Shown here piece after piece: positions 1 through 64,000 of a stretch of DNA of 64,000 nt. This DNA comes from an archaeon (GTDB lineage Archaea > Asgardarchaeota > Thorarchaeia > Thorarchaeales > Thorarchaeaceae). The stretch is taken from positions 1 through 64,000 of the forward strand of contig JAJRWI010000010.1 in NCBI GenBank assembly GCA_024276825.1, read 5' to 3'. The number at the start of each line of letters is the position of its first letter. Positions within the stretch are counted from its first letter, which is position 1. The notes under the pieces were generated by a model, which was given only the letters and a program-made list of their open reading frames with translations, made no database searches and was not told the origin of the DNA. The position numbers and the translations under genes are program-made.

Positions 1-1383
1 TCCCGAGGAAATGTGGTCTGGGCCAAAGACGCCTTTGAAACAATCGGAGCAGATCCTTTCAGAATATACATGCTCACAAGGTCTGCATCATGGACACGTA
101 CCAACTACAGTCCAAAAGAGATCGAGCTCACACGCAAGAAGCTGGACATTCTATGGAATGTAGTCTTATTCGCAGAAACCTACATGGATCTCGATAAGTT
201 CACATATGATGAGAAACGTCTGATGAAAAGCTTGAAGAAGGCAGACCTTGAGGACAGATGGCTCCTTTCCAGAGTACACAGCATGTTGGAAGGGTATCAT
301 TCATATATGGACAAGTATCTCTGGCATCATGCCGGTAGGACATTGCTGGAGTTCATATCTGAGGATCTCAGTAGAGTTTACCTGCCCCTCGTAAAGAAGA
401 GAGTCTGGCTGGACAGTGAGGACCCGAGAAAGGTCGTGGCCTACGATGTGCTATATTACACCCTTAGCATTGTCCTCAGATCTCTGAACCCATTCACACC
501 ATTCATAGCTGAAAAACTGCACAGGGACTTCCTAATGCGATTTGGAAAGCAGCCAGAATCTATCAATCTGACAGACATGCCAGAGGTCAACAAGAAGATC
601 TTGGACAAAGACCTTGAAGCCACCTTCGATTTGCTTCAAGAACTTAGAAGCGCGACCAGTCATGCCAGAAACAAGAGAAGCATAAAACTCAGACATCCAG
701 TCGCAAAAGTGATTCTGGTTTCACAAGACAAGGATGTACGAAGAAGGGCCGAGAGTCTGAAAGACATCCTATTAGACGACCTGAACACAAGAGAGTTTGA
801 GGTTCACGAGTCAGACATAATGGAGGGCTTCATAGAACTCAAGGTAAAGCCGAACTACAAATCACTCGGTCCTAAGGTCAAGAAGCTCATGAGCAAGCTT
901 GTTGCAAGACTCAACGAGATAGATGCTCAACAGTTGCGCGAAGACTTGGAATCAGGTTCAGCCACAATAGAAGTGCAGGGTCATGAGGTGACTCTCGAAC
1001 AGGGCGATATCGAGTTTGAGGAGAGCCTTCCAGAACACCTGAGCTTTGCAGAGACCAAGTTCGGCAAGATCTATGTTGATGTCACAAGAACGAAAGAACT
1101 TGAAGCCGAAGGACTAGTCCGTGATGTCATCCGCAGAGTTCAGGTCATGAGAAAGGAACTAGACCTGAAGGTCGAACAGTCAATAGACCTCGTGATAAGG
1201 TTCTCTGATGATGAGTCCAGAGAACTTGTAGAGATGTTTAAAGACTTCCTTGCGAATGAGACCCGTGCAGATGGCCTTAATCTTATTGGGCCAAAGGGCA
1301 AGGCAAACTGGAAGAGCTACAAGTACGTGAAAGAATGGGAAATCGACGAGTTGAAGATAAAGGTCGGGATGAACCCAAAATAG
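1..1383 (+). CDS. ileS: Isoleucine--tRNA ligase, C-terminal part (5' truncated by window)
   Basis: Frame open from base 1 (SRGNVV, directly after the KMSKS position); GADPFRIY, DRWLLSR, PFTPFIAE, IKLRHP and EGLVRDVIRRVQVMRK motifs of archaeal/eukaryote-type IleRS. Confidence 0.9.
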   Translation, partial: SRGNVVWAKDAFETIGADPFRIYMLTRSASWTRTNYSPKEIELTRKKLDILWNVVLFAETYMDLDKFTYDEKRLMKSLKKADLEDRWLLSRVHSMLEGYHSYMDKYLWHHAGRTLLEFISEDLSRVYLPLVKKRVWLDSEDPRKVVAYDVLYYTLSIVLRSLNPFTPFIAEKLHRDFLMRFGKQPESINLTDMPEVNKKILDKDLEATFDLLQELRSATSHARNKRSIKLRHPVAKVILVSQDKDVRRRAESLKDILLDDLNTREFEVHESDIMEGFIELKVKPNYKSLGPKVKKLMSKLVARLNEIDAQQLREDLESGSATIEVQGHEVTLEQGDIEFEESLPEHLSFAETKFGKIYVDVTRTKELEAEGLVRDVIRRVQVMRKELDLKVEQSIDLVIRFSDDESRELVEMFKDFLANETRADGLNLIGPKGKANWKSYKYVKEWEIDELKIKVGMNPK

Positions 1384-1389
1384 AACACA

Positions 1390-2700
1390 TTATTTAACCA
1401 ACTCGCGGAGAAGTTCATAGTAGAACTCTCCATTCTTTATAATAGAGCTCAGACTGACATTCTCGTTAGGACCATGGAGATTAAGACCAATAGGCCCAAA
1501 ATCGAATAGCTCTGCAGAATCTGCAAAGTACCGTGAATCGGACGCTCCTGAACCCTCAGTTAAGACGACATTCATTGAAAGGCGTTCCAGTGCATTCATT
1601 GCAGCTCTTATCAAGTGGGAGTTGACATCCACATTCACGAAACCTGCACCACTGACAACGCTCACCTCTACATTGCCTAGTATGTCAGCGAGATTCATTT
1701 CGAACGCCCTCTTAACACTAATCTTGTCATTAGTCATTGCTCGAATATCACAGACCAAGGTCCAAGTATCGTCCTCTAGTGAAAGCAAGTTGGGCCAAAT
1801 CACAGTGCCTATGCGAGAGGGTTTTGCATCGAAGGAGATGTTTGATATTGTGAGCAGAGCGCGAACCATTTTGGTGAGTGACAGGTCATATGTGATCTCA
1901 TCATCCCCATCAGGAAAAACAAGATCGAGCTCGACCCACTCAGGCACAATGTTCGTCTTCAGAAATGACCCACGAACATCCTTGACAAGCACCTCTGGAT
2001 TGAGTAGGAGATATCTTGAAGCCGCTAGGAACGCGTGTCTGTCAACGCCCCGACGCAGGTATGCAGAGTGCCGCGAGTTGCTGGCAAAGGTTTCAGTGGT
2101 GAACTGCATGGTTTCAACACGGCCCCTTGTAACTTGTTGCTCTCTCTTGATACGAAATGTTGTAGGTAGCGCATTTCTCCGCTTGAACACAATCTGCTGG
2201 CCAACACCATCGGCAATCACAACATAGTCAGGAGAGAGATCATGCTCCTGAAGCCACCTCTTGAGATAGAGAGCACCGTTAGCGCCGCCAATCTCTTCAT
2301 CACCAGAGGCTGCAATCATGACAGTACAGGGAAAAGACTCGTTGGACAGACGTTCAGCCATCAACAACATTGATACAATGTTTCCCTTATTATCGCAAGT
2401 GCCACGCCCATAAGCAATATCACCGTCGACTTTCAGTTCGAAAGGGTCCGAGTTCCAGCCATCACCAACGGGAACCACATCGAAATGTGCAAGAAAGAGC
2501 ACCTTCGGGCCTTGAGCTTCCCTGACGCCAAAGGCGGTGTAAAAGCCATTGGACTCTAACACTCGGGCGTCAAAGTCAAACTGGAACAAGACATCCACAA
2601 TGTATTCAGGACACTCACGGCCAGGACGCTTATCAACACCATCATTAACAGTGTTGAACGCCACAAGGTTTCTCAGGAGATGTAGAGGGTTGAGTTTCAT
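1390..2700 (-). CDS. M20/DapE-ArgE family metallopeptidase/deacylase
   Basis: AHFDVVP, GRGTCDNKG, GDEEIGG, GASDSRYF, HGPNE motifs. Confidence 0.85.
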   Translation of the reverse strand: MKLNPLHLLRNLVAFNTVNDGVDKRPGRECPEYIVDVLFQFDFDARVLESNGFYTAFGVREAQGPKVLFLAHFDVVPVGDGWNSDPFELKVDGDIAYGRGTCDNKGNIVSMLLMAERLSNESFPCTVMIAASGDEEIGGANGALYLKRWLQEHDLSPDYVVIADGVGQQIVFKRRNALPTTFRIKREQQVTRGRVETMQFTTETFASNSRHSAYLRRGVDRHAFLAASRYLLLNPEVLVKDVRGSFLKTNIVPEWVELDLVFPDGDDEITYDLSLTKMVRALLTISNISFDAKPSRIGTVIWPNLLSLEDDTWTLVCDIRAMTNDKISVKRAFEMNLADILGNVEVSVVSGAGFVNVDVNSHLIRAAMNALERLSMNVVLTEGSGASDSRYFADSAELFDFGPIGLNLHGPNENVSLSSIIKNGEFYYELLRELVK

Positions 2701-2795
2701 AATCGGTCGCGTGTTGAAGCTCCATCAGAATGAAAAATCTATTTAATCGAGAAAAAAGAGCGAGGCGGGTGGCCCTACACCACCCAGTCTGTAGA

Positions 2796-5009
2796 TTATG
2801 TTCTCTTATAGATGTACCGGGACCATGAACTTGTGCTTGGCAGTTCCTCAGGCATGCCCTTTCTCTTGCGTATTTCCAAGATGATCTCTTTCTGAAGATT
2901 GCTTGGCAGGGGCTCAAAGCCGCGAAACTCGTATCCAAAGAAACTGCGGCCTGCGGTTGCGCTTCTGAACTCATCGGCAATGCCAATGGTTTCTGCAGTT
3001 GGCAGAGTTCCCTTGATTGTCACGGTCTCTTCTTCACCCTCGATTGTCAGGACCTGTCCCCTGTGTCCAGTTAGAACTTTGATGACTCCACCCTGAGTGT
3101 CGATGGGTGTCTTGATGTCAACATTCAGCACTGGCTCGTAGAGAGCAGGGTCTGCAGTCAGAAAGCTCATGTTAAGAGCGGAAGTGGTCATTGTTGCAAT
3201 CTCACTGTATCCCGTATGTGCAGGGTCTGTGTGGACTGTCGCGTCAGTGATTACCGCTCTAACTCCCATTACTGGCTCATGAGCAAGTGGACCCTTGTCG
3301 CAGAAGTCGTGAAAGATAGTGGTCACATAGGGGAGTATCCTGTCAAACCTCTGAACTCCACTCATTGCGTCCACAAGAATGTTGGTCTCATAAATGTCAA
3401 GGATCTTTCGGGCTTCCTTGGCATCCCAACCAGCCTCATCCCTGAGAATCTGGGCGCGTTCACGGGCTTGCTGGTCATTTGTGACCTTTTTCTTTTTAAT
3501 CAGTTCCACGGTCTTCTCATCAAGAGGCTCAAGGTATATCTTAATCCTGTTGTGTCCGTTTGGTGACTTTGTGTGGAATTCCTCACCACGCTTCGTGATC
3601 TTCTCTCGGTAGACCACTATCGGCTCCGACACATGAATCGGTACTTGCTCGTTGATACGTTTGGTGAGAATCTCTATCTGCAAGGGGTCTATGCCATCAA
3701 GTCGGTATTCCCCAGATTCCTTGTCATGCACAAACCTCGCTGTGGGATCAGCCATAATCCACTTTCTCACAACCTCGCCCAGCTTGGCAATGTCCTGTGG
3801 GTCCACTGGACGAATGCTTCGACTGACCACTGGCTCGCTCACATACTCGATGGCCTCAAAGCCCTTCATGTTGGACCCAGCCTCAACAAAGGACTCCCCT
3901 GATGGACACATGAAACCGAATATCGATACAAGGTTTCCAGCAGGTATGGCGTCCATGGGCAGAATGTCTGTGATCTCCTGCACACCCAGCCGCTTTATCC
4001 TCGCGTTCTGTTTCATGTTCACCAGTGTGATCTCCTGCCCTGACTTCAGAGTACCTGAGAACACTCGTCCGATCAGTGTTGGCCGCTTGCTCTTCGGGTC
4101 AACAAAGATCTTTGTGATCATGCCCAGCAATGGACCGTTCGGGTCACAACTCATTAACGCCTTGCCCTCTGGACTGTCAAGGTCACCCTTCCAGATTCGG
4201 GGGATCTTGTATTTTTGTGCCTCACGTGGGTTCGGCAAGTGGTAAACTATCATCTCAAGAAGGGCATCATCTAGCGGAAGGTTCTCACGCAACCACTTCT
4301 CGTCGCCCTCGTTATATTTCTCAAAAACCACTGTGGGCTTGATTCCCTTCTTCTGAAGAGTCTTCATTGTAAACGCCCAGCCAGTCTTCGCGCTGCCTAT
4401 TGCCACACTGCCCTTCTCAAAACTCACACGCCAGTCCTTGGCGTACTCCTTCGGCGCCACCTTCATGATCAACTCGTTGACCTTCGCAATAATGATGTCT
4501 ATTCGCTCATACACTTTCTTCGGCGGCAACTTCAACTCATTGATCAGCCTGTCAACCTTGTTGATGAATAACACTGGCTTGCATGCCTCACCACCGACGG
4601 CCAGCCGGATGTTGGTCTCCGTCTGTGTCATGACCCCCTCTAATGCATCCACCAATATTACAGCACCATCACTGGCGCGCAGTGCACGTGAAACCTCACC
4701 CGTGAAAGAGAGATGTCCTGGTGTGTCGGACAGCTGCACGAGGTACTCCTCGCCATCAATCTCGAAGTTCAGAAGAACAACGGAGGTGAAAATCGTGATT
4801 CCTCGCTCCTGCTCCTCCTCATCGCTATCGGTCATGAGAGCCTGCCCTGCGGCAGCATCGCTCATGAGACCAGCACGGCGCATTAGGTAGTCTGTGGTGG
4901 TGGTCTTGCCGTGATCGATGTGAGCGCTGATGGAAATGATACGTTTATGTTCATAATCATCCGATTGAATGAGCCGTTTGATAGCTTCAGGCTCTTTGAT
5001 CTTAACCAT
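2796..5009 (-). CDS. Elongation factor 2 family GTPase, likely the archaeal EF-2 paralog (aEF-2p)
   Basis: AHIDHGKTT, ERGITI, DTPGH, NKVD, KSPNGHNR; domain IV tip reads HTDPAHTG rather than canonical H..HRG, and DTPGHLSF rather than DTPGHVDF. Confidence 0.85.
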   Translation of the reverse strand: MVKIKEPEAIKRLIQSDDYEHKRIISISAHIDHGKTTTTDYLMRRAGLMSDAAAGQALMTDSDEEEQERGITIFTSVVLLNFEIDGEEYLVQLSDTPGHLSFTGEVSRALRASDGAVILVDALEGVMTQTETNIRLAVGGEACKPVLFINKVDRLINELKLPPKKVYERIDIIIAKVNELIMKVAPKEYAKDWRVSFEKGSVAIGSAKTGWAFTMKTLQKKGIKPTVVFEKYNEGDEKWLRENLPLDDALLEMIVYHLPNPREAQKYKIPRIWKGDLDSPEGKALMSCDPNGPLLGMITKIFVDPKSKRPTLIGRVFSGTLKSGQEITLVNMKQNARIKRLGVQEITDILPMDAIPAGNLVSIFGFMCPSGESFVEAGSNMKGFEAIEYVSEPVVSRSIRPVDPQDIAKLGEVVRKWIMADPTARFVHDKESGEYRLDGIDPLQIEILTKRINEQVPIHVSEPIVVYREKITKRGEEFHTKSPNGHNRIKIYLEPLDEKTVELIKKKKVTNDQQARERAQILRDEAGWDAKEARKILDIYETNILVDAMSGVQRFDRILPYVTTIFHDFCDKGPLAHEPVMGVRAVITDATVHTDPAHTGYSEIATMTTSALNMSFLTADPALYEPVLNVDIKTPIDTQGGVIKVLTGHRGQVLTIEGEEETVTIKGTLPTAETIGIADEFRSATAGRSFFGYEFRGFEPLPSNLQKEIILEIRKRKGMPEELPSTSSWSRYIYKRT

Positions 5010-5036
5010 TGTCTTGACTTCTCCTAGTCTGTGTTT

Positions 5037-5115
5037 ACCGTGAGAGTGATACTGACCCTGACTGCCGAAAGATTCACGAGAGAACTCGGGCCGGGGTCAC
5101 CGATACCTCACCGGT
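5037..5115 (-). promoter_or_regulatory. Long imperfect stem-loop in the presumed 5' leader of the EF-2 paralog
   Basis: Nested pairings ACCG/CGGT, TGAG/CTCA, TGACCC/GGGTCA, CCGA/TCGG; TTTTAAG TATA-like box near 5144-5150 on the minus strand. Confidence 0.5.
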
Positions 5116-5207
5116 GGCCTTTGAGTGAAGCTCAAGGGGATTCTTAAAAGAATTTCGTCAGGGACATCCGATTTGTGCATATATAGGGGATGGGGGCGAC
5201 TGCAGTC

Positions 5208-5996
5208 CTATTTGACTGCGACGACGACCATTCTGTTGGAGTTATGAGAATAGGGCATTCGAGGTAGGGCGTTGCTGCCAAAGAATTCAATCTTGGAGAA
5301 GCCGACCTCATCGAGCATCTGATTTATCTCAAGGGCAGTGTACATGCGGATGTCGTTGTTGGAGAGGGCATCCTCGTTCATGTGGATAAGGAGGTTATTC
5401 TCAATATCGATGAATACAGCTGGCCTGCCGCGCAAAACGCCAGCTTGAGCATCGAGAACATGTGGTTCGCTAAGTAGGTATCCGCCCTCAAGGCGTGTCC
5501 AGGTCTTCTGGAAATGTGGGAGGTTATAGGGGTTGATCAGGTCTAGAAGCAGGCGACCGTTCGGTTTCAGGGCCGCAAAAGTGTGCTTCAAGACATTCTT
5601 GTTCTCTTCATGGTTAAAGAATCCAAAGCTGTGACTAAGGAGCACAGCAGCATCGAACTTGCGATCAAAAGAGATCTCACGCATGTCACCCTGAAACAGG
5701 ATGATGTCAAGGTCCTCTTCTTTGGCCCTGTTCTTGGCGTAGTTGATGAGAGAGTTTGCGATGTCAAAGCCTGTGACTTTGATGCCATGACGTGCGAACT
5801 CAATGCAGTGATCACCAGCACCGCAGGCGATATCAAGTACTGACTTTCCCTCAGTGAGATTGAGCACATTAATACAAAACTCGACAATCATGCGGTCATA
5901 TTCATGAATACCCTGCATGGACCTTCTGTGCCGGATTCTGAACAGTTCTGCCCAGAACTCATCCCAGCCGCGACTGACTTCTTCCATGGTGTCCAC
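5208..5996 (-). CDS. Class I SAM-dependent methyltransferase
   Basis: VLDIACGAG, GDMR, SFGFF, LKPNGRLLLD motifs. Confidence 0.85.
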   Translation of the reverse strand: MDTMEEVSRGWDEFWAELFRIRHRRSMQGIHEYDRMIVEFCINVLNLTEGKSVLDIACGAGDHCIEFARHGIKVTGFDIANSLINYAKNRAKEEDLDIILFQGDMREISFDRKFDAAVLLSHSFGFFNHEENKNVLKHTFAALKPNGRLLLDLINPYNLPHFQKTWTRLEGGYLLSEPHVLDAQAGVLRGRPAVFIDIENNLLIHMNEDALSNNDIRMYTALEINQMLDEVGFSKIEFFGSNALPRMPYSHNSNRMVVVAVK

Positions 5997-6167
5997 TTCT
6001 GTCTAAGAAAATGGCAAAGCGAGAATATGAAGGTTGTCATCATCAAGGAGTCAGAGCAAGCTGCAAGTGCTATCCCATTATTATTGAGTGCTTGATGTAA
6101 GTATTCTTGATTCAAGAGATTAACAAGGTTTATTTTTGCCCAAGCCATTGGGTAAATGGTGTTGATA

Positions 6168-6410
6168 ATGACCGAAACTCGATATTACAAGGACAAGATA
6201 TACATTCCCCGAGAGATCCGAGAGAGATTGAATCTCAGTGAGGGAGATATCATCCAGTTCAAAATAACAGAAGATGGAGAGATTCGATTGGTAGTTCTGA
6301 AGGCCAATGAGGCAAGAAACCGTCTGCTTGAATGCCTTGACAATCCACCCAATCTGGGAAGTATCTTTGGCTCATTAAGGAGAACTGAGATCTATGAAGA
6401 TCTTGCTTGA
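6168..6410 (+). CDS. AbrB/MazE/SpoVT-type antitoxin (VapB-like)
   Basis: IYIPREIRERLNLSEGDIIQF swapped-hairpin motif; overlaps the downstream PIN gene; start could be 6156 or 6168. Confidence 0.8.
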   Translation: MTETRYYKDKIYIPREIRERLNLSEGDIIQFKITEDGEIRLVVLKANEARNRLLECLDNPPNLGSIFGSLRRTEIYEDLA

Positions 6411-6831
6411 TACGAATATTCTTGTACATGCTTTCAATATGGCATCACCGAAACATCAGAAGGCCAAAAGGATTGTAAAAAGAGCACTTCAGTCAAAGAT
6501 TAAGGCATACCTTACTCCTCAGATTCTCTATGAGTTTTTCTCGGTCATTACCAATCCAAGACAAGTTGAACAGCCATTGTCCTCGGTTGAGGCTGCAAGG
6601 ATCTGTGAGGATTTACAAATATGCCATCAAATTAAAACTATAAGTCCAGGAAATGGTACAGTTTCACTTGTATTTTCTCTAGTCAAACAACATGGTTTCA
6701 CAGGAGCCAAAATATTTGATTGCATCATTGCAGCAGTAGCCAAGGAGTCTGAAGTAGATTGCATTTATACTGAAAACATCAGCGATTTCAAGGTATTTGG
6801 TTTTCTGAAGATTGTTAATCCCCTCAAATAG
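6394..6831 (+). CDS. vapC: PIN-domain toxin (VapC)
   Basis: LLDTNILV, E in ILYEF, FDCIIAA, YTEN..DF acidic PIN residues. Confidence 0.85.
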   Translation: MKILLDTNILVHAFNMASPKHQKAKRIVKRALQSKIKAYLTPQILYEFFSVITNPRQVEQPLSSVEAARICEDLQICHQIKTISPGNGTVSLVFSLVKQHGFTGAKIFDCIIAAVAKESEVDCIYTENISDFKVFGFLKIVNPLK

Positions 6832-6992
6832 TGTATTCTCAACAGCGCACCCCTCATACTCCAATTAGAAACTCCTGATTGCAACACATTAGTGTGGATA
6901 TATACTTTCAATTATTTCAATAAATAGATATTAGATATAACTACAGAATCAGTCAGTGATAATACCTATAGACAGAATGAGAAAAAGGAAGA

Positions 6993-7089
6993 TGGAGATG
7001 CCCGCATACCTGTTGATCTCCGCCGGGAGGACGTAGACTAAGGCAACAGTAGCTCTTATGAGCTTATATTATGCGGGCCTTGGTCTCCA
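6993..7089. ncRNA. Candidate structured RNA (three-way junction)
   Basis: GCCCGCATA/TATGCGGGC, CTGTTG/CAACAG, AGCTC/GAGCT, CTCC/GGAG, TGGAGA/TCTCCA pairings in a GC-rich patch within AT-rich intergenic DNA. Confidence 0.45.
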
Positions 7090-7271
7090 CGTTTATAAAC
7101 GGCATTTATGCCTATAAATATAATGGTGCTACAAAAAAGCATAACTTGCGACTATTTTTAGAGAGGTTTGATGGGTTTATTGGGATTATGTTAAGGAATG
7201 GAACCAAATGGACGAGTTACATCTCAAGAATGATGAGTTCAATAAATGCTGGGATAAAAATCGATAAGATA

Positions 7272-7347
7272 TGGTAGCCCCGGCAGGACTCGAACCTGCG
7301 TCCAGCGGGCCAGAACCGCTGATGCTTGACCGCTACACCACGGGGCT
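7272..7347 (-). tRNA. tRNA-Gln(CUG), CCA encoded, no intron
   Basis: AGCCCCG/CGGGGCT acceptor stem (A1-U72, typical of archaeal tRNA-Gln), AGCGG-TT CTG GC-CCGCT anticodon arm, GGTTCGAGTCC T-arm, 3' ACCA. Confidence 0.95.
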
Positions 7348-7430
7348 AGACAAGGACTTGCAGCGAAGCAGTCATGAAATGAATTTTAGCTTTTTGGTGC
7401 GAAAGAAAGCAGAGAGTTAATTAGAGAGAA

Positions 7431-8189
7431 GTGGAAGAAGCAGCACGATGTGAAATGCCGCTCTGGTATCAACTCACATATCCGCAGTTCATAAAGGCAT
7501 CTCAAGAAACCGAAGTCGCAGTGATGATAACTGGGTCACTGGAAGCACATGGCAAGCATTTGGCGTTGGGTACTGACACAGTAATGCCTGAGTATATAAG
7601 CAAGGCAATTGCTGAACGGACAAAGGCGATGGTTCTTCCACCGATACCATTCGGAGATAGCTGGAGTTTTGAGAATTTTGAGGGCACAATCTCTGTGAGC
7701 CCAATCAACCTGATAAACTTCTACATAGACATAATGAAGGGTGTCTTTAAACAAGGCTTCAGATATATTGTTGCTCTGAATGGACACGGCGGCAACTCGT
7801 CCCATCTTGAGAGTGCTGCAAAGATTGCCACCAAAAAGGGGGACCGAATTGTCATCATTGTGAACTGGTGGCGTGATCTTGCTGAGGAGGTCCGAAGAGA
7901 AGTGCTGGAAACCCGCGAGGGACACAGTGCAGAGGACGAAACCTCGGTGATGATGCATGTGGCTCCCGAGCTTGTAGATATGGCATCTGCAAAGCCAGCA
8001 ATTGTAAGGTCGCAGTTCAGGGTCGTAGCTGCGAGTTATAGAGAGGAGATCTACCCTGAGGCAATATATGGGGACCCGACCAGTGCAAATGCTGAGAAGG
8101 GAAAGGCAATACTAAATCAGGCCATTGATGATCTAGTCAGACTGATTGAAGACTTAGAGCGAGGAAAGCTTCCACTCATCGAAGACTAG
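7431..8189 (+). CDS. Creatininase/ArfB-family amidohydrolase
   Basis: GSLEAHGKHL..GTD, LNGHGGN, GHSAEDET motifs. Confidence 0.85.
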   Translation: MEEAARCEMPLWYQLTYPQFIKASQETEVAVMITGSLEAHGKHLALGTDTVMPEYISKAIAERTKAMVLPPIPFGDSWSFENFEGTISVSPINLINFYIDIMKGVFKQGFRYIVALNGHGGNSSHLESAAKIATKKGDRIVIIVNWWRDLAEEVRREVLETREGHSAEDETSVMMHVAPELVDMASAKPAIVRSQFRVVAASYREEIYPEAIYGDPTSANAEKGKAILNQAIDDLVRLIEDLERGKLPLIED

Positions 8190-9025
8190 ATTCCCACTTT
8201 GAAGATCAGGGCATCACGCAGGATTCGTTGAAACATCCTAATGAGGCTCTTTCCATTGGTGGCCACAGTTTCAAAAACGGGATATCCTTCAAGGCCCAAG
8301 ACATCAATCATATACTCCATAGGTAGTGCGTTGGGGAGGTCTCGTTTGTTTAGTGCTACAATGATTGGTAGCATGGTGAGCCTATCTGTTCCAAGTGCAA
8401 TACGAAGCTCCTGAATCGATGCAAGGTTTTCATTCATCTGCTCTGGTGCGGAGTCGGCCATGAAGATTAGCCCATCAACATCTCTCAAGACTTTAATCCT
8501 GTTGCTTGCATGCCGTCGTTGCCCTGCAACAGTGAAGACATCAAAGACTATCTTGTTGTTTGCAGTCACGGGTACAAAGTCGAAGAATGTGGTTCTTCCA
8601 CGTTCATCTGAGATCTCAACAATCTTGCCTTTTGAGAGAGAACGAACATTAGCGAACAGCCATCTCAGAGCAGTTGTCTTTCCAGAAAGAGATGGACCAT
8701 AGAAGACAATCTTGATGTGAATGCGTCCTTTAGCGTCACGACGAATACTTTTTCCAGGTACAATCTCAACAGTTGCCTGAGGACGGATATTAGCATCTTT
8801 AGCAAGTTGCTGGGTTGCTTCGCGATCAATTTGAAGGCTGTCCGATTCAGCAACGAGTGAACCCATAGGCTTCGGACTTGTTAAAATGAATCTGGAGGTT
8901 GAGGGAGTTGGTGATGGTGGCTCCTCTGTTTCAACCACAGGTGAAGGCTTTATTGAAGGAGTAGTCCCACCCTCACTTTCTGTGTCCTGTGCTTTCCTCC
9001 GGCGAAACCTACGAAGTATTGGCAA
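8186..9025 (-). CDS. MglA-like small GTPase with basic/Pro-rich N-terminal extension
   Basis: KIVFYGPSLSGKTT, RTTFFDF, FTVAGQ, NKRD, TVA motifs characteristic of the MglA family. Confidence 0.85.
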   Translation of the reverse strand: MPILRRFRRRKAQDTESEGGTTPSIKPSPVVETEEPPSPTPSTSRFILTSPKPMGSLVAESDSLQIDREATQQLAKDANIRPQATVEIVPGKSIRRDAKGRIHIKIVFYGPSLSGKTTALRWLFANVRSLSKGKIVEISDERGRTTFFDFVPVTANNKIVFDVFTVAGQRRHASNRIKVLRDVDGLIFMADSAPEQMNENLASIQELRIALGTDRLTMLPIIVALNKRDLPNALPMEYMIDVLGLEGYPVFETVATNGKSLIRMFQRILRDALIFKVGI

Positions 9026-9177
9026 TACTCTCTCTCTCTTGAATTCCTTTCATATAATGGAAAAATCCCCATGACTTAAAGTTTGTCTGTAATTACTCCG
9101 GGTTTAAATTATCAGATGATTTTAATAAATTTAGCGAGCTTCGAGAGCTTTATAGCGAATGCATGGTTTTCTGTGTT

Positions 9178-10302
9178 ATGGCAAATCGGATTGACAGTTC
9201 ATTTATTGAGAATTACTTCCCAACATTATCAAAGATGACTTATCTCAATAATGCATCAATGGGCATTCCACCAGTCACCATGGCAGATGCTATAAGTGAG
9301 TATATTCGGAACAGGATGAGGGCCGCTGGAAGCTTTGATCAGACCCTCGCTCTGCTCAAGGAAGACAGGATTCTTCTTGCCAGTCTTCTTGGTGGAAACT
9401 ATTCTCAATATGGGCTGGTGCCAAGCACATCCCAAGCAGTAAACTCCTTTGCACAGGCAATTGACTACCCAAATGGCAGTAATATTGTCATCTGCAACTT
9501 GGAGTTTCCCTCGAACTACATACCCTGGCAAAATGTCAGTAGGCTTTATGATGTTGAGCTTCGAGTGGTAAGAAGCAAGAACGGCGCAGCCACACCTGAG
9601 ATGTTCAAGGATCTTATTGACGAGAACACAAGAGTTGTAGCAGTAAGTCTTGTCCAATTCGCATCAGGTTTCAAGACAGATCTGAGGGAACTTGCAAATG
9701 CAGTTCATGAAGTGGGTGGTTATCTCTTCAGCGACATTATTCAGGCCGCGGGATGGGCAGATCTTGATCTTGTCAGGGAGAATGTTGACTGTGCAGCAGG
9801 ACAGGCAGCCAAGTGGCTATTAGGGCCAATTGGTGCTGGATACATCTATCTGAGAGAGGGGATTGAAGAGGACCTCACTCCAAGGTTTCTTGGATGGTGG
9901 GGTGTTGAGAAGCTTACAGAGTTCGAATACTTTGAGCGGGTACCATTGAAGGATGTGAGGATGTTTCAGGTTGGTTCTCCCGTTATGATGGCCTATGTTG
10001 GGCTGAAGGAGTCACTCAAGGTACTGCTTGAGATTCCCAATGACATTAGAGAGACTATTGCAATGAGCAATGCGGATTACTTGAGAGAAAGACTAAGTGA
10101 GGAAACAATTGATCATTATGATTTTGGAGAGAAATATAATTCAACGATTGTTTCATGCTCCTTGCCTGATGTTGAGAAAGTATTTGAGAGATTGACAAAA
10201 GAACAAGTTCATGTTTCCTTGAGGAATGGTCGTTTGAGAATATCACCACACTTCTATAACACTGAGGATGAGATAGAGCGCGTGATATCGCTGCTGAGGT
10301 AA
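9178..10302 (+). CDS. Aminotransferase class V PLP-dependent enzyme
   Basis: YLNNAS, EFPSN, DIIQAAG, AAKWLLGP, RISPHFYN; no catalytic Cys motif of NifS/SufS seen. Confidence 0.8.
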   Translation: MANRIDSSFIENYFPTLSKMTYLNNASMGIPPVTMADAISEYIRNRMRAAGSFDQTLALLKEDRILLASLLGGNYSQYGLVPSTSQAVNSFAQAIDYPNGSNIVICNLEFPSNYIPWQNVSRLYDVELRVVRSKNGAATPEMFKDLIDENTRVVAVSLVQFASGFKTDLRELANAVHEVGGYLFSDIIQAAGWADLDLVRENVDCAAGQAAKWLLGPIGAGYIYLREGIEEDLTPRFLGWWGVEKLTEFEYFERVPLKDVRMFQVGSPVMMAYVGLKESLKVLLEIPNDIRETIAMSNADYLRERLSEETIDHYDFGEKYNSTIVSCSLPDVEKVFERLTKEQVHVSLRNGRLRISPHFYNTEDEIERVISLLR

Positions 10303-10307
10303 GAAAC

Positions 10308-10988
10308 ATGTTTGAAACAATCGCCGACGGCATCCATGTTCTTGTGAGTAACAGCTTTGACTCAAACATCACCCACCTAGATTGTGGAGAGAGGCAGGTA
10401 CTGATTGATACTGGTACAGGGATGTACTCCCAGCAATTGGAGATGCAACTCTCAAAGATTGGGGCTTCAATATCAAAGATTACCGATGTGGTTCTCACCC
10501 ATAGCCATATTGATCATATTGGTGGGCTTGCTGTAATCCAGAAAGAAGCAGACCCCAAGATATACCTGCATGAGTGCGAGGCCAGCAGGATTAACTCTGG
10601 AGACATGAGGCTCACTCTGGCGAGTACATTCGGAGCGAGTCTTCCACCTATAAGGATTGAGGGGATACTTCACGAGGGCGATGTGATCGATCTTGGGGAG
10701 ATGAAACTGAGAGTGTTTAGTACTCCTGGCCATTCATGCGGCAGTGTGTGTCTTGAAGTACTCGACAGGAATGTGATAATCACAGGCGATACATTGTTTG
10801 CAGGGGGCAGTTTTGGAAGAGTCGATTTCCCAACTGGAGACCCCACCGAACTTGTAAACTCGTTGAAACGACTGGCTGAGATGGACTTTGCAATTGCGGT
10901 GCCAGGTCATATGGGTCTGATTCGTGGGGGAACGCGCCAAGCCGCTGTTGCATCATATGAGATGGCAAAAATAATGTTTAGAGTGTAA
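10308..10988 (+). CDS. Metallo-beta-lactamase fold hydrolase (glyoxalase II-like)
   Basis: THSHIDHIGG, TPGHS, TGDTLF, PGH motifs. Confidence 0.9.
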   Translation: MFETIADGIHVLVSNSFDSNITHLDCGERQVLIDTGTGMYSQQLEMQLSKIGASISKITDVVLTHSHIDHIGGLAVIQKEADPKIYLHECEASRINSGDMRLTLASTFGASLPPIRIEGILHEGDVIDLGEMKLRVFSTPGHSCGSVCLEVLDRNVIITGDTLFAGGSFGRVDFPTGDPTELVNSLKRLAEMDFAIAVPGHMGLIRGGTRQAAVASYEMAKIMFRV

Positions 10989-11964
10989 ATACTGTATCCA
11001 AAATCTCATCACTCACGACTCTTGAAATTACGGTTGCAACGCTTTTGGAGGAAGCCATTCTACTCTCGAATGCTTTGACAAGAGCATATATTATTTCACT
11101 GAATGGTGTTTCAATACCGTGCATTTGTGCAAGGCGAATGACCTCTCCTAAAATATAGTCGACCTCTGTCTTTTTTCCTGCCAGAATGTCCTGAAGCATC
11201 GAGTTCAGATTATCAGATGTGGCTTTTGCAGTTCCCAGCGTATACCTGATGGGATCATCAGTTGTGAGTCTGACGCCTAATGCATTTGCAACAGCAACCG
11301 CCTCTTCAACCAAGCGGATCACAAGCCCTCGTAGACGGTAATCTCTGTAAATCTCACCGTTTGTAAGGCCAGTCAATGCTGCAATGGGATTCAGACCACA
11401 GTTCACAATTGTCTTTGTCCAGACAACGCCCTCAATATTATCTGAGGTGTTAACCGCAAATCCTGCTTCCCGAAAGACAGCCGCAATCTTGTGGACCAAG
11501 TCATCATTTTCTGGATGGTGAGTTCCAATCTCAGTAAGACCCTTGCCCATAGCAACAACCAGACCAGGCTCTGTCAACTGTGCTCCTGCACAGGTTGTTC
11601 CACGGAGGATTCTCTTAGTCTGAAGTGCCTTCTCCACTCTGATCTCGGTTCCGAGACCATTCTGAAGACACATTATATATGATCCTGAGCTGGATAGGTG
11701 CTGGATCTGTTGAGCTGCAGTGACAGTATCGTAACTCTTGGTTGTGATTATGACAATGTCAGCTTGTGAAACTTCAGCTGGGTCTGTTATGGCATGGGGC
11801 TGTACTGTATAATCACCATAGGCTCCTCGTATTCTTAGTCCGGATTCGATTATTGCATTGACATGAGGCTCTCGTCCAATCAGGGTCACTTCATGACCTA
11901 ATTGTTGCAGTAGACCGCCGTATAGACTACCTATTGCACCAGCACCCATTACGACTATTTTCAA
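10978..11964 (-). CDS. panE: 2-dehydropantoate 2-reductase
   Basis: GAGAIG, TKSYD, LQNG, WTK..VN...N, SMLQD, TE motifs; located in the CoA cluster. Confidence 0.9.
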   Translation of the reverse strand: MKIVVMGAGAIGSLYGGLLQQLGHEVTLIGREPHVNAIIESGLRIRGAYGDYTVQPHAITDPAEVSQADIVIITTKSYDTVTAAQQIQHLSSSGSYIMCLQNGLGTEIRVEKALQTKRILRGTTCAGAQLTEPGLVVAMGKGLTEIGTHHPENDDLVHKIAAVFREAGFAVNTSDNIEGVVWTKTIVNCGLNPIAALTGLTNGEIYRDYRLRGLVIRLVEEAVAVANALGVRLTTDDPIRYTLGTAKATSDNLNSMLQDILAGKKTEVDYILGEVIRLAQMHGIETPFSEIIYALVKAFESRMASSKSVATVISRVVSDEILDTVFTL

Positions 11965-12752
11965 TTAAAAGCCTCCTTTGCAATGTATTCATTGCCTGCC
12001 CTTTGTTTCAGATTCTCAATTATCAGTTGGATGGATTCTCTAAGATTGTCACTGTTGTTGAACTCTTTGATGAGTGCTTCGAGACGTTCTCTTGTCCAAG
12101 ACCTCATCTCTTTGGCGTATTTCACCATAAGTGGCATGCATCTCACAACATTGTCAACGATGGTGATATTGGAATATACAGCGGTCCTGCTCATCGGATT
12201 GAGATCTATTGTTACAACGAATTTGCCAACTTTCCGAAGGGCCTCCGTACGATCGCCATCTTCGAGAGGAACAAGTACCCAGTCAGCCTTTCCAATGCCA
12301 TCGGGGTCAACCTTGCGACGGTTGCTGGAGAGTTCGGGGATGGTCTCAGATGGCCTATCATGAGTGCCAAGCACCCTCTCAGCGCCCGCTTCTTGAAGAG
12401 CCTTGAGGATTGCATCCTCGCGCTCCTTGCGATAATAGAAGAGATTAATCTCTAGAGGGGCATTAGTCAGTTTTGATAGTCTAACTAGGTCTTCTGGAAC
12501 TAGAGAACAAACGTTACCATTAACGCTGATAACAGGGCTACGGGCAAGAAGCATTGATGCCACTGCTGCGCGGGTCGCTCTCTCTGCAAGCTCTGTTGTG
12601 GCCTCTCCAATAAAGTAGTCAAAGGCCTCTCCGCGCCCATGAGCCAGAAGTCCTGCAGTCGCCACAATTGACGCCTGATGTCCTTCAATAATCTTCTCGC
12701 GGATCTCGAGGGACACACGCCTTGGATGGTCTGGAGGAATCTCAATGCCCAT
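11961..12752 (-). CDS. pps: 4-phosphopantoate--beta-alanine ligase (phosphopantothenate synthetase)
   Basis: IPPDHPR, AHGRGEAFDY, ISVNGN, VPLEDGDR, DLNP.SRT; start revised to ATG 12752. Confidence 0.92.
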   Translation of the reverse strand: MGIEIPPDHPRRVSLEIREKIIEGHQASIVATAGLLAHGRGEAFDYFIGEATTELAERATRAAVASMLLARSPVISVNGNVCSLVPEDLVRLSKLTNAPLEINLFYYRKEREDAILKALQEAGAERVLGTHDRPSETIPELSSNRRKVDPDGIGKADWVLVPLEDGDRTEALRKVGKFVVTIDLNPMSRTAVYSNITIVDNVVRCMPLMVKYAKEMRSWTRERLEALIKEFNNSDNLRESIQLIIENLKQRAGNEYIAKEAFN

Positions 12753-12753
12753 C

Positions 12754-13683
12754 TTAGATAACCCTCCCACCAGTTGATTCAATTGTGGTGACAAGAATCT
12801 CATGCTTTGACCAGTACTTGTTGAGTATTCTTGTCGCCATGTCAGTGTGGTCATCGTCGCAAAAGCAGAAGATGGAGTCACCCAGCATAACCATGCTCGA
12901 GTCTGCAAGATGATTGTCTTCAAGGTCTTGAAGAGCCTTCTTTACTCGGACAGTCATTAGGCCAGTGAGTGCTGAGAATTCACGAGAACATTCGATGAAT
13001 CTTTCAAAAGTAGGCTCTTCTATCAGTCGCTTTGCAATCATGTCCCCTGCCCTATTAATCCGCTCTCTGCTCACAGGATCGCTTAGGACCTCACTTGTTT
13101 CAAGACCTGGGGAACCTGCTAGAGTGACATTAAGAGGCTCAGAGAAGGGGATATTTCTTGTTTCACCTATTCCGGGAGCTCCAGGACTCACCCTGATCTC
13201 AATTCCGCCAGAGAACTGAGCTATAACATCACCGAGTCCGGTTCTGTTCTTCACTTCAGCGACATGCGCAAATTGGGCGGCTCGAATGTGATCAAAATGA
13301 CTGTCTAAGGCCTGATTCATTGCTAGTGCTGTTCCAAGAGCGCCAGCCCCCGATGCGCCAAAACCAACACCTATGGGCAGCTCTGAGTCATGCTGGACCG
13401 TTGCTTTGTAAGACTGCCCGTATTCTTGGCTCATCAGTTCTATCACCGCTCTTGTCACTTGACCTTCTATCTGCACGCCATTGTATCTCACTATCACCTC
13501 TGGAGAATCAACTGCTTCCAAGGTGACTCTTGTAATCGTTCCGGAACCTATCGAGAAACCAGCACCAATGGAGCCACGACGCAACGGGTCGTCATCTAGG
13601 TCATATATCCTAAACAACCCTGTGATGTGTCCGGGTACAAAAGATCTACCCGTTCTAGTGGCTTCAATCAACGTACTGGTCAA
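12754..13683 (-). CDS. pok: Pantoate kinase (GHMP family)
   Basis: FVPGHITG, GSIGAG, PIGVGFGASGAGAL, AHVAEV, TGLGDV; TTG start at 13683 inferred from an upstream GAGG. Confidence 0.9.
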   Translation of the reverse strand: MTSTLIEATRTGRSFVPGHITGLFRIYDLDDDPLRRGSIGAGFSIGSGTITRVTLEAVDSPEVIVRYNGVQIEGQVTRAVIELMSQEYGQSYKATVQHDSELPIGVGFGASGAGALGTALAMNQALDSHFDHIRAAQFAHVAEVKNRTGLGDVIAQFSGGIEIRVSPGAPGIGETRNIPFSEPLNVTLAGSPGLETSEVLSDPVSRERINRAGDMIAKRLIEEPTFERFIECSREFSALTGLMTVRVKKALQDLEDNHLADSSMVMLGDSIFCFCDDDHTDMATRILNKYWSKHEILVTTIESTGGRVI

Positions 13684-13772
13684 GTGAACCCTCTCGGGAC
13701 AGTCTATATAGTTTTTCAATAGATAAACGGATATAATGGTATTTAATGGTATATGTATATATTTTCATCTTT

Positions 13773-14609
13773 TTACTTTGAAAGGGGAACTAAACTTGTG
13801 TACTGCTTTACTCTAGGGTCATCAGAAGGCTCGCATGGAAATGCCCATCTTGCATCAATGTCTCGTCCACTGAGGTCAAATACATTGAATGATCCCGAAG
13901 ACCATGTGAGGGGACTGAATCCCAGGAGAAGAGTCTGCGTCCGCCAGCTTGTGACAACAAGATGCTTATTCATGTCAACCGTAGGAACAACGAGAAAGAC
14001 ATTAGAGAGTTCCATTAATAGAGAGGTGCTGATTCTGTAAAAGAAGCTATAGATTTTTCTGTGCTCTTCTGCACCTTGCTCACGAAGATCATTCAGATAT
14101 CTGGATATGGTTTCATCATGAACTGCAGGATCAAGGACATCTGAGAGCGTTTCCACATCAACAACTACAGCAGCCTCAAAATAATAGGCCAATGGAAACT
14201 CAGTAATGTGAAAAATCACGAACTTGTCCTTTGTGATGACATCATAAAGAAACTGAAAGATCTGTTGTTTTGAGTACAATTGTGAAGGGTCGATCTTGGC
14301 GGGCTTGAAGTGTTTTGCTGAAACAGAAATGACAAGTCGGAACATATCATCGAGCATGTCACCGTCATAACCAATACGAACAACATGGTAAGGTAGCTCA
14401 TTGGAGTCTGGAGGCACCATATTATAGAGCTTGAGAAAATCATTGAAATCTGTGAGAAATGTATCCACTTCATTATCGTTGTCCACTACAAAAAGGGATT
14501 GACTTGGGGTTCCAAAAGCATCCACCACTTGTTTGTAGGCCTGAAAACGCGTCTTCTTCTCAGGACTGAGAGTTCTCGCCTTTGTTTCCCAGTCTGAGGA
14601 GGCGTTCAA
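13773..14609 (-). CDS. Hypothetical protein
   Basis: 278-aa ORF with a GGTGGTGA RBS-like motif; no recognised motif. Confidence 0.65.
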   Translation of the reverse strand: MNASSDWETKARTLSPEKKTRFQAYKQVVDAFGTPSQSLFVVDNDNEVDTFLTDFNDFLKLYNMVPPDSNELPYHVVRIGYDGDMLDDMFRLVISVSAKHFKPAKIDPSQLYSKQQIFQFLYDVITKDKFVIFHITEFPLAYYFEAAVVVDVETLSDVLDPAVHDETISRYLNDLREQGAEEHRKIYSFFYRISTSLLMELSNVFLVVPTVDMNKHLVVTSWRTQTLLLGFSPLTWSSGSFNVFDLSGRDIDARWAFPCEPSDDPRVKQYTSLVPLSK

Positions 14610-14807
14610 TCTTATTCACCCACCACTTGCGAAATTCTACGGTGTTTGACAAGTCCCGGCATTTTCACATAATATGATATCATCTGAACATGCACTTTAC
14701 GAGTATTGAACAAGTTATTTCCCACTCATATATCCTTCGAATGCAGGAGCAATCAGGAAGGTCATTATTTATGTGTGTTTGGAACATCAAAATGTCAGGT
14801 CACAACC

Positions 14808-16049
14808 TTGTTCGAGCACACATCAAAACTGATTATGGGATCGAGAAGCACGGTATTAGAGGGAAGGAAGATCGTTCTTTGTGTCACAGGAAGTGTTGCT
14901 GCTGTGGAGTGTGTGGCAATAGCCAGAGGACTTATGCGACATGGTGCGGAAGTGTTTGCTGTCATGTCTGACATGGCTCAGAAGATCATTCATCCATATC
15001 TACTTGAATGGGCCACTGGAAATCCTGTTGTGACCAGTCTAACAGGACAAATAGAGCATGTTGCCCTTGCAGGAAAACACAAGGATCATGCAGATCTAAT
15101 CTTAGTGGCTCCTGCCACGGCGAACACTATTGGAAAGATGGCGCATGCCATTGATGACACACCAGTGACCACAACACTGTCATCTGCAATTGGAGCAGGG
15201 ATCCCAATTATCGTTGTGCCTGCCATGCATGCCTCGATGTATGACCACCCTGGTGTCATTGAGAACATAGAGAAGCTCAGAGAGATGGGAGTAAGAGTCC
15301 TTGCCCCAAGAAGAGAAGAAGCCAAGGCAAAGATTCCCAAGACAGAAACAATCATTGATCAAGTGATCGCAGCGTTGACACCTAATGATTTGGAAGGAAG
15401 ACATTTTGTCATTACTGCAGGGCCCACAAGAGGGTGGATTGACAGGGTCAGATTTGTCACAAACCCCAGCACAGGAAAGATGGGAATCGAGATAGCAAAG
15501 GAACTCACAGCAAGAGGCGCTAGTGTAACACTTGTCATTGGACCCACTGCACAAGAGCCTCCTGACAATGTGGAGATAAGGCATGTGCAGACATCAGAAG
15601 AGATGCTAGAGACTGTACTCGATTCAATCTCACAGAGAGAAACCTATGGATTCATCTCGGCTGCTGCTGTCTTGGACTACGTGCCTGAAGATACCATAGA
15701 AAAGAAGATAGAGTCTGGAAAGAGCGAATTATTAATACGATTAAGGCCCACGAAAAAGATCATTGAAGAAGTGAGAGAGAAGTTTAAAGACATTCTCATA
15801 GTTGGTTTCAAAGTCGAATCAGATGTTACCGATGAGGAATTAGAGAGAGCGGCATTGTCAAAGATTGACAAGGGAATATGTGACTATGTAGTTGCAAATG
15901 ATGCTCATCGAGAGGGCGTGGCTTTTGGAACTGATACTAATGAGGTGCTCATTGTGGGACCGAAGGGCACCATAGAAAAAGTACCCTTGTCATCAAAACG
16001 AGTTGTGGCAAAGCATGTTGTTGATATTATTGCTGCGCATAGAAAGTAG
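14808..16049 (+). CDS. coaBC: Bifunctional phosphopantothenoylcysteine decarboxylase/phosphopantothenate--cysteine ligase
   Basis: TGSVAA, APATANTIGK, PAMH..M, TAGPT, TN.STGKMG, AAAVLDY, VGFK, VAND; TTG start at 14808 inferred. Confidence 0.92.
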   Translation: MFEHTSKLIMGSRSTVLEGRKIVLCVTGSVAAVECVAIARGLMRHGAEVFAVMSDMAQKIIHPYLLEWATGNPVVTSLTGQIEHVALAGKHKDHADLILVAPATANTIGKMAHAIDDTPVTTTLSSAIGAGIPIIVVPAMHASMYDHPGVIENIEKLREMGVRVLAPRREEAKAKIPKTETIIDQVIAALTPNDLEGRHFVITAGPTRGWIDRVRFVTNPSTGKMGIEIAKELTARGASVTLVIGPTAQEPPDNVEIRHVQTSEEMLETVLDSISQRETYGFISAAAVLDYVPEDTIEKKIESGKSELLIRLRPTKKIIEEVREKFKDILIVGFKVESDVTDEELERAALSKIDKGICDYVVANDAHREGVAFGTDTNEVLIVGPKGTIEKVPLSSKRVVAKHVVDIIAAHRK

Positions 16050-16070
16050 AAATGATTAATCACTGAAACT

Positions 16071-16433
16071 CTAGAGAATCTCTACAAGACTCTCGGCCAT
16101 CCTCTTCATGTCTACGAAAATTAGGCCGAGTTGTGCATCTGCTTTCGCCAGGACAAGGAGAAGTGCGTTATCGCCCACAGAGGTCATCAATGTATAGCCC
16201 TTTGCACCTTTGACGTATATCTCTTGTAGAGTTCCACGATCAAGCTCTCCAGTGGCCTTCTCCCCAAGGGAAAGGATAGCTGCGCTTATTGCCGCGACTC
16301 GTTCCAACTCGCTCTCTGGCAGAGCAGAGGAGATTGGAAGTCCATCTCTGGACACCAGTGCGGCACCCTCAACTCCAGGAACGGTTTCGAAGTCACGAAT
16401 TATCGAATTGATCTTATCGACACGACTTGACAT
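16071..16433 (-). CDS. Roadblock/LC7 (MglB-like) protein
   Basis: GVEGAALVSRDGLPI, RVAAISAAILSLGE, LGLIF motifs. Confidence 0.9.
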   Translation of the reverse strand: MSSRVDKINSIIRDFETVPGVEGAALVSRDGLPISSALPESELERVAAISAAILSLGEKATGELDRGTLQEIYVKGAKGYTLMTSVGDNALLLVLAKADAQLGLIFVDMKRMAESLVEIL

Positions 16434-16533
16434 AATAATCATCCCTCAGGGCAATAGAAACAACGCAGGAGAGAGGATTTAAAGCTTTGTTGGGTGCAGA
16501 TGCAAAAAATGGCATGTTTTGCGCATTTCAAGG

Positions 16534-19500
16534 TCAATCCTCGAAGACTTCACGAAGGTCTATCTCTTCATCTTGCTTGCGTCGTCGCTGAAGTTCTGCA
16601 GCAGACACAGCACGACCACCACGGGATATTATACTCTCGCCCCGTCTGCGCTTCAAAAATGCATATGCGACAATGGAGGTGACAAAGATTCCACCTACAA
16701 TCAGGATAATCAGGATTGGAGATGACTTAATCCGAAGGAAATCTATGAGGACTATAGTGAGCGTGTCGTAGCTGGCTTTCTGAGCATGTATCCTTAGTGA
16801 ATATACTCCAACATGACCATTCGTCCAGCTCTCGGGAAGAAGTACGGTAAACACCCCTTGCGAGGTCTCTTCAACGGTGAACTCGGTTTCATTCAACCAA
16901 GCACTTACAGATGCCTCTGTAATGGGGTTCCCAATAAGGTCTGAGAGCTCCATTGTGATAGTCACGCGATCACCCTCCCAGATTATCACCTCACTCAAAA
17001 GCACAGACTTGAGAATAATGCTGGGTTGCTCGACCCATGCAACAGCATTCTGCAGATACTCATTAATCGCATCAGATCCAGGATTAATGGTACTGAGTGC
17101 AATTTTCCCAGAACCAATTGTAGAGGTGACAAAAACAGGGTTGCTGCCATCAGCAGCAAGGACCGTGAAGTTCTCCCAGAGTGATGAGAAGTAGCCCTGA
17201 AAGGCCACTGAACTGCTGAGTGTGTTTGGCGTTGTCAGGATAGGATGTAAGGGATCCACAAAAGTGACCGAGTTCCCAGATCCACTGCTAACCGTCAAAG
17301 GCCATGGCAACCAGCTCATGTTGGAGGGCACACCAAAAATAACCATTACTCCACCATATGTTATGTATTTCTGAATATCATCAGAGGCCATGAGGAAGTC
17401 ATTAATTAATGCTGAAGACATTCCGGGTTCGACAATTACGTTCTTTCTTGCGCATAGCAGGCTCACAAATTGAGAGAAGTTGGAATCACTGAAGAACTCA
17501 AACTCGGCACCTATCCCAGAGAGAATTGTAGGCAAGAGGTTACTGAAACCAACAGCAGCAATCTCCGGAACACCATTGCCCGGTGTATGGGTTCCAAAGG
17601 CTGATGTTAGCGGGTCAACCGCATCGATATGAGGGGTTGTTGATGGGTTGTAAAGGTGGATCTCGGGATCACCGTATAATACATGCTGGTTCGCATAGTC
17701 TCTTGGATCATAGGGCCATGGGTTCGTATAGTCAATTGATGTCAGCCTGAGCCCCAGCCTTAAAGACTCGCCAGTTGAATTGCCGGCAACTAGACTATCG
17801 GTGAATACTACTTCCAATAATCCTGCAGGAGTGAAATATACAGTACGCGGAGATGCAACGACACCTACTGCACCGCGCTCCATCATTGCAAGTGGGAATT
17901 TCGAGCCGCCAAGAAGACATGCAGTGATGTGCACGATTGTCGACCCCATCTTTCCAACATTCGCCATGAAGTCGTCCGTTGTTGTCAGAACGTGATGTGC
18001 TCGCTCTTCCGGGTAAATGTATGGATTAACAAGATAATTGCCATCAGCATCCCTCTTATCGGTGGTTTCAAAGCCATATGCGGCATCTTGGTCCCGCAAG
18101 GAGAATATTCCGAGTCCATCTGGCCGCTTTGGAGGATCTGTTGGCAGGACGGTTAATGTGCCATGGGTACTGATCAGCCATAATGACACCTGATTATTGA
18201 GAGACTCAAACACCTCATTAACACCAATGTGAGACTCAATATTAAGACCCATCGACTCAACGGCAGTTGCCAAGTCATCGACCTGATAGAGCGTATGAAC
18301 ATTGTTCAGATTGTCTGCAACAGGGTAACCATAAGTATACGCATATTGAGTGAGGAGTGCAGAGTCAGCAGAGTTTGCAGTGAGGGACAGAAAGCGATGA
18401 AGGATTGCCCGATCAATCATTACCGAGGCGGAAGAGGGGTTCTTTGCGGGGATTCTGCCGGGTCTGTAGTGACTGATTAAGGAGCGGTCAAAGCTGACCT
18501 TGAGGGGCACATCAGGAGAAACGATAAGTACGCTCTGCGGCACGGACTCATTATATGCACCACGATCTTCAAGAAAAGCATCAAAGTCAGAGGAGGCCTT
18601 GGTCATTGAGAACGTGTTGGGGATACGCTCATCATACCAACCGTTCTCGGCCCGAGATGTAAATTTGTCCACAAGATAGACCTCAATCTCAGGACCTATC
18701 AGGTAAGGGGCCCAGGTTTCCTCAGCACGCGTTGTCATCTCATTGTTGTTGCCGCACAGGGAGAACACAGGAGCACCGTGGAATGCGCCAGCAAGAGCAG
18801 AGGGTGCAAAGAACTCATCGCCATTACCCATAGGAATTGTGATTATGACATCATTTTCAGATGACAATGACTTGATGAATGCTGACACTGCAGGGTAGTT
18901 GCTCAGATTGACAAAGATGGGATAAGTCGAGAGGGAGGTTTCAAGAGAGGGGCTATGTAGGTTCATGGGGTCAACGAATATGATGTTGCTTGCACCCAAT
19001 CGGTCTAGGGCCCATTGGGTGACTTCTGGGACACTGTCTTCGGAAACATATAGCAAGGGGGAGTTCAATAATGACGCAATCACAGCGCCATTAGCGGCCG
19101 ACTCCATGTAACCCTGAATGTCAGGGTCAATTGTAGAGATCTTCCATTTCAGATCAACATTGTTTTGCTCGGTTGTTGCATCCATCCAAGCCACAACAAC
19201 CGTCCACTCGCCAGCCATTGGATTGGGGAAGTTTATGGTTTCACCACCAAGCTGAGAGAGTGTGCTGCCTGTGGGTGCCCACGCCACCATTCTGCCCGTT
19301 GGGTCGACAAGCGCCATGTTGATGTCTGTTGCGGCATTGTCCCATGATAAGCTTAAATTCAACCAGTTCGCATTCGATGGTACTTCGATATTATGGCGGA
19401 AACCCGGATGCAACCAGACCTTGCAGTCGAGGGGAATATCAGCGAGCAACGGGGGGGTGGGATATACCACCATGTTCCATTCACCAGGAACCACATTAGG

Positions 19501-20358
19501 GACCCAGAACTGCATTGGTAAGGGACTCTGAATATTTGGAGAGTACCGCTTGTGGTACATGCGAGCATAAACGGAATAGTCCACAACAACACCATTAGGG
19601 TCAAAGAGCCGATGAACAAGAACATCAGAGCTTGTCCAGTTGAATGAACCCACAAGCCATCCATCAGATGCTGTGGTAGAGAAGCGGATTGACAATGGAC
19701 TACTGCTCTGAACAGTTGCTGATGGCTGAATTAGCCTGACCTCTTCATTCACAAACTGATAACTATAAGACCCCTCACTGACTGTGGGCTCATTAAAGGA
19801 GTCCTTTGCCAGTGCGAGCACTACAATATCAGAACTGGCCCATTCTGAAACAGCGAGTCTAGCAGCAATATCATATGATGTATCGCCAGTTATGCGTGGA
19901 AATATTGTTGTGCCAATTTCATGTTGTAGATGGATGAGCTCCGATGAGTCATAATTGCCAACGCTGATTGCTTGGGTGATACCCCCATCATCCGAAAGAT
20001 ACTCAGCCCAGTCCTCAATCAGCCAGTCTTCACTCATGAGCCCAGAAGAGTAGAGAATTGGAGAAAGATACTGATTGTTATCATGATAAAAGACACTTGT
20101 TGGAACCGTGGCCATGTATGCAAAATCATCAATGAAAGAGCCTGGGACTGATTCAACAAAAGCAATTCGTGAGAGGGGAATGGGGTCCACACCATTTTGA
20201 GCAATGTAGGAGTTATCGATCAGAGGGGGAGCCTGGCTGGTTGAACTGATTATATGAGTCATGAATAGGAAGGAATAGGGCAGTAATAGGATGGTCATGA
20301 TTGATGCGGTGGTCAGGATCTGGATGCATTTCTTCATGGGGTTCACTCCATATGACAA
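16534..20358 (-). CDS. Large membrane-anchored surface protein with C25 (gingipain-like) peptidase domain, PPC-like and CWB2-like segments
   Basis: N-terminal hydrophobic signal; C-terminal TM followed by KRRR; STHG...TAC...LYGDP pattern of C25; RITGDTSYDIAARLA and ASLLNSPLLYV resemble cell-wall-binding repeat 2. Confidence 0.6.
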   Translation of the reverse strand: MSYGVNPMKKCIQILTTASIMTILLLPYSFLFMTHIISSTSQAPPLIDNSYIAQNGVDPIPLSRIAFVESVPGSFIDDFAYMATVPTSVFYHDNNQYLSPILYSSGLMSEDWLIEDWAEYLSDDGGITQAISVGNYDSSELIHLQHEIGTTIFPRITGDTSYDIAARLAVSEWASSDIVVLALAKDSFNEPTVSEGSYSYQFVNEEVRLIQPSATVQSSSPLSIRFSTTASDGWLVGSFNWTSSDVLVHRLFDPNGVVVDYSVYARMYHKRYSPNIQSPLPMQFWVPNVVPGEWNMVVYPTPPLLADIPLDCKVWLHPGFRHNIEVPSNANWLNLSLSWDNAATDINMALVDPTGRMVAWAPTGSTLSQLGGETINFPNPMAGEWTVVVAWMDATTEQNNVDLKWKISTIDPDIQGYMESAANGAVIASLLNSPLLYVSEDSVPEVTQWALDRLGASNIIFVDPMNLHSPSLETSLSTYPIFVNLSNYPAVSAFIKSLSSENDVIITIPMGNGDEFFAPSALAGAFHGAPVFSLCGNNNEMTTRAEETWAPYLIGPEIEVYLVDKFTSRAENGWYDERIPNTFSMTKASSDFDAFLEDRGAYNESVPQSVLIVSPDVPLKVSFDRSLISHYRPGRIPAKNPSSASVMIDRAILHRFLSLTANSADSALLTQYAYTYGYPVADNLNNVHTLYQVDDLATAVESMGLNIESHIGVNEVFESLNNQVSLWLISTHGTLTVLPTDPPKRPDGLGIFSLRDQDAAYGFETTDKRDADGNYLVNPYIYPEERAHHVLTTTDDFMANVGKMGSTIVHITACLLGGSKFPLAMMERGAVGVVASPRTVYFTPAGLLEVVFTDSLVAGNSTGESLRLGLRLTSIDYTNPWPYDPRDYANQHVLYGDPEIHLYNPSTTPHIDAVDPLTSAFGTHTPGNGVPEIAAVGFSNLLPTILSGIGAEFEFFSDSNFSQFVSLLCARKNVIVEPGMSSALINDFLMASDDIQKYITYGGVMVIFGVPSNMSWLPWPLTVSSGSGNSVTFVDPLHPILTTPNTLSSSVAFQGYFSSLWENFTVLAADGSNPVFVTSTIGSGKIALSTINPGSDAINEYLQNAVAWVEQPSIILKSVLLSEVIIWEGDRVTITMELSDLIGNPITEASVSAWLNETEFTVEETSQGVFTVLLPESWTNGHVGVYSLRIHAQKASYDTLTIVLIDFLRIKSSPILIILIVGGIFVTSIVAYAFLKRRRGESIISRGGRAVSAAELQRRRKQDEEIDLREVFED

Positions 20359-20443
20359 AGTCTATCGTGCAGATTTGTAAATAGCATTTTGGCGTATTAA
20401 CTATAATTGGTGAATACGACCGACGCTTCAGTTAAGATGTTGC

Positions 20444-21313
20444 TCATTCAAGATCGAGAAAGTCTTCATCAAAGTCGCCATCGTCCGCCTCTTCAATCTC
20501 GGGAAGAGCATCAAGCAGGTCATCAATGAGGGGACGCAATCGTCTACGTGTACTCTTGGGAATATCCCACATCATCTGTTCTGCTCTCTCTACTACTTCG
20601 CGGGCAATCTCAAGAATCTCAGCATCCAGGTAATATTGAGAGGCTTCAACAAAGCATTCAGCAGCCTTTTTCAGGTTTCCTCGATTCTCAGCAATCTCTC
20701 CGAGATATGAGAGGGCGTCGGCCATGCCTGCCTTGTCGTCTAATTCGCGATATATCTTGAGGGCTTTCTTGAAAGTCTTCTCCGCATTCTCAAAATCTTC
20801 ACGTTCTTGATACGCGTTGCCTATATCCATCAGTGCGACTGCCACTCCCATCTGGTTGCCAATTGCCTTATAGGCCCTCTGTGCCTTCTTGAAGAGTTCC
20901 ATGGCACCGTCAAAATCACCCTGACCCAAGGTTGCCAGTGCAATTCCATAAACTGCATCCGCTGACCCTGCCTTGTTGCCAAGTTTCTGGAACAAGTCCA
21001 TAGCAGCCTTGCATGACTCAATGGCAGCATCCCATTGTTCAAGATTAATCTGAGCCACACCAAGATTGTATAATGTGTCGCTGATGCCAACCTCATCTTT
21101 GTTCTTCTTGTATAGTTTCAATGCCTTTTCAAAACAGGTGAGGGCTTCTTCAAACTCGGCAACTGACATATAGATATTGCCAGCAGAATTGTAGAGTTTT
21201 GCAGCCTCCAGATCTTCACCATTCGACTCGGCAGCAGTGGCCTGTTCAATCAGGCTTGCTGGGTCTGTATCTTCGATGTATTCTTCCTCACTCAATGGGG
21301 TCACCAACGGCAT
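20444..21313 (-). CDS. Tetratricopeptide repeat protein with acidic termini
   Basis: Five to six ~40-aa TPR-like repeats (A..L.N.G..Y......A...F.KAL). Confidence 0.85.
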   Translation of the reverse strand: MPLVTPLSEEEYIEDTDPASLIEQATAAESNGEDLEAAKLYNSAGNIYMSVAEFEEALTCFEKALKLYKKNKDEVGISDTLYNLGVAQINLEQWDAAIESCKAAMDLFQKLGNKAGSADAVYGIALATLGQGDFDGAMELFKKAQRAYKAIGNQMGVAVALMDIGNAYQEREDFENAEKTFKKALKIYRELDDKAGMADALSYLGEIAENRGNLKKAAECFVEASQYYLDAEILEIAREVVERAEQMMWDIPKSTRRRLRPLIDDLLDALPEIEEADDGDFDEDFLDLE

Positions 21314-21357
21314 TATAAAATCGTAATAAGTATGCTTTTGATTCTTTCTCCATGACG

Positions 21358-22059
21358 CTATTTCTTAAGAATGAGTACAGGATTCTCTAAAAATTGTCGA
21401 ACATTGTCTTGAACAACAAATCGCTTGTCGCCCACATCAACTTCAAGCAGTTTTCGTAGTTCGAACTTTCTCAAGTATCCAACTGCAACCTGTTTGGAGA
21501 TATTCAGGTCTTTGGTGAGGAGTTCAAGGCCATTTGGTTTTCCGCTGTGTTCAGCGAATTTTTGGAAGACAGAACTCCATTGCATCATTATCAGATAGAG
21601 TAGAGTACGAAGCATACTATCAACATTCTGCCCTGTTTCACCGGAGCATGGTATCATTGGCAATCCAGCAACAAAGCTCATGCTTTTTTGCAGTTCTTCT
21701 ACTGGGCGGGCAGATCCTATATCTTGTTTATTTGCAGCCACGACACAGGGCACACCAGGCAGAAAGAAGGGGACTTCTCTAAAGAACAATTTTGCTCTGG
21801 CATCAGATTCTGGATCGCTCGAGTCAACGACAAATATGAGACCGTCGGCCCCCTCACTCAGGATTTTTCGCATAGTCGTGAAACGCAGCAAGCCGGGGGT
21901 TCCGAACAGGAACACATTCATTCCATTAATGTTAGCAACTCCATGGTCCATAGCAATAGTAGTTCCATTCACTTCAACATTGATGCAATTGCCATTAGTA
22001 ATGTTATGAATTATAGTGCTCTTACCAGATTCAAAGGGGCCCGTAACAACTATCTTCAT
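21358..22059 (-). CDS. Small GTPase (ATP_bind_1/MglA-related) with C-terminal winged-helix-like domain
   Basis: GPFESGKST, TTIAMDHG, FGTPG, NKQD, CSG motifs. Confidence 0.85.
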   Translation of the reverse strand: MKIVVTGPFESGKSTIIHNITNGNCINVEVNGTTIAMDHGVANINGMNVFLFGTPGLLRFTTMRKILSEGADGLIFVVDSSDPESDARAKLFFREVPFFLPGVPCVVAANKQDIGSARPVEELQKSMSFVAGLPMIPCSGETGQNVDSMLRTLLYLIMMQWSSVFQKFAEHSGKPNGLELLTKDLNISKQVAVGYLRKFELRKLLEVDVGDKRFVVQDNVRQFLENPVLILKK

Positions 22060-22238
22060 TCAACACACCTGTCCCTATATCATGAACTGCTGCTCTCATA
22101 ACAGCAATAAGAGGTTAAAAGATATTCTTATGACATGTTAACTTGTGCATTGTCATTCATGTTTGGCGGAAATTAGTGATTAGCCATTTAAAAATAGGTC
22201 CAAATGACACATGAAAAATGAAATATTGTCGATTTGAG

Positions 22239-22318
22239 AGAGACCGGCTGCTTGCGGCAGCAATCCTCAATCCTCCGTCCACAGGGGTTTAGGAAGATAT
22301 CACGGGAATTCGGTCTCT
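22239..22318 (-). promoter_or_regulatory. Eukaryote-like SECIS element overlapping the selD 3' end
   Basis: G-UGAU AUCUUCC U AAA CCCCUGUGG AC GGAGGAU UGAG: RUGA/GA core, 7-bp helix II, apical AAA; closed by AAUU/GAUU and AGAGACCG/CGGUCUCU. Confidence 0.7.
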
Positions 22319-23346
22319 AGAATGATGACACCTTCTGCAAGCCGTGCATTTGGCTCGTCAGAGGGTCGGATGACTTTGCCAACTGTCCAGCATGGCAGAT
22401 CCTTGCTCTTGAGAAAATCCTTGAATGGTTCAACATGCTCAGGCTTAAGAAATACAAGCATGCCACCCGCTGTTTCCGCGCCATAGCCTTGAGTGAGTTT
22501 GTGACCAAAGAACTCAGCAAGCTGGGCAGTCCCGGATATTATGGGAAGGGTGTCGATTATCACATCAACCCCACTGAGAGCAGCAACATTACTGGCATGC
22601 CCCAGTATTCCAAACCCTGTCACATCGGTGGCCGCATGAACACCTACCGATCTCATTGCCTGAGCAACCTCTAGATTGCTGGTAGTCATTATTTTTACAG
22701 CAGTGTCGTGCATCCGACGAAGCTCTGTTTCGTTGAACCTCTCAAGAAGGGCTTCACGCTTATCATTCTGCAGGTCCCTGTAAGACCGCATAGCGGGCTG
22801 AATTCCGAGTGGCTTTGTGAGTAGAACAACATCTCCGACCCGTGCACCTTTAGAGTATATGATCTCAGACGGGTGGGCCATTCCAAGACAAACACCGCCA
22901 AAGACTGGAACGGGGTTCGTGATTGTCTGGCCACCTGTCACTCTAGATTTGAGGGACTCCATGAATGCACACATTCCCCTAAGAACCCCAGCAGGAATAT
23001 CCTCGGGAATGTTTCGCGGATAGGCCAGAAGAGCCTGCAGCGAGAGAATCTCTGTTGCTCCCATTGCAAACACGTCGTTTGTTGCATTACACGCTACTAT
23101 CTGACCCTGAATATAGGGGTCGTCATGAATCGGGGTGAAGACATCGATGTTCTCTACGATAGCCACATTGTCATTGATCTGATGCACTGAGGCATCATCA
23201 CCATATTCATCATGGCACACCAGATCGATTGGGATAAGGCCCGAGGCATGAAGGAGTCTGACAAGGTCTGCCTGCTTGACCTTGCAACTTCATCCATGGG
23301 TTTTGACCATTGCAGTCAGGCGAATGTCTTTCAACTCTGTGGTCAT
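22300..23346 (-). CDS. selD: Selenide, water dikinase (selenophosphate synthetase), selenoprotein with Sec19
   Basis: ATG 23346 preceded by GGAGGT; MTTELKDIRLTAMVKTHG-UGA-SCK in frame with GDDA, DVFTP, DVFAMG, TDVTGFGILGH, ETAGG; UGA at 23290-23292. Confidence 0.93.
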
Positions 23347-23476
23347 ACCTCCTTTTGCTTTCAGGACGATCTGTCCAATAGAATCAAAGTCGGTTGGCAA
23401 ATAAAGATACTGCGAACCACTTCACAAGCCTTAAAGCATTTTAGACCAACCATATCGTTAACTGGAGAGAAAGAAT

Positions 23477-24922
23477 ATGAAGATTGAGAGAATAGCTGAT
23501 GGCATCCATGAGATTGCTCAAAAAGAGCAGTCTTGTATGAGAGTTCCTGTTCGTATCTACGCCTCTAAGGTGTTGATTGACAAGATGAGACAAGATGCAA
23601 CATTTCAACAGGGTGTCAATGCAGCATGTCTCCCCGGCATTTACAAGTACAGCATAATATTACCTGATGGACATCAGGGCTATGGGTTTCCAATCGGTGG
23701 AGTAGCAGCCACGGATTATGAGAATGGTGTTATCTCACCGGGCGGTGTTGGTTATGACATTAATTGTGGAGTTCGAGTCTTAAAGACCAATCTTGATGAG
23801 AAGGATGTCAGACCGAAGTTGAGGGACCTGATTGAGCAACTGTTCATTGATGTGCCCACAGGCGTTGGTAGAAGCGGAAAGATCCAGCTTGGGGGAAAGA
23901 GCGGAGTTGATGATGTTCTTAGTGGTGGAGCAGAGTGGGCGGTTGAAAATGGTTATGGATGGGAGGAAGACCTAAAGCATCAAGAGGCTGGAGGAAGGAT
24001 TGAGTTTGCTGATCCTTCAGCCGTATCATCGCAGGCCAAGTCAAGAGGATTAAGGCAGGTTGGAACACTTGGGTCCGGCAATCATTTTCTTGAGATTCAG
24101 GTTGTGGATGAGATTTATGATGAGGCTGCTGCAAAAGTCATGGGAATCACCCATTCGGGACAGATAGCTATCATGATTCATAGTGGTTCACGTGGTCTTG
24201 GTCATCAGGTCTGCAGTGATTATATCAAGACCATGACTCAAGCCATGAGGAAATACAACATTCAGGTGCCGGACAGAGAGCTCTGTTGCGCTCCCACAAC
24301 CTCTCCTGAGGGACAAGCATACCTTGGAGCAATGAGCGCAGCTGCCAACTATGCCTTCGCAAACAGACAATCAATGATGCACTGGGCCAGAGAGGCCTTT
24401 GCAAAAGTGATGGGGTCAACTCCAGAAGATCTTGAGATGGACTTGATCTATGATGTTGCACATAATATGGGCAAGGTTGAAGAACATGACATTGATGGAA
24501 AGCAGGTGAAAGTGGTCGTTCACCGAAAGGGTGCAACCCGAGCATTTCCAAAAGGGCATCCAGAGGTGCCTGCAAAGTATCAGAGTATTGGACAACCTGT
24601 GATAATCCCTGGAACAATGGGAACCGCATCATACATTCTAATTGGAAATCAGAAGGCAATGAACCTCACCTTTGGATCGACTGCTCATGGCGCGGGTAGA
24701 TTTCTAAGCAGGAGCAAGGCAAAGAAGAAGTACTACGGGAAGGAAGTCCAGGCATCTCTTGCTAAGAGAGGAATCATTGTCAAGGCAACAAAGGGCATGG
24801 TGATTGCAGAGGAGGCCCCTGGAGCCTACAAGGATGTTGATGAAGTGGTCAGGGTTTCGGATTCTGTAGGAATAGCCACGAAGGCCGTCAGGCTAAGACC
24901 TATTGGTGTGATTAAGGGATAA
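23477..24922 (+). CDS. rtcB: RNA-splicing ligase RtcB
   Basis: PDGHQGYGFPIGG, VGYDINCG, GSGNHF, HSGSRG, HN, HRKGAT, HGAGR, EEAPGAYK. Confidence 0.97.
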   Translation: MKIERIADGIHEIAQKEQSCMRVPVRIYASKVLIDKMRQDATFQQGVNAACLPGIYKYSIILPDGHQGYGFPIGGVAATDYENGVISPGGVGYDINCGVRVLKTNLDEKDVRPKLRDLIEQLFIDVPTGVGRSGKIQLGGKSGVDDVLSGGAEWAVENGYGWEEDLKHQEAGGRIEFADPSAVSSQAKSRGLRQVGTLGSGNHFLEIQVVDEIYDEAAAKVMGITHSGQIAIMIHSGSRGLGHQVCSDYIKTMTQAMRKYNIQVPDRELCCAPTTSPEGQAYLGAMSAAANYAFANRQSMMHWAREAFAKVMGSTPEDLEMDLIYDVAHNMGKVEEHDIDGKQVKVVVHRKGATRAFPKGHPEVPAKYQSIGQPVIIPGTMGTASYILIGNQKAMNLTFGSTAHGAGRFLSRSKAKKKYYGKEVQASLAKRGIIVKATKGMVIAEEAPGAYKDVDEVVRVSDSVGIATKAVRLRPIGVIKG

Positions 24923-25840
24923 AGGCACTGGCCCTTCATTCTTAGATACATCCTTCAATACAATCGCAATTCCCATTAGAATGACACCAAATCCAGTAAG
25001 AGTGAGAAAACTGGGAATCTGATCAAAGAATATCATTGCGAGTATGGTTGCCCCGATGGGTTCGCCCAAGACTGCAGAAGATACCACATAGGCAGGTACA
25101 AGTTTCAAGAGATAATTCAATACTGAGTGTCCGAGGACCGTGGGAAACATCCCCAGGGCCATGAATATTACAATCTCACGGGGGTCTGTCACAAAAACGT
25201 CATAACCGAGTACAATGCAAAGTATTAGGGTTGCAAGTGAGGCAATTGAGTACACAATAGTGGTATAGACTGTGATGGGAATGCCATGTGTGAATCGTCG
25301 ACCACCAATGTGGTATAGGGAGAGAAACACCGCACCTGAAAGGGCAAGGAGGTCACCAGTGAGGGCACCAAAGCCCTGTTCGAAGAGGTCTGTCCATGCC
25401 AGCAGAATTGCACCTGATACAGTCATTAGTACACCTCCCCAAGACCGCTTGCTGAGGGTTTCTTTCAATAGGATCGTTGAGAAGATTGCAGTAAAAATGG
25501 GAGCAGTGTCAACTAATACTACGCTGGCCGCAACAGTTGTCAGTTCAAGAGAGGGAAACCATGTTGAAAAGTGCAGGCAGAGTGCGATGCCAATCAGAAT
25601 GAACCAGCGTTTGTTCTTTGTCACAATGGGGTCTCTCATGGCCCCGAGATCTCCTTTGGCAAGGCCTATCATTGCCATGAATAGAGCACCATAAAAAGTG
25701 CGCCAGAATACAATAACTAGTGAAGGAGAGTCTGATGCAATAATCAGGATGCTCCCACTAGACACCATCAGTATCGAAAGAAACAGGAGAGAGACTATCT
25801 GCAGATTCAGTATTCGTTCTGCCCTTGGTGTGGCGGACAT
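24893..25840 (-). CDS. DMT/EamA family transporter
   Basis: About 10 TM helices in two EamA repeats; LGHS..NY, EPIGA motifs. Confidence 0.85.
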   Translation of the reverse strand: MSATPRAERILNLQIVSLLFLSILMVSSGSILIIASDSPSLVIVFWRTFYGALFMAMIGLAKGDLGAMRDPIVTKNKRWFILIGIALCLHFSTWFPSLELTTVAASVVLVDTAPIFTAIFSTILLKETLSKRSWGGVLMTVSGAILLAWTDLFEQGFGALTGDLLALSGAVFLSLYHIGGRRFTHGIPITVYTTIVYSIASLATLILCIVLGYDVFVTDPREIVIFMALGMFPTVLGHSVLNYLLKLVPAYVVSSAVLGEPIGATILAMIFFDQIPSFLTLTGFGVILMGIAIVLKDVSKNEGPVPLSLNHTNRS

Positions 25841-25849
25841 AAATTACCC

Positions 25850-26335
25850 TCATGAAACCTTGTTTCCACACTTGATACATCGTTGATCTTTGCCAGTCTT
25901 CTCCAAAACACCCGATTCGCACCTATTGCAATGGCCCAGAGTCAGCGATTGTATGTCGAGGTCAGTTATGAATCTGATAACATCATCAATGGATGAGTAA
26001 GTGATTAGAGCCTTTCCTGGAGCCCCTTGAACCATTCTTGAGAGATGTCCTGATCCTTCCTTATAGAACATGATTATGGGCCTACCCAGTTCGATTGCCA
26101 GCATTAGTTCCATGCCAACACCAAGAGAGGGGTTGGAAACCTCAGCTATTAGCACCTTGCATTCCTTGACATGCTTCACATCCCGTTCATATATCTCCTT
26201 AGCAGAGACCTTGGGCAAGAACTGAGGCGCAAATACTGAGATATTGGCCCTTTCTAGAGTGTCAACAATTGCATGATAGAAATCATCCATTCTAAACTGG
26301 GAGCGAATTATGGGACCAGAGAGATATACTATCAT
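25850..26335 (-). CDS. Nucleoside 2-deoxyribosyltransferase/DNPH1(Rcl)-like N-glycosidase with C-terminal Zn ribbon
   Basis: VYLSGPI, IYERD, AEVSNPSLGVGMEL, LSRMV; terminal CxxC...CxxC. Confidence 0.8.
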   Translation of the reverse strand: MIVYLSGPIIRSQFRMDDFYHAIVDTLERANISVFAPQFLPKVSAKEIYERDVKHVKECKVLIAEVSNPSLGVGMELMLAIELGRPIIMFYKEGSGHLSRMVQGAPGKALITYSSIDDVIRFITDLDIQSLTLGHCNRCESGVLEKTGKDQRCIKCGNKVS

Positions 26336-26360
26336 AGTTGTACACCATGCTCATTAAAAT

Positions 26361-26720
26361 TCATGCACTCATATCACCAGAACCATGCTTAGTGATGAGA
26401 TCCTTCAATGGTGGTATTGATTCATCGTCCGAAATAACCTCATATTTGCCATTTCGACCAAGAGTTAATTGCGTTTTGCCTCGCCAGTCCTTCCCCCAGC
26501 CATTTATGATTTTGATGACTTTACCAGAAACCAAGTCCTCACCCGCCCCAAAGCCCCAAAGTGAGAGAACTATTGTGCCAGATTCATCACCCAATAGCAC
26601 TTCTTTCAGCTGAGTGCGTCTGCCACTCTTAGTGACTATCATTCGTGGAGGGCCAACAGAGATGACTCTAGCCACAAGTTCAGGCACTGCAGCTTCATTC
26701 TTTATCTCATCTATTTTCAA
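26361..26720 (-). CDS. OB-fold single-stranded DNA-binding protein (crenarchaeal SSB/RPA-like)
   Basis: R.I.TK.G, LGDESGTIVLSLWG, GKVIKIING, QLTLG motifs. Confidence 0.8.
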   Translation of the reverse strand: MKIDEIKNEAAVPELVARVISVGPPRMIVTKSGRRTQLKEVLLGDESGTIVLSLWGFGAGEDLVSGKVIKIINGWGKDWRGKTQLTLGRNGKYEVISDDESIPPLKDLITKHGSGDMSA

Positions 26721-26783
26721 GTATAGGACCCCTTAGAGAAAAAGACAATGAAGACCTAAATGAAACTTCCGCAAAGGGCTGAA

Positions 26784-28544
26784 TCAGTCGTCTTGCTCCT
26801 TCTTCTTGCCTTCATACAGTTCATCCAGTTCTCTGATTGACTGTTCATCAAGGGTTATAGACTCTTCAGAGTCCTCATCCTCAGATGTTTCAACAACAGC
26901 AGGAATATCTTTTCCAAGAGTGCCGAGTATTTTGTCCAGCTCGGCAATGGTCTCATCATCGATTGCACTCACTTCTTCGTCGTTCATTGCAATGACTTCA
27001 TCACTGGAGAATGCTTCCAAAGCGTCAGTAAGGTCTTCATGCGATGTCTGCTCGATTTCAGCGGCCACAATATCATCAGCGTCGAGAGCCTCAGTGATCA
27101 GGTCAATCACCAACTGGGTGTCCATATCTTCGGAGATCTCAGCTTCTGCAGGTTTGGCCACGGCAACTGTGGATTCAATTTCTACTGGCAACTCGCCCTC
27201 CTTTGATGATATGCCCTCCACTGACACCTCGAATTCTTCAGGCTCATGTATTTCAATGAGACCCACAGGCTCCTCAACAGGCATTGAGGGAGAAACCACC
27301 TTTGGTTCTTCGACCTCTTCACTGACTTCTACATGAACAGTTTCATCCATAGTAGATTCAGCTGTAGTTTCAACAGCTATCTCAAATGGTTCTTCCGATT
27401 GCGATGTTTCTGCTCTTTGCATAGATTCAGCTTCAACCTCAGCCTTGACTTCTGGAGAAATACTAGTGGAAACCTCTTCAGGGGGCAGCTCATCGTCTTC
27501 GACTTCAATCACTTCTTCCTCGATAATCTCATACTCGTCCAAGTCCTTTATGGGATGGCCCTCTTCATCAACATAGATTATCTCCTCAACTACTTCATAT
27601 TCCTCCTCCTCTTCCTCCTCCACCTCTTCTTCTTCCGCTTCCTTCTCCTCGGTCACTTTGGTGAATCTCAGTAATTCGGAAACAGGAAGGTCAGGAAGTG
27701 CGACGCCCACATATTGAGCAGCAGCTGTCATCAATATCCTAAGCATCTCATCTCTTCTACTCTTATCAATTGCAACCATGGGATAAGTGGGTACACCAAG
27801 GATCTTTTGGACCACTTCTGGCTTCATTGCATTAGGCTTGTCCTGCTTATTTGCTAATGCTATAATAGGCACTTTGGGCGCATCCCGTTTGATTAGCTTC
27901 AAGATGTCCTTGCTGATGAGAACATTCCTGAGTGTTGAGTCACAGACGAGAATTATCACATCAGCACCATGGAAGTAGAAGCGCCAGAGCGTTCTGAATC
28001 GTTCTTGACCCGCAAAGTCCCATAGTACAAGACTGTAGTTCCCAAATCGAATATTCTCAACTGTTTCAAGATTCAATGCGATTGTGGGAACATACTGTAA
28101 GGGCGGTGTGTCGCCAAGAAGCAAATGAAGAGTTGTGGTCTTTCCAGTGCCACCCTCACCCACAAGAGCAATCTTCAAGCGAGTGATCACATGGGGTTCA
28201 ATCAATTCCTCAAACCGTTCTTGAACAGATTCCAGTCCCGACTTTTTAACCTCAATTCCCAGTGCTTTTGCTGCTTTCTCGGCCCTTTCAGAAATTTGCT
28301 GTTCATCCTCGGCCTTATCAGTTGCAAAGACCACGAGAACATCATCACTAACAGAGCGCCCAATGAACTTGTTTTATCCAATGATCAATGGTAATGCTTC
28401 AAGATCACTCTGTTCGTTCTTTAGTTCCTCGCGTGTTGACACGAATTCCCTAATCTGCTCTTCAGAAACCTCAACTGGCCAGTATTGGACTGAGGCAAGG
28501 ACTTTGCCAGTGGGAGTAAGCACAAGGAAAGTATTGTGAATCAT
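26784..28544 (-). CDS. Longin-like domain + Arf-like small GTPase + long acidic tail; in-frame TAA at codon 57 (28374-28376)
   Basis: ATG 28544 with GGTGA RBS, in the same frame as ORF 26784-28334; GEGGTGKTT, YVPTI, WDFAGQERFRTLWRFYF, NKQD; Glu/Asp-rich C-terminus. Confidence 0.8.
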
Positions 28545-28657
28545 TAAGAGGTCACCAGTTCAAGTTCAGACAGTATACTTTGTGGAATTTCATCTATCTA
28601 ATAGTATTGTGGTTGTTGTTCTAAATGTTACTTGGATGTAGATTGTTCAAAATTAAT

Positions 28658-28917
28658 CGGAGCGGGGTTCGCTAGGAAAAGTAGTTCAAGCGAACCTCCC
28701 GCATCCGCGACTTCCAATTGTTGAAGCACCTATTCAAACCAAATGGTAATGCGCAAGTATTGGAGTGGCAATTGGGGATCATGCCACAAAGGGGACCAAT
28801 GCTTTTGAATCTCACAACGGGGGACCAATGTTATGCGAGATTTCATGACGGGGGAAGTCAGTGTTTCAACAATTGGAATGTCGAAGGTCTGCACAGATTA
28901 GACGAGCTAAATTGTGC
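28658..28917 (+). ncRNA. Candidate structured ncRNA with multiple GGGGA-bearing loops
   Basis: 5' hairpin 28658-28707; 18-bp stem 28712-28729/28861-28878 enclosing several hairpins; 3' hairpin 28891-28917; G-U pairs mostly favour the plus strand. Confidence 0.55.
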
Positions 28918-29138
28918 TGTATATTAATTCGTGAAGGCACATAAAAACTTATTCTAATTATAAGCGCATTGCGAAAAGTCCAAGATTATGACTTGATTTA
29001 ATTAAGATTGATATTGACAGACTTTGAATTAGAGTATAAAAGAATTAGAATAAACCAATCTTTTCTCGTTGTTTTTCACATAGGATCGTTCATTGTAGCA
29101 ATAGAACTAAGATAGATTAAGAGAGAGCAATAATGGCT

Positions 29139-30278
29139 CTATCTTGGAAAGTTGTCTCTTAGCAGACGCAAATGTTGATGGACCATTGCCATTTGCTTGG
29201 GATCATCTGGATTTTTCTCAAGCTCCACAATTAATGTCTGTAGGAAGTATTCTGGGAAGAACAGTCGTACTCGAATATCATTAAGCAAGAACAGCCATTT
29301 GTCATAATCGCCTGAGGGGCCTTTTCTTCGCTTCTCAGAAACAACGCGGTATTTTTTCAGCTTCTGAATGGCTGCCTTCAGTTCTTTCGGTGGTATTCCA
29401 AGAGTGGCCTCCAATTCAGCAAGATTGACAGGGCGATTTCTCAAAACCACAAGGATGTCATAGCAATCGGGATCAGCAAGAATTGATGCCACGGCGACGG
29501 TATCTTCAGGGGTTTTCTGCCATTCTGTGAGAAATTCTAGAACTTCTCTCTTGTACTCTGCGGCCAGTTCAGGGTCTAATGCCTTGCTGGCTGCTTCCAT
29601 AGCTATGAGGGGAGGGGCTCTGAATACTTCAATGTCTTTTATCATGAACACGCATGTACGACCTATTGCATCAACCCATTCACTCTTGACCAGACCAAGT
29701 TCTTCAAATGGTGAGATTATCGAGTCGACGCTAACACTGGGCAGCCCTGTCACCATTTTCAACCATTCTTCGAGTTCCTCCTTGGAGATTCCGCCCTTCC
29801 ACAGCTTGGGAAAAACGGCCCTTGAAACTTCATCTGCAAAGAGCCTTGCAAGACGGGACTCGTCTGCCATTCCAGCAAGTCGTATGATTCGTCGGTATGT
29901 GTTCTCCAGTTCTGCTTGAAGTTCTGCATCGGTCATGGATATTACTGCATTGACAATTGGAGACACAACTGAAGTGATGGCGGCTTCATACATTTTGGGA
30001 TCTTCAGAAGGAGTCAGTAACAATGAGACACAGTATTGTTCTTCTTCACGCACTACACCAGTGTAATAGGACGCAACATTGTATTCTTCCCCACCAATTC
30101 TGATGCTCAATGATGCAAAACCGGCGGCGGCATCCCCCATGGCGTGTGATGTGAAAATACGCATGATTTCTGTGTCAAGATCCTCCTTATAGTAGTCTGC
30201 AAAATCAGCAGGTACTTTCGCTTTTAGGACAGCTCCAACCTTACTGTCCCAATCTATGAGTAGAAGGGCTACTGGCAT
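29139..30278 (-). CDS. Longin/uDENN-like domain protein with C-terminal winged-helix repeats (NPRL/folliculin-like architecture)
   Basis: N-terminal LIDWDSKVGAVLKAKVP resembles the F(D/H)...GP....P start of uDENN/longin domains; two HTH-like segments C-terminally. Confidence 0.55.
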   Translation of the reverse strand: MPVALLLIDWDSKVGAVLKAKVPADFADYYKEDLDTEIMRIFTSHAMGDAAAGFASLSIRIGGEEYNVASYYTGVVREEEQYCVSLLLTPSEDPKMYEAAITSVVSPIVNAVISMTDAELQAELENTYRRIIRLAGMADESRLARLFADEVSRAVFPKLWKGGISKEELEEWLKMVTGLPSVSVDSIISPFEELGLVKSEWVDAIGRTCVFMIKDIEVFRAPPLIAMEAASKALDPELAAEYKREVLEFLTEWQKTPEDTVAVASILADPDCYDILVVLRNRPVNLAELEATLGIPPKELKAAIQKLKKYRVVSEKRRKGPSGDYDKWLFLLNDIRVRLFFPEYFLQTLIVELEKNPDDPKQMAMVHQHLRLLRDNFPR

Positions 30279-30430
30279 CTCTCATCATTCCGGTCCCTTT
30301 TTACCAAAGGAATTGCGTGCACTTTGTAGGTTTCATGATACCACACTAAAAAACCTTCTCACTAGTTAATTCGCATGATTTTAAGGACAGATTGAGGCTT
30401 TAAATTTCCCCGAAATTTGTTATCATCTCA

Positions 30431-31048
30431 CTATGACGAGATATGGTCCAATATCTCACCCAATATGATGTCAACTACTGTTTCAAGGGGCAGTCTGGCA
30501 TCAATCAACACATATGATCCTTTATCATCATATTGGGCCATCTCAAGATATGCCTGTCTGACCTTGACAAGGCGGTCAATCTGCTCAAACTGTTCGATGA
30601 TCTCCTCGCGACTCTTTCTCACCCTAGCAAGACCCTCTTCTGCTGGGAGGTCCAGAATGAATATCAGGTCTGGTTCTGGAGCATGTATCTCCTCGCGGTT
30701 TCTCCTGAGTATCTCCCTCCAAGATATCCCAGTGCTTACAGACTGATAGGCGCCAGTCGCAAAGAAATAGCGGTCCATAATCACTATCTTTCCAGAGGAG
30801 AGAGCCGGACATATCTTGTTCATAATGTGCCATTCACGGTCTTTCAGGAAAAGGTCAAGCTCTTCCGCAGGTGTCAATTCACCGTTGGGAGACCTGCTTC
30901 TGATCTCTTTGCCCCATTGACTCTCACTAGTGGGTTCTCGCAGATGAACAACGTCATGTCCAGCATCACCAAGTATCTTGATTAGTCTCTCGCATACTGC
31001 TGTCTTTCCAGCCCCGTCAATCCCCTCTAGGACGAAGAGATGACCCAT
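30431..31048 (-). CDS. tmk: Thymidylate kinase
   Basis: EGIDGAGKT, REP, MDRY...AYQ, PDL motifs. Confidence 0.93.
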   Translation of the reverse strand: MGHLFVLEGIDGAGKTAVCERLIKILGDAGHDVVHLREPTSESQWGKEIRSRSPNGELTPAEELDLFLKDREWHIMNKICPALSSGKIVIMDRYFFATGAYQSVSTGISWREILRRNREEIHAPEPDLIFILDLPAEEGLARVRKSREEIIEQFEQIDRLVKVRQAYLEMAQYDDKGSYVLIDARLPLETVVDIILGEILDHISS

Positions 31049-31214
31049 TCTATCTTCTATTGACGCCACATCGAACTCCTTCAGAATTATTCTGATGCAA
31101 AGGACTTCAAGCATGATTTAGTTCCTTTGGTTATAGTCGTCTTGAGTAGCAACCTTTAAATTCATGGCTTACGCAAGATAGGACAACATATCCTACAAGT
31201 GTGAGGTCAAGAGT

Positions 31215-31709
31215 TTGCATAGAGAAAGAGTGCTTGCCGCATTGATGGTCATACTCATCATTCAGACAAGGGCCTCTTTGTCCAGTGCAAGCGAGATGCA
31301 AACTGTGGCTACAGGAATCAGTCTAACAATTGATTATGGAAATGGAACAGTCGTTTCCTTCAATGGCTTAGAGGGACAAACAGTACTCAATATCACACAG
31401 TCAGTTGCGGATGTACAGGTTGATTGGTTTGGAGACCTAGCATTTGTCATTGCAATTGATGGTGTCAGTAATGATGCTGATAGCAATAAATGGTGGCAAT
31501 ACTGGGTGAATGAAGAATATGCAAGTGTTGCATGCAATAAGTACCAGTTGAGTGACAATGACAGTGTGATATGGAGAAGGCAGGGATCGGTCATCACAAG
31601 GACTGAACCCGCCACTGACGATCCCGCCCTAGTGATGGCAGCCATTGTCGTTGGACTTGTCGGAATCATTTCAGTGACTATATTATATCATAGAGGTGCC
31701 AGAAAATGA
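31215..31709 (+). CDS. DUF4430 / transcobalamin C-terminal-like membrane-anchored protein
   Basis: FVIAIDGV, WWQYWVN, Y.L.D.D.V.W motifs; signal peptide and C-terminal TM. Confidence 0.75.
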   Translation: MHRERVLAALMVILIIQTRASLSSASEMQTVATGISLTIDYGNGTVVSFNGLEGQTVLNITQSVADVQVDWFGDLAFVIAIDGVSNDADSNKWWQYWVNEEYASVACNKYQLSDNDSVIWRRQGSVITRTEPATDDPALVMAAIVVGLVGIISVTILYHRGARK

Positions 31710-32446
31710 AGCGTTATTTACTCGTACTGCTGATCATATCGAGTCTAATGATCGTAAACGTTAATGCTGCTGTGGGAGATTATTATCCGGGTCTTGTTCC
31801 AGGTGAAGAGAATCCTGTGATAGAGTGGAGAGTGACAAATGCTCCCAATACTGCATTTTCATTGTATTTCTCTGCGCAGATAAAATGGCTGGCAGAGATT
31901 GGAAGTAGTCTGACCTTTGAGATAACAGAGATCAGTGATGATGTGAAGGGGACTGTCACACTGGGCAATGCCACATGGAGTGGAAATGACACGGACATCG
32001 CAAAGGACTTGACCTTGGGTGTCTGGGGACTCACACCATGGCTTCCAGGGTTTGTGATAAAGATTGGACAAGAGAATCTTGATAGTCTGAATGAAACAGC
32101 CTTTGCTGCTGCACGAAGAGTCAGCGGGAATTACATGAACGGTACTATGAGTTCCTCATACCAACAGATTACCGTAAACGGAATCACATATGATTGCATT
32201 TTGTTTAATTATCAACAAGACCAATCTTTTGGAGAACCACAGAAGACATTTCTTGCATATGATACTGAAACGGGGGTCCTTGTTGTTGCTAATACCAGCT
32301 ACTCCTTTGGTGTGCCATATTCCTTTTCTATTGAGGTGACATCAATACCATATCTGACTGGAAGCAATACAACATTCTTACTCATAGCGGGAACTGCAGT
32401 TATTTTGATTGTTGTAGTCATATATCTGGTCAAGCGAAGAATATGA
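31706..32446 (+). CDS. Secreted, C-terminally anchored hypothetical protein
   Basis: Signal peptide, several N-x-S/T sequons, C-terminal TM + KRR; ATGA-coupled to the upstream gene. Confidence 0.7.
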   Translation: MKRYLLVLLIISSLMIVNVNAAVGDYYPGLVPGEENPVIEWRVTNAPNTAFSLYFSAQIKWLAEIGSSLTFEITEISDDVKGTVTLGNATWSGNDTDIAKDLTLGVWGLTPWLPGFVIKIGQENLDSLNETAFAAARRVSGNYMNGTMSSSYQQITVNGITYDCILFNYQQDQSFGEPQKTFLAYDTETGVLVVANTSYSFGVPYSFSIEVTSIPYLTGSNTTFLLIAGTAVILIVVVIYLVKRRI

Positions 32447-32449
32447 GGA

Positions 32450-33055
32450 ATGGTTATGACTGTTGAAACCCATCTGTTCAGAGGAGGGTCTTTGAGTAGG
32501 TGGGTTTCTATATCCTCACTGATGACAGCGTTGGCACTGGTAGGGAATTATGCCCTTGTGATTGTCCCAAATGTAGAGTTAGGGTCAACAGTATTGTTTC
32601 TAACCGCCTATGTCTTCGGCCTATCCATGGGACTATGGTGTGCCTTGTTGACATCAGTAATTTTTGCAGCAATCAATCCTTGGGGCGGATTCATCCCAGA
32701 GATATGGCTGGCACAGCTTGCAGGATGGACATTCATGGTATTAATAGGTGCCCTGCTTGGAAGGGCTGATGGTAGTGAGGACAAAACATCTAGTACAATC
32801 ACATTCTTTGTCGCAGGAGTCGTTGTCACTGTGTTCTTTGATCTGGTGACCAATCTTGGATATTCGCTGGCATTTGGCGTCCCATATGTTATTGCGCTGA
32901 TCACTGGAGCCCCATTTATGGCAGTTCATGTACTATCAAATGGAATACTGTTCTCACTGACAATACCACAACTTCATAGTATAATTTCTACAGAGAGTCT
33001 TGCAAGCAGCTGGAATGCTGAGAATGAATACATTGAAGTTGATTCCGAAGATTAA
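32450..33055 (+). CDS. ECF transporter S component (CbrT-like)
   Basis: PNVE motif, ~6 TM helices, GAPF..HVLSN. Confidence 0.7.
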   Translation: MVMTVETHLFRGGSLSRWVSISSLMTALALVGNYALVIVPNVELGSTVLFLTAYVFGLSMGLWCALLTSVIFAAINPWGGFIPEIWLAQLAGWTFMVLIGALLGRADGSEDKTSSTITFFVAGVVVTVFFDLVTNLGYSLAFGVPYVIALITGAPFMAVHVLSNGILFSLTIPQLHSIISTESLASSWNAENEYIEVDSED

Positions 33056-33095
33056 AAATACTGAGCTGAAATTCAAGACTGGAGTGTTGTGTCAG

Positions 33096-33737
33096 TTGTC
33101 TTGGAGAGATGAATGCATCAGGATTGTGGAGGCTGCAAACGGAAAGGTAGCCCCTTCGTTTGGCCCCCATCATGCAGCAGTGGCCCTTCTGATAATTGGA
33201 AGACAGCAGCCAATTGGTAGATACGAGCTGTGTGATAATCTGTCAATTGGTGAGGGAAGTGCCCGAACTCTACTAAAACGCCTTAATGATGCTGGATACA
33301 TAAATGCTGATGGTAAACAAGGACAGAGACTAACAAACAAGGGACAGAAACTGTTTGATGAGATGTCAATGGACATCCCATTAGGTCTTTTTTTGGAGTT
33401 GAAGGAACTGGTTGTCTATGATTATGCCTATGCATTCTTAGTCAAGAGGAAGGCAAATCTGGTGACTGATGGAGTACGGCAGAGAGATGAAGCAATCATC
33501 AAGGGAGGATATGGAAGGTCTGGCAGCACAACACTGATCCACAAGAATGGTTTCCTTGTCATGCCCCCTGATGACTTCAATGTCTTGTTGGGCAGTGAGG
33601 AAGAGGCCCTGTTGATAATCAATAGTCTTAGACCTGAAGACAATGATGTCATTGTGATTGGGTCAGCAGACAATAAGAACCTTGCCAGGGAGGTTGCGAT
33701 GGCCTCTGTGATGACCCTATTTGAAGGCGAGAGATAA
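33096..33737 (+). CDS. Winged-helix + DUF4443-type putative regulator
   Basis: PSF, PIGR..L...L.IGEGS.RTL, G..LT.KG, G.RQRD.AI motifs; start uncertain. Confidence 0.7.
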   Translation: MSWRDECIRIVEAANGKVAPSFGPHHAAVALLIIGRQQPIGRYELCDNLSIGEGSARTLLKRLNDAGYINADGKQGQRLTNKGQKLFDEMSMDIPLGLFLELKELVVYDYAYAFLVKRKANLVTDGVRQRDEAIIKGGYGRSGSTTLIHKNGFLVMPPDDFNVLLGSEEEALLIINSLRPEDNDVIVIGSADNKNLAREVAMASVMTLFEGER

Positions 33738-34543
33738 TGCAGACTGACCTTTTTGGAAATGTTCCTGAGATTGTGATTGATGTTCATGAGACCAAAGGAA
33801 AGAGGATGAATTCTGTCAAGCATCTCATGTCCATGTTGGATAAGGCAGGAGTGAAATATATTGTCGAAAAGATCCCTGTGGGCGATATCCTTGGGATGAA
33901 TGGGATTGCAATTGAAAGAAAAACTGTGAATGACCTTGTTGGTACGCTAAAGGGCAGTACGATAGGAGTTCCGCGTCTCAAGAGGCAGGTTGAGGGACTT
34001 CTTCAATACGAGAAACCATATCTCTTAATTGAGGACATTCTTGCCATTAGACGAGACCCATCTAAAGGGTGCATTTACATTCCTTTCTCAACAAAGCAGA
34101 CCAAGGGCAAGGGATATTATGTGACCCTTGAACATGTGAGATTCATTCACCCCAGTTCATTGGATGGCCTTATCAATAGCATCAGAGAGATGGGCGTGGA
34201 GATACTGGAGGGCTTTAATGCATTGCATTCTGCAGGACTGCTTTATGGTATCATCATGGAGGAGTCCAAAAAGAAGGAGAGCAGTGATCAGAGGCTCCCC
34301 ATAATCAGGACGAGAAAGGGAATCGAGTCATCAAGCGATGAACAGGAGTTCTTTATTGCTGGCATCCCTGGGGTAAATGTTATTCGGGCAAGAATGTTGC
34401 TGAAAAAGTTTGGTTCACCCATCGAGGTCATCAACAGACTCGATGAGTGGACACAGATCTCAGGAATTGGTCCAAAGACTGTGATAGCTGCAAAGAGGTT
34501 GCTCTTCAATGAGTACGAGTCCGACAACGATATTGGTAATTAG
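33737..34543 (+). CDS. ERCC4/XPF-Mus81 family nuclease with HhH2
   Basis: IDVHE, GD, IERKTVND, IPGVN, ISGIGPK. Confidence 0.85.
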   Translation: MQTDLFGNVPEIVIDVHETKGKRMNSVKHLMSMLDKAGVKYIVEKIPVGDILGMNGIAIERKTVNDLVGTLKGSTIGVPRLKRQVEGLLQYEKPYLLIEDILAIRRDPSKGCIYIPFSTKQTKGKGYYVTLEHVRFIHPSSLDGLINSIREMGVEILEGFNALHSAGLLYGIIMEESKKKESSDQRLPIIRTRKGIESSSDEQEFFIAGIPGVNVIRARMLLKKFGSPIEVINRLDEWTQISGIGPKTVIAAKRLLFNEYESDNDIGN

Positions 34544-34629
34544 TCGGACCTCTTTGGACCATCTCGATATGCTTAAAAAGACTTGAACTATTCTATGGTT
34601 GTAAAATAGTTCAATGATGGTGAGTATTC

Positions 34630-35715
34630 ATGGGCGATATTCGAGTAGCAATTGCAGGTCTTGGCAATTGTGCATCTGCATTGATTCAAGGAGTACATTA
34701 TTACAGAGATGCCAAAGCTAATGAAGAGATTCCTGGTCTCATGCACGTCGATTTTGGCGGTTACTATCCAAAGGATCTCAAGTTTGTAGTGGCATTTGAG
34801 GCTAACAGAAAGAAAATTGGATTGGACATTGCTGATGCAATATGGGTTGAGCCAAACTGCTGTGCTAAATTCTGTCCTGATGTTCCGAAAACTGGTGCAA
34901 AGGTGTTGCCTGGTCCCATCTCTGATGGAGTGGCGCCCCATATGAGAGAGTCATTCTTTGCTCACAATGAGGATGTTGACCTCTCATTTGTTGTAGAACA
35001 TCTTGAGAAGTCAAAAGCGGATGTTTTAATCAACTATCTGCCAGTGGGCAGTGCCAAGGGTTCAAGACTGTATGCACAAGCCGCTCTTGATGCAGGAATA
35101 GCATTCATCAATGCAATTCCCGAGTTTATAGTTTCTGACCCGAATAGCCCATATGCACAAGCTTTCGAGAAGAAGGGCATCCCTTGTGCCGGCGATGATA
35201 TCAAGAGTCAACTTGGAGCGACCATCCTTCACAGAGTTTTAGCCCAACTCTTTGACAAGCGTGGTCTCATCTTGCAGAACACATATCAGTTGAATATTGG
35301 CGGAAACACGGACTTCGAAAATATGCAGGTTGAGAACAGACTGTCCTCAAAGAGAATTAGCAAGACAGAGGCGGTCACAAGCTGTGTGAAGTACGAGCTC
35401 CCAACAAAGATTGGACCAAGTGACTATGTCCCATTCCTTGGAGACAATAAGGTGTGCTACATCAGCATGAGGTCCAGAGCTTTCGGAGACCTGCCAATCA
35501 ACTTGGATCTAAAACTCTCAGTTCAAGACTCGCCCAATAGTGCTGGGGTCATCATTGATGTTGTAAGAGCCATCAAGATTGCTCTTGACAGAAGTATTGG
35601 TGGTGAACTGTCCAGCATCAGCTCTTACAGCTTCAAGCACCCACGTTTTCAGATTGATGATTTTGAAGCCAGAAAAAGAGTAGATGAGTTTATTGAGGGT
35701 AAGAGAGAGCGCTAG
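34630..35715 (+). CDS. ino1: myo-Inositol-1-phosphate synthase
   Basis: GLGNCASALIQG, NYLPVGS, GDDIKSQLGAT, QLNIGGNTDF, DSPNSAG. Confidence 0.95.
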   Translation: MGDIRVAIAGLGNCASALIQGVHYYRDAKANEEIPGLMHVDFGGYYPKDLKFVVAFEANRKKIGLDIADAIWVEPNCCAKFCPDVPKTGAKVLPGPISDGVAPHMRESFFAHNEDVDLSFVVEHLEKSKADVLINYLPVGSAKGSRLYAQAALDAGIAFINAIPEFIVSDPNSPYAQAFEKKGIPCAGDDIKSQLGATILHRVLAQLFDKRGLILQNTYQLNIGGNTDFENMQVENRLSSKRISKTEAVTSCVKYELPTKIGPSDYVPFLGDNKVCYISMRSRAFGDLPINLDLKLSVQDSPNSAGVIIDVVRAIKIALDRSIGGELSSISSYSFKHPRFQIDDFEARKRVDEFIEGKRER

Positions 35716-35747
35716 TTAGACTAGGCGCTCCCAATTCCTCTTTTTTC

Positions 35748-36890
35748 CTATTCAAGCGCAGTAAAGCTGGCAACCGTCTTCTCATCCAGTCTTTTTATCA
35801 CCTCTACAAGAAGGGTGATTGCATTCTCAACATCAGAAAGATCGAGAATGCCATGGTGAGAATGGATATGCCTTGTTGGAATTCCAAGAAATAATGAGGG
35901 GCAACCTGCACCTGCAAATTGAATCATTCCTGCATCAGTGCCACCCGATTTTAGAAAGGCAGGCTGATACCGTATACCAATTTCTTCTGCGACATCAAGA
36001 ACAAACCTCCGTAATCGGGGATTGGGAATCATTGAGGCATCACCAGCTGATATTGCCACACCCTTGCCCATCTTCTGAACCAAACCCTCAACACCAGGAA
36101 CATCACCTGATATGTCAACATCCAATGAGAAACCAACATCAGGTATTAACATTTGAGAGGAGGTCCTTGCTCCCCTGAGCCCAACTTCTTCCTGAGTTGT
36201 TGTCACACCAAATACAATATTGGGGTGATCAATGTTCTCCTCCTTGAGCCTTCGAAGTACTTCCAAGAGTATGAAGACACCAATTCTGTCATCGAATGCT
36301 TTTGCCACAGCAAGGGTGACTTCACGAACTTCTTCCTTGGCATTTTCGTCATTCTCCTTCTTCTCCTTGCGTATTCTCTTTAGCAAGCGAAACTCGGAAT
36401 AGGGCACAGCAGGATCGCCAATTCTGATTCCAAGTTCTTTGACCTCCTCTTCGGAACTCGCACCAATATCAATAAACATCTTGTCTTTTGTGACTACTTT
36501 GTTTCTAGCCTCAGGGCTGAGAACATGAGGTGGTGGTGCACCAATCACACCAATGATTAGATCATCACTATTTGAGGGTTTGATGACAACCTCTTGCGTA
36601 AGCAGGGTCTGGTCCCACCAGCCACCGATCTGGTGGAATCTAAGAAATCCATTCTTCTCAATATGGGTTATCACAAAGCCAATCTCATCAATGTGGCCAG
36701 CTAGCATTATCTTAGGGCCAGAAGTCCCTTTCTGAAGGACCACAGAACCTAATCGGTCATAGAGAACCTTATCCGCAAATTTAGCCCCATAATCACGAGC
36801 GATCTTTTGTGCCTCATGCTCATGGCCGCTGGGGCCAAAAGCATTGCAAAGTTTCTTCAATAGATCAAGGTCCATATTCATTTCAGACAT
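35748..36890 (-). CDS. M42 family aminopeptidase (TET-like)
   Basis: GPSGHE, AGHIDEIG, KAFDDR, QEEVGLRGA, GGTDAG, PTRHIHS. Confidence 0.92.
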   Translation of the reverse strand: MSEMNMDLDLLKKLCNAFGPSGHEHEAQKIARDYGAKFADKVLYDRLGSVVLQKGTSGPKIMLAGHIDEIGFVITHIEKNGFLRFHQIGGWWDQTLLTQEVVIKPSNSDDLIIGVIGAPPPHVLSPEARNKVVTKDKMFIDIGASSEEEVKELGIRIGDPAVPYSEFRLLKRIRKEKKENDENAKEEVREVTLAVAKAFDDRIGVFILLEVLRRLKEENIDHPNIVFGVTTTQEEVGLRGARTSSQMLIPDVGFSLDVDISGDVPGVEGLVQKMGKGVAISAGDASMIPNPRLRRFVLDVAEEIGIRYQPAFLKSGGTDAGMIQFAGAGCPSLFLGIPTRHIHSHHGILDLSDVENAITLLVEVIKRLDEKTVASFTALE

Positions 36891-36964
36891 AATAATTACT
36901 CCCTTGAAATGACTGGCATTAGGACTGACAAGACCCTAGTTATGTATAGTGGTCTTATCAAAAA

Positions 36965-37495
36965 CTAGGAGAGTGTCGCCTTGGCGAGCATCTTGAATGC
37001 TTCGTGAACATTTTCTCCTGTCAGCGCACTTGTTTCAAGGTATCCCATCAGATTGTGAGCCTCAACGAATTGCCTGCCCATATCTTCAGTTATCACACGA
37101 TCCTCAACAAGATCAACCTTGTTTGCAATCAGAATGATTGGAATTCGCTGATTCAACGCGCTCTCGGTTTCTTCGATCCATTTTGGCAGCTCCTTGAATG
37201 TGCTCTTACGAGTCACGTCAAACACCAACAGTGCACCCTTAGACCCTTTGTAATAAGAACTACGAATGAAGTCGAACCTCTCCTGTCCAGCAAGGTCCCA
37301 CACGAGAAGCTTCACCTTTAGAGGGTTTCCTGTAGAGTCAGTGACCTCTACCACTTTTACAGCGAATTGCGAACCTATTGTGACTATATATTTGTCTGAG
37401 AATTTATTAGTCAGGAACCTGTTGACAATGGCGGTCTTTCCACTGCCCCCAGCTCCTATCATCACTACTTTTCGCATCAGGTCAAATTCAGACAT
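36965..37495 (-). CDS. Rab-like small GTPase
   Basis: GAGGSGKT, TIG, WDLAGQERF, YYKGS.GALLVFDVT, NKVDL, ETSA; no C-terminal prenylation Cys. Confidence 0.9.
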   Translation of the reverse strand: MSEFDLMRKVVMIGAGGSGKTAIVNRFLTNKFSDKYIVTIGSQFAVKVVEVTDSTGNPLKVKLLVWDLAGQERFDFIRSSYYKGSKGALLVFDVTRKSTFKELPKWIEETESALNQRIPIILIANKVDLVEDRVITEDMGRQFVEAHNLMGYLETSALTGENVHEAFKMLAKATLS

Positions 37496-37709
37496 ATTTA
37501 GTAGACCACCAGTTTATTGAGTAGCAAGTCAGTTATTCAAAGGTTCGTGTCAAAACAACAAACCCCGAAGTATTTAGGCTTTTTTTGATGTTATGAATGA
37601 ATCTCTCATAAATAGAGATAGGCGCGATTCTTCAATATTATTGGTTCATGTACGAAGGTATTAAATCAATTGCATTTAATTCTGAATACACGCCCGGGAG
37701 GACTCTCAA

Positions 37710-37883
37710 ATGATAATTATTACAGTAAAGATGAGCGACATCTATGTTAAGGGACTTGACAAACTTGTAGAACTCGGCCTATATCCTTCAAGGTCAGAGG
37801 CGATCAGAGTAGCAATTCGTGACTTGCTGAGAAGAGAATTATGGGTTGATGGAAATCCAATGAATCTTGAAAGAGAAATGTGA
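37710..37883 (+). CDS. Ribbon-helix-helix protein (CopG/CdrS-like), 57 aa, absent from the ORF track
   Basis: MIIITVKMSDIYVKGLDKLVELGLYPSRSEAIRVAIRDLL; GGAGG RBS upstream. Confidence 0.85.
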   Translation: MIIITVKMSDIYVKGLDKLVELGLYPSRSEAIRVAIRDLLRRELWVDGNPMNLEREM

Positions 37884-37961
37884 TATCAGTCGCCATAAGA
37901 CACTTTAAGAAAGCATCAATGAATAGAAGCAAGTCGCGCCAGTAATTGGAGGCTTCTAGTA

Positions 37962-38492
37962 ATGAACTTTAGAGTATTGCTGAAAAGTATGAAATTCGCC
38001 TTTCGCGCCAAGAAGCGTGTCTTTACGTTCATGGTCATTTATGCGATTCTTCTATTAATAGTTGGAAACGAGTTAGAGGCCGCAGGGTCAAACTTTGCAG
38101 CTGCAATACCATGGCTCGGAGTAGCTTTTATTGTATCGACTCTTTATGCATTGCTGATCGCGCAGTTTAGAAGAAGGGATATTGCAATATTGAAATGTGT
38201 TTCTTGGGGAAACTCAGAGATAATGTTGTTGCTCGTAGGAGAGGTCATTCTCGTAGCCTTTGCAGCATTCCTGCTCATTTTCCAATTGAGTGTTGAGATT
38301 CTGGGAATTGCCACATATTTCTATATTCAGAACACACCAATGATAATTCAACTGCAGAGCATGATTGCACTCGAGCCAAATGCCCTGTTCACAAGCATGT
38401 TTTGGGTGGTGATTATGCAGGTGTTTGGACTTCTCATTGCCCAAGCAAGAGCAGGGATGATTCCGCCAATGAGAGCGTTGAGGGAGGAATGA
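37962..38492 (+). CDS. Short FtsX/MacB-type ABC permease
   Basis: RRRDIAILK..W, E, IPPMRALR motifs; 4 TM, no large extracellular loop. Confidence 0.75.
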   Translation: MNFRVLLKSMKFAFRAKKRVFTFMVIYAILLLIVGNELEAAGSNFAAAIPWLGVAFIVSTLYALLIAQFRRRDIAILKCVSWGNSEIMLLLVGEVILVAFAAFLLIFQLSVEILGIATYFYIQNTPMIIQLQSMIALEPNALFTSMFWVVIMQVFGLLIAQARAGMIPPMRALREE

Positions 38493-39181
38493 AGATGGCA
38501 AACCCAATAATTCAAGTACAGGGCGTCCATAAGGAATATGGACGCGGAAAGAAGACAGTTCATGCTCTCAAAAACATAAACATTGAGATTATGCCAGGAG
38601 AGTTTGTGGCAGTGGTGGGGCCGTCAGGATGTGGTAAGAGTACACTACTCCATGTAATGGCAGGTCTGGAACAACCCACTGATGGTCGTGTGCTTCTTGA
38701 TGGTGTTGATGTCACACTCATAAGTGAGCGAGATCTTCCCAAGGTCAGGGCGCAAAAGATCGGGTTTGTGTTTCAAGCATTTCTACTGATTGAGGACCTC
38801 ACAGCATATGAGAATGTGGAGGCTGTTCTTTGGCCCATTAAGGACCTATCAAAGGCAAAGCAGGAAGACATGACTTTAGATGTGCTACGTGAGGTTGACA
38901 TGTTGGAACGTAGAGATCACTTCCCACGCCAGATGAGCGGCGGCGAGCAACAAAGAGTCGCCATTGCACGGGCTCTAGTGAACAACCCACCTATTCTGTT
39001 CTGTGACGAGCCCACTGGAAATCTGGACTCCAAGACTGGAGAGAGCATTCTTAAGATTATATCGCGACTGAATAAAGAGAAGGGTATGACTGTGGTGTTG
39101 GTGACTCATAATGAGGAACTCACGAAGTACGCTAAACGGGTCTTGAGAATGAAGGATGGAGCCATAATCTCTGACAGATAG
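38489..39181 (+). CDS. ABC ATPase, LolD/MacB/FtsE type
   Basis: GPSGCGKST, GFVFQ, MSGGEQQRVAIARAL, CDEPTGNLD, VTH. Confidence 0.92.
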   Translation: MKMANPIIQVQGVHKEYGRGKKTVHALKNINIEIMPGEFVAVVGPSGCGKSTLLHVMAGLEQPTDGRVLLDGVDVTLISERDLPKVRAQKIGFVFQAFLLIEDLTAYENVEAVLWPIKDLSKAKQEDMTLDVLREVDMLERRDHFPRQMSGGEQQRVAIARALVNNPPILFCDEPTGNLDSKTGESILKIISRLNKEKGMTVVLVTHNEELTKYAKRVLRMKDGAIISDR

Positions 39182-39225
39182 AACAAAACCGGGCCCAGCA
39201 ATGCGTGTTCAAGAGTGTGGCGTAA

Positions 39226-40065
39226 ATGGGAACAGCTGCATGCAAGGATACGGAAGGACTCGCCGAAGAGATGGCCAAAACAGGTGAGAATAGGCGTGCA
39301 ATGGTCCTTTTTACCAAGAGTGCAGATTGTTGGACCCGGTGGGAGTCTTTCTCAAAGGCCGCCCATGCATTTGAGAGAGCATATGAGCATGCAATGCTAG
39401 TTCAGGAATACGCAATGGGGGCCGAGTTCATTCAGAAGGCCGCTATGTCATGGATTAGGCATGGTGAATATGACAAGTTTGAGTTTAACTATCAAGTGGC
39501 TTCGGACGCCTATATTCTGGCCGCTGAAGCCGAAAAAAAACCGAAACGGTTTATTGATGGGGCATTTTGTGCCATTGTAGGTGGTGACCTAGATATGGCA
39601 AGGCAGTTGATATACGCTGCCATGGCCACTACCAAAGGGCAATTCAAAGAGTTGATTAATCTTGCATTGATGCTGGCCGAATATCATTTTGGTGAAGCTG
39701 ACCTCTACATTAAGGCGGCCATAGCAAGAGTGTTGGACAGGGATGGAGTTCAAAAGATACTGCAGATCTTCAATCTAATCTTCGCAGGATTTGTAAGAAC
39801 CACCTTGGAGTCCGAAGCTGCAGTCACTATTGGTAATCTAGTTGAGAGCACCGGGATGAACTATAAACGCATTCGTGAGTTGGTGAAAGAGTGCATAAAG
39901 AAAGGCTTTATTCCGGCCTCACTTGACGATGAAACTGAAGAGTTGGTTGTTGATCCCGACAGGTATGATTTGGAGAGTCTTACAAGAAGAAAGGGGCCAA
40001 TTCTAAGCAGGAGCTTGAAAGACCCGGGAGCGTGGGACATAGAACCAGACGAGAAGGGGGATTAG
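39226..40065 (+). CDS. Alpha-helical repeat (SNAP/TPR-like) protein with C-terminal PCI/winged-helix-like segment
   Basis: A..LF.K.A..W.....F..AA.AF.RA repeats; C-terminal CIKKGFIPASLDD...LVV. Confidence 0.5.
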   Translation: MGTAACKDTEGLAEEMAKTGENRRAMVLFTKSADCWTRWESFSKAAHAFERAYEHAMLVQEYAMGAEFIQKAAMSWIRHGEYDKFEFNYQVASDAYILAAEAEKKPKRFIDGAFCAIVGGDLDMARQLIYAAMATTKGQFKELINLALMLAEYHFGEADLYIKAAIARVLDRDGVQKILQIFNLIFAGFVRTTLESEAAVTIGNLVESTGMNYKRIRELVKECIKKGFIPASLDDETEELVVDPDRYDLESLTRRKGPILSRSLKDPGAWDIEPDEKGD

Positions 40066-40152
40066 ATTCCGCATGGATTTATTTAATTGGGGAAATCTTT
40101 TTAGTAAGAATGTGAACAACTGCAACAAGCTTGAATAGTACAGGTGTAAATA

Positions 40153-40359
40153 ATGTCGGAAGGACCTAAGTGGCTTCAATGTCCAATATGTAAAGAGTCC
40201 TTCAATTGGGAGCTACCAGTTGAAGCTTTAAAGAAAGTGAAACGATTTCCAGCACCTGTGATAATTAAGCACAAGGACCATTACTTAATCTGCTATCTTG
40301 ATAGTCATTATCAACTGGCAGACACTGAAGTGGCAGCTGCAATGGTCGAATCAGAGTAG
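40153..40359 (+). CDS. Small putative metal-binding protein
   Basis: 68 aa; CPIC plus HKDH; AGGTG RBS. Confidence 0.65.
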   Translation: MSEGPKWLQCPICKESFNWELPVEALKKVKRFPAPVIIKHKDHYLICYLDSHYQLADTEVAAAMVESE

Positions 40360-40360
40360 A

Positions 40361-40927
40361 TCACAAATTTTGCAGGTCATTATCCAATGCCCATTCGAGC
40401 ACGCGTGATGCTTGAGAACTTGCCATGCCCCAAGTCTTTAGATTGTTCACAAGATCATTAATTCCATTCACCCAGTCGGTGAGAACACTCTTTATTCTTA
40501 GACGAATATTAACATCCGCAACCTCTCTATAGAAGGGAAGGAGCTTGTCCACGAGGCTCTGTGACAGGACGAGTATGGTTTCCAAGCGGGCAATCCATTC
40601 TTCTCTTGGAAGTCCTGTTAGAGTGTTGGCCACCGCGAGATGATAGTCATAGAGTGCGGTGAAATATCTTAGACGCCATGCTAGTACTTCAACCAATAAA
40701 ATTCTATGGGAGTTTGATGGTGCAGTCTTGATTAGAAGTGTCAGGAAACGTTCGGTCATCTCATCGGCAGACTGACTAGCATCGTAGAACAGGGCCATGG
40801 CCTGCTGGTATTCCTGTTCCATAAGAAGCTGGTTCGCCTTGGATGTTGCAAGTTGGAACTTCTCAACAAGGTCTCTTGTAGAACTACCATAGCTGGAGGC
40901 CTCGTTGGACTCATCACTCTTAGTCAT
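40361..40927 (-). CDS. Hypothetical helical-bundle protein
   Basis: 188-aa ORF, amphipathic helices, GAGG RBS. Confidence 0.65.
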   Translation of the reverse strand: MTKSDESNEASSYGSSTRDLVEKFQLATSKANQLLMEQEYQQAMALFYDASQSADEMTERFLTLLIKTAPSNSHRILLVEVLAWRLRYFTALYDYHLAVANTLTGLPREEWIARLETILVLSQSLVDKLLPFYREVADVNIRLRIKSVLTDWVNGINDLVNNLKTWGMASSQASRVLEWALDNDLQNL

Positions 40928-40938
40928 CTTAAAGTCCT

Positions 40939-41376
40939 CTAACGCCTTACATCAAGTTGTTCAGTTTCCACGTTAATAACAGCATCCTGCGTTTCAAGCC
41001 ATTTTGAGTACATTATAATCTGCTCTTTGTTGTCCGTTTCAAAATAGACCTCTAGGAAGCAGTTACTTCGTACCGTGCAAACACCACTTGTATAGACAAT
41101 AACAAGTTCAAATTCTCTCAACTTTTTGTGTATGTTCTTTACAACACTGTGAAACTTGTCGAGATCCAGATTGATACGCATGAACCAGACTTCATCCTTC
41201 GTAATGGGAAAAAGACGAATTATTCTACTTTCTGATGCCACAAGTAAAAGTCTATCACCATCACTCAACCCAGTAGAGTCTTGTATCTCTCTAATACTAA
41301 GAAAGCCATCCTTCACTGTAAGGACTGACCCTTTGGTAATCTCGACCATGTTTTCATCCCATTCCTGATATGGCAT
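40939..41376 (-). CDS. AbrB-like + ACT-like domain protein
   Basis: G.L.I..I....GL..GDRL N-terminal pattern; beta-alpha-beta ACT-like C-terminus. Confidence 0.5.
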   Translation of the reverse strand: MPYQEWDENMVEITKGSVLTVKDGFLSIREIQDSTGLSDGDRLLLVASESRIIRLFPITKDEVWFMRINLDLDKFHSVVKNIHKKLREFELVIVYTSGVCTVRSNCFLEVYFETDNKEQIIMYSKWLETQDAVINVETEQLDVRR

Positions 41377-41509
41377 TTGAAACTTCCACAGCTTTTATTG
41401 ACATCTCCATATAGAACGTAATAGGCAACTGTTCTTTTTTCATGTAAATATGGAATCATTTTCCCTAAAACAAATCTGGGATGTCTTCATAAAAAACAGG
41501 TGTGTTACA

Positions 41510-42484
41510 TCATATGGGAGGCTTGTGCGTCTTCTTATATTCATCACTTGCTTTGGTCCAATTAATGAATTCGTCATTTGGGGGATACTGTTGGTACAAT
41601 AGCCGGCGCCTGGCCTCAAGGCATTCAATTTCCTTGTCAGCAAGTTCAGCCAAGGTAACAATCTCATGGCCATCTTTTAAAGCACTCTTTACTGGCTGTA
41701 GCCATGACACCCACTCCGTAGTTCGCAGTAGATGATGATCTATGGCAATTAAGGGCACGCGAGTTGCAATGTTTACTATAGACCTCTTTGCTATTATTTT
41801 CAGTGATTCGTTGAAATTATTCAGATAGATTGGAGGACCACCCATGATGACAAGATCCGGCTGCTGCGACAGGATGTAGTTCAAGGTGAGTTTTGAAACA
41901 GGACCCTGCACATCAGGTGCGAACATTATACGCGTGTCTTCATGCGTTATTGTTGTAGCAATCACATACCCAAGACGGCTACCCTCAATACCATGCGGAA
42001 GTGGAGAGGAGTACTTGATAGTTGTAGAGCCAAACTCGAAGGTCTTGGCATCCGCCCATTGAATCGATTCCACAACATCCTTCACATCATTTTCAAAAAA
42101 GTGCCCTCTTCTCCTCTGCGATGGATTGATCCTTTCGCGGTTGTCTTTAGCAAATACCACTTTTCCCTCAAACATTCTCTGTAGTTCTTCAAGTGAACTG
42201 AAATTATAGCAAAAATTGGTGAAACCAGGTCTGACATGATCGTAATGATAATGACTGATTGAAAGAATGTCGGCGGTTCTTGCCCATACAAATATCTGAT
42301 TGAGTATGTCCATAAGGCGCCTGTATTCGAGGGGATGAGGTTCAAGACCATGTCGTTTGGATAGAGCGGCTGAGGGGTCAAGAAGGACTGAAACATCAGG
42401 CGTTTTGATGAAGGTACAAAGTGATCTTACACCGAGACTCTCTGACCCAACGGGAATGACCTCGATGTCATTAATCTTCAACAT
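41510..42484 (-). CDS. Archaeal MBL-fold hydrolase (UPF0282-like)
   Basis: ESLGVRS, SHYHYDH, SQRRR, PHG, PDVQGP, DHHLLR. Confidence 0.85.
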   Translation of the reverse strand: MLKINDIEVIPVGSESLGVRSLCTFIKTPDVSVLLDPSAALSKRHGLEPHPLEYRRLMDILNQIFVWARTADILSISHYHYDHVRPGFTNFCYNFSSLEELQRMFEGKVVFAKDNRERINPSQRRRGHFFENDVKDVVESIQWADAKTFEFGSTTIKYSSPLPHGIEGSRLGYVIATTITHEDTRIMFAPDVQGPVSKLTLNYILSQQPDLVIMGGPPIYLNNFNESLKIIAKRSIVNIATRVPLIAIDHHLLRTTEWVSWLQPVKSALKDGHEIVTLAELADKEIECLEARRRLLYQQYPPNDEFINWTKASDEYKKTHKPPI

Positions 42485-42979
42485 CTAGACCTCGCGATAA
42501 TAGTTCAGATGATAGCCCGTGCCATCACTGACAAGTTCTGCCTCGAACATGGCGACATTGTTGATGCCATTGATGTAGGATCTGAACATCTCCCAGTCGG
42601 AAGGGAGGAACTGGTCCTTGAGTGAGAAGACCTCATCAATTGTGAAGAGCGCAAGTTCACCTTCACGATTTCCCTTCTGAAATGATGTAATGGATGCCGT
42701 TCCAAGGAAGATGAGAAAGTGTGCAAGCAGATTATCTTGGTTGTCAACAAGGCGCTCTGTGATAAGCCCAAGGTATTTGTAATCAGCAACATTGGGAGCA
42801 CCGGTCTCTTCTATCACTTCTCTTTTGGCAGCTGGACGTATATGCTCCCCTGTTTCCACTTTGCCCCCAACAAGACTCCAAAGACCCTCATATGGAGGTT
42901 TGTTTCTTTTAATGAATAGGTATTTGCCATTGCAGTTGAGAATGGTTATCACAATTGGAACCATTTTACTCATTATCAT
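42485..42979 (-). CDS. NUDIX hydrolase
   Basis: GGKVETGE....AAKREVIEETG Nudix box. Confidence 0.9.
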   Translation of the reverse strand: MIMSKMVPIVITILNCNGKYLFIKRNKPPYEGLWSLVGGKVETGEHIRPAAKREVIEETGAPNVADYKYLGLITERLVDNQDNLLAHFLIFLGTASITSFQKGNREGELALFTIDEVFSLKDQFLPSDWEMFRSYINGINNVAMFEAELVSDGTGYHLNYYREV

Positions 42980-43055
42980 GACTCCGCAGTATTATGAGCT
43001 CTCAATAGCGGGTCAAGATTAATAGTCATTTCCAATGAATAGATGATGAGGAATA

Positions 43056-44513
43056 TTGAAAATCATGATAGACGAGGATGTTAGAAAGCAGGTCTTGGCA
43101 GAGATCTCACCCACGCAAGAAGAGATTGAGCATCAGAGTAGAGTTATTTCAGTCATCACCAAGGCAATCACTGACAAAGCCAAGGAGATTGGCCAATCAT
43201 ATGTGATTATTGAGCCACAGGGATCAACAGGTATCAAGCAGACTCAACTGAGAGGTGCTGCAGATATAGATCTCTTTGTTGGCCTAGACCCCACCGACTA
43301 TGAAGACATCATAGAACGACAACCAAAAGTCAGGAAGAAGAAACTGTGGGGAGTCTTCAACCAACTCATTGATTTATGGTTTATGCCAGCCATGAGTGCA
43401 GTGGGCGCATTAGACATCAAGAAGACATATTCTGAACACCCATATCTATCATGTGTGATTGATGGACTAGATATTGACATTGTGAGTTATTTTCATTTGT
43501 CAAAAGATGAACTTCTGAAGAAAGGACCAATCACTGCTGTTGATAGAACTGTCCATCATTCAAGGTATGTTGTTGATAGATTGACTGATGAGAAACGCGA
43601 GAATGTGAGGATTCTCAAGTCATTTGTAAAGGCATGCTATACTTATGGTGACACTTCAGCTATTGGAAAAAATGGCTTTACTGGATATGCTCTTGAATTG
43701 ATATCCATTGATTCAAAGTCTATCGATGATGCATTTTTGAAGTTGTTCAATCTTGATGGTTCTCCGATTGACCCAAGAAAAAGAAGCCTGAGAGAACTCA
43801 GAGCAATCCCAGCATTTAGAGATGATCTTGTCTTTGTCATCGATCCTACCGACTTGAATCGGAATGTGACATCAAGCCTTGACCCTCGATCATATCATTG
43901 GACAAGAGTGATGATAAGGCGACTGGAGAAATATCTGAAAGCGGGCAATAAAGAGGGTGCAGTGGACATTCTACTGGAAAGACCAATTCCTACAGACCCA
44001 CCCCCAAGGGGTTTGACGCGTCATCTTCGCGCATTCGAGTTTCATTCTGATGGGTCGTACCATTATACCATTGTTCGAGATAAATTGTATCGTTTTGCAA
44101 GGAAAATGACGGGCGAACTCATGAGAGAACCGACAGGTGAGCCTCGATTTGGAAGGACCATCTTTGAACTCTATTTTGAGGGTGATGAGTTCGCACTGGG
44201 GGTCTATGTGGAAAAGCCAGAGATCCCAGAGAGATATGAGAGAAGAGGGCCTGCGCTGAATCTTGAGCGAGCGGTTAATGAGTTTAAGCGACGAAATCCC
44301 GACTATTTTGAGAGAGATGGCTATGTCTGGGCCGTTAAAAAAAGAAAGTGGACATCCGCATGGAGCTTGATTGAAAATCTACTCAATAAGAACAAAATCA
44401 AGGGCGTGACATCTGTGGAACATAGTGGGGTGGTTTCTGCCAGGTTGTTGTATGTTCTTTCAAACTGTATTATCCCCTTGGAACTTCATCAAGGGCAATT
44501 AGAAAGAGATTAG
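43056..44513 (+). CDS. cca: Archaeal class I CCA-adding enzyme
   Basis: GS..K.T.L.G..DIDLF, SEHPY, DIV, TAVDRT..H, GFTGY..EL, IDP.D..RNV. Confidence 0.88.
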   Translation: MKIMIDEDVRKQVLAEISPTQEEIEHQSRVISVITKAITDKAKEIGQSYVIIEPQGSTGIKQTQLRGAADIDLFVGLDPTDYEDIIERQPKVRKKKLWGVFNQLIDLWFMPAMSAVGALDIKKTYSEHPYLSCVIDGLDIDIVSYFHLSKDELLKKGPITAVDRTVHHSRYVVDRLTDEKRENVRILKSFVKACYTYGDTSAIGKNGFTGYALELISIDSKSIDDAFLKLFNLDGSPIDPRKRSLRELRAIPAFRDDLVFVIDPTDLNRNVTSSLDPRSYHWTRVMIRRLEKYLKAGNKEGAVDILLERPIPTDPPPRGLTRHLRAFEFHSDGSYHYTIVRDKLYRFARKMTGELMREPTGEPRFGRTIFELYFEGDEFALGVYVEKPEIPERYERRGPALNLERAVNEFKRRNPDYFERDGYVWAVKKRKWTSAWSLIENLLNKNKIKGVTSVEHSGVVSARLLYVLSNCIIPLELHQGQLERD

Positions 44514-44546
44514 TACGATGACGCAATACCGTCTGTGTGAGTTGCG

Positions 44547-45614
44547 GTGAGTAAGATAATTTACATCTCTGATAAGAGGACAAACGAGCATGCTTCACCA
44601 TTTCCAAAGCCTAATCTCGAGTCCTTTGATCGTCCAATCAGGACAGAAATGATAGAACGATATCTTGAAGAGAGAGGGGTCTTTAAGAGAGTGCCCAGAA
44701 TTACACCAAGAAAGGCGTCAAAGGAGGATGTGTTGGTTGTTCACACACCATATGTTTATGATTCTGTCAGACTCATGTCCGAATTGGGTAGTGGACAATT
44801 GGGAGAGGCTGCATATGCCAGTCCAACACTATTGAGGGATGCTCTCTCTGCCGTGGGAGGCGCCATTACAGGTATTGAGAAGGTCACAAAGGGTGATGCA
44901 AAGTATGCTCTATCGATAATGAGACCCCCGGGCCATCATGCTTCAACCTCGACCCCATCAGGACTTTGCTATTTCAACAATGCTGCAATTGCTGTGAAAT
45001 ATGCAGTCAATAACCTAGGAGTGCGCAGGGTTTCAATCATTGACATTGATGATCATTTTGGTAATGGCACCTCAGAGATATTCTATGCGGACCCAGATGT
45101 GCAATTCATCAGTATTCATGAGTACGACTATGTCAACTTTGGAACGGGCCATTTTGAAGAGATGGGATATGGAAATGCTATTGGCACGAATATCAATGTC
45201 CCACTTATTGAAACAGCATCAAACAAGACCTATGGAGAGGTCATGAAGAAGATAATTACTCCTGCAGTATCAAGATTCAGACCTGAGATAATAGTCATAT
45301 CGGCAGGCTATGACACACATTATTCAGACCCTGTAGGAAACATGGGTGTGGATTCAAGGACTTATTGGGCATTTGGAAGGCTTGTTGATGGCCTTGTTTC
45401 AAAGTACAATATGAAGGGATCACTCTGGGTTCTGGAAGGAGGCTATAACCCCTTTGCACTAGGACCTTCAATTGAAGCCACAATTATTGGCCTAGAAAAT
45501 GGAGAGCAACCACGACTTCAAGACCAAGCAGATCTTAGCATTGATAGAAATGTGTATGAGATGAACCATGAAGTGATTGAGAAAGTCTATGAAACTATCA
45601 GTCCATACTGGTGA
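44547..45614 (+). CDS. Histone deacetylase family (AcuC/AphA-like) deacetylase
   Basis: RPPGHHA, GLCYFNN, DIDDHFGNGT, SAGYD.H..DP, LEGGY. Confidence 0.9.
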   Translation: MSKIIYISDKRTNEHASPFPKPNLESFDRPIRTEMIERYLEERGVFKRVPRITPRKASKEDVLVVHTPYVYDSVRLMSELGSGQLGEAAYASPTLLRDALSAVGGAITGIEKVTKGDAKYALSIMRPPGHHASTSTPSGLCYFNNAAIAVKYAVNNLGVRRVSIIDIDDHFGNGTSEIFYADPDVQFISIHEYDYVNFGTGHFEEMGYGNAIGTNINVPLIETASNKTYGEVMKKIITPAVSRFRPEIIVISAGYDTHYSDPVGNMGVDSRTYWAFGRLVDGLVSKYNMKGSLWVLEGGYNPFALGPSIEATIIGLENGEQPRLQDQADLSIDRNVYEMNHEVIEKVYETISPYW

Positions 45615-45687
45615 AGTACGGCGCGATAATTAACGTTTTAAGTAAAATCTGTGGGAACGCACAAGAAGCAATTCGGTGGAAGTAAAA

Positions 45688-45972
45688 GTGGCAAAGAAGA
45701 GAAAATCTGGTGGCCGAAGCAAGGGCTCTTCTGGAAAGTCAGGCACTGTTCAGTGCTCGTCTTGCGGAAGAATAGTCCCAGCTGATAAGGCCAAAAAGTT
45801 CACAAGAAGAGTTTCAGCTGTCGATCCACAGTTGGCAAGAGAACTTCGAAAGCAGGGAAGTTTCATTCCTGTCAGAAGAGTCACGCAATATTATTGCGTC
45901 AGCTGTGCTGTGCACACTGGTAGAGTCCAAATAAGACAGGCCAGTGAGAGAAAACAGAAAGGAAGACGCTAG
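45688..45972 (+). CDS. rps26e: 30S ribosomal protein eS26
   Basis: KKRKSGGRSK, CSSCGR.VP.DKA, YCVSCAVH, R. Confidence 0.93.
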   Translation: MAKKRKSGGRSKGSSGKSGTVQCSSCGRIVPADKAKKFTRRVSAVDPQLARELRKQGSFIPVRRVTQYYCVSCAVHTGRVQIRQASERKQKGRR

Positions 45973-46046
45973 AAAAATACACGATGAACGATAGCAAGTC
46001 CTCAATCCGGAAAGAGTGAGGAATGTAAGTCTAGCTGGTACTCCAA

Positions 46047-46640
46047 ATGTCACATTTCACAGAATTGCTCAGATTCATTCTTGTCATGCCAGAAACTCCC
46101 ATATCTGGCGACTTCATATTAAAGGACCTGCCTAGTTCGGGAAAACGTATTGACATTCTGTGCAGGACTCTGGCTGCGTGCTTTGACTGGGCGCCTGAGA
46201 TATGGCCAAAGGAAAAGCTGGAAGTAATGGCAGTTCTAATGAATAGCATTACTCTCAAATTCAGAATGCCCCCAAGACTGCCTCTCAATGAGGTAGAGTG
46301 GGCCAGTGATATACAAAGGTCTCTAAGGGGGAGTCCTCCAGAGTATATTACTATTAGCCATGAAGATCTTAATGAGGCCATATCACACATCAAGACAGAG
46401 GGGGGTCAGATCTGGGTGCTAGAAGAGAATGGTAAACCCATGCATATTGTTCGAAGCCTAAAACCAGCAGTTAAGAATAGTTTTATGTTGGGAGACCATA
46501 AAGGCTTTGATGAATACTCTGCAGGATTAATAAAAGAACACAATCTAAAGACAATATCATTGGGCAAAACTAGCTACTTGGGCAGCCATTGCGTAGCCGC
46601 AGTGATTGCCAGAATGGAGAGGCTGTTGACAGATGAGTGA
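46047..46640 (+). CDS. trmY: tRNA (pseudouridine54-N1)-methyltransferase-like SPOUT protein
   Basis: DLPSSGKRIDILCR, NE, L.E.G, LGDHKG, SLG..SY. Confidence 0.75.
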   Translation: MSHFTELLRFILVMPETPISGDFILKDLPSSGKRIDILCRTLAACFDWAPEIWPKEKLEVMAVLMNSITLKFRMPPRLPLNEVEWASDIQRSLRGSPPEYITISHEDLNEAISHIKTEGGQIWVLEENGKPMHIVRSLKPAVKNSFMLGDHKGFDEYSAGLIKEHNLKTISLGKTSYLGSHCVAAVIARMERLLTDE

Positions 46641-46980
46641 AAGGGACCCCCCGTTGGATTCAAAGGCGGTAAAGCGCCTAATCAAGAAGATGACTAAAGA
46701 GATGCTATGGATCTATATTCTCCGCCTATTGCAAGAGAGACCTCATTACGGCTATGAGATCAAAGAACTGATATCAAGACGTTTCAATTTCTCTCCCGCA
46801 ACAGTGAGTGGTTATGCCATTATTTACAAACTCAAGACAGACGGGCTTATTGAGGAGCAGGAGTCAGAAGAAGCCCCGAGGAAATATTATGCCATTACTG
46901 AGAAAGGTAGAAAGGCCATGATTGTGGCAAAAGAGTTTCTGTCCAACACAATGAATACCGTCTTCGATCTAACCGAGTAG
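46633..46980 (+). CDS. PadR family transcriptional regulator
   Basis: IL.LL...P.YGYEI, Y.L..DGLI, RKYYAITEKG. Confidence 0.88.
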   Translation: MSERDPPLDSKAVKRLIKKMTKEMLWIYILRLLQERPHYGYEIKELISRRFNFSPATVSGYAIIYKLKTDGLIEEQESEEAPRKYYAITEKGRKAMIVAKEFLSNTMNTVFDLTE

Positions 46981-47007
46981 TAATGTTGCATGAGTTATTG
47001 AGTATTG

Positions 47008-47703
47008 TTATTGACTCTCGGCAGATGTCCCATTATTAATCATTTTCTGGGCATATCTCAATCTCTGAACCACTGTAATATGCGAAAGTATGCCAACTAT
47101 TACTATGCAGAGAGTAAGGATATTGACAATGTTTAGGGATACAAGCCAGTCATTAATGAGAGCTGGCAAGTATAAGGAGTAGCCAATCCAACCATCAATT
47201 GGATCAATCGATAATAAAAGTATTCCAGCAATTGTCAGAATGAGCTTCTCTTGACGTTCTGCAATACCCACTGTGCAACTCTCCAATCCGCCAACTGATT
47301 CGGCTTTGGCCCGTGTAAAGCTGGCCATTATCATACCAAACAGTGTAAAGTAGCCCCATTCCCAAGGAATGAATTTAGTGGCCGATGTCATGGGTCCCAA
47401 CATCAGACCAAACATGAAGATGAACTCAGCATATCGATCAAGTGTGTGATCGAGTGTCGCACCAAATGGGGAGCTTAGATTGGCTGCTCTAGCAACAGCA
47501 CCATCAAACATATCCATGACGATTGTCAGAATCATAAACACAAGTCCTATGATAAGACTGCCCAGATAGAAGTAGTAAGCTGAAATCAATGCTACAAGAA
47601 CTGTGAGAATTGTGATCTTATTCGGTGTTATTCCGGTTCTTGCAAGTGCTCGTCCCACTGGCATCATTACCTTTTGATATCTTTCTCTGAGCTGTCCTAA
47701 CAT
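47008..47703 (-). CDS. CDP-alcohol phosphatidyltransferase (archaetidylinositol-phosphate synthase-like)
   Basis: TPNKIT, DMFDGAVAR....S.FGA.LD.TLDR, RAKAE, G.AER. Confidence 0.85.
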   Translation of the reverse strand: MLGQLRERYQKVMMPVGRALARTGITPNKITILTVLVALISAYYFYLGSLIIGLVFMILTIVMDMFDGAVARAANLSSPFGATLDHTLDRYAEFIFMFGLMLGPMTSATKFIPWEWGYFTLFGMIMASFTRAKAESVGGLESCTVGIAERQEKLILTIAGILLLSIDPIDGWIGYSLYLPALINDWLVSLNIVNILTLCIVIVGILSHITVVQRLRYAQKMINNGTSAESQ

Positions 47704-47785
47704 GGTTGATACTTCCAGATTGCTAGCTGGTAGCGCACCATCGGCCAATTTGGTCTGTCTAATAAAGATACTGAGTGAGGCGCTT

Positions 47786-49450
47786 TTATAGAACGCTTGA
47801 TATTCTATCAGCAACCCACCTCTGCCCAAGCATCTTTATGAATGGCGCTAGACGCGGCCCTGACTTTCGAGATATCAGAATCCTATATAGGACCATAAAT
47901 GCACGACGTTCCTTCAGACCGACTGCACGAGCCTCCTCAAAAACAGCAGACTGAAGTGTGTCCTCATCAAGGTCCTTTTCTTGCAGCACATCCACTATGC
48001 GTTTCAGGAATTCCTTATCAGTGTCTGTCAATGTCGCACGAATCTCATCGGGAACTCTGTCAGGGACATCAATTCTGTCGTTCTTTGAGCCGAACAGCTC
48101 AACCCAGCGCCGTGCCCGATTAAGTCGTTTCACTATATGATTATCTGTCTCCTCAGTTAAAGTGTCAATATTATGTTGTTTCATGATCACCTCGCGTGAT
48201 CGTTCAAGTACAATCTCATGTCCGAGTATGCCTTCCAATTGGGACATCACAATGGCGTACTTGAATGGTAGCTTGGGAGGGCATTGAGCAGAAGGTTCGC
48301 CAACAAGAGTTAGGGGATAAACAAGTTTGACTAATTCTCTGTATTGGCCATCAGCCTTCTCAAGGCCATAGTATATTCTCTCAAACCGTTCATATTCATC
48401 AATCAGATCGGGAAGCCGTTCTGGTTGGATGTTTATCGCCCTTGCAAGGTCTGTTCGAAGCATGAAGAATCGATAGAGTTCAGGAGGAGCAATCTCTGCC
48501 CATAAATGAGGGACAAACACTATCCCTTCAGATGTGCTCATATCGCGGCCCCCAATCCTGACCCATTCATAGGGGACTTTAACAGGACCGTCCCACTTGA
48601 ACACCCTCCGGGAGATCTCAAGACCAGTGTCATAGGATCCTCCTTTGACAGCATGATCTTTGCCAGCAGGTTCACATGTGACGCTCAATATATACCACTT
48701 CGATGGCCAGTCTACACGCCATACAAGTTTGATCCGAACATCCGTGAGGGGCAATGTGTCAGAATGTCCACATGCATGGCATGTGAATGAAACAAGGTCA
48801 TTCTCAGGATCATATACAGTGACTCGATTCGGTCTTATCTCACCCTTGACCCCAGATTGGAGATGGCCGCATTTGGGACAGACCACTGAGGCAGGATACC
48901 AGTTCTTCATTGATTGAATATATTTCTCGCGCTGTTCATTGTTGAAGTCGCGCCCTACATAGTCAATCATAATCTCTCTGATAACCTCAGTGTTCTTTAG
49001 ACAGGTTCTAACAGCCTTACGCATCTCGGGGGTTTCATAGATTTTGGATGTCCAGACCACCTCGGGGTCAACCCCAAATTCCGGGAAGGTTTCAATCAGT
49101 TCGTTTGCCCAATGAGCGCCGTAGCTCTCGCAACACCCAAATTCATCAGGCACATCGCAATAGGGAATGCCAACCCAATCTTCAATCTTGAGCGACACCG
49201 ACTTGGGAAATGATCGCACGGGGTCATAGTCGTCCACAACAAACATTGTCTTTGCCCGTTTTCCCAGTTTAACGAGCTCTCGTTTAATCACATCACTTAT
49301 TATCAGTTCACGCATGAAGCCGATATGAATACTACCACTTGGGCTTTTTCCCGAGCTGATGATATATTCATCAGCATCACGCTCTAGGACTCTGTTAACA
49401 ACTTCTGATATCCAGTGAATTGAGAGCTCTTCGTGGGCATCGTCTGTCAT
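47786..49450 (-). CDS. lysS: Class I lysine--tRNA ligase
   Basis: SPSGSIHIG, DDYD, CPKCG, C.ACG, WRVDWP, EPAGKDH, MSTS, GPRL. Confidence 0.93.
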   Translation of the reverse strand: MTDDAHEELSIHWISEVVNRVLERDADEYIISSGKSPSGSIHIGFMRELIISDVIKRELVKLGKRAKTMFVVDDYDPVRSFPKSVSLKIEDWVGIPYCDVPDEFGCCESYGAHWANELIETFPEFGVDPEVVWTSKIYETPEMRKAVRTCLKNTEVIREIMIDYVGRDFNNEQREKYIQSMKNWYPASVVCPKCGHLQSGVKGEIRPNRVTVYDPENDLVSFTCHACGHSDTLPLTDVRIKLVWRVDWPSKWYILSVTCEPAGKDHAVKGGSYDTGLEISRRVFKWDGPVKVPYEWVRIGGRDMSTSEGIVFVPHLWAEIAPPELYRFFMLRTDLARAINIQPERLPDLIDEYERFERIYYGLEKADGQYRELVKLVYPLTLVGEPSAQCPPKLPFKYAIVMSQLEGILGHEIVLERSREVIMKQHNIDTLTEETDNHIVKRLNRARRWVELFGSKNDRIDVPDRVPDEIRATLTDTDKEFLKRIVDVLQEKDLDEDTLQSAVFEEARAVGLKERRAFMVLYRILISRKSGPRLAPFIKMLGQRWVADRISSVL

Positions 49451-49497
49451 GTTAATCCTCATGACTAGACAAGTCTGTTCTCTAAAGAAGATTACTC

Positions 49498-51348
49498 TCA
49501 AACTGAGAATTCTGAAACTCTAAGATCAGTTCTACTACTAAAGACCATGTAAACAGGAATTGCTGCCAGCACAACCACTACAACCAAAGCTATTGCCATC
49601 AATGCCATTGATAGTGGTAGGAATACAATTGATGGTACTGCGGCTTCTGGAACAAGGAGGTAGACACTGAAAAGGGTTGCAGCGAATATCGCGGGTATGC
49701 CCGATGCCATTCCAATCCCCACGCCTTCTGCAATCATGGTCTTTGCAATGAACGAGGGCTTGGCACCCACCGACCGCATTATTACATAGTCTCGGAATCT
49801 GCTAAAGACAGACACTAGAATGTAGTTCATCAGACTAAGAAATGAACTTATCAGAGCAATGACGGGGAGAGGCATCAGTAATGACCAGAAAGACCGGATT
49901 GTTAGTATATTATGCTCTAATACATCATTTTGCAGATAAATGCTAAGATTCCATTTAGCTGCCAAGGCTTCCAACTGAGAGATATAGGCTTCCGAGTACT
50001 CCTCTATCTGAACCAGGAGTAAATTGGTCCCCGACACATCCCAATAGTCTTGCATGTCCTCAAGAGGCATCAGTGCAACCATGCCACCATTTAGAATATC
50101 AAAAGCGATTCCCTGAACATGAATGGATTTGCCGCGTATCCCGAAGCTCTGAATAAGAGGGTCATCAAAATAATTCAGTGCAAATTCACCGCCGACCCAC
50201 GCCTGGCCATGATCATCGATCTCGAGTCCTTCATAATACCAATCGGACAAGGTCTCATTCCAGTTTAGACCAACAATAAGAGCAGATCCGTTTCTTGTTT
50301 GTCCCACCAGTTCATATTGCTCGAGAGTAGGATTCCACACACTCACTTGGTTCTCCACGAACTCTTCATAGGCAAGAAGTCGTGACTCTGTCTGTGTCAC
50401 CCAGTATAGTGATTCGACTTGATCAATCAGTTCTGGTGGTATCATATGTTCATTCTCAAGAAAATCAAACGAATCATTAACAGGGTTACCCGTAAGAGAA
50501 TAAGCATCATAGTATTGTTGTAGTAAGGAGGGGTTGCCAATGGCGACAATATTCTGACCCATGGAACGTATCACATAAGCATCGGTGGTTGTTTCAACAA
50601 TTCCACCGCCAATCCAAAGAATAGATGCGAGAGAGATACTGAAGAACAGTGCAAGCATGACTCTTTTCGTGCCTTTAACGCGACGACCAGTGGCCTTAGA
50701 TGCGATTCTGAAGGATATTCCGAATCCATCAAGAAACCCGTGTTTCTTCACACGTGTGCCAAGATCTGGATTAAGGGCTTTGAAGGGGGTCATATTGACA
50801 AGTTCATACAATGGCTTCTGAGCTGATATATATCCAGTAAACAGAAAGATCACAGTCATGACAATTATCTGCAGGAGTGGAAATTGAAACGTGAATGTGA
50901 TAGACGGTATCATGAAGGCCAGCCAAATCAGGCCTAATAGGTATATCAGCACGCCTATGGATATTCCAAGAATAAGGCTTAGGACAAGAACAATCATTGC
51001 CTGGGCCATGAAATGATCGAATATTGTGTCCATTAACGTTCCGATGGACTTCATTAGGCCAATATCTTTTCTTCTGTTTAATATCTCAGTTGATAGAGTG
51101 CTGGATATTACAACAATTCCAAGAAGAATAACAAGAAAGAGGACAGACCAGATGAAGGTTTCAAAGAAGACTCCAAGGGCAGAGCTCATAGCCCCAGATG
51201 TGAGAACACTTGTGACGTCCAAGAGCAGGTTGCTGAACAGGAATAGAAATGTGGTTGTTGCTATGACAGTGATTAAGGAGAGAAGAGTCATTGAGGTATG
51301 GAACGGGCGCCTTTTGAGATCAGTAGATGCATAGTCTTGTTCACTCAT
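49498..51348 (-). CDS. FtsX/MacB-type ABC permease
   Basis: Two FtsX repeats (RRKDIGLMKSIG, RFRDYVIMRSVGA) and an extracellular domain. Confidence 0.85.
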   Translation of the reverse strand: MSEQDYASTDLKRRPFHTSMTLLSLITVIATTTFLFLFSNLLLDVTSVLTSGAMSSALGVFFETFIWSVLFLVILLGIVVISSTLSTEILNRRKDIGLMKSIGTLMDTIFDHFMAQAMIVLVLSLILGISIGVLIYLLGLIWLAFMIPSITFTFQFPLLQIIVMTVIFLFTGYISAQKPLYELVNMTPFKALNPDLGTRVKKHGFLDGFGISFRIASKATGRRVKGTKRVMLALFFSISLASILWIGGGIVETTTDAYVIRSMGQNIVAIGNPSLLQQYYDAYSLTGNPVNDSFDFLENEHMIPPELIDQVESLYWVTQTESRLLAYEEFVENQVSVWNPTLEQYELVGQTRNGSALIVGLNWNETLSDWYYEGLEIDDHGQAWVGGEFALNYFDDPLIQSFGIRGKSIHVQGIAFDILNGGMVALMPLEDMQDYWDVSGTNLLLVQIEEYSEAYISQLEALAAKWNLSIYLQNDVLEHNILTIRSFWSLLMPLPVIALISSFLSLMNYILVSVFSRFRDYVIMRSVGAKPSFIAKTMIAEGVGIGMASGIPAIFAATLFSVYLLVPEAAVPSIVFLPLSMALMAIALVVVVVLAAIPVYMVFSSRTDLRVSEFSV

Positions 51349-52117
51349 CCGGAATCAACTCGCCATGAGACATATGAAAGAGTCGTGCGGAAGGAGCCCT
51401 GATAATCTTCTCATCATGTGTCATTACAACCACCGTTTTCCCATTTCGGTTAAGATCTAGGAGGATATCACGCACCATGTTTGAGCTCTCTTCATCTAGA
51501 TTAGCAGTTGGTTCATCAGCAAGGATTATTGGCGGGTCATTCGCCATCGCGCGGGCAATTGCTACACGTTGCTGTTCTCCAGAACTTAACTGCCAAGGCA
51601 AGTGGTCCAGTCGTTCTTCAAGCTTGACTTGCTGCAAGAGGTGTTTCGCATCCTCACGAAGGCGCTTAATGGAACGTGGGAACAATTGCATTGGAAACAT
51701 CACATTCTCAATAGCAGTCAGTGTGGAGATGAGGTTATAACTCTGAAATATGAAGCCAGTGTTCTGAAGTCGAAAGGTAGCTCTGAAGCTCTCATCATAG
51801 TCGCCAATAGGGACATCCATCACCGTGATCCTGCCAGATGTAGGAAGGTCTATTGCACCAATTATGTTTAGTAGTGTGGTCTTGCCAGAACCAGAAGGAC
51901 CATAGATTACTATCAGGTCGCCAGGGCTCACATTAAGACTGATGTTGCGTACTGCATGAATGATACGGCCACCCAGATTATAATCGCGGGACACATTTTC
52001 AAGGCGTATTGCATGCTTGACAGGGAAAAGTCCCTCTAGATCGTCAAGGTCAACTTCTTCATCCTGAGGATGGCTCCCAAGAATTGTATCATCGTCCATT
52101 TGTTTTAGACACTCCAT
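51341..52117 (-). CDS. ABC ATPase, LolD/MacB type
   Basis: GPSGSGKTT, LSSGEQQRVAIARA, ADEPTANLD. Confidence 0.92.
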   Translation of the reverse strand: MECLKQMDDDTILGSHPQDEEVDLDDLEGLFPVKHAIRLENVSRDYNLGGRIIHAVRNISLNVSPGDLIVIYGPSGSGKTTLLNIIGAIDLPTSGRITVMDVPIGDYDESFRATFRLQNTGFIFQSYNLISTLTAIENVMFPMQLFPRSIKRLREDAKHLLQQVKLEERLDHLPWQLSSGEQQRVAIARAMANDPPIILADEPTANLDEESSNMVRDILLDLNRNGKTVVVMTHDEKIIRAPSARLFHMSHGELIPDE

Positions 52118-52173
52118 AGGATAATATGATTCACAATAGATTCATCAATTCACCATGTGAACGGTTCATGCGG

Positions 52174-52932
52174 CTATAGCAGTCTCATTCCCGTGATTGC
52201 ATCTCTTGCCCAGTCCATTAGAGCCAAGGGTCGTTCCCTTCCAAAGACCTTGATTGTCTTCAGAATTCCCATGTCCACCAAGTTATTCGCATAGTAGGAT
52301 ATCAGGCTCTTCTCGAGTGAAAGAGTCCTACTTAATTCGGCTTGAGTTATCCGATCGTGCTTCATGCTCTGGGAGATAATTGATTTAATGGTTGGATTGC
52401 GAATTAATGATGCGAGCTGTAATATGTTATCGTCTTCTGCGAAGTCATATGAGAAGAAATGTCGTGTATTACCACTCTGAAATGATATGATGAGGCCTTC
52501 ATTCAGAAGGTTAGTGATATGGTATTGAAGGGCACCCATTGCACACCCTAGAACACGGTGTAGTTCGCGTAAATGTATGCCAGGACTTTGAACTATCTCT
52601 TCTATTATTCGATCGCGAAGTTTCTTGCTCTTAACATCGCCCCTGCCATCAGCTACAATGGTACCTATTGCTATGACAATGGTTGTAGGTAGGGGATTAA
52701 TCAATGTCTCATGCAAGAAAGCCATTGTGCCGCTGCATGCTGAAACAGTGACTATGCCCAACTCCAAGCCAGCTATATTGGATGAACTGTGGGGTGATGC
52801 ATCCTGAGCTTTAAGAAAACTTGTTGATGTGTTCATTGGGCTAAGGAGAAGGGCCAATATCCCAGATGTGATTAAGGTCAGCGTCATTACAAGTGTTAGT
52901 ATATCAACCCTTCTTGTCATAGTCAATACCAC
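52174..52932 (-). CDS. Membrane-associated double winged-helix regulator
   Basis: N-terminal hydrophobic segments; R..I...I...PGIH.REL and TQAELS..L HTH repeats. Confidence 0.75.
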   Translation of the reverse strand: MVLTMTRRVDILTLVMTLTLITSGILALLLSPMNTSTSFLKAQDASPHSSSNIAGLELGIVTVSACSGTMAFLHETLINPLPTTIVIAIGTIVADGRGDVKSKKLRDRIIEEIVQSPGIHLRELHRVLGCAMGALQYHITNLLNEGLIISFQSGNTRHFFSYDFAEDDNILQLASLIRNPTIKSIISQSMKHDRITQAELSRTLSLEKSLISYYANNLVDMGILKTIKVFGRERPLALMDWARDAITGMRLL

Positions 52933-53031
52933 TCTTCAATATGTGTCAATTCAGTTAAAAATGATGAATAAACCATAAATGTACTATACGTTAGCGGCCG
53001 AAATGGCTGCATCCCACTTATTATTCTATTG

Positions 53032-53580
53032 TTACCCAGTCCCCCTAGAGGGATAAGTGAGTTTGATCTGAAACTGGCACATATTTGCACCCATGGACAT
53101 GCACTGTGTTTCTTCAACAGTCAGCTTTTCATACACGATTCGATTCCAGTCTGTCAGATATTCAAGAACTGCCTCAATGAATCCTTTTAGAAAATAGCAG
53201 GAGGGCTCTGTGCTCTCAAGGCCTGCTGCATATGGATTGTCCGCAATGTCTATGATTGCCTCTTCATCAAGCCATAACTTATAGAGTTTTGAGATCTTGA
53301 TATCACCAAATGGCACAATTAGATTCTCGAGGGCCATTTTGATGAATTCAATTATCCCCTTAAAATCACCAGGTGGCTTTTGTTTTCCAATCTTGAAATA
53401 TTCTGTCTGAGCCTGAAGACCTGCCAGACGACCTGCAGCGTAATAGAGGTCACGCACTCTATCAGGAAACATCACTGCAATTCGATTACCAAGAATTGTC
53501 CAAGTCTTGCTGAAGAACGCACGCATTGTTTCGCGTTCCTTTAATTTTCCTGTCCACCATTGGAACACTTTGTCTGTCAT
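53032..53580 (-). CDS. V4R domain protein
   Basis: LYYAAG..AG, P.C.F.KG, EETQCMSMGANMCQF. Confidence 0.85.
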   Translation of the reverse strand: MTDKVFQWWTGKLKERETMRAFFSKTWTILGNRIAVMFPDRVRDLYYAAGRLAGLQAQTEYFKIGKQKPPGDFKGIIEFIKMALENLIVPFGDIKISKLYKLWLDEEAIIDIADNPYAAGLESTEPSCYFLKGFIEAVLEYLTDWNRIVYEKLTVEETQCMSMGANMCQFQIKLTYPSRGTG

Positions 53581-53676
53581 CTTGCAATCTCCTACGTGAA
53601 TTTAAGATGCATTGCTCGTTAAATGCTTTATGAGGACAAATAGCAATGTTCATTGCATCTGAAGCTTACTGTTTGG

Positions 53677-54150
53677 TTATGCGAGACGCACATTCCAAGT
53701 GCACATATCCGCACCAGTGGCCCGGCTCATTTCTTGGAAAACATTTGCTTGAACTCCCTTGAACTCAAGGATTGCCTGAAGAATTCCACTAAATATCTCA
53801 CAATATCCAAAACCACGCATACCCTCAAGATTGACATCTTGACACCAGATGCAGTTCTTATCCGAAACCCTTACTGATCCTCTAGCAGTGTCCATGTCTA
53901 TCTCAGACGCTCTCTTATCGTACAAGGCTCGAAAGACAACATCAATCAGTTTAGCGACATCCTCTCGAGTTGTGACCGTTTCTTTGGTCTTGCTCTCAAT
54001 GTCAGTGCTCATATAAAGCTGAAAGCCAAGTTCTTTGCCTAGGTCTCGAAGCTTCTGGTTAGCCTCTTCAACACTGTTGGTTTCTGAGAGAGTTTGCTCA
54101 ACAATATGAGAATATAGACTTACTAGTATGGGATTCTCAATCTTTGCCAT
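53677..54150 (-). CDS. TRAPPC3/Bet3-like (V4R-fold) protein
   Basis: LY..IV......VEE.N.KL..LG..LG, NCIWC, YC.IFSGIL.A.LE. Confidence 0.75.
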   Translation of the reverse strand: MAKIENPILVSLYSHIVEQTLSETNSVEEANQKLRDLGKELGFQLYMSTDIESKTKETVTTREDVAKLIDVVFRALYDKRASEIDMDTARGSVRVSDKNCIWCQDVNLEGMRGFGYCEIFSGILQAILEFKGVQANVFQEMSRATGADMCTWNVRLA

Positions 54151-54174
54151 TGCTACGTCTCACCTGTAGTAGTT

Positions 54175-55149
54175 CTATATGGTCCTTCCAATCATTTTCA
54201 TGCCATATTTGCGATAACGAGCAAGAGTCTGAATCACTTTGGGATGGGGAATTCCTGTGATCTCTGCAATCTGCTCGGGAGTTTTAGTGCCATCACATAG
54301 TCGGACAATCTCAATGTCGGGAGCTTGCACTTTATCTAATGGCCCTTCATATTTTGGACATTTGATAAATCGCCCCATTGTTGTTTTTGAAGTTTCAGCT
54401 TCACTTTCTGCCTTATGAACTGGGACCTCTATGATCTTTCTCACAGCAGCCCATTTTAACAAGTTTACAACACGTTCTGTTGGTTGAAACATTGAATCAG
54501 CAATCTTTTCGACAGACAGGATCCCATCCACAAGCATTAGGACATCAAATCCGAAGTTGCGATGTGCTTGTTTCATTTCTTCATATAGGCTCGATTCCAG
54601 TGATAATGCAGAGGCATATGCAGGCCCTCGCTTTGGAACAGTGGAAGGAGTGATGATGAAAGACTCTGGACTTAGTTCAGGCTCTTCAGTGACTGGCTCT
54701 GCGGCAGGGGTGGAGACCTTGGTCACAGCAAGAGATTCTGGTGCTGTAGCAGCAGCTTTCATTGCAATGCTCTCAAGAACCTGCAGATTGTCTTCTGATG
54801 ACTCTTCAAAGTCATCCGGAGGTGGTGGTAAGACACTTCCTTCTAGAAGACGCAATACATTCTTTGTCTTTGCAATTGCAAGACCCAGCTGCAATTCAGG
54901 GACATATAGAACTGTCAATATCCAGTTGTCATCAACTGGCGATAGTACAACAAGACCCTGATCAGTATCAATAGTCATCAAGCGTAGGTCAGACTTGTAA
55001 AGGTTGATACTGTCTTTTACTCGTGGAAACAACTCATCAGGAAAAGAAAAGCTAACAAATGGTCGCCCCTGTTTTGTCATGAGAGAGTATCCAATCACTT
55101 GTTCGTCAAACCGAAGTTTTGAGAGAGCTCGTTCCAAGTCGCCGGACAT
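54175..55149 (-). CDS. Roadblock-like N-domain + Pro/acidic linker + two winged-helix-like domains
   Basis: V.GY.L....G.P, W.L.V.Y....LG..I roadblock-like pattern; VDG..SV..IA and CDG.KT..QIA; paralog of 57111-58028. Confidence 0.6.
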   Translation of the reverse strand: MSGDLERALSKLRFDEQVIGYSLMTKQGRPFVSFSFPDELFPRVKDSINLYKSDLRLMTIDTDQGLVVLSPVDDNWILTVLYVPELQLGLAIAKTKNVLRLLEGSVLPPPPDDFEESSEDNLQVLESIAMKAAATAPESLAVTKVSTPAAEPVTEEPELSPESFIITPSTVPKRGPAYASALSLESSLYEEMKQAHRNFGFDVLMLVDGILSVEKIADSMFQPTERVVNLLKWAAVRKIIEVPVHKAESEAETSKTTMGRFIKCPKYEGPLDKVQAPDIEIVRLCDGTKTPEQIAEITGIPHPKVIQTLARYRKYGMKMIGRTI

Positions 55150-55333
55150 GATATTGCACCTATCTTGAAATAGACTGACCTACTTATACATACTTTCTTT
55201 CTAAAGGATTGATTAAAGGATTGTGGTCGTGTATTCATCCATCTTGGAGCCTTAATAACGCTCGAATTTATGCAATTTAGAAAGCATTAAGAGAGTATTC
55301 ATTTGTGAGGCTGCTAAGAAGGTTGTCAACAAC

Positions 55334-55885
55334 ATGAGAAACTTCCTTTCAGCTCTGATCGCACTTAACATTGGGTCATTAATGGTAATGGGTCTTGCAA
55401 GTCAACATTATCCAGATACATTTGAGCCGATTGCATTTCTGCTGAATGGAAGTGGTGTGTTGATGACCCTGGTGGACGGTCTTTTGTCATTCAGATTTGA
55501 TGCTCTTGTTCTCAGCGCTTGGCTGGCCATGGGCTTAATAGTTGGACTGACTGCCGAGTCAAGATGGAACTCTGTAAGAACTGTGATCTGGATTGGGGTC
55601 ATCATGGCGATTTGTAATCTTGCTGCAGTGTTTTTAATCAACCCTGGACTTTGGAGCTCGAATCAAGTCGAGAGAAACATACTTATAATTGCCCAGCTAA
55701 TCAAAGGGCCGTTCATTGCATTATTCACTCTCATTACGGCTTTACCAATAATGGCCATAATTGGACGGGCCAAGAAACCAATGCAGATTGAACCCAAGCC
55801 AATTATAACAGTCTGCGAGTGCGGAGCAGTGTTCAAGTCAAAGCCAGCAATCTGTTCAGAATGTGGTAGGGTTCTAAATGATTAG
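55334..55885 (+). CDS. Membrane protein with C-terminal Zn ribbon
   Basis: About 4 TM; CECG...CSECG. Confidence 0.7.
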   Translation: MRNFLSALIALNIGSLMVMGLASQHYPDTFEPIAFLLNGSGVLMTLVDGLLSFRFDALVLSAWLAMGLIVGLTAESRWNSVRTVIWIGVIMAICNLAAVFLINPGLWSSNQVERNILIIAQLIKGPFIALFTLITALPIMAIIGRAKKPMQIEPKPIITVCECGAVFKSKPAICSECGRVLND

Positions 55886-56032
55886 GTTCATGCACAGCAT
55901 TAAGTCGGCAAAGAAGGGAGCATGATTTGAATATGGTACTCTGAACAAAGATAATTACAGCTCAGTAGAGTTCAGCCTATTTCATACTGACTTTACTGAA
56001 CTGAGGTTTGCTTTACCACTGATTCAATTGGA

Positions 56033-56536
56033 TTAACGTTCACGTGTTATTGCGCCACCCAGCAGGCCACCAATGACAGCTGCGATTCCAGGATAAAGAC
56101 ACCCTTGAAATGTGACTTGCATGAGTATCATAGACTCAGTGCCGAACAGGTTCATAATATCACCATATGGTTGAATGAAGAATACCAGCAGCCACATTAG
56201 TAGCGAGCCTATAAACACTGCAAAGAGTGAGGAAAAAATACCCTGAGGAATGCCGCGTGATAACAGGCCCGCAATGAGTCCTGCAATCCCCCAAGACAGC
56301 CATGTAAGGACGGTCGTATGTGTAGCGCCAACATGAATCTGAGCGCCTAGATAAGGAGGATAGAGAACAGTTCCAACGATGGCCAATCGTAATTCAAGAT
56401 CGCTGTAATTCAAGAAATCGGTGACAATATCGGGACTGACAACTTCTGCAGGCATCAGTAATCCCAGAGTAAGAATCAAGAAGGCAAAAGCAAAAGCAAC
56501 TATGAGACCGATTAAAGCAGATATTCCTTGGTTCAT
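56033..56536 (-). CDS. Hypothetical membrane protein (4-5 TM)
   Basis: Hydrophobic ORF with Gly-rich helices; GGAGG RBS. Confidence 0.7.
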   Translation of the reverse strand: MNQGISALIGLIVAFAFAFLILTLGLLMPAEVVSPDIVTDFLNYSDLELRLAIVGTVLYPPYLGAQIHVGATHTTVLTWLSWGIAGLIAGLLSRGIPQGIFSSLFAVFIGSLLMWLLVFFIQPYGDIMNLFGTESMILMQVTFQGCLYPGIAAVIGGLLGGAITRER

Positions 56537-56603
56537 TTAATTCCTCCTTTTGATTATTGTCTTTATAGAGTAGAGCTATTTATCATTATTCAATTTTATT
56601 TAA

Positions 56604-57110
56604 TCAGACCAGCTGGCGAATTGTCCAAGTACAGACTTCATCTCCAAGAGCACGGCAAGACTCTTGATAGGTATCACCCTTGAAACCTCTAAGGTCTAGA
56701 ACTGCCTTGAAAACCCCACTAATAAGATTGCAGTACTGAAGACCAGGCATGTCAGTGATCTGAACGCCTTGGCATAGTACACAGTTCTCATCAGAGAACT
56801 TGATTGTATTTTTATCTTCACTTATCCATACATTTGTGAATTCTCGACCAGAGTTCACTTTATAGGCAAGTTGTAATGTTGAAGCAAACTCATGAAAGGC
56901 TGCTGCATGCTTGCGAATCCGCTCAGCATAGTCCATTAGCAGATGCTCGCCTACTTTGAACCCGATGTTCTTCAGCTTCAGATTTATCTCATCAACGTTA
57001 GAACTGCTCTGAATCAGAAGATTCAGGAGTTCTCTGTAAGTCGCTTGAAAGAGCGGTTTTGAAACCTTATCTATTTTCAATGTCCACGCTAGTTTTCCTT
57101 TGACACCCAT
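56604..57110 (-). CDS. TRAPPC3/Bet3-like protein
   Basis: KVSKPLFQATYRELL..., VDEINLKLKNIGFKVGEHLLMDY, YCNLISGVFKAVL closely follow eukaryotic Bet3 helices. Confidence 0.8.
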   Translation of the reverse strand: MGVKGKLAWTLKIDKVSKPLFQATYRELLNLLIQSSSNVDEINLKLKNIGFKVGEHLLMDYAERIRKHAAAFHEFASTLQLAYKVNSGREFTNVWISEDKNTIKFSDENCVLCQGVQITDMPGLQYCNLISGVFKAVLDLRGFKGDTYQESCRALGDEVCTWTIRQLV

Positions 57111-58028
57111 TTATTTGACCTCCACATCACGCATTATTATTCTAAGCGTTTTTCCACGGTAGGGAATGATTGATTGTAGAGCTTTGAAGTAGGGAATGTT
57201 CAGTTCTTTTGCGATGTCTTGAAGAGTTCGTGTGCCATCGCAGAGTTCCAATATGGGCCGATGTTCCTTCTTTGCTTTCTTTATCTCCCCTTCAAAGAGT
57301 GGCAGTTCCACAATCTCTCTCATTCCAGGAGCCTGTTCTTTGGGACACTCAACATCAAGAACATTCTTTAAAACACACCATTCAACCACTGAGATGATGA
57401 TCTCTACTCTCTTAGCAAGTATTTCAGCAATCCGAAACACGGTGCGTACATCATCCACCATTAGAAGCACATCAATCCCAACATTGTGAAACTTGGAAGT
57501 CATTTCGTTATACAGAGGGCTTCCAATTCTGGACGCTTCATTGTACATGCTTGCCTTACGAACAACACATCCATGAGTCACCTTGATGTCGACAGCTGGC
57601 TCTTCAGAAGGTTGTTCAACCTCAGGAGCCGCCTGCATTTCTTCTACGGTTATCTCATTATCTTCGGGAGTTGAAACAACTGCTTCAACCTTCACTTTTT
57701 TGGGTGGTGGAGGTAACTCCGCGTTGCCGAGGGATTCAATGACATTTTTAGTGCGTTGTAGAGCGACACCAAGAGACACATCAGACATGAATAATACTGC
57801 AAGCACCCAGTTCTCGTCCACCCTTGCCAGAACAACTGTTCCTTGAGATGTTATGACATTCATGAGCTTTAGCGAGGATGAATGGATCTCTAATGTGTCC
57901 TTAATCGTTGGGAGTGTGTCTTCGGGGAGAGAAAATGCAAGGAATGGTTGACCGTCATTTGTTAGAAGAGCATACCCACTCACAGACTCGTCATAACGAA
58001 GCTTTGTGAGTGCACGCTCTAAAGACAT
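57111..58028 (-). CDS. Roadblock-like N-domain + linker + two winged-helix-like domains
   Basis: Paralog of 54175-55149 (LERAL.KLR.DE.V.GY, LPPPP, DVL..VD, LCDGT). Confidence 0.6.
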   Translation of the reverse strand: MSLERALTKLRYDESVSGYALLTNDGQPFLAFSLPEDTLPTIKDTLEIHSSSLKLMNVITSQGTVVLARVDENWVLAVLFMSDVSLGVALQRTKNVIESLGNAELPPPPKKVKVEAVVSTPEDNEITVEEMQAAPEVEQPSEEPAVDIKVTHGCVVRKASMYNEASRIGSPLYNEMTSKFHNVGIDVLLMVDDVRTVFRIAEILAKRVEIIISVVEWCVLKNVLDVECPKEQAPGMREIVELPLFEGEIKKAKKEHRPILELCDGTRTLQDIAKELNIPYFKALQSIIPYRGKTLRIIMRDVEVK

Positions 58029-58087
58029 CAATACCTACTCCGCGGCACCTTATATTAGCAATCCCTTAAGAGGATTGCTCGGAATTA

Positions 58088-59170
58088 CTATATTAATTCT
58101 TTTAGAAACTTAAATACGTCATTGTTAGAGGGATGGTCTGCATTGATTGACGAAACATAGAGGGCAGCCACAGCATTTGCAAGCGTCAGACGTTCAACGT
58201 CCGATAGCTCTGTGATTGTTGCAAGGATGTCGCCAGCATTCCACGAGTCACCAGCACCACATTGCACATGGGATTCAGCCATAAAAGTTGGCACTCTTAT
58301 TGTTCTGTCATCTTTGAATGTCGCAGAGAATTGCAGGGTATGTAGATCGACACGGACAGCAGTTTCTTTTGATATCAATTCAGCCGCTTCCGATGCAATC
58401 TCCAGATCACTTGTTGCATCACGCCATTTGTCATTGTTTGTGAGTATTCTTGCAATCCAGCCAGCTTCATTCTCATTAAGGCTGATAATGTCTACGAGCT
58501 CCGCATTGAGTGTGGATTTCACAAGTCGGGTTATGGCCTTAAGGTTTCCAGAAGGGTCGCCAATGTCCATGAAAGTGAGGGCATTCGAATTTGACCTCAC
58601 ATAAGTGAATATTTCTTCTGCAAGATATGATGCGTTCTTGTTATGATTCAAACATAATAAAGCGACAAGGCTACTCTTGTTAATTGCATCCAGATCACTT
58701 GGGGCAAGGTCACCAAACGAAAAGTCAGCTGCAGACCCGCTATCGCTAACCATTAAATTAACGGGACGCCCCTTATGTTTGACCTCGATAGACACGGTGG
58801 ATGACAGTCTTCCATCAGTCTTCACATGACTAAGATCTAGCTCAGGAGATACTAGGCTCTTCAACAGTAGAAGTCCCTGTGGATTAGTCTTAACTATTAG
58901 TATTGGATGGATTCCAAGGGAGAGAAGGGCCGAGGCCGTATTGACTGAATTGCCCCCGCGACTGATTATCTGACGGGTGCCAATCATGTTTCCGCCGCCT
59001 TGTTCAGCGAGAAGTTTCAGAGACTCTATGAATGCATCAAGGCTTTCAGCAATCACAAAATGATCAAGAAAGAAATCAGGAAGAATCACAGGAGGTGGGA
59101 CAGCAGGAGGTTCTTGAAGTATTGTAAAGAGCCGGGAGTAGTCCAGCTCTATCACCTCATTGAAATTCAT
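58088..59170 (-). CDS. PfkB/ribokinase family kinase
   Basis: GGNSVNTA..L..LG, SLNENEA, GAGDSWNAG. Confidence 0.85.
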   Translation of the reverse strand: MNFNEVIELDYSRLFTILQEPPAVPPPVILPDFFLDHFVIAESLDAFIESLKLLAEQGGGNMIGTRQIISRGGNSVNTASALLSLGIHPILIVKTNPQGLLLLKSLVSPELDLSHVKTDGRLSSTVSIEVKHKGRPVNLMVSDSGSAADFSFGDLAPSDLDAINKSSLVALLCLNHNKNASYLAEEIFTYVRSNSNALTFMDIGDPSGNLKAITRLVKSTLNAELVDIISLNENEAGWIARILTNNDKWRDATSDLEIASEAAELISKETAVRVDLHTLQFSATFKDDRTIRVPTFMAESHVQCGAGDSWNAGDILATITELSDVERLTLANAVAALYVSSINADHPSNNDVFKFLKELI

Positions 59171-59613
59171 GATACTTTTTTGAAGGCCGCCTTGACCATC
59201 GCAGTCAGACGCTCTTCATCAATACCAGTCTTGTTTGCTGTCTTGGAGATGTCACAATATGCAAGATCCTCGAGGGATCTGATGCCTGCATCGAATAAGA
59301 GTTGTGCCTCACTCTTCTTCACTGCTCGAAGAGATGACAGTTCTGCAATTACAGCATCCGCATCAATTGTGGAAGTTGCACTACTAACTTCAGCAGCAAA
59401 CTCTTCTAGGTCATTGATATACTGCTTGATGACCTCAATGTTCTCATCGTAGCTTGTCTTTCTTCGAACATCAACAATAAGACCCATTCTACGGGCCTCA
59501 TCAATAGCAAGACCTGCCTCTTCTATCTCGTGCCTGCTGAATCCTCGGCCCCTGCGGTCACGACCTGTGCCAGGCGACTTTACTGTTGGATCTGCAAATA
59601 TGTCATAACTCAT
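59167..59613 (-). CDS. rpl13e: 50S ribosomal protein eL13 fused to a C-terminal helix-hairpin-helix domain
   Basis: R.GRGFS..EI..AGL....AR..G..VD.RRKT...N; C-terminal A..L..AGI.SLEDLA......GI; start revised to ATG 59613. Confidence 0.85.
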   Translation of the reverse strand: MSYDIFADPTVKSPGTGRDRRGRGFSRHEIEEAGLAIDEARRMGLIVDVRRKTSYDENIEVIKQYINDLEEFAAEVSSATSTIDADAVIAELSSLRAVKKSEAQLLFDAGIRSLEDLAYCDISKTANKTGIDEERLTAMVKAAFKKVS

Positions 59614-59954
59614 TGGCTTGCCCACCTGATTCAAGATTCGACCCAATATTGTCCTTATTAAGCTAATGATGAATGATACGTCTTCGAGCTGTCTCAATAA
59701 TTGCATCGTGTAATTCTGCACTCATATTAGAATGAGTTGAGTAGTCCATGTCAGATGTAATGAGTTCATACCCAATTTTCTCAAGAGTGGGTGAGATTCG
59801 CCTGAGGCCTTCAGCAGCAACAGGAACACCAATATTGCTATTGGAGAGGATCTCACAGCCATAGGCTGTGCATCAGAATTTAGTCAGGTCATAAGTTGCA
59901 TTCTCGTGAGGTATGTGAACTGTCCAGACAAAGCATTAACGACCTTTCAGAATT

Positions 59955-60773
59955 TCAGAAGTATTCGTCAAGAGAGGTCTGCTCCATTCTCTTTGATGTC
60001 AACATCTCTTTGAGCTTGATTCTCTGTCGTGCATCAATCAGGTTCAAGAGGTCAAGCATTTGAAGTGCATTCAGAGGAGAATTTCCAAATAGATGGTTAT
60101 TGAAGTATCCTAAGGTAGTATCCACAAGATCATTGAGTTGATGAAGTCTAGGAACCCATGGCTTCAACTCATCAATCGAGTATAGATAGTTATACCAGAG
60201 ATTCTCTCCATGTCCGTGCCACCGAATATATGAAAAGTCTGTGGTCACACGAATATCAATGGGCAATCGAGGTTCGTCTACAATAACATATGCAATGTTG
60301 TAATTCTCGAGCAAGGACATAACTTGTGGCTTGAACCAACTCTCATGTCGAAACTCAATTGCATACCTGAAGGAGGGATCTAGTTCGGAGAGGAATGTTT
60401 CAAGGTCAGCCATTGATTCAATATCCCAAGGCGGGAGTTGAATCAGAAGGGCTTCTATCCGATCTCTGATAGGAAGAAGTAACTGAAAGAATCTAGCGAG
60501 CTCTCGACCGCTCGCTCCGGTCAGACTCAAGCGACCGTCATGGGTCACTTTTTTGGGCAGTTTTGCTGTAAAGAACTTTTCAGGTGGGATTATTTCAGAC
60601 AGATGCCTGATGAAGTTCTTCTGAGGCAGGGCATAGAATGTAGAGTTGATCTCAGCAGTATTAAAGATAGAGAGATACTGCTTCAGCAATGACTCTCTTG
60701 AGTTGTAAAACACGCCCTTCCAGTCCTTCTCGTATGACCAGCCACTACAGCCAATATGGATGCCTCTTATCAT
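59955..60773 (-). CDS. DUF72 family protein
   Basis: IGCSGWSY, EINSTFY, KLP..VTH, QLPP, EFRH.SW, YIRWHG, YFNN. Confidence 0.9.
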   Translation of the reverse strand: MIRGIHIGCSGWSYEKDWKGVFYNSRESLLKQYLSIFNTAEINSTFYALPQKNFIRHLSEIIPPEKFFTAKLPKKVTHDGRLSLTGASGRELARFFQLLLPIRDRIEALLIQLPPWDIESMADLETFLSELDPSFRYAIEFRHESWFKPQVMSLLENYNIAYVIVDEPRLPIDIRVTTDFSYIRWHGHGENLWYNYLYSIDELKPWVPRLHQLNDLVDTTLGYFNNHLFGNSPLNALQMLDLLNLIDARQRIKLKEMLTSKRMEQTSLDEYF

Positions 60774-60878
60774 TATGCATCATGAAAGATAACGAGAATA
60801 GATGCTATCAGTGTTATGATATCAGATATGTGCATTGTAAGTGAGATTCATAAGAGCATTCAGCAGTAAACAACACGA

Positions 60879-61196
60879 GTGAAAATGATTGCAAAAGGTG
60901 TAAAAGCAGAGATAAGCAATCTTGAGATCCATATGGGCGACTTTTCGGAAAGAAAGTTCAAGATGAAATGTGATGTCACTTACGAGGAGCAGATGCTCAC
61001 CCTAGAAGGGGGAAAAAGGTCAGTCAGACTTCGTGCAATGAATATCGCGAATGTGCACCTTGAGAAAAAGGCTCTGAGAATATCAGCCCTGAACTTTGAA
61101 ATTGTGGACAAAGATGAAATGAGTGTTGCTAGTGGTTCAATACGAGTCGAGTTTGGCAATGATACAGAACAGTGGTACAAAGAACTCTGGGGATAG
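60879..61196 (+). CDS. Small hypothetical protein (beta-rich, possibly PH-like)
   Basis: 105-aa ORF; beta strands followed by a C-terminal helix with W. Confidence 0.55.
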   Translation: MKMIAKGVKAEISNLEIHMGDFSERKFKMKCDVTYEEQMLTLEGGKRSVRLRAMNIANVHLEKKALRISALNFEIVDKDEMSVASGSIRVEFGNDTEQWYKELWG

Positions 61197-61256
61197 ATAG
61201 CATAGTTAATATGCCTTTTAGTATGGAAAAAATCCGCAACTAAGGGGCTAGGAAAT

Positions 61257-62555
61257 ATGAGCGACAAGTTCGAATATATTGAACTGCAGATTATTGACAT
61301 TCTTGGACGACCAAAGGCAATGACTGTGCCATGTGAACCAGTTGACAGTCTTGAGGACCTGAAGAATGATCCTGTCATGACTGATGGTTCAGGCATTGAC
61401 GGAAGTTCCATATTAGGGCTGTCAAGTGTGGAGTCCTCTGACTTGCGATTGATACCAGATCCTTCCACACTCGTTGAACTCCCATATGCATTATTTAAAA
61501 CTGCTGCAGTCCTTTGCCATGTGAGGGAAAAGGGTGCTCCAGAGGGTTCATATTATCCGAAAGACCCTAGAGGGGCATTGCATACAGTGTGCAAGAGTCT
61601 TCTTGAAAACAAGACCCTCAGAGTAAAGATAGAACCCGAGTTTTATCTCCTTGATGAAAATGGCGGACCATTCGATCGGGTGGGTTATGCAGACACGTAT
61701 CCGACCAGCCCGAGCACAGACATTCTTCTTGAAATTGCTTCTGCCATCAGATCAATGGGAATGCGACCCAAAGTGATACATCATGAGGTTGGTAGATCCC
61801 AGCAAGAGATTGAGATTAATTTTGATGAAGTAAAAGCAATGGCAGACTATGTTGTTAGATTCAAGCAATTAGTAAGAGCCATAACTCAGGACTATGGGGT
61901 CGGTGCCACATTCATGCCGAAACCATTTGCGAACCAAGCGGGCAGTGGTATGCACTGTCACATTCAGCTATGGGAGGATGGCAAGAACCTGTTTGGGTCT
62001 GATGAGGGCACGGAGTTATCAAGAACAGGACAAATGTTCATTGCAGGCCTGCTAAAACATGCACCAGCAATTACAGCAATCGCCAACCCAACAATAAACT
62101 CATACAAGAGGCTTGTTCCACACAATGAGGCACCTGTGTTCATATCCTGGGGGCCAATGAACCGTACAGCACTAATCAGGGTCCCATTGTTCACGGAGCC
62201 TCGGAAGGCGGCCATAGAATTTAGATCGCCAGATGCAATGGCCAATCCATATCTACTATTCACTGCAATCATAGCTGCTGGCATGGATGGTATTGATAAG
62301 GAATTGTCTCCACCAAGACCTATCAAGTCTGATGTCTTCAGATTGACCGATGATGAGAGAGCGACGCTTGGAATACAAATGCTTCCATCCAACCTTGGAG
62401 AAGCACTGAAATGCTTGCAGCAGGACAAAGTAATTGTTGAACATCTTGGTAAGGCAATTGTTGATACATTTGTAAGCATTAAGCAGAGGGAATGGGATCA
62501 GTACCTCAAGTCAGCAGTGACAGGATGGGAATGGGAACAGTATCAGGACCTGTGA
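61257..62555 (+). CDS. glnA: Glutamine synthetase type I
   Basis: DGSSI, EPEFY, HHEVG, TFMPKP, GSGMH, NSYKRL, NR...IRVP, IEFR.PD, NPYL. Confidence 0.92.
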   Translation: MSDKFEYIELQIIDILGRPKAMTVPCEPVDSLEDLKNDPVMTDGSGIDGSSILGLSSVESSDLRLIPDPSTLVELPYALFKTAAVLCHVREKGAPEGSYYPKDPRGALHTVCKSLLENKTLRVKIEPEFYLLDENGGPFDRVGYADTYPTSPSTDILLEIASAIRSMGMRPKVIHHEVGRSQQEIEINFDEVKAMADYVVRFKQLVRAITQDYGVGATFMPKPFANQAGSGMHCHIQLWEDGKNLFGSDEGTELSRTGQMFIAGLLKHAPAITAIANPTINSYKRLVPHNEAPVFISWGPMNRTALIRVPLFTEPRKAAIEFRSPDAMANPYLLFTAIIAAGMDGIDKELSPPRPIKSDVFRLTDDERATLGIQMLPSNLGEALKCLQQDKVIVEHLGKAIVDTFVSIKQREWDQYLKSAVTGWEWEQYQDL

Positions 62556-63712
62556 TCAAAGAACCTCTTCAGCCTGTCAAAGGCCTCATCAACTGCATCG
62601 GGGGTAAGTGGTCCAAACGATATGCGGATGTGTCCCTCGCCCTGTTCGCCAAATATGCGTCCTGGCAAGACCAGAATCTCAGTAGAGATAAGAAGGTCGA
62701 GAACGAGTGTGTTTGAGTCTTCACAGTCCTTGACTCTTGGGAAGATATAGAATGTCCCAGCGGTGCGGAATGTTTCAAGGGCATCAATCTCCTTTATCCT
62801 GACATAAGCCAGCTCTCTCAAATGGCTGATCCTTTCAATCTCCAATTGGACATGGTCCATAGAGTTCTTGAGAATGTCCAATGCGAGAATCTGACTTGCA
62901 GTGGGAGCACAGATCACAAAGCTGTCTTGTATCTTTAACAATTCATCCATGAAGTCCTCGGGTCCAATGACATAGCCAATGCGCCAGCCAGACATTCCAA
63001 AGTTCTTTGAAAAACTGCCAATGGTAATGACATTGTCGCGGGCATCTTTTCGAGACCGGGGACTGTAGTGTTGTTTGTGATCAAACACCATCTGGGCATA
63101 GGTCTCATCAGAGATTAGTGCTATGTCATGATCAATGCAAGTATCAACAATTGTGTCAATAATTGACCTTTCGTAAACAGCACCAGTAGGATTGTTGGGA
63201 GTGACCAGTAACACGGCCCTCGTGTTTTCATCAATGGCATCTATTATTCTTTCAGGAACAGGTTGAAACCTCTCATCAACAGGAGTTGTTCTAACTTCTG
63301 CGCCACAGAGTTGTGCTGCCATTGCAAAATTGAAATAGAACGGGGATGGCATCACTATGTTATCACCTGGCCCAAGCAGAGTCAGGGCTACCCCTGAAAA
63401 CGCATTATTCCCTCCAGCAGTGATGATAACTTCAGTCAAAGGGTCAGCTATGATATTAAACATGCGCCGTAGAAATAACGACAGTTCTTCCCTCAACTCA
63501 ATAAGACCGGGGTCGGATGTATATCTGTGAATTGTAGGATGAGAGAGCATGTCAGCAAGCGAGTCGAGTGATGTCTGAGGAGGAATATGACCGGGCATTC
63601 CCTGACCAAGGTTAATGAATCGGGCAGAACCAATGAACTGCCGTGCTGCTTCATTCAGTTTAGATATGGGAGGAGGCATAATCCTGCCAGTGCGCATCTT
63701 CATTTTGGTCAC
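62543..63712 (-). CDS. Class I/II pyridoxal-phosphate aminotransferase
   Basis: NLGQG.P, PNNPTG, SDETY, SFSKNFGMSGWRIG. Confidence 0.9.
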   Translation of the reverse strand: MTKMKMRTGRIMPPPISKLNEAARQFIGSARFINLGQGMPGHIPPQTSLDSLADMLSHPTIHRYTSDPGLIELREELSLFLRRMFNIIADPLTEVIITAGGNNAFSGVALTLLGPGDNIVMPSPFYFNFAMAAQLCGAEVRTTPVDERFQPVPERIIDAIDENTRAVLLVTPNNPTGAVYERSIIDTIVDTCIDHDIALISDETYAQMVFDHKQHYSPRSRKDARDNVITIGSFSKNFGMSGWRIGYVIGPEDFMDELLKIQDSFVICAPTASQILALDILKNSMDHVQLEIERISHLRELAYVRIKEIDALETFRTAGTFYIFPRVKDCEDSNTLVLDLLISTEILVLPGRIFGEQGEGHIRISFGPLTPDAVDEAFDRLKRFFDHRS

Positions 63713-63785
63713 CAGTGACTAAACATGAATAGGTCTCTGTAAAATGCTTAATAAGTGACTTCATCCGAATTCGTAGGGATTCACA

Positions 63786-64000
63786 ATGACAGACTACCAA
63801 GCGGGCAGAAAGGAAGTCAAGAGGGCTGCATTGCTCTCTGTGTTTGCAGCGATTGCATTGACCTTGACTAAATTGGTTATTGGTGTTGTCACAGGGTCGT
63901 TGGGTATCATTTCAGAAGCTCTGCACAGTGGTCTGGACCTGTCAGCAGCTGGGATTACATATGTGGCAGTCAGGAGGGCTTCTGAGGGACCTGACCAAGA
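63786..64000 (+). CDS. Cation diffusion facilitator (FieF-like), 3' truncated by window
   Basis: KLVIG..TGSLGIISEALHSGLD (HxxxD) ... PD. Confidence 0.85.
   Translation, partial: MTDYQAGRKEVKRAALLSVFAAIALTLTKLVIGVVTGSLGIISEALHSGLDLSAAGITYVAVRRASEGPDQ

Follow-up and report, generated by a model that had tools for sequence, protein, structure and literature searches.

The stop codon of Thorarchaeial selD lies in the kink-turn of a conserved three-armed RNA that is probably a eukaryote-like SECIS

Results

A three-armed RNA at the end of selD

We analysed a window of 64,000 nt (the whole stretch of DNA presented here), the minus strand of which carries selD, the gene for selenophosphate synthetase. 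The gene has an in-frame UGA at codon 19 as its selenocysteine (Sec) codon, and its last codons run into an 80-nt element that we read as a candidate SECIS. The Sec UGA lies 990 nt (330 codons) upstream of the UGA in the core of this element. Using a covariance model of the element (R1, described below), we found the two UGA codons to be 329–330 codons apart in 26 related loci, these being the R1 matches with a complete upstream frame. Among 16 full-length Thorarchaeial matches, SelD is 61–69% identical and each gene contains one in-frame TGA. The next gene downstream (21358–22059, minus) encodes a 233-aa small GTPase-like protein with the P-loop GPFESGKST and starts approximately 180 nt past the element. 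The features are as follows, with base-level assignments for the element.

22300–23346, minus: selD (selenophosphate synthetase) coding sequence, 348 codons; ATG 23346–23344, stop TGA 22302–22300
23290–23292, minus: Sec codon UGA, codon 19, in frame, context THG-U-SCK
22239–22318, minus: whole three-armed candidate SECIS, 80 nt; R1 match at exactly these coordinates, E = 9e-23, 88.9 bits
22318–22311 with 22246–22239, minus: lower helix as read in the sequence, AGAGACCG with CGGUCUCU
22311–22317, minus: lower stem 5′ arm GAGACCG, covering the Glu-Thr codons and the base that follows them; partner 22240–22246
22240–22246, minus: lower stem 3′ arm CGGUCUC, identified by covariation in the MAFFT alignment
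Between the lower stem 5′ arm and the kink-turn (K-turn) C-stem, minus: linker AAU
22305–22307, minus: K-turn C-stem 5′ strand UCC (Phe/Pro codons), pairing with GGA 22264–22266
22304–22302 then 22301–22300, minus: K-turn bulged strand C-G-U, then G-A; U-G-A is the stop codon
G22301·A22267 and A22300·G22268, minus: tandem G·A pairs
22264–22268, minus: K-turn non-bulged strand, G22268 A22267 and then directly the C-stem GGA; GAGGA nearly invariant
22292–22299, minus: helix II 5′ strand, U22299 (opposite U22269) and then AUCUUCC (22298–22292)
22270–22276, minus: helix II 3′ strand GGAGGAU, pairing with AUCUUCC
22288–22291, minus: unpaired UAAA, corresponding to the [U/A][A/G]AA motif of Thorarchaeial selD (PMC11227280)
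22279–22287, minus: ministem CC/GG with apical loop, a type II feature
22247–22261, minus: side hairpin (third arm) GCUGC-CGCAA-GCAGC, between C-stem and lower stem

An earlier note, made from the letters of this DNA, had drawn attention to the element, and the minus-strand letters it quoted for 22239–22318 are the exact sequence there. The elements of a K-turn are present, namely UCC, the bulge CGU, GA opposite GA, and GGA. Above the K-turn, helix II comprises 7 bp, including one G-U, and leads to a bulge of 6 nt (UAAA plus AC), the ministem and an apical loop of 5 nt. Below it, the lower stem and the 5-bp side hairpin close a three-way junction.

One part of the original fold, a helix between AAUU and GAUU at the base of the K-turn, was only partly upheld. 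Read as an alternative register, it is paired in 86% of cells overall. Its two outer pairs (A-U and A-U here) are kept in 72% of relatives and show some covariation, but its two inner pairs were rejected, as they compete for bases of the UCC/GGA stem, which is nearly invariant and 98.7% paired, with a single double change (C-G to U-A, in the relative L014). The lower stem of the K-turn is thus better read as UCC/GGA, which would give a textbook K-turn; a hybrid in which a bulged U separates the outer pairs from UCC/GGA agrees with both sets of counts.

The structure covaries across Thorarchaeia

The earlier note had looked to covariation across Thorarchaeial selD 3′ ends as the check on its structure. 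Choosing selD ends by protein similarity only, we obtained 25 distinct Thorarchaeial sequences, all of which fold alike and end in ...I-E-T-E-F-P-TGA or a near variant. These ends were aligned with MAFFT, without fitting the alignment to the structure, and the five-helix structure was then scored. Standard pairs are formed in 88.3% of cells, and both sides have changed in 17 of the 26 pairs. The covariation score is 0.387, against a shuffle mean of 0.171; none of 500 shuffles reaches the observed value, and slid partners score 0.08–0.12. Covariation is strong, and RNAalifold, unaided, finds the lower stem and C-stem as well as helix II and the side hairpin.

The helices of this alignment differ in how their conservation is expressed. 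The lower stem is paired in 100% of cells, with double changes in 3 of its 7 pairs, while helix II shows double changes in all 8 aligned pairs. The side hairpin is 95% paired, with double changes in four of five pairs; the third arm and the three-way junction it makes, as first proposed, are hence real and conserved. The ministem is the weakest helix (66.7% of cells paired, little covariation). Within the core, the 5′ GA is invariant and the 3′ GA is found in 24 of the 25 relatives, with AA in the remaining one (L017). The base before the core UGA is A or G in relatives, rarely C.

We built the covariance model R1 from the MAFFT alignment of selD ends. In the genome from which the window comes, R1 has one match, the minus-strand element itself. 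Among 87 species-level Thorarchaeia genomes, 67 were matched, once each, all with E ≤ 5e-15. Because the covariation exceeds that of the shuffles and R1 matches once per genome, these comparisons of sequence confirm the element as a genuine conserved structure, far beyond chance.

Single-sequence evidence and a search for a rival signal

Taken alone, without its relatives, the 80-mer provides no more than suggestive evidence. In RNAfold, the minimum free energy (MFE) and centroid structures both contain the lower helix, the side hairpin and helix II; at an MFE of −27.8 kcal/mol (z = −2.5), the sequence is equalled by 4 of 200 shuffles. A loose K-turn/SECIS descriptor gave 193 matches in the 2.9-Mb genome. 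When these were filtered for a gene end and an upstream in-frame TGA, selD alone was convincing. Matches on contigs C70 and C65 were dropped as chance, none of the three same-strand frames being open there.

An Rfam scan of 21900–23500 with E up to 10 returned no SECIS family, the eukaryotic SECIS models included, and gave chance-level miRNA, snoRNA and lncRNA matches. This lack of a match agrees with published work in which SECISearch3 failed on Asgard genes.

A better SECIS further downstream had been named as a finding that would overturn the assignment, but 22060–22238 holds nothing conserved or SECIS-like. Identity to relatives is 0.72–0.81 across the element and 0.61–0.71 in the preceding coding sequence, and it is 0.59–0.65 downstream of the element, where shuffled sequence gives 0.61. 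A pattern search of the whole selD 3′UTR for the methanogen-type GAA_A with a G/C-rich upper stem of 3–6 bp found none. The description of the element as eukaryotic or Loki-type, not methanogen-type, agrees with all of this: it combines a GA/GA core and a 7-bp helix II with an unpaired AAA and a ministem, and GAA_A is absent from the 3′UTR.

The core UGA is the selD stop codon

The core UGA (22302–22300) had also been identified as the termination codon of selD, with the 5′ arm of the element as coding sequence. Both assignments hold here, and the first extends to relatives: selD terminates in frame at the core UGA in 25 of 25 ends chosen by protein alone and in 29 of 29 R1 matches examined, which are partly the same genes. 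The element begins 16 nt before the stop, so that 19 of its 80 nt, stop included, are coding and specify Glu-Thr-Glu-Phe-Pro-stop.

This dual use has left a mark on the codons. In the 25 sequences, third-position entropy at the paired sites of the last five codons (GAG, ACC and UUC) is 0.63, 0.53 and 0.24 bits, compared with 1.22 and 1.16 bits at the unpaired sites of the same codons and a mean of 1.62 bits for codons −40 to −7. The synonymous changes GAG to GAA and ACC to ACU, as well as a Thr to Ala replacement (ACC to GCC), are compensated in the 3′ arm. The compensated synonymous changes prove selection on the RNA within the coding part, and the low entropy of the paired sites points the same way.

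The 3′ U-GA of the K-turn (22267–22269, minus) is itself an in-frame TGA, 11 codons past the stop; read-through of the stop here would end on the other strand of the same K-turn. We considered read-through of the stop as Sec and rejected it, since the frame to the next stop (11 codons on) is not conserved, owing to the variable length of helix II among relatives.

The element accompanies Sec-type selD

Genes of the Sec machinery are clustered on another contig (C4) of the same genome, outside the window.

C4:31213–31303, complement: tRNA-Sec
C4:32009–33133, minus: SepSecS, E = 8.6e-116
C4:33846–34676, minus: EFSec, above the curated cut-off

Across Thorarchaeia, the element tracks Sec-type selD. 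Two genera (g7 and g12) keep SepSecS but carry SelD solely as a long SelD-like fusion without Sec, and they have no R1 match. This form, seen in some Thorarchaeia, is an open frame of ~750–780 aa with no in-frame stop (loci L025, L026, L027, L030 and L031, in genomes G013, G008, G023, G014 and G010, respectively), and its N-terminal 270 residues are 36–37% identical to SelD; it may be a Cys-type or fused selenophosphate synthetase.

In a further genome (G007, 93% complete), we found no selD with this SelD query and no SepSecS with the Pfam query. A weak R1 match remains at G007:C9:7429–7509, minus (locus L114, G007:C9:6900–9000). Only ...RRIETEFL-TGA is left upstream of it, the AAA bulge is lost and the lower stem carries a mismatch. 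This looks like a recent loss of the Sec trait, and the relic, a single case, matches the decay expected of a SECIS no longer under selection.

Searching the same genome as the window for a second selenoprotein gene, by Pfam searches for FlpD/MvhD and NiFeSe hydrogenase families and by a pattern screen, we found none. None of the nine FlpD/MvhD-like or the eight NiFeSe hydrogenase family matches (loci within L041–L054) contains an in-frame stop. The genome may encode no selenoprotein, or hardly any, besides SelD. A generic screen of the genome for TGA-interrupted frames gave 620 candidates and was set aside as too noisy. On contig C71, at ~17278 on the plus strand, a single TGA joins same-frame open frames of 2,391 and 2,199 codons, which may represent either a single giant gene whose stop is recoded or erroneous or a pair of neighbouring genes.

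A second Asgard class keeps the fold with the stop outside it

We compared these ends with those of a second class of the same phylum, sampling 121 genomes, with 47 distinct selD ends among them. The three-armed layout is preserved. Every stop is UAA or UAG and stands before the element, with the lower stem right after it; a stop that is also the core UGA was not seen in any of the 47 ends. Reading of the sequences places the start of the core AUGA 12 nt past the first base of the stop; the automated tally had marked the first NTGA, which in many rows of this class is an earlier UGA just past the stop. In five further outgroup ends, the stop lies 0–12 nt before the core.

Many genomes of this second class (L084–L113) carry two tandem selD genes ~1.3 kb apart and 58–66% identical to each other, each with its own three-armed SECIS-like element starting right after UAA or UAG. 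Two rows, L091 and L107, have a quite different sequence after the stop.

Discussion

Relation to known signals

The element belongs to a kind already described, and both such signals and their overlap with stop codons have been reported before. Huang, Xiao and Zhang (2024, ISME J, PMC11227280) surveyed more than 400 Asgard genomes and, in the text of that paper available to us, describe the selD signals as mostly type II, those of Thorarchaeia having GUGA_GA cores, [U/A][A/G]AA bulges and G[A/U]G_C[U/A]C lower stems. Their model, according to the same text, has a GA_[G/A]A core, an upper stem of 7–15 bp with at most two mismatches, a bulge of 4–12 nt with unpaired adenines, a ministem of 2–8 bp and a loop of 2–6 nt. 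The element shows every structural and positional feature of this type II model: it shares GUGA_GA, a 7-bp upper stem, UAAA, the ministem and a GAG_CUC lower stem, and like the Asgard signals it stands at the very end of a Sec-containing selD. According to the available text, 30 nt upstream of gene ends were included because stop codons overlap the core motif, the overlap is assigned to Lokiarchaeia, and SBP2 is absent from all Asgard genomes. The structural model, as given there, takes in core, upper stem and apex only, and this portion of the paper neither mentions a side hairpin or three-way junction nor states that every Thorarchaeial selD ends on the core UGA.

In an earlier study (Mariotti et al. 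2016, Mol Biol Evol, PMC4989117), a eukaryote-like lokiSECIS was described, with a type II-like extra stem in SPS (SelD); the core and unpaired adenines are shared with the element studied here. That signal can overlap coding sequence, and in VhuU.1 the AUGA motif doubles as the stop codon, a UGA so near the signal being unable to be recoded. The overlap was thus reported there for one VhuU gene, not for SelD. Beyond the available text of these sources, our modest additions would be the overlap in every checked Thorarchaeial selD end and its absence in the other class, together with, on the evidence of the alignment, the frozen synonymous sites and the conserved third arm, along with the reading of the K-turn's lower stem as UCC/GGA.

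Compared with the eukaryotic type II SECIS (RF00031 SECIS_1, SEPHS2), the element shares the K-turn-like GA/GA quartet, the unpaired A-rich motif and the ministem, and by analogy it would likewise act at a distance on an upstream UGA. It differs in its shorter helix II, in GUGA instead of the usual AUGA and in the extra third arm, and whereas the eukaryotic SECIS lies wholly in the 3′UTR, the Thorarchaeial element reaches 19 nt into the coding sequence. The sequence also fits the consensus of the canonical archaeal K-turn (Kt-7 or box C/D, bound by L7Ae), with the same C-stem ending in C-G, 3-nt bulge, tandem sheared G·A/A·G pairs and non-canonical stem; here, kinking and binding by an L7Ae-family protein are at most predicted, and in contrast to the canonical case the ribosome decodes the bulged strand as Pro-stop. 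Like the methanogen SECIS (Methanococcales, Methanopyrus), the element is at the 3′ end of an archaeal selenoprotein mRNA, with EFSec as the presumed delivery factor, but the methanogen signal has a GAA_A bulge, which the Thorarchaeial selD 3′UTR lacks. The bacterial SECIS is a hairpin within the coding sequence, immediately 3′ of the Sec UGA, unlike an element 990 nt downstream.

Proposed function and alternatives

We consider it very probable that the three-armed RNA is a type II, eukaryote-like SECIS of Thorarchaeial selD mRNA whose overlap with the stop codon is frozen and tolerated. We infer this function from the position, conservation and likeness of the element. Most likely, the folded element would recruit EFSec with Sec-tRNASec, directly or through a K-turn-binding protein, and the UGA at codon 19, which lies 990 nt upstream, would then be decoded by the ribosome as selenocysteine. 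Given the geometry of the ribosomal mRNA channel, a ribosome with the stop UGA in its A site should already have opened the lower stem and C-stem, the K-turn and most of helix II. The stop UGA itself could therefore not be recoded, and the signal would have to refold after each termination. In the simplest history, the reading frame would have grown by a few codons, entering the signal and ending at the UGA within it, and this state would then have been inherited. The overlap would thus most likely be a frozen, tolerated arrangement, not a dedicated regulator.

The alternatives range from a functional overlap to no signal at all. Completing ribosomes might melt the SECIS and evict its partner, so that higher ribosome flux would mean less recoding at UGA19; under a shortage of Sec-tRNASec, few ribosomes would get past codon 19, the signal would stay folded and SelD homeostasis would result. 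Such an adaptive regulator would fit the presence of the overlap in every Thorarchaeial selD end checked (the 25 protein-picked ends and the 29 R1 matches, partly the same genes), its absence from the 47 ends of the other Asgard class and the unfolding that channel geometry would force at termination. However, invariance within one class can be plain inheritance, as these sequences are kin and not independent events, and the other class does without the overlap, its signal lying entirely in the UTR. We regard regulation of this kind as unlikely.

Far less probable still is that the fold serves selD in another capacity, as a K-turn/L7Ae-binding element controlling stability or translation or as a transcript-end structure, with the true recoding signal elsewhere. 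K-turns have many archaeal roles, the Rfam SECIS models have no match, and in the literature considered, as far as its text was available, no experiment ties Asgard structures of this type to Sec insertion. Against this, the 3′UTR holds no other conserved or SECIS-like element, and the element occurs once per genome, solely with Sec-type selD. It is also missing where SelD lacks Sec even though SepSecS is kept, and it decays where selD is lost. Moreover, the GA/GA core, unpaired AAA and ministem are a SECIS signature, and the same core occurs in other Asgard selenoprotein genes (PMC4989117, PMC11227280). A chance hairpin at a gene end could explain a single-sequence z of only −2.5 and the 193 descriptor matches, but not covariation above all 500 shuffles, nor R1 matches with E from 1e-15 to 1e-23 in 67 genomes, once each, and we give it no credence.

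Implications

The element bears on a wider question, as Asgard SECIS elements are the proposed link between the archaeal and eukaryotic modes of decoding UGA as selenocysteine, and selD alone among selenoprotein genes is common to eukaryotes and Asgard archaea. In Thorarchaeia, the last five codons of selD and its stop double as the 5′ half of the signal. A bolder proposal, to which we attach only a small likelihood, is that the class-wide overlap is functional, the SECIS being reset by finishing ribosomes, and that the third arm docks an Asgard factor replacing SBP2. If this were true, Sec recoding at codon 19 would be tuned to ribosome flux and selenium supply. The contrast between the two classes, with the stop as the core UGA in one and before the signal in the other, makes both a minimal-distance rule and the unfolding of the SECIS by the ribosome testable, and the three-way junction with its conserved third arm offers a concrete place to seek the missing SECIS-binding protein.

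Follow-up and report, generated by a model that had tools for sequence, protein, structure and literature searches.

The interval between positions 28658 and 28917 of the window, by which we mean the whole stretch of 64,000 nucleotides that was analysed, belongs to a family of structured RNAs that is real and new. Judging from sequence comparisons, we consider that it is probably a free-standing gene, specific to the Thorarchaeaceae, for a stable structured non-coding RNA that is read from the minus strand under its own BRE/TATA promoter, starts near G28917 and ends near 28649, after a conserved 3′ hairpin (P7). In the full-text literature we found nothing on this RNA and almost nothing on non-coding RNAs of Asgard archaea beyond rRNA, tRNA, SRP RNA and RNase P RNA.

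An earlier note on this DNA had proposed a novel structured RNA of about 260 nt in this interval, built of a set of named helices, with four GGGGA motifs and a short sequence present twice. Reading the letters of the window, we found every one of these helices. The folds of both strands are far better than those of dinucleotide-preserving shuffles, with −97.3 kcal/mol (z −5.1) for the plus strand and −89.3 kcal/mol (z −6.7) for the minus strand, and 0/200 shuffles as good in either case. The most conspicuous helix corresponds to a perfect 18-bp inverted repeat, 28712-28729 with 28861-28878. The four GGGGA lie on the plus strand at 28774, 28791, 28820 and 28851, all inside 82 nt, while the pentamer occurs 80 times on both strands of the whole 64-kb window, so that about 0.05 would be expected in such a span. 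The sequence GGGGACCAATG does occur twice in the element. The GC content of the element region is 45-48% and that of the adjoining tract 26-33%. No conserved open reading frame was found in the homologues: the median length of their longest ATG-initiated frame is 24 aa, and the shortest is 3 aa.

In the minus-strand sense, for which we argue below, the predicted RNA would be laid out from 5′ to 3′ as an optional P1, the P2 stalk, C-rich motif 1, P3, P5, the CUUGCGCAU element, an A/U-rich joiner and P7. As supported by covariation, the P2 stalk would close a multi-way junction bearing P3 and P5, followed by P7. The length of the RNA is about 190-270 nt across genera. The features in the window are the following.

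28940..28957, minus strand: putative BRE/TATA promoter of the RNA gene, which reads TTAGAATAAGTTTTTATG; an equivalent near-invariant site is found in homologues and it resembles tRNA, RNase P and SRP promoters
28649..28917, minus strand: predicted RNA of about 269 nt, with inferred ends (G28917 stands 23 nt past the TATA box; a U4 run, 28649-28652, follows the 3′ hairpin); one match to each of covariance models R1 and R2 in the genome
28891..28917, minus strand: P1, 5′ hairpin (GCACAAUUUAG / CUAAUCUGUGC), seen in folds of both strands; a lineage-variable extension
28861..28878, minus strand: P2 closing stem, 5′ strand in RNA sense, pairing with 28712-28729; double-sided changes at 12/12 aligned pairs (55 sequences)
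28846..28860, minus strand: C-rich motif 1 in a small predicted hairpin, UGAC[UUCCCCC]GUCA; CCCCGU in 55/55 homologues, unpaired probability 0.67 vs 0.40 overall
28807..28843, minus strand: P3 hairpin (consensus GGAACUCG / CGAGUUCU) with C-rich motif 2 (GGUCCCCC) in its loop; 97% of cells paired, double-sided changes at 4/8 pairs
28755..28804, minus strand: P5 arm (AUUGG / CCAAU), from folds, with C-rich motif 3 (UUGGUCCCC, 28791-28801), the latter from GGUCCC counts in 55 homologues
28765-28787, minus strand: inner hairpin of P5, from folds, genus-specific, with a fourth C-run in its loop
28749..28757, minus strand: invariant CUUGCGCAU element, which contains the palindrome UGCGCA; UUGC[GA]CA in 54/55 homologues
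28712..28729, minus strand: P2 closing stem, 3′ strand in RNA sense, pairing with 28861-28878; from covariation counts
28659..28709, minus strand: P7, conserved 3′ hairpin (CGGAUGCGGRAGGUUCGC ... GCGAACCCCGCUCC), from covariation; G-C/G-U alternation at four pairs in RNA sense

Among the homologues, motif 1 reads (U)UCCCCGUC within a mini-hairpin of 3-4 bp, the P3 loop holds CAUUCGCAAC plus motif 2, ACGGUCCC, and motif 3 of P5 reads UUGGUCCC, all in RNA sense. P7 is often directly followed by AACAUUUU. In other genera, the P1 region forms a different 5′ hairpin or none. P3 of the window carries a compensatory swap from A-U to U-A.

Covariation among homologues, which had been named as a test of the RNA reading, was found in three helices, P2, P3 and P7. 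In the cells of these helices, scored in a MAFFT alignment of 55 homologues, standard pairs account for 85.2% of the cells, compared with 36-50% when the partners are slid by 1-3 columns, double-sided changes are present at 20/32 pairs vs 8-13 in the slid controls, and 0/500 shuffles matched the observed pairing values; since the sequences are related and MAFFT misaligns the variable parts, these counts support the helices and are not formal probabilities.

We also determined how the element is distributed. In its own genome (2.9 Mb, 98% complete), the element is the only full-length match. BLAST detected homologues in the two remaining genomes of the genus and, beyond it, in one further genus of the family. 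From four sequences we built a covariance model of the core (R1), which matches 68/86 genomes of the family Thorarchaeaceae, in 11/16 genera, with a single match per genome except for one genome with three. A second covariance model of 181 positions, built from 55 diverse sequences (R2), matches 24/26 sampled genomes of the family, including genera that R1 had missed, and 0/124 genomes from 26 other Asgard families, so that among the 27 families sampled the RNA is found only in this one. Among the public Thorarchaeota loci that encode the 379-aa protein of the neighbouring gene, the RNA core stands just downstream in 56/65, in a constant relative orientation, and the gene that comes after the RNA is nearly always a longin/roadblock-Arf-like GTPase. 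The copy-number check that had been suggested, in the genome and in Asgard homologues, thus returned one copy at one syntenic site.

The genome with three matches (G002, same genus) deserves a separate description. Its two extra copies are compact, permuted paralogues (L013:1440-1600, plus strand, and L014:1480-1640, minus strand; contigs C112 and C304) at unrelated loci. In each of them, a CTTTATAT box of its own precedes a closing stem GGGCGUGG / CCACGCCC by about 23 nt, and both retain the C-rich motifs and ACUUGCGCA. The other genomes searched never gave more than one match.

The RNA is co-directional with both neighbour genes, and we hold with little doubt that it is read from the minus strand of the window, from about 28917 to about 28649. 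The earlier note had placed it on the plus strand, antisense to both flanking genes, and had counted four G-U pairs in favour of that strand; the promoter, the balance of G-U and A-C cells and the tetraloops all indicate the opposite. Nearly all homologues carry a near-invariant AGAAAGCTTC[AT]TATG at 33-73 nt upstream of the conserved core. In the genome under study, the same BRE/TATA type precedes tRNA genes (e.g. GGAAAGCTTTATGA), the RNase P RNA gene (GAGAAGTTCTTAATGG) and the SRP RNA gene (ATGTTTTTACG), with GTTTTTAC located 23 nt ahead of the SRP RNA 5′ end. In the window, counting 23 nt past TTTTTAT (28947 to 28941) leads to G28917, the first base of the terminal hairpin, and where the 5′ extension of a genus is short or long, the structure likewise begins 21-23 nt after the TATA box. 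This spacing of 23-24 nt between TATA and the first structured base is like that of the tRNA, RNase P RNA and SRP RNA genes of the genome. The promoter of the window is a weaker match than that of most genera. Indeed, within 4 mismatches the motif was absent at six of the scanned loci, including the window and one of the two relatives of the genus. When the family promoter consensus was searched across the own genome, 15 weak sites came up.

The promoters of stable RNAs in this organism (tRNA; SRP RNA, C36:3366; RNase P RNA, C24:52522) share a consensus, approximately RAAAGCTTTWAWA, whose end lies 22-30 nt ahead of the 5′ end of the RNA. This consensus is useful for finding more unannotated RNA genes.

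The composition of the helices points to the minus strand as well. Over P2, P3 and P7 of the 55 homologues, 216 cells are G-U or U-G when read as minus strand, vs 44 A-C or C-A cells, which the plus strand would turn into G-U. At several pairs, G-C and G-U replace one another in 11-23/55 sequences, where the plus strand would have C-A mismatches. In RNA sense, the predicted hairpins contain 33 tetraloops of known types (15 UNCG, 7 CUUG and 11 GNRA), and in the antisense 12 GNRA with zero UNCG and zero CUUG; the apex of P7 is often C(UUCG)G, and apical UUCG or CUUG loops exist only in the minus-strand sense. P7 is followed by four or more T in a row in 19/56 sequences and by a run of A in 2/56, and the window has UUUU at 28649-28652 in RNA sense. 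Folding energy is uninformative with respect to the strand, as the mean difference over 60 homologues is 0.5 kcal/mol and the plus strand is favoured in 33/60.

Several other identities have to be weighed against a minus-strand RNA gene. A plus-strand RNA that shows GGGGA in its loops and acts as a protein sponge in the manner of CsrB/RsmZ could draw on the slightly better fold of the plus strand in the window and on a GCAA tetraloop together with an invariant U-G pair in one arm. However, we regard it as very unlikely: the plus strand has no conserved upstream promoter and the canonical one faces the other way, C-A mismatches are frequent in the helices (up to 23/55 at one pair), and the apical loops would be CGAA or CAAG, which are not stable classes. 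The kinship with CsrB/RsmZ is also lost, since the motif on the transcribed strand is not GGA, no Rfam CsrB/Rsm model matches, and a search for a CsrA gene with Pfam PF02599 gave no match in the 98%-complete genome while control genomes behaved as expected. A divergent member of a universal RNA (RNase P RNA, SRP RNA or a snoRNA-like rRNA guide) would account for an RNA of about 200-270 nt that is single-copy and family-wide like housekeeping RNAs, and one genome shows a complementarity of 11-13 bp between motif 1 and the 16S 3′ trailer. This is extremely improbable in our estimation, because full-length RNase P RNA (169 bits) and SRP RNA (120 bits) are encoded on other contigs, no C/D or H/ACA architecture can be discerned by eye, and most of 19 trailers from other genomes lack the complementarity while the RNA motif is invariant. 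Moreover, cmscan against Rfam 15 returned nothing on the element of the window on either strand at E up to 10, nor did an Rfam search of ten homologous loci from other genera at E up to 1. The Rfam comparison that had been recommended, with CsrB, SRP and RNase P among the models, therefore leaves the novelty of the RNA intact. Finally, the perfect 18-bp inverted repeat and the four G-runs beside a tract of 26-33% GC could suggest a DNA element, either a MITE with terminal inverted repeats or an origin-like G-string array, both of which had been listed as alternatives. We attach practically no weight to this reading. In this genome, which is 98% complete, and in nearly every relative a single copy is present, always at the corresponding syntenic position; the inverted repeat varies between genera and yet still pairs, including G-U pairs that are specific to RNA, in a pattern of compensatory base changes; the AT-rich tract houses the promoter of the gene; and neither a switch in GC skew nor neighbouring Orc1/Cdc6 genes are present here.

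We also considered and set aside narrower identities. For an H/ACA guide, many homologues have an ACA after P7, but P7 contains only a 2x2 internal loop and no pocket. For a C/D guide, there are no conserved RUGAUGA/CUGA boxes. For either kind of guide, Rfam gave no snoRNA match on the element. The defining features of a kink-turn, a tRNA-like RNA, a Y-RNA, U6 or a telomerase template are missing by eye, and ARAGORN detected neither tRNA nor tmRNA. A G-quadruplex made of the four G-runs is not retained either, as these runs belong to the template strand and the family consensus has just GGG at two of them.

The relation of the RNA to its neighbours calls for another alternative, in which it would be the structured 5′ leader or attenuator of the GTPase mRNA, with the conserved promoter driving one transcript and P7 working as a conditional terminator, in a riboswitch-like manner. 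The order from RNA to GTPase on one strand is kept family-wide with a distance of 80-130 nt, a clean T run of at least four residues follows P7 only in 19/56 sequences, and a short alternative pairing of CUUGCGCA with the 3′ strand of P2 is possible. On the other hand, the 80-130 nt between P7 and the GTPase start contain a second conserved promoter-like element (e.g. ACAGCTTAATCTAT) and a GGTGA ribosome-binding site, and the conservation of the P7 sequence far exceeds what a terminator needs. In addition, the two compact extra copies of one genome have their own TATA and lie at unrelated loci, and an AT-rich relative whose 379-aa protein is 66% identical has both genes separated by only about 125 nt, a gap that contains no structured RNA (L098:2640-2770). 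We thus judge the leader reading unlikely, and we keep a small place for it because clean terminators are present in only a third of the homologues, so that read-through into the GTPase gene may occur. Since this distant relative has the adjacent pair without the RNA, the protein pair would be older than the RNA, and the RNA would have been gained, or lost, in a pre-existing gene pair. The same observation weakens the functional tie to the longin-type neighbours that had been suggested from the position of the element; these genes are probably no more than the landmarks of a conserved insertion site, and we continue to regard the RNA gene as free-standing.

The neighbour genes themselves have some particular features. 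The 379-aa protein (29139-30278, minus strand) is 83-90% identical over most Thorarchaeota loci. It has no Pfam family above threshold, with weak HTH/TFIIE-alpha-like matches at residues 265-333, and no relative in the PDB; its related clusters contain only Asgard hypothetical proteins. The longin-Arf-like GTPase gene (26784-28544, minus strand) has an in-frame stop at 28374-28376 that divides it into ORFs of 56 and 516 aa, while its relatives have one open frame starting with MIHNTFLV, e.g. of 344 aa in one genome (G001). Possible explanations of this stop are an error in the assembly, a nonsense mutation of recent date or read-through. The C-terminal tail of the GTPase, of about 300 aa (26784-27600, minus strand), is extremely rich in Glu and Asp, which is unusual for small GTPases.

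As a consequence of transcription from the minus strand, the motifs that the RNA displays are C-rich (UCCCC, GGUCCC) and not GGGGA. The proposal that short motifs are shown in loops therefore holds for conserved motifs in predicted unpaired regions and fails for the identity of the motif; the fallback offered in the earlier note, UCCCC loops if the minus strand were used, was the correct reading. CCCCGU is found in 55/55 homologues, and GGUCCC at least once in 55/55 and at least twice in 40/55. Their predicted unpaired probability is 0.65-0.67, compared with 0.40 over the whole RNA. Across the family, three of the C-rich motifs are conserved, and the fourth, which corresponds to GGGGA at 28774 in the loop of the inner hairpin, is genus-specific.

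Being single-copy and family-wide, with a strong promoter, an elaborate fold and invariant unpaired motifs, the RNA almost certainly has a defined molecular partner. We tentatively propose that a conserved scaffold presents three C-rich elements to a G-rich partner, which could be a protein or an RNA. The invariant C-rich elements, UCCCCGUC once and GGUCCC twice, which are predicted to be unpaired, would be the working surface that captures this partner, and the remainder of the fold would keep them in a fixed geometry. If the partner were a C-specific RNA-binding protein, the RNA could serve as an RNP scaffold or a decoy. If it were a G-rich RNA, the GGGGA-type Shine-Dalgarno variants of some mRNAs would be candidates, and by analogy with RsaE/RoxS it is possible that the UCCCC loops pair with the G-rich ribosome-binding sites of a subset of genes. 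In the own genome, the Shine-Dalgarno sequences are GGAGG/AGGTG/GGTGA, with 5-8 fold enrichment, and GGGGA, GGGGG and AGGGG are enriched 4.6-5 fold upstream of start codons; GGGGA itself is 4.6-fold enriched and is found upstream of the starts of 41/1664 ORFs. At the start sites of the same genome, no enrichment was seen for GGACC, which is complementary to the extended form of two motifs, or for the full complements of GGUCCC and CCCCGUC, and genome-wide the exact complements of the motifs are no commoner than expected by chance.

The 3′ trailer of 16S rRNA was tried as a target and rejected. In one genome (G021), motif 1 can form 11 Watson-Crick base pairs, or 13 with G-U pairs, with a trailer segment that is part of the leader-trailer processing stem. 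Yet CCCCGUC is invariant and GACGGGG is absent from most of the 19 trailers of other genomes, and a pre-rRNA target was discarded because this complementarity is not conserved in other Thorarchaeota. Separately, the helix-45 region of the 16S rRNA of this genome (L124, G021:C2) contains about 90 nt of extra hairpins between GUAGCGG and CUGCGGAUGGAUCACCUCCU, an insertion that may be an rRNA expansion segment or an intron. The distance between these two sequences is longer still in another genome (G048, L138) and has the normal value of 49 nt in most. The CCUCCU end of the 16S rRNA was not found within 420 nt in nine other full-length loci.

Even more tentatively, these RNAs might form an undescribed Thorarchaeaceae class in which a rigid scaffold uses UCCCCGUC and two GGUCCC to capture a G-rich partner, serving either as a protein decoy or the core of an RNP, or as an anti-Shine-Dalgarno regulator with several sites; in that case, no large trans-acting RNA with a regulatory or scaffold role would have been described in Asgard archaea before it. 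Asgard archaea are the closest known relatives of eukaryotes. Identification of the partner would give access to a new part of Asgard cell biology. The strand, ends, motifs and covariance model that we provide are a concrete target for mapping in metatranscriptomes and for pull-downs.

With respect to known systems, the closest parallel for pairing through C-rich motifs is found in Bacteria. In RsaE/RoxS of Firmicutes (Rfam RF01820) and in RNAIII of Staphylococcus, UCCC motifs pair with G-rich ribosome-binding sites. The Thorarchaeaceae RNA similarly has several UCCC(C) motifs in hairpin loops or single-stranded stretches, and its own genome has G-rich Shine-Dalgarno variants. However, it has no sequence or Rfam (RF01820) similarity to RsaE/RoxS, it is archaeal and two to three times as large, its fold includes a stalk and a multi-way junction, and its motifs extend to GGUCCC and CCCCGUC. 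The likeness to CsrB/RsmZ is one of design principle only, namely a short motif repeated in the loops of a multi-hairpin RNA, whereas the motif here is C-rich, not A(N)GGA, and is present in just 3-4 copies. In Archaea, sRNA41 of Methanosarcina mazei masks the ribosome-binding sites of several mRNAs. It is unrelated in sequence, much smaller and from another phylum, but it is a precedent in this domain for a trans-acting RNA that pairs with ribosome-binding sites. The SRP and RNase P RNAs of Archaea are of similar size, are single-copy and have the same strong type of BRE/TATA promoter with the same spacing; both are located elsewhere in the genome with full-length Rfam matches, and the element fits neither model. 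Lastly, OLE, raiA, ROOL and GOLLD are bacterial or phage-borne RNAs to which we detected no relation in sequence or structure, while the RNA described here is confined to one archaeal family. What it has in common with them is a stand-alone gene, an elaborate covarying fold with invariant unpaired nucleotides, a lineage-restricted distribution and a genomic context that gives no function.

Follow-up and report, generated by a model that had tools for sequence, protein, structure and literature searches.

Two genes for proteins that combine a roadblock domain with winged helices (RBwH_A and RBwH_B), each followed by a gene for a Bet3-like protein, form a conserved cluster in a member of the Thorarchaeota (Asgard archaea), in a window of 64,000 nucleotides, the whole stretch of DNA analyzed here (Table 1). 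Duplication of the RBwH-Bet3 pair is supported as real and old by trees of both protein families. The reading favored here, which we put slightly short of an even chance, is that the stretch carries two old, vertically inherited sister operons whose RBwH products would be NPRL2/NPRL3-like adaptors, paired with Zn(Cys)4 Bet3-fold proteins and controlling a small GTPase encoded at a distance.

Table 1. Genes of the cluster and other genes of the window mentioned in the text
Gene	Position	Strand	Description
RBwH_A	57111-58031	-	ORF with a TTG start; the next codon, ATG at 58028, is the start given in the preliminary description
Bet3_A	56604-57110	-	TRAPPC3/Bet3-like ORF
TM167	56033-56536	-	Protein with 4-5 TM segments (hydropathy)
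TMZn	55334-55885	+	~5 TM segments and a C-terminal CxC...CxxC zinc ribbon (hydropathy)
RBwH_B	54175-55149	-	Paralogue of RBwH_A, identical domain order
Bet3_B	53677-54150	-	TRAPP-family ORF, Thor-TRAPPC3 orthologue
V4R protein	53032-53580	-	Pfam V4R match; third Bet3/V4R superfamily member at the locus
Ras-family GTPase	36965-37495		"Rab-like GTPase" of the preliminary description
GTPase and TPR/SNAP-like protein	20444-22059		Orthologues of the neighbors of the RBwH-Bet3-V4R trio in sister family f2

Gene layout and age of the duplication

Six of the seven cluster genes lie on the minus strand; TMZn alone is on the plus strand and is transcribed divergently from RBwH_B, with a 184-nt spacer. 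Operon A consists of RBwH_A, Bet3_A, and the 4-5-TM protein, in that order, and operon B of RBwH_B, Bet3_B, and the V4R protein. The TAA stop codon of RBwH_A abuts the ATG of Bet3_A, upstream of which there is a GGAGGT sequence, and the gap between RBwH_B and Bet3_B is 24 nt. All seven ORFs of the preliminary description were recovered, with both roadblock-winged helix and Bet3 units in the same orientation and paralogous at both genes; the placement of a TM protein after the first pair, a V4R protein after the second, and a TM/zinc-ribbon protein between them agrees with the ORFs, the hydropathy profiles, and the Pfam V4R match. Downstream, on the same strand as the cluster, there are an HTH regulator gene and an ABC transporter gene.

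RBwH_A and RBwH_B are 34% identical over their full lengths (E value of 2e-69), and Bet3_A and Bet3_B are 25% identical (5e-30). In both trees the A and B clades each include all sampled genera, with SH-aLRT values of 99 and 93 for the Bet3 family and 100 and 98 for the RBwH family (98 for the RBwH_B clade). Each of the 43 genomes sampled from the family has TRAPP-type genes, and 40 of these genomes carry two copies, ~3 kb apart on one strand. A lack of conservation of the pairing, which the preliminary description had named as grounds for abandoning its proposal, is thus not what is seen, and the pairing recurs outside the family as well. The synteny comparison suggested there gave a mixed answer: the seven-gene layout is kept in the 18 genomes compared (15 genera), but so is the entire ~15-kb region from GlnA to LysRS, including the housekeeping genes for GlnA, L13e, and LysRS, so that synteny within the family discriminates little.

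Roadblock and winged-helix domains of the RBwH proteins

The RBwH proteins are ~310 aa long and are described as cytosolic. RBwH_A consists of a roadblock domain (aa 1-105), an invariant LPPPP motif, an acidic disordered linker (~aa 110-150), and two winged-helix domains, wH1 (~aa 151-232) and wH2 (~aa 233-306), as delimited in the AlphaFold2 model (pLDDT of 88). In this model, the N-terminal domain starts with a helix and follows the a-bb-a-bbb-a order of the roadblock fold (DSSP); it aligns with LAMTOR2/p14 and an MK-D1 roadblock protein over 103-105 aa (VIA Z of 12.9, rmsd of 2.2 to 2.4), and a Foldseek search assigned the same fold at an E value of 4e-7. The leading helix and the roadblock topology set it apart from a longin domain. 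Of the roadblock/longin-superfamily partner proposed in the preliminary description, the roadblock fold therefore stands, and the longin/sedlin type found in TRAPP does not. Neither RBwH protein matches the Pfam Robl_LC7 model (PF03259) at E values of ≤1. Several orthologues are annotated by JGI as "Roadblock/LC7/MglB family." Among the 280 RBwH_A homologues, those with names are nearly all from Thorarchaeota. Gly27 and Pro29 are invariant in both alignments; Arg70 is nearly invariant only in the A-dominated alignment A1 and not across A and B together.

When the C-terminal half of RBwH_A was searched alone, the best 2 of 48,161 representative chains were NPRL2 (8fw5_B; Z of 9.5, rmsd of 2.1 over 69 aa) and yeast Npr2 (8adl_S; Z of 9.2), with alignments of 69-71 aa, as compared to Z values of 6-8 for generic winged helices. 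The nine top Foldseek rows for this half are all GATOR1/SEACIT chains, with weak E values (9e-3 to 5e-2), and the full-length model also aligns with NPRL2/Npr2 chains. At E values of ≤1, the Pfam models NPR2, NPR3, and HTH_NPRL3 did not match RBwH_A or RBwH_B, and the NPR2 model (PF06218) had zero matches across the genome. In a profile search of 1.84 billion representatives, none of the 10 longer matches scanned (of 78) belonged to the NPR2/NPR3 families; distant multi-winged-helix relatives gave only sub-threshold matches to NPR2, NPR3, and HTH_NPRL3. Like NPRL2 and NPRL3 of GATOR1/SEACIT, the GTPase-activating complex for RagA/Gtr1, the RBwH proteins are two paralogues with an N-terminal domain of the roadblock/longin superfamily followed by winged helices. 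They differ in having a roadblock domain instead of a longin (bb-a-bbb-a) domain and in lacking both a Pfam NPR match and a DEPDC5-like partner. An NPRL2-like longin family was described in most Thor metagenome-assembled genomes by Liu et al. (bioRxiv 10.1101/2020.10.19.343400); that family may instead correspond to a gene for a longin domain and two winged helices on contig C19.

The wH2 domain also gives weak matches to DUF742. In the actinobacterial conservons (CvnB-CvnC-CvnD), DUF742 accompanies roadblock and GTPase genes. The RBwH proteins resemble the MglA/MglB systems and the conservons in combining a roadblock domain with a DUF742-like winged helix and, in sister family f2, in the proximity of a small GTPase gene. 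In contrast to those systems, the roadblock and winged-helix domains are fused here, the partner has a Bet3/V4R fold instead of being a sensor kinase, and the Thorarchaeota family has no adjacent GTPase gene.

The basic character of wH2 (pI of 9.2 in both paralogues) means that it may bind DNA, which counts against the adaptor reading. The locus could accordingly encode a split transcription regulator responsive to a ligand or to redox state, in which the Bet3/V4R proteins serve as sensors, by analogy with the V4R domains of MsvR and XylR/DmpR/PoxR, and RBwH binds DNA through its last winged helix and regulates nearby genes. We consider this unlikely. In its favor, wH1 aligns, in rows after the best two, with DNA binders of the ArsR, MarR, and TFE types (Z of 6-8); the HTH regulator and ABC transporter genes lie downstream on the same strand; a redox switch is conceivable at the Zn(Cys)4 site; and all three Bet3/V4R proteins give sub-threshold NCBIfam scores with MsvR, an archaeal regulator with wHTH and V4R domains. 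However, these scores (16-28 bits for NF053755, against a cut-off of 220) cover the V4R part only, and MsvR carries both parts in one chain, whereas here they are separate proteins. The best structural matches of the C-terminal half are the protein-binding winged helices of NPRL2/Npr2, the weak matches of wH2 are to DUF742, the RBwH proteins as a whole are acidic (pI of 5.1), and the trio of family f2 lacks the HTH and ABC genes.

Bet3-like proteins and the comparison with TRAPP

The two Bet3-like proteins (~160 aa) both exceed the gathering cut-off of the Pfam TRAPP model PF04051 (27 bits), with 46 bits for Bet3_B and 38.2 bits for Bet3_A, and are the only proteins in the whole genome to do so; the V4R protein scores 52 bits with PF02830 (cut-off of 31 bits). 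Bet3_B is, by sequence, the orthologue of the crystallized Thor-TRAPPC3 (PDB entries 7YH3, from SMTZ1-45, and 7YH2, from AB25; Tran, Akil, Senju, and Robinson 2024, Commun Biol 7:273, PMC10933270), with E values of 1e-78 and 3.6e-75, respectively, and at E values of ≤1e-3 it matches these two structures only. From this orthology, it can be expected to share the Bet3 fold and to dimerize. Bet3_A matches 7YH3 at 1.2e-24 and eukaryotic TRAPPC3/Bet3 chains at 3e-9 to 8e-6; judged by these scores, this unstudied paralogue appears closer than Bet3_B to eukaryotic TRAPPC3. The four zinc-site Cys residues of Thor-TRAPPC3 are kept in both paralogues (32 of 33 aligned sequences). The preliminary description had noted the likeness of one of the two proteins to eukaryotic Bet3, the zinc-suited Cys sets, and the existence of thorarchaeal TRAPPC3 homologues, and these remarks hold. 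Bet3_A also has a conserved basic N-terminal extension of 12 residues (alignment A3) and a pI of 8.2, versus 4.9 for Bet3_B.

In the TRAPP core, Bet3-fold paralogues (Bet3/TRAPPC3, Trs31/C5, and Trs33/C6) are combined with longins (Bet5/C1, Trs23/C4, and Trs20/C2), and the locus is similar in encoding Bet3-fold paralogues together with roadblock/longin-superfamily proteins. A true proto-TRAPP, as proposed in the preliminary description, would have Bet3_A, Bet3_B, and V4R dimers flanking an RBwH_A/RBwH_B dimer, with the TM proteins as the tether, and would act as an exchange factor for a Rab-like GTPase. The old duplication, the conserved pairing, the TRAPP-family assignment with its Zn(Cys)4 site, and the roadblock partner have all withstood analysis, as has the proximity of membrane protein genes to a roadblock protein gene in a second family (f12). 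The proposal draws further on the presence of three Bet3/V4R-fold and two roadblock-superfamily genes in one cluster, the similarity of Bet3_A to eukaryotic Bet3, the Ras-family GTPase gene in the window, and a longin-TRAPPC3 fusion protein reported from Heimdall (PMC10933270). Nevertheless, it appears quite unlikely. The partner domain is not of the longin/sedlin type and is followed by two winged helices absent from TRAPP; the cross-family neighbor of Bet3-like genes is wH2 and not the roadblock domain; the Rab-like gene is unlinked, 16 kb outside the cluster; and a search for a fused form of Bet3_A found none. TRAPP is a hetero-oligomer that includes longin subunits and has nucleotide exchange activity on Rab1/Ypt1-type GTPases; for the products of this locus, a complex and an exchange activity would both be conjectural. 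The solved structure of Thor-TRAPPC3 is a homodimer that has internal cavities and a Zn(Cys)4 site, the latter in place of a hydrogen bond of mouse TRAPPC3, and its authors interpreted the protein as a ligand binder (PMC10933270). The passages searched in that study, the closest published work, treat a single protein and do not mention Bet3_A or the upstream RBwH, V4R, and membrane protein genes.

Pairing across Asgard families and the GTPase link

Other Asgard families, at least five (five or six) of them, likewise encode the last winged-helix module, in a protein whose gene lies directly upstream of a Bet3/V4R-like gene and amid unrelated flanking genes. Sister family f2 has a single RBwH-Bet3-V4R trio with different flanks, in which V4R directly follows Bet3. 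In families f12, f13, f15, and f19, genes for proteins that end in wH2 lie 7-66 nt upstream of Bet3/V4R-like genes; f16 shows this arrangement weakly. What is conserved beside Bet3-like genes from one Asgard family to another is thus the last winged-helix module and not the roadblock domain, and this pairing is stronger evidence than synteny within the family. Family f12 has a split form, in which an RB-wH1 protein without wH2 is encoded next to homologues of TMZn (in four genomes) and TM167, and a separate 160-aa wH2 protein is encoded next to a Bet3-like gene on another contig. This split links wH2 with Bet3, and the membrane proteins with RB-wH1. Since the L13e gene is found within a few kilobases of the f12 RB-wH1 gene too, some of this adjacency may reflect inherited gene order. 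That slow decay of gene order accounts for the entire cluster, with each product working alone, is very unlikely: the ~15-kb collinearity and the position of L13e fit such an explanation, but the wH2-Bet3/V4R pair recurs across families with short gaps, the Bet3 and RBwH families split alike into A and B clades, and the stop and start codons of pair A abut. TM167 belongs to an Asgard-restricted hypothetical family, whose Atlas clusters are all archaeal.

Gene content, folds, paralogy, conservation, and the domain-by-domain gene neighborhood are observed here. All physical contacts, any anchoring to the membrane, and a GAP or GEF function belong to the mechanism that we infer for the adaptor reading, as follows. 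Roadblock domains dimerize as a rule. The RBwH proteins would form dimeric adaptors, probably A with B; their roadblock-wH1 parts could act together with a small GTPase, with the two small membrane proteins, or with both, and the last winged helix would dock Bet3/V4R-fold dimers. The cavity and Zn(Cys)4 site of these dimers might serve to detect redox state or a hydrophobic ligand, and the system would in the end control a small GTPase whose gene lies elsewhere. A bolder version, in which RBwH_A/B, Bet3_A/B, and V4R make up one membrane-anchored hetero-oligomer that docks Bet3 on the last winged helix and acts as GEF or GAP for a widely conserved 233-aa Asgard GTPase, is rather improbable. If true, it would represent an archaeal assembly of building blocks that were later divided between TRAPP (the Bet3 fold) and regulators of the GATOR1 type (roadblock/longin and winged helix). 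The locus bears on the origin of such eukaryotic GTPase regulators, whose Asgard homologues have until now been examined protein by protein, genome layout giving no indication of their partners. The locus offers concrete, clonable candidate partners for Thor-TRAPPC3, a second Bet3 paralogue that scores nearer the eukaryotic protein, and a predicted contact domain for the Bet3 fold, the last winged helix.

No GTPase gene was found inside the cluster in this Thorarchaeota family, which runs counter to the preliminary proposal. In MK-D1, genes for GTPases are reported to lie, as a rule, outside operons that contain roadblock, longin, or TRAPPC3 genes (PMC10933270). Support for a GTPase link comes from f2, where the RBwH-Bet3-V4R trio is a divergent neighbor of genes for a GTPase and a TPR/SNAP-like protein. 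Against such a link, this adjacency is confined to one f2 genome; the GTPase gene is ~30-43 kb away throughout the Thorarchaeota family and at a distance of 72-117 kb or more in other families. Its f2 product matches Arf and MglA chains with E values of 6e-9 to 1e-8.

The RBwH-Bet3 cluster in Thorarchaeaceae

The locus is a conserved pairing of known folds, in which genes for two paralogous proteins with a roadblock domain and two winged helices (RBwH_A and RBwH_B) each precede a gene for a Bet3/TRAPPC3-like paralogue (Bet3_A and Bet3_B). No published description of this neighborhood was found in literature searches, and the pairing is apparently undescribed so far. The gene positions of the preliminary description were borne out, with seven ORFs in the interval 53032-58031, positioned as it had stated. 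The cluster is on contig C81 of a 2.9-Mb genome that is 98% complete; close homologues of the window proteins are nearly all named Thorarchaeota. The ATG of Bet3_A abuts the RBwH_A stop codon and has GGAGGT just 5' of it, and the gap between RBwH_B and Bet3_B is 24 nt. The small membrane proteins TM167 (4-5 TM segments) and TMZn (∼5 TM segments and a zinc ribbon) belong to Asgard-only clusters without names; the TMZn gene is convergent with TM167 and divergent from RBwH_B over 184 nt. No public sequencing runs containing the locus, RNA runs included, are listed.

Genes of the RBwH-Bet3 cluster and the distant GTPase pair in the window
Feature	Coordinates	Strand	Remarks
RBwH_A, 306 aa	57111-58031	-	ORF, first of A group
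Bet3_A, 168 aa		-	second of A group, between RBwH_A and TM167
TM167, 167 aa		-	third of A group
TMZn, 183 aa		+	between A and B groups
RBwH_B, 324 aa	54175-55149	-	first of B group
Bet3_B, 157 aa		-	second of B group, between RBwH_B and V4R
V4R, 182 aa	53032-53580	-	last of B group; passes Pfam V4R threshold
Small GTPase, 233 aa, then TPR/SNAP-like protein	20444-22059	-	best PDB matches: Arf, MglA chains

Each of the 43 genomes sampled from the family has TRAPP genes, and in 40 of them two copies lie ∼3 kb apart on one strand. The order of all seven genes is identical in 18 genomes from 15 genera, in which the flanks from GlnA to LysRS are collinear as well; therefore, within-family synteny tells little about function. 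The A and B paralogues form separate clades in both the Bet3 tree (SH-aLRT 99 and 93) and the RBwH tree (SH-aLRT 100 and 98). Each clade includes every sampled genus, which places the duplication of the RBwH-Bet3 pair before the radiation of the family; the trees give no order of this duplication relative to the split from the sister family f2. Among the relatives, the A pair of L025 (G005:C41:23540-24885) contains in-frame TAG codons at four positions, of which three are within RBwH_A and one is within Bet3_A, and L027 (G037:C45) has one TAA within Bet3_A. These stops could represent pseudogenes, sequencing errors, or recoding.

Recurrence of the pairing in other Asgard families

The sister family f2 has one RBwH-Bet3-V4R trio, with flanks unrelated to those of the window. 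In families f12, f13, f15, and f19, a gene whose product ends in the second winged helix (the wH2 module, “LCDG..T...IA”) is found 7 to 66 nt 5' of a Bet3/V4R-like gene; f16, with the module upstream of such a gene, is a weaker case. The most telling of these families is f12, in which an RB-wH1 protein without wH2 adjoins homologues of TMZn and TM167, and a separate 160-aa wH2 protein, encoded on a different contig, adjoins a Bet3-like gene. This split maps the likely partner of each RBwH domain: judging from gene order, wH2 is likely linked to Bet3 and RB-wH1 to the membrane proteins. Some wH2-module proteins of f7 and f8 have gelsolin-like or unannotated genes next to them instead of a Bet3/V4R-like neighbor, so that the module is not exclusive to Bet3. 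At two f7 loci (L051:5271-7063 and L052:4916-6811), gelsolin-repeat proteins precede wH2-ending proteins and Bet3-like genes do not follow. A homologue of the eukaryote/archaea-type ribosomal protein L13e (59167-59721, minus strand, in the window) is encoded no more than a few kb away from the RBwH gene in family f1 and from the RB-wH1 gene in f12.

Architecture of the RBwH and Bet3-like proteins

The RBwH proteins have about 280 homologues and no significant Pfam match. The AF2 model (pLDDT 88) consists of a roadblock domain, an LPPPP motif, an acidic disordered linker, and two winged-helix domains. The N-terminal domain has the roadblock fold (Z 12.9 to LAMTOR2/p14, and likewise to Asgard roadblocks), and this assignment is solid. 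The LPPPP motif (residues 106-110), modelled with high confidence, is immediately C-terminal to the roadblock domain in both RBwH_A and RBwH_B; among the A, B, and f2 copies, L106, P107, P109, and P110 are invariant and P108 is conserved in at least 90%. The first winged helix of RBwH_A carries H153, C155, C219, and C229, all four missing from the B and f2 copies. H153, C155, and C229 do not vary among the A paralogues, 12 of 15 of which also have C219; these residues perhaps form a metal or redox site specific to A.

The full-length RBwH_A model aligns end to end with NPRL2/Npr2 chains. Residues 150-306 were folded separately (pLDDT 86) to take away the pull of the roadblock domain. Nine chains of GATOR1/SEACIT, the NPRL2/Npr2-containing complexes, lead the Foldseek results for this region, weakly (E 9e-3 to 5e-2); an exhaustive VIA search of 48,161 chains places NPRL2 first (Z 9.5, rmsd 2.1, 69 aa) and Npr2 next (Z 9.2), with generic winged helices at Z 6-8. 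No sequence-level link to NPRL2/3 was found with Pfam, the genome scan, or the profile search. The Pfam NPR2 model retrieved nothing from the whole genome at E ≤ 1. A profile of alignment A2 had 78 matches among 1.84 billion representatives, with full-length relatives confined to three 50% clusters; the ten longer matches scanned, of these 78, are multi-winged-helix proteins, none of them an NPR2/NPR3 family member. Because of this and because the N-terminal domain is a roadblock and not the longin of NPRL2/3, the RBwH proteins, whose modelled layout is NPRL2-like, are not placed in the NPRL2 family. An NPRL2-like longin family has been described in most Thor MAGs (Liu et al., bioRxiv 10.1101/2020.10.19.343400); it may correspond to a longin+2wH gene on contig C19 of the same genome (L050:4542-5453). 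The 303-aa product has weak longin matches (Intu/Fuz longin_1), and its C-terminal half aligns with the pair of winged helices of RBwH (hhalign 96%). After it comes a gene for a 431-aa multi-wH protein (L050:5526-6821).

Bet3_A and Bet3_B, the sole two TRAPP-family genes in the genome, both score above the Pfam cut-off for TRAPP. Of the two, Bet3_B is orthologous to Thor-TRAPPC3 (structures 7YH3 and 7YH2; E 1e-78). According to Tran et al. 2024 (PMC10933270), Thor-TRAPPC3 is a Zn(Cys)4 homodimer containing internal cavities, and ligand binding is suggested. Identity between Bet3_A and Bet3_B is just 25%. A search with Bet3_A finds 7YH3 at E 1e-24 and, unlike one with Bet3_B, also eukaryotic TRAPPC3/Bet3 chains (E 3e-9). 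Bet3_A has a conserved basic N-terminal extension of 12 residues and a pI of 8.2, versus 4.9 for Bet3_B. Across 33 aligned sequences, the zinc site has lost a cysteine in just one; the other three of its four cysteines never vary. A 2026 preprint reports a second Asgard Bet3-fold cluster, which groups with TRAPPC5/C6. A search for Bet3_A in long fused proteins (295-2000 aa) found none at E ≤ 1e-3, which is weak evidence; the complex prediction for RBwH_A and Bet3_A (A2 and the Bet3 alignment A3, in matched order) scored 0.14 against a mark of 0.32 and weighs neither way.

Possible functions and the small GTPase

The paired genes noted in the preliminary description are real; the pairing is kept within the family and recurs outside it with unrelated flanks. 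The proto-TRAPP complex proposed on that basis is still a hypothesis. A serious alternative is a split MsvR-like sensor-regulator composed of the Bet3/V4R proteins and the RBwH winged helix: all three Bet3/V4R proteins match the MsvR V4R model, albeit below threshold, and the basic character of wH2 also favors such an arrangement. A TRAPP-like exchange factor proper is possible, but nothing found supports it directly. That the neighborhood reflects inherited gene order alone is unlikely because the wH2-Bet3/V4R pair recurs in other genomic contexts.

In f2, the trio is divergent from genes for a small GTPase and a TPR/SNAP-like protein. The orthologue of this GTPase in the window (21358-22059; 57% identity) is again followed by a TPR/SNAP-like gene. 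The window also has a Ras-family GTPase gene at 36965-37495. The f2-type GTPase, mostly single-copy, was matched in 136 of the 201 Asgard genomes sampled. Its distance to the RBwH-Bet3 cluster is about 30-43 kb throughout the family and greater elsewhere, so that the GTPase link rests on one genome. Consistent adjacency was rejected, the gene being adjacent to the trio solely in that f2 genome. Immediately upstream of the GTPase-TPR pair, the window contains an AIR-synthase-related gene (22300-23220), and in an f16 genome such a gene (L040:7741-8772) is immediately upstream of tandem Bet3-like genes; its presence at both places may be a coincidence.
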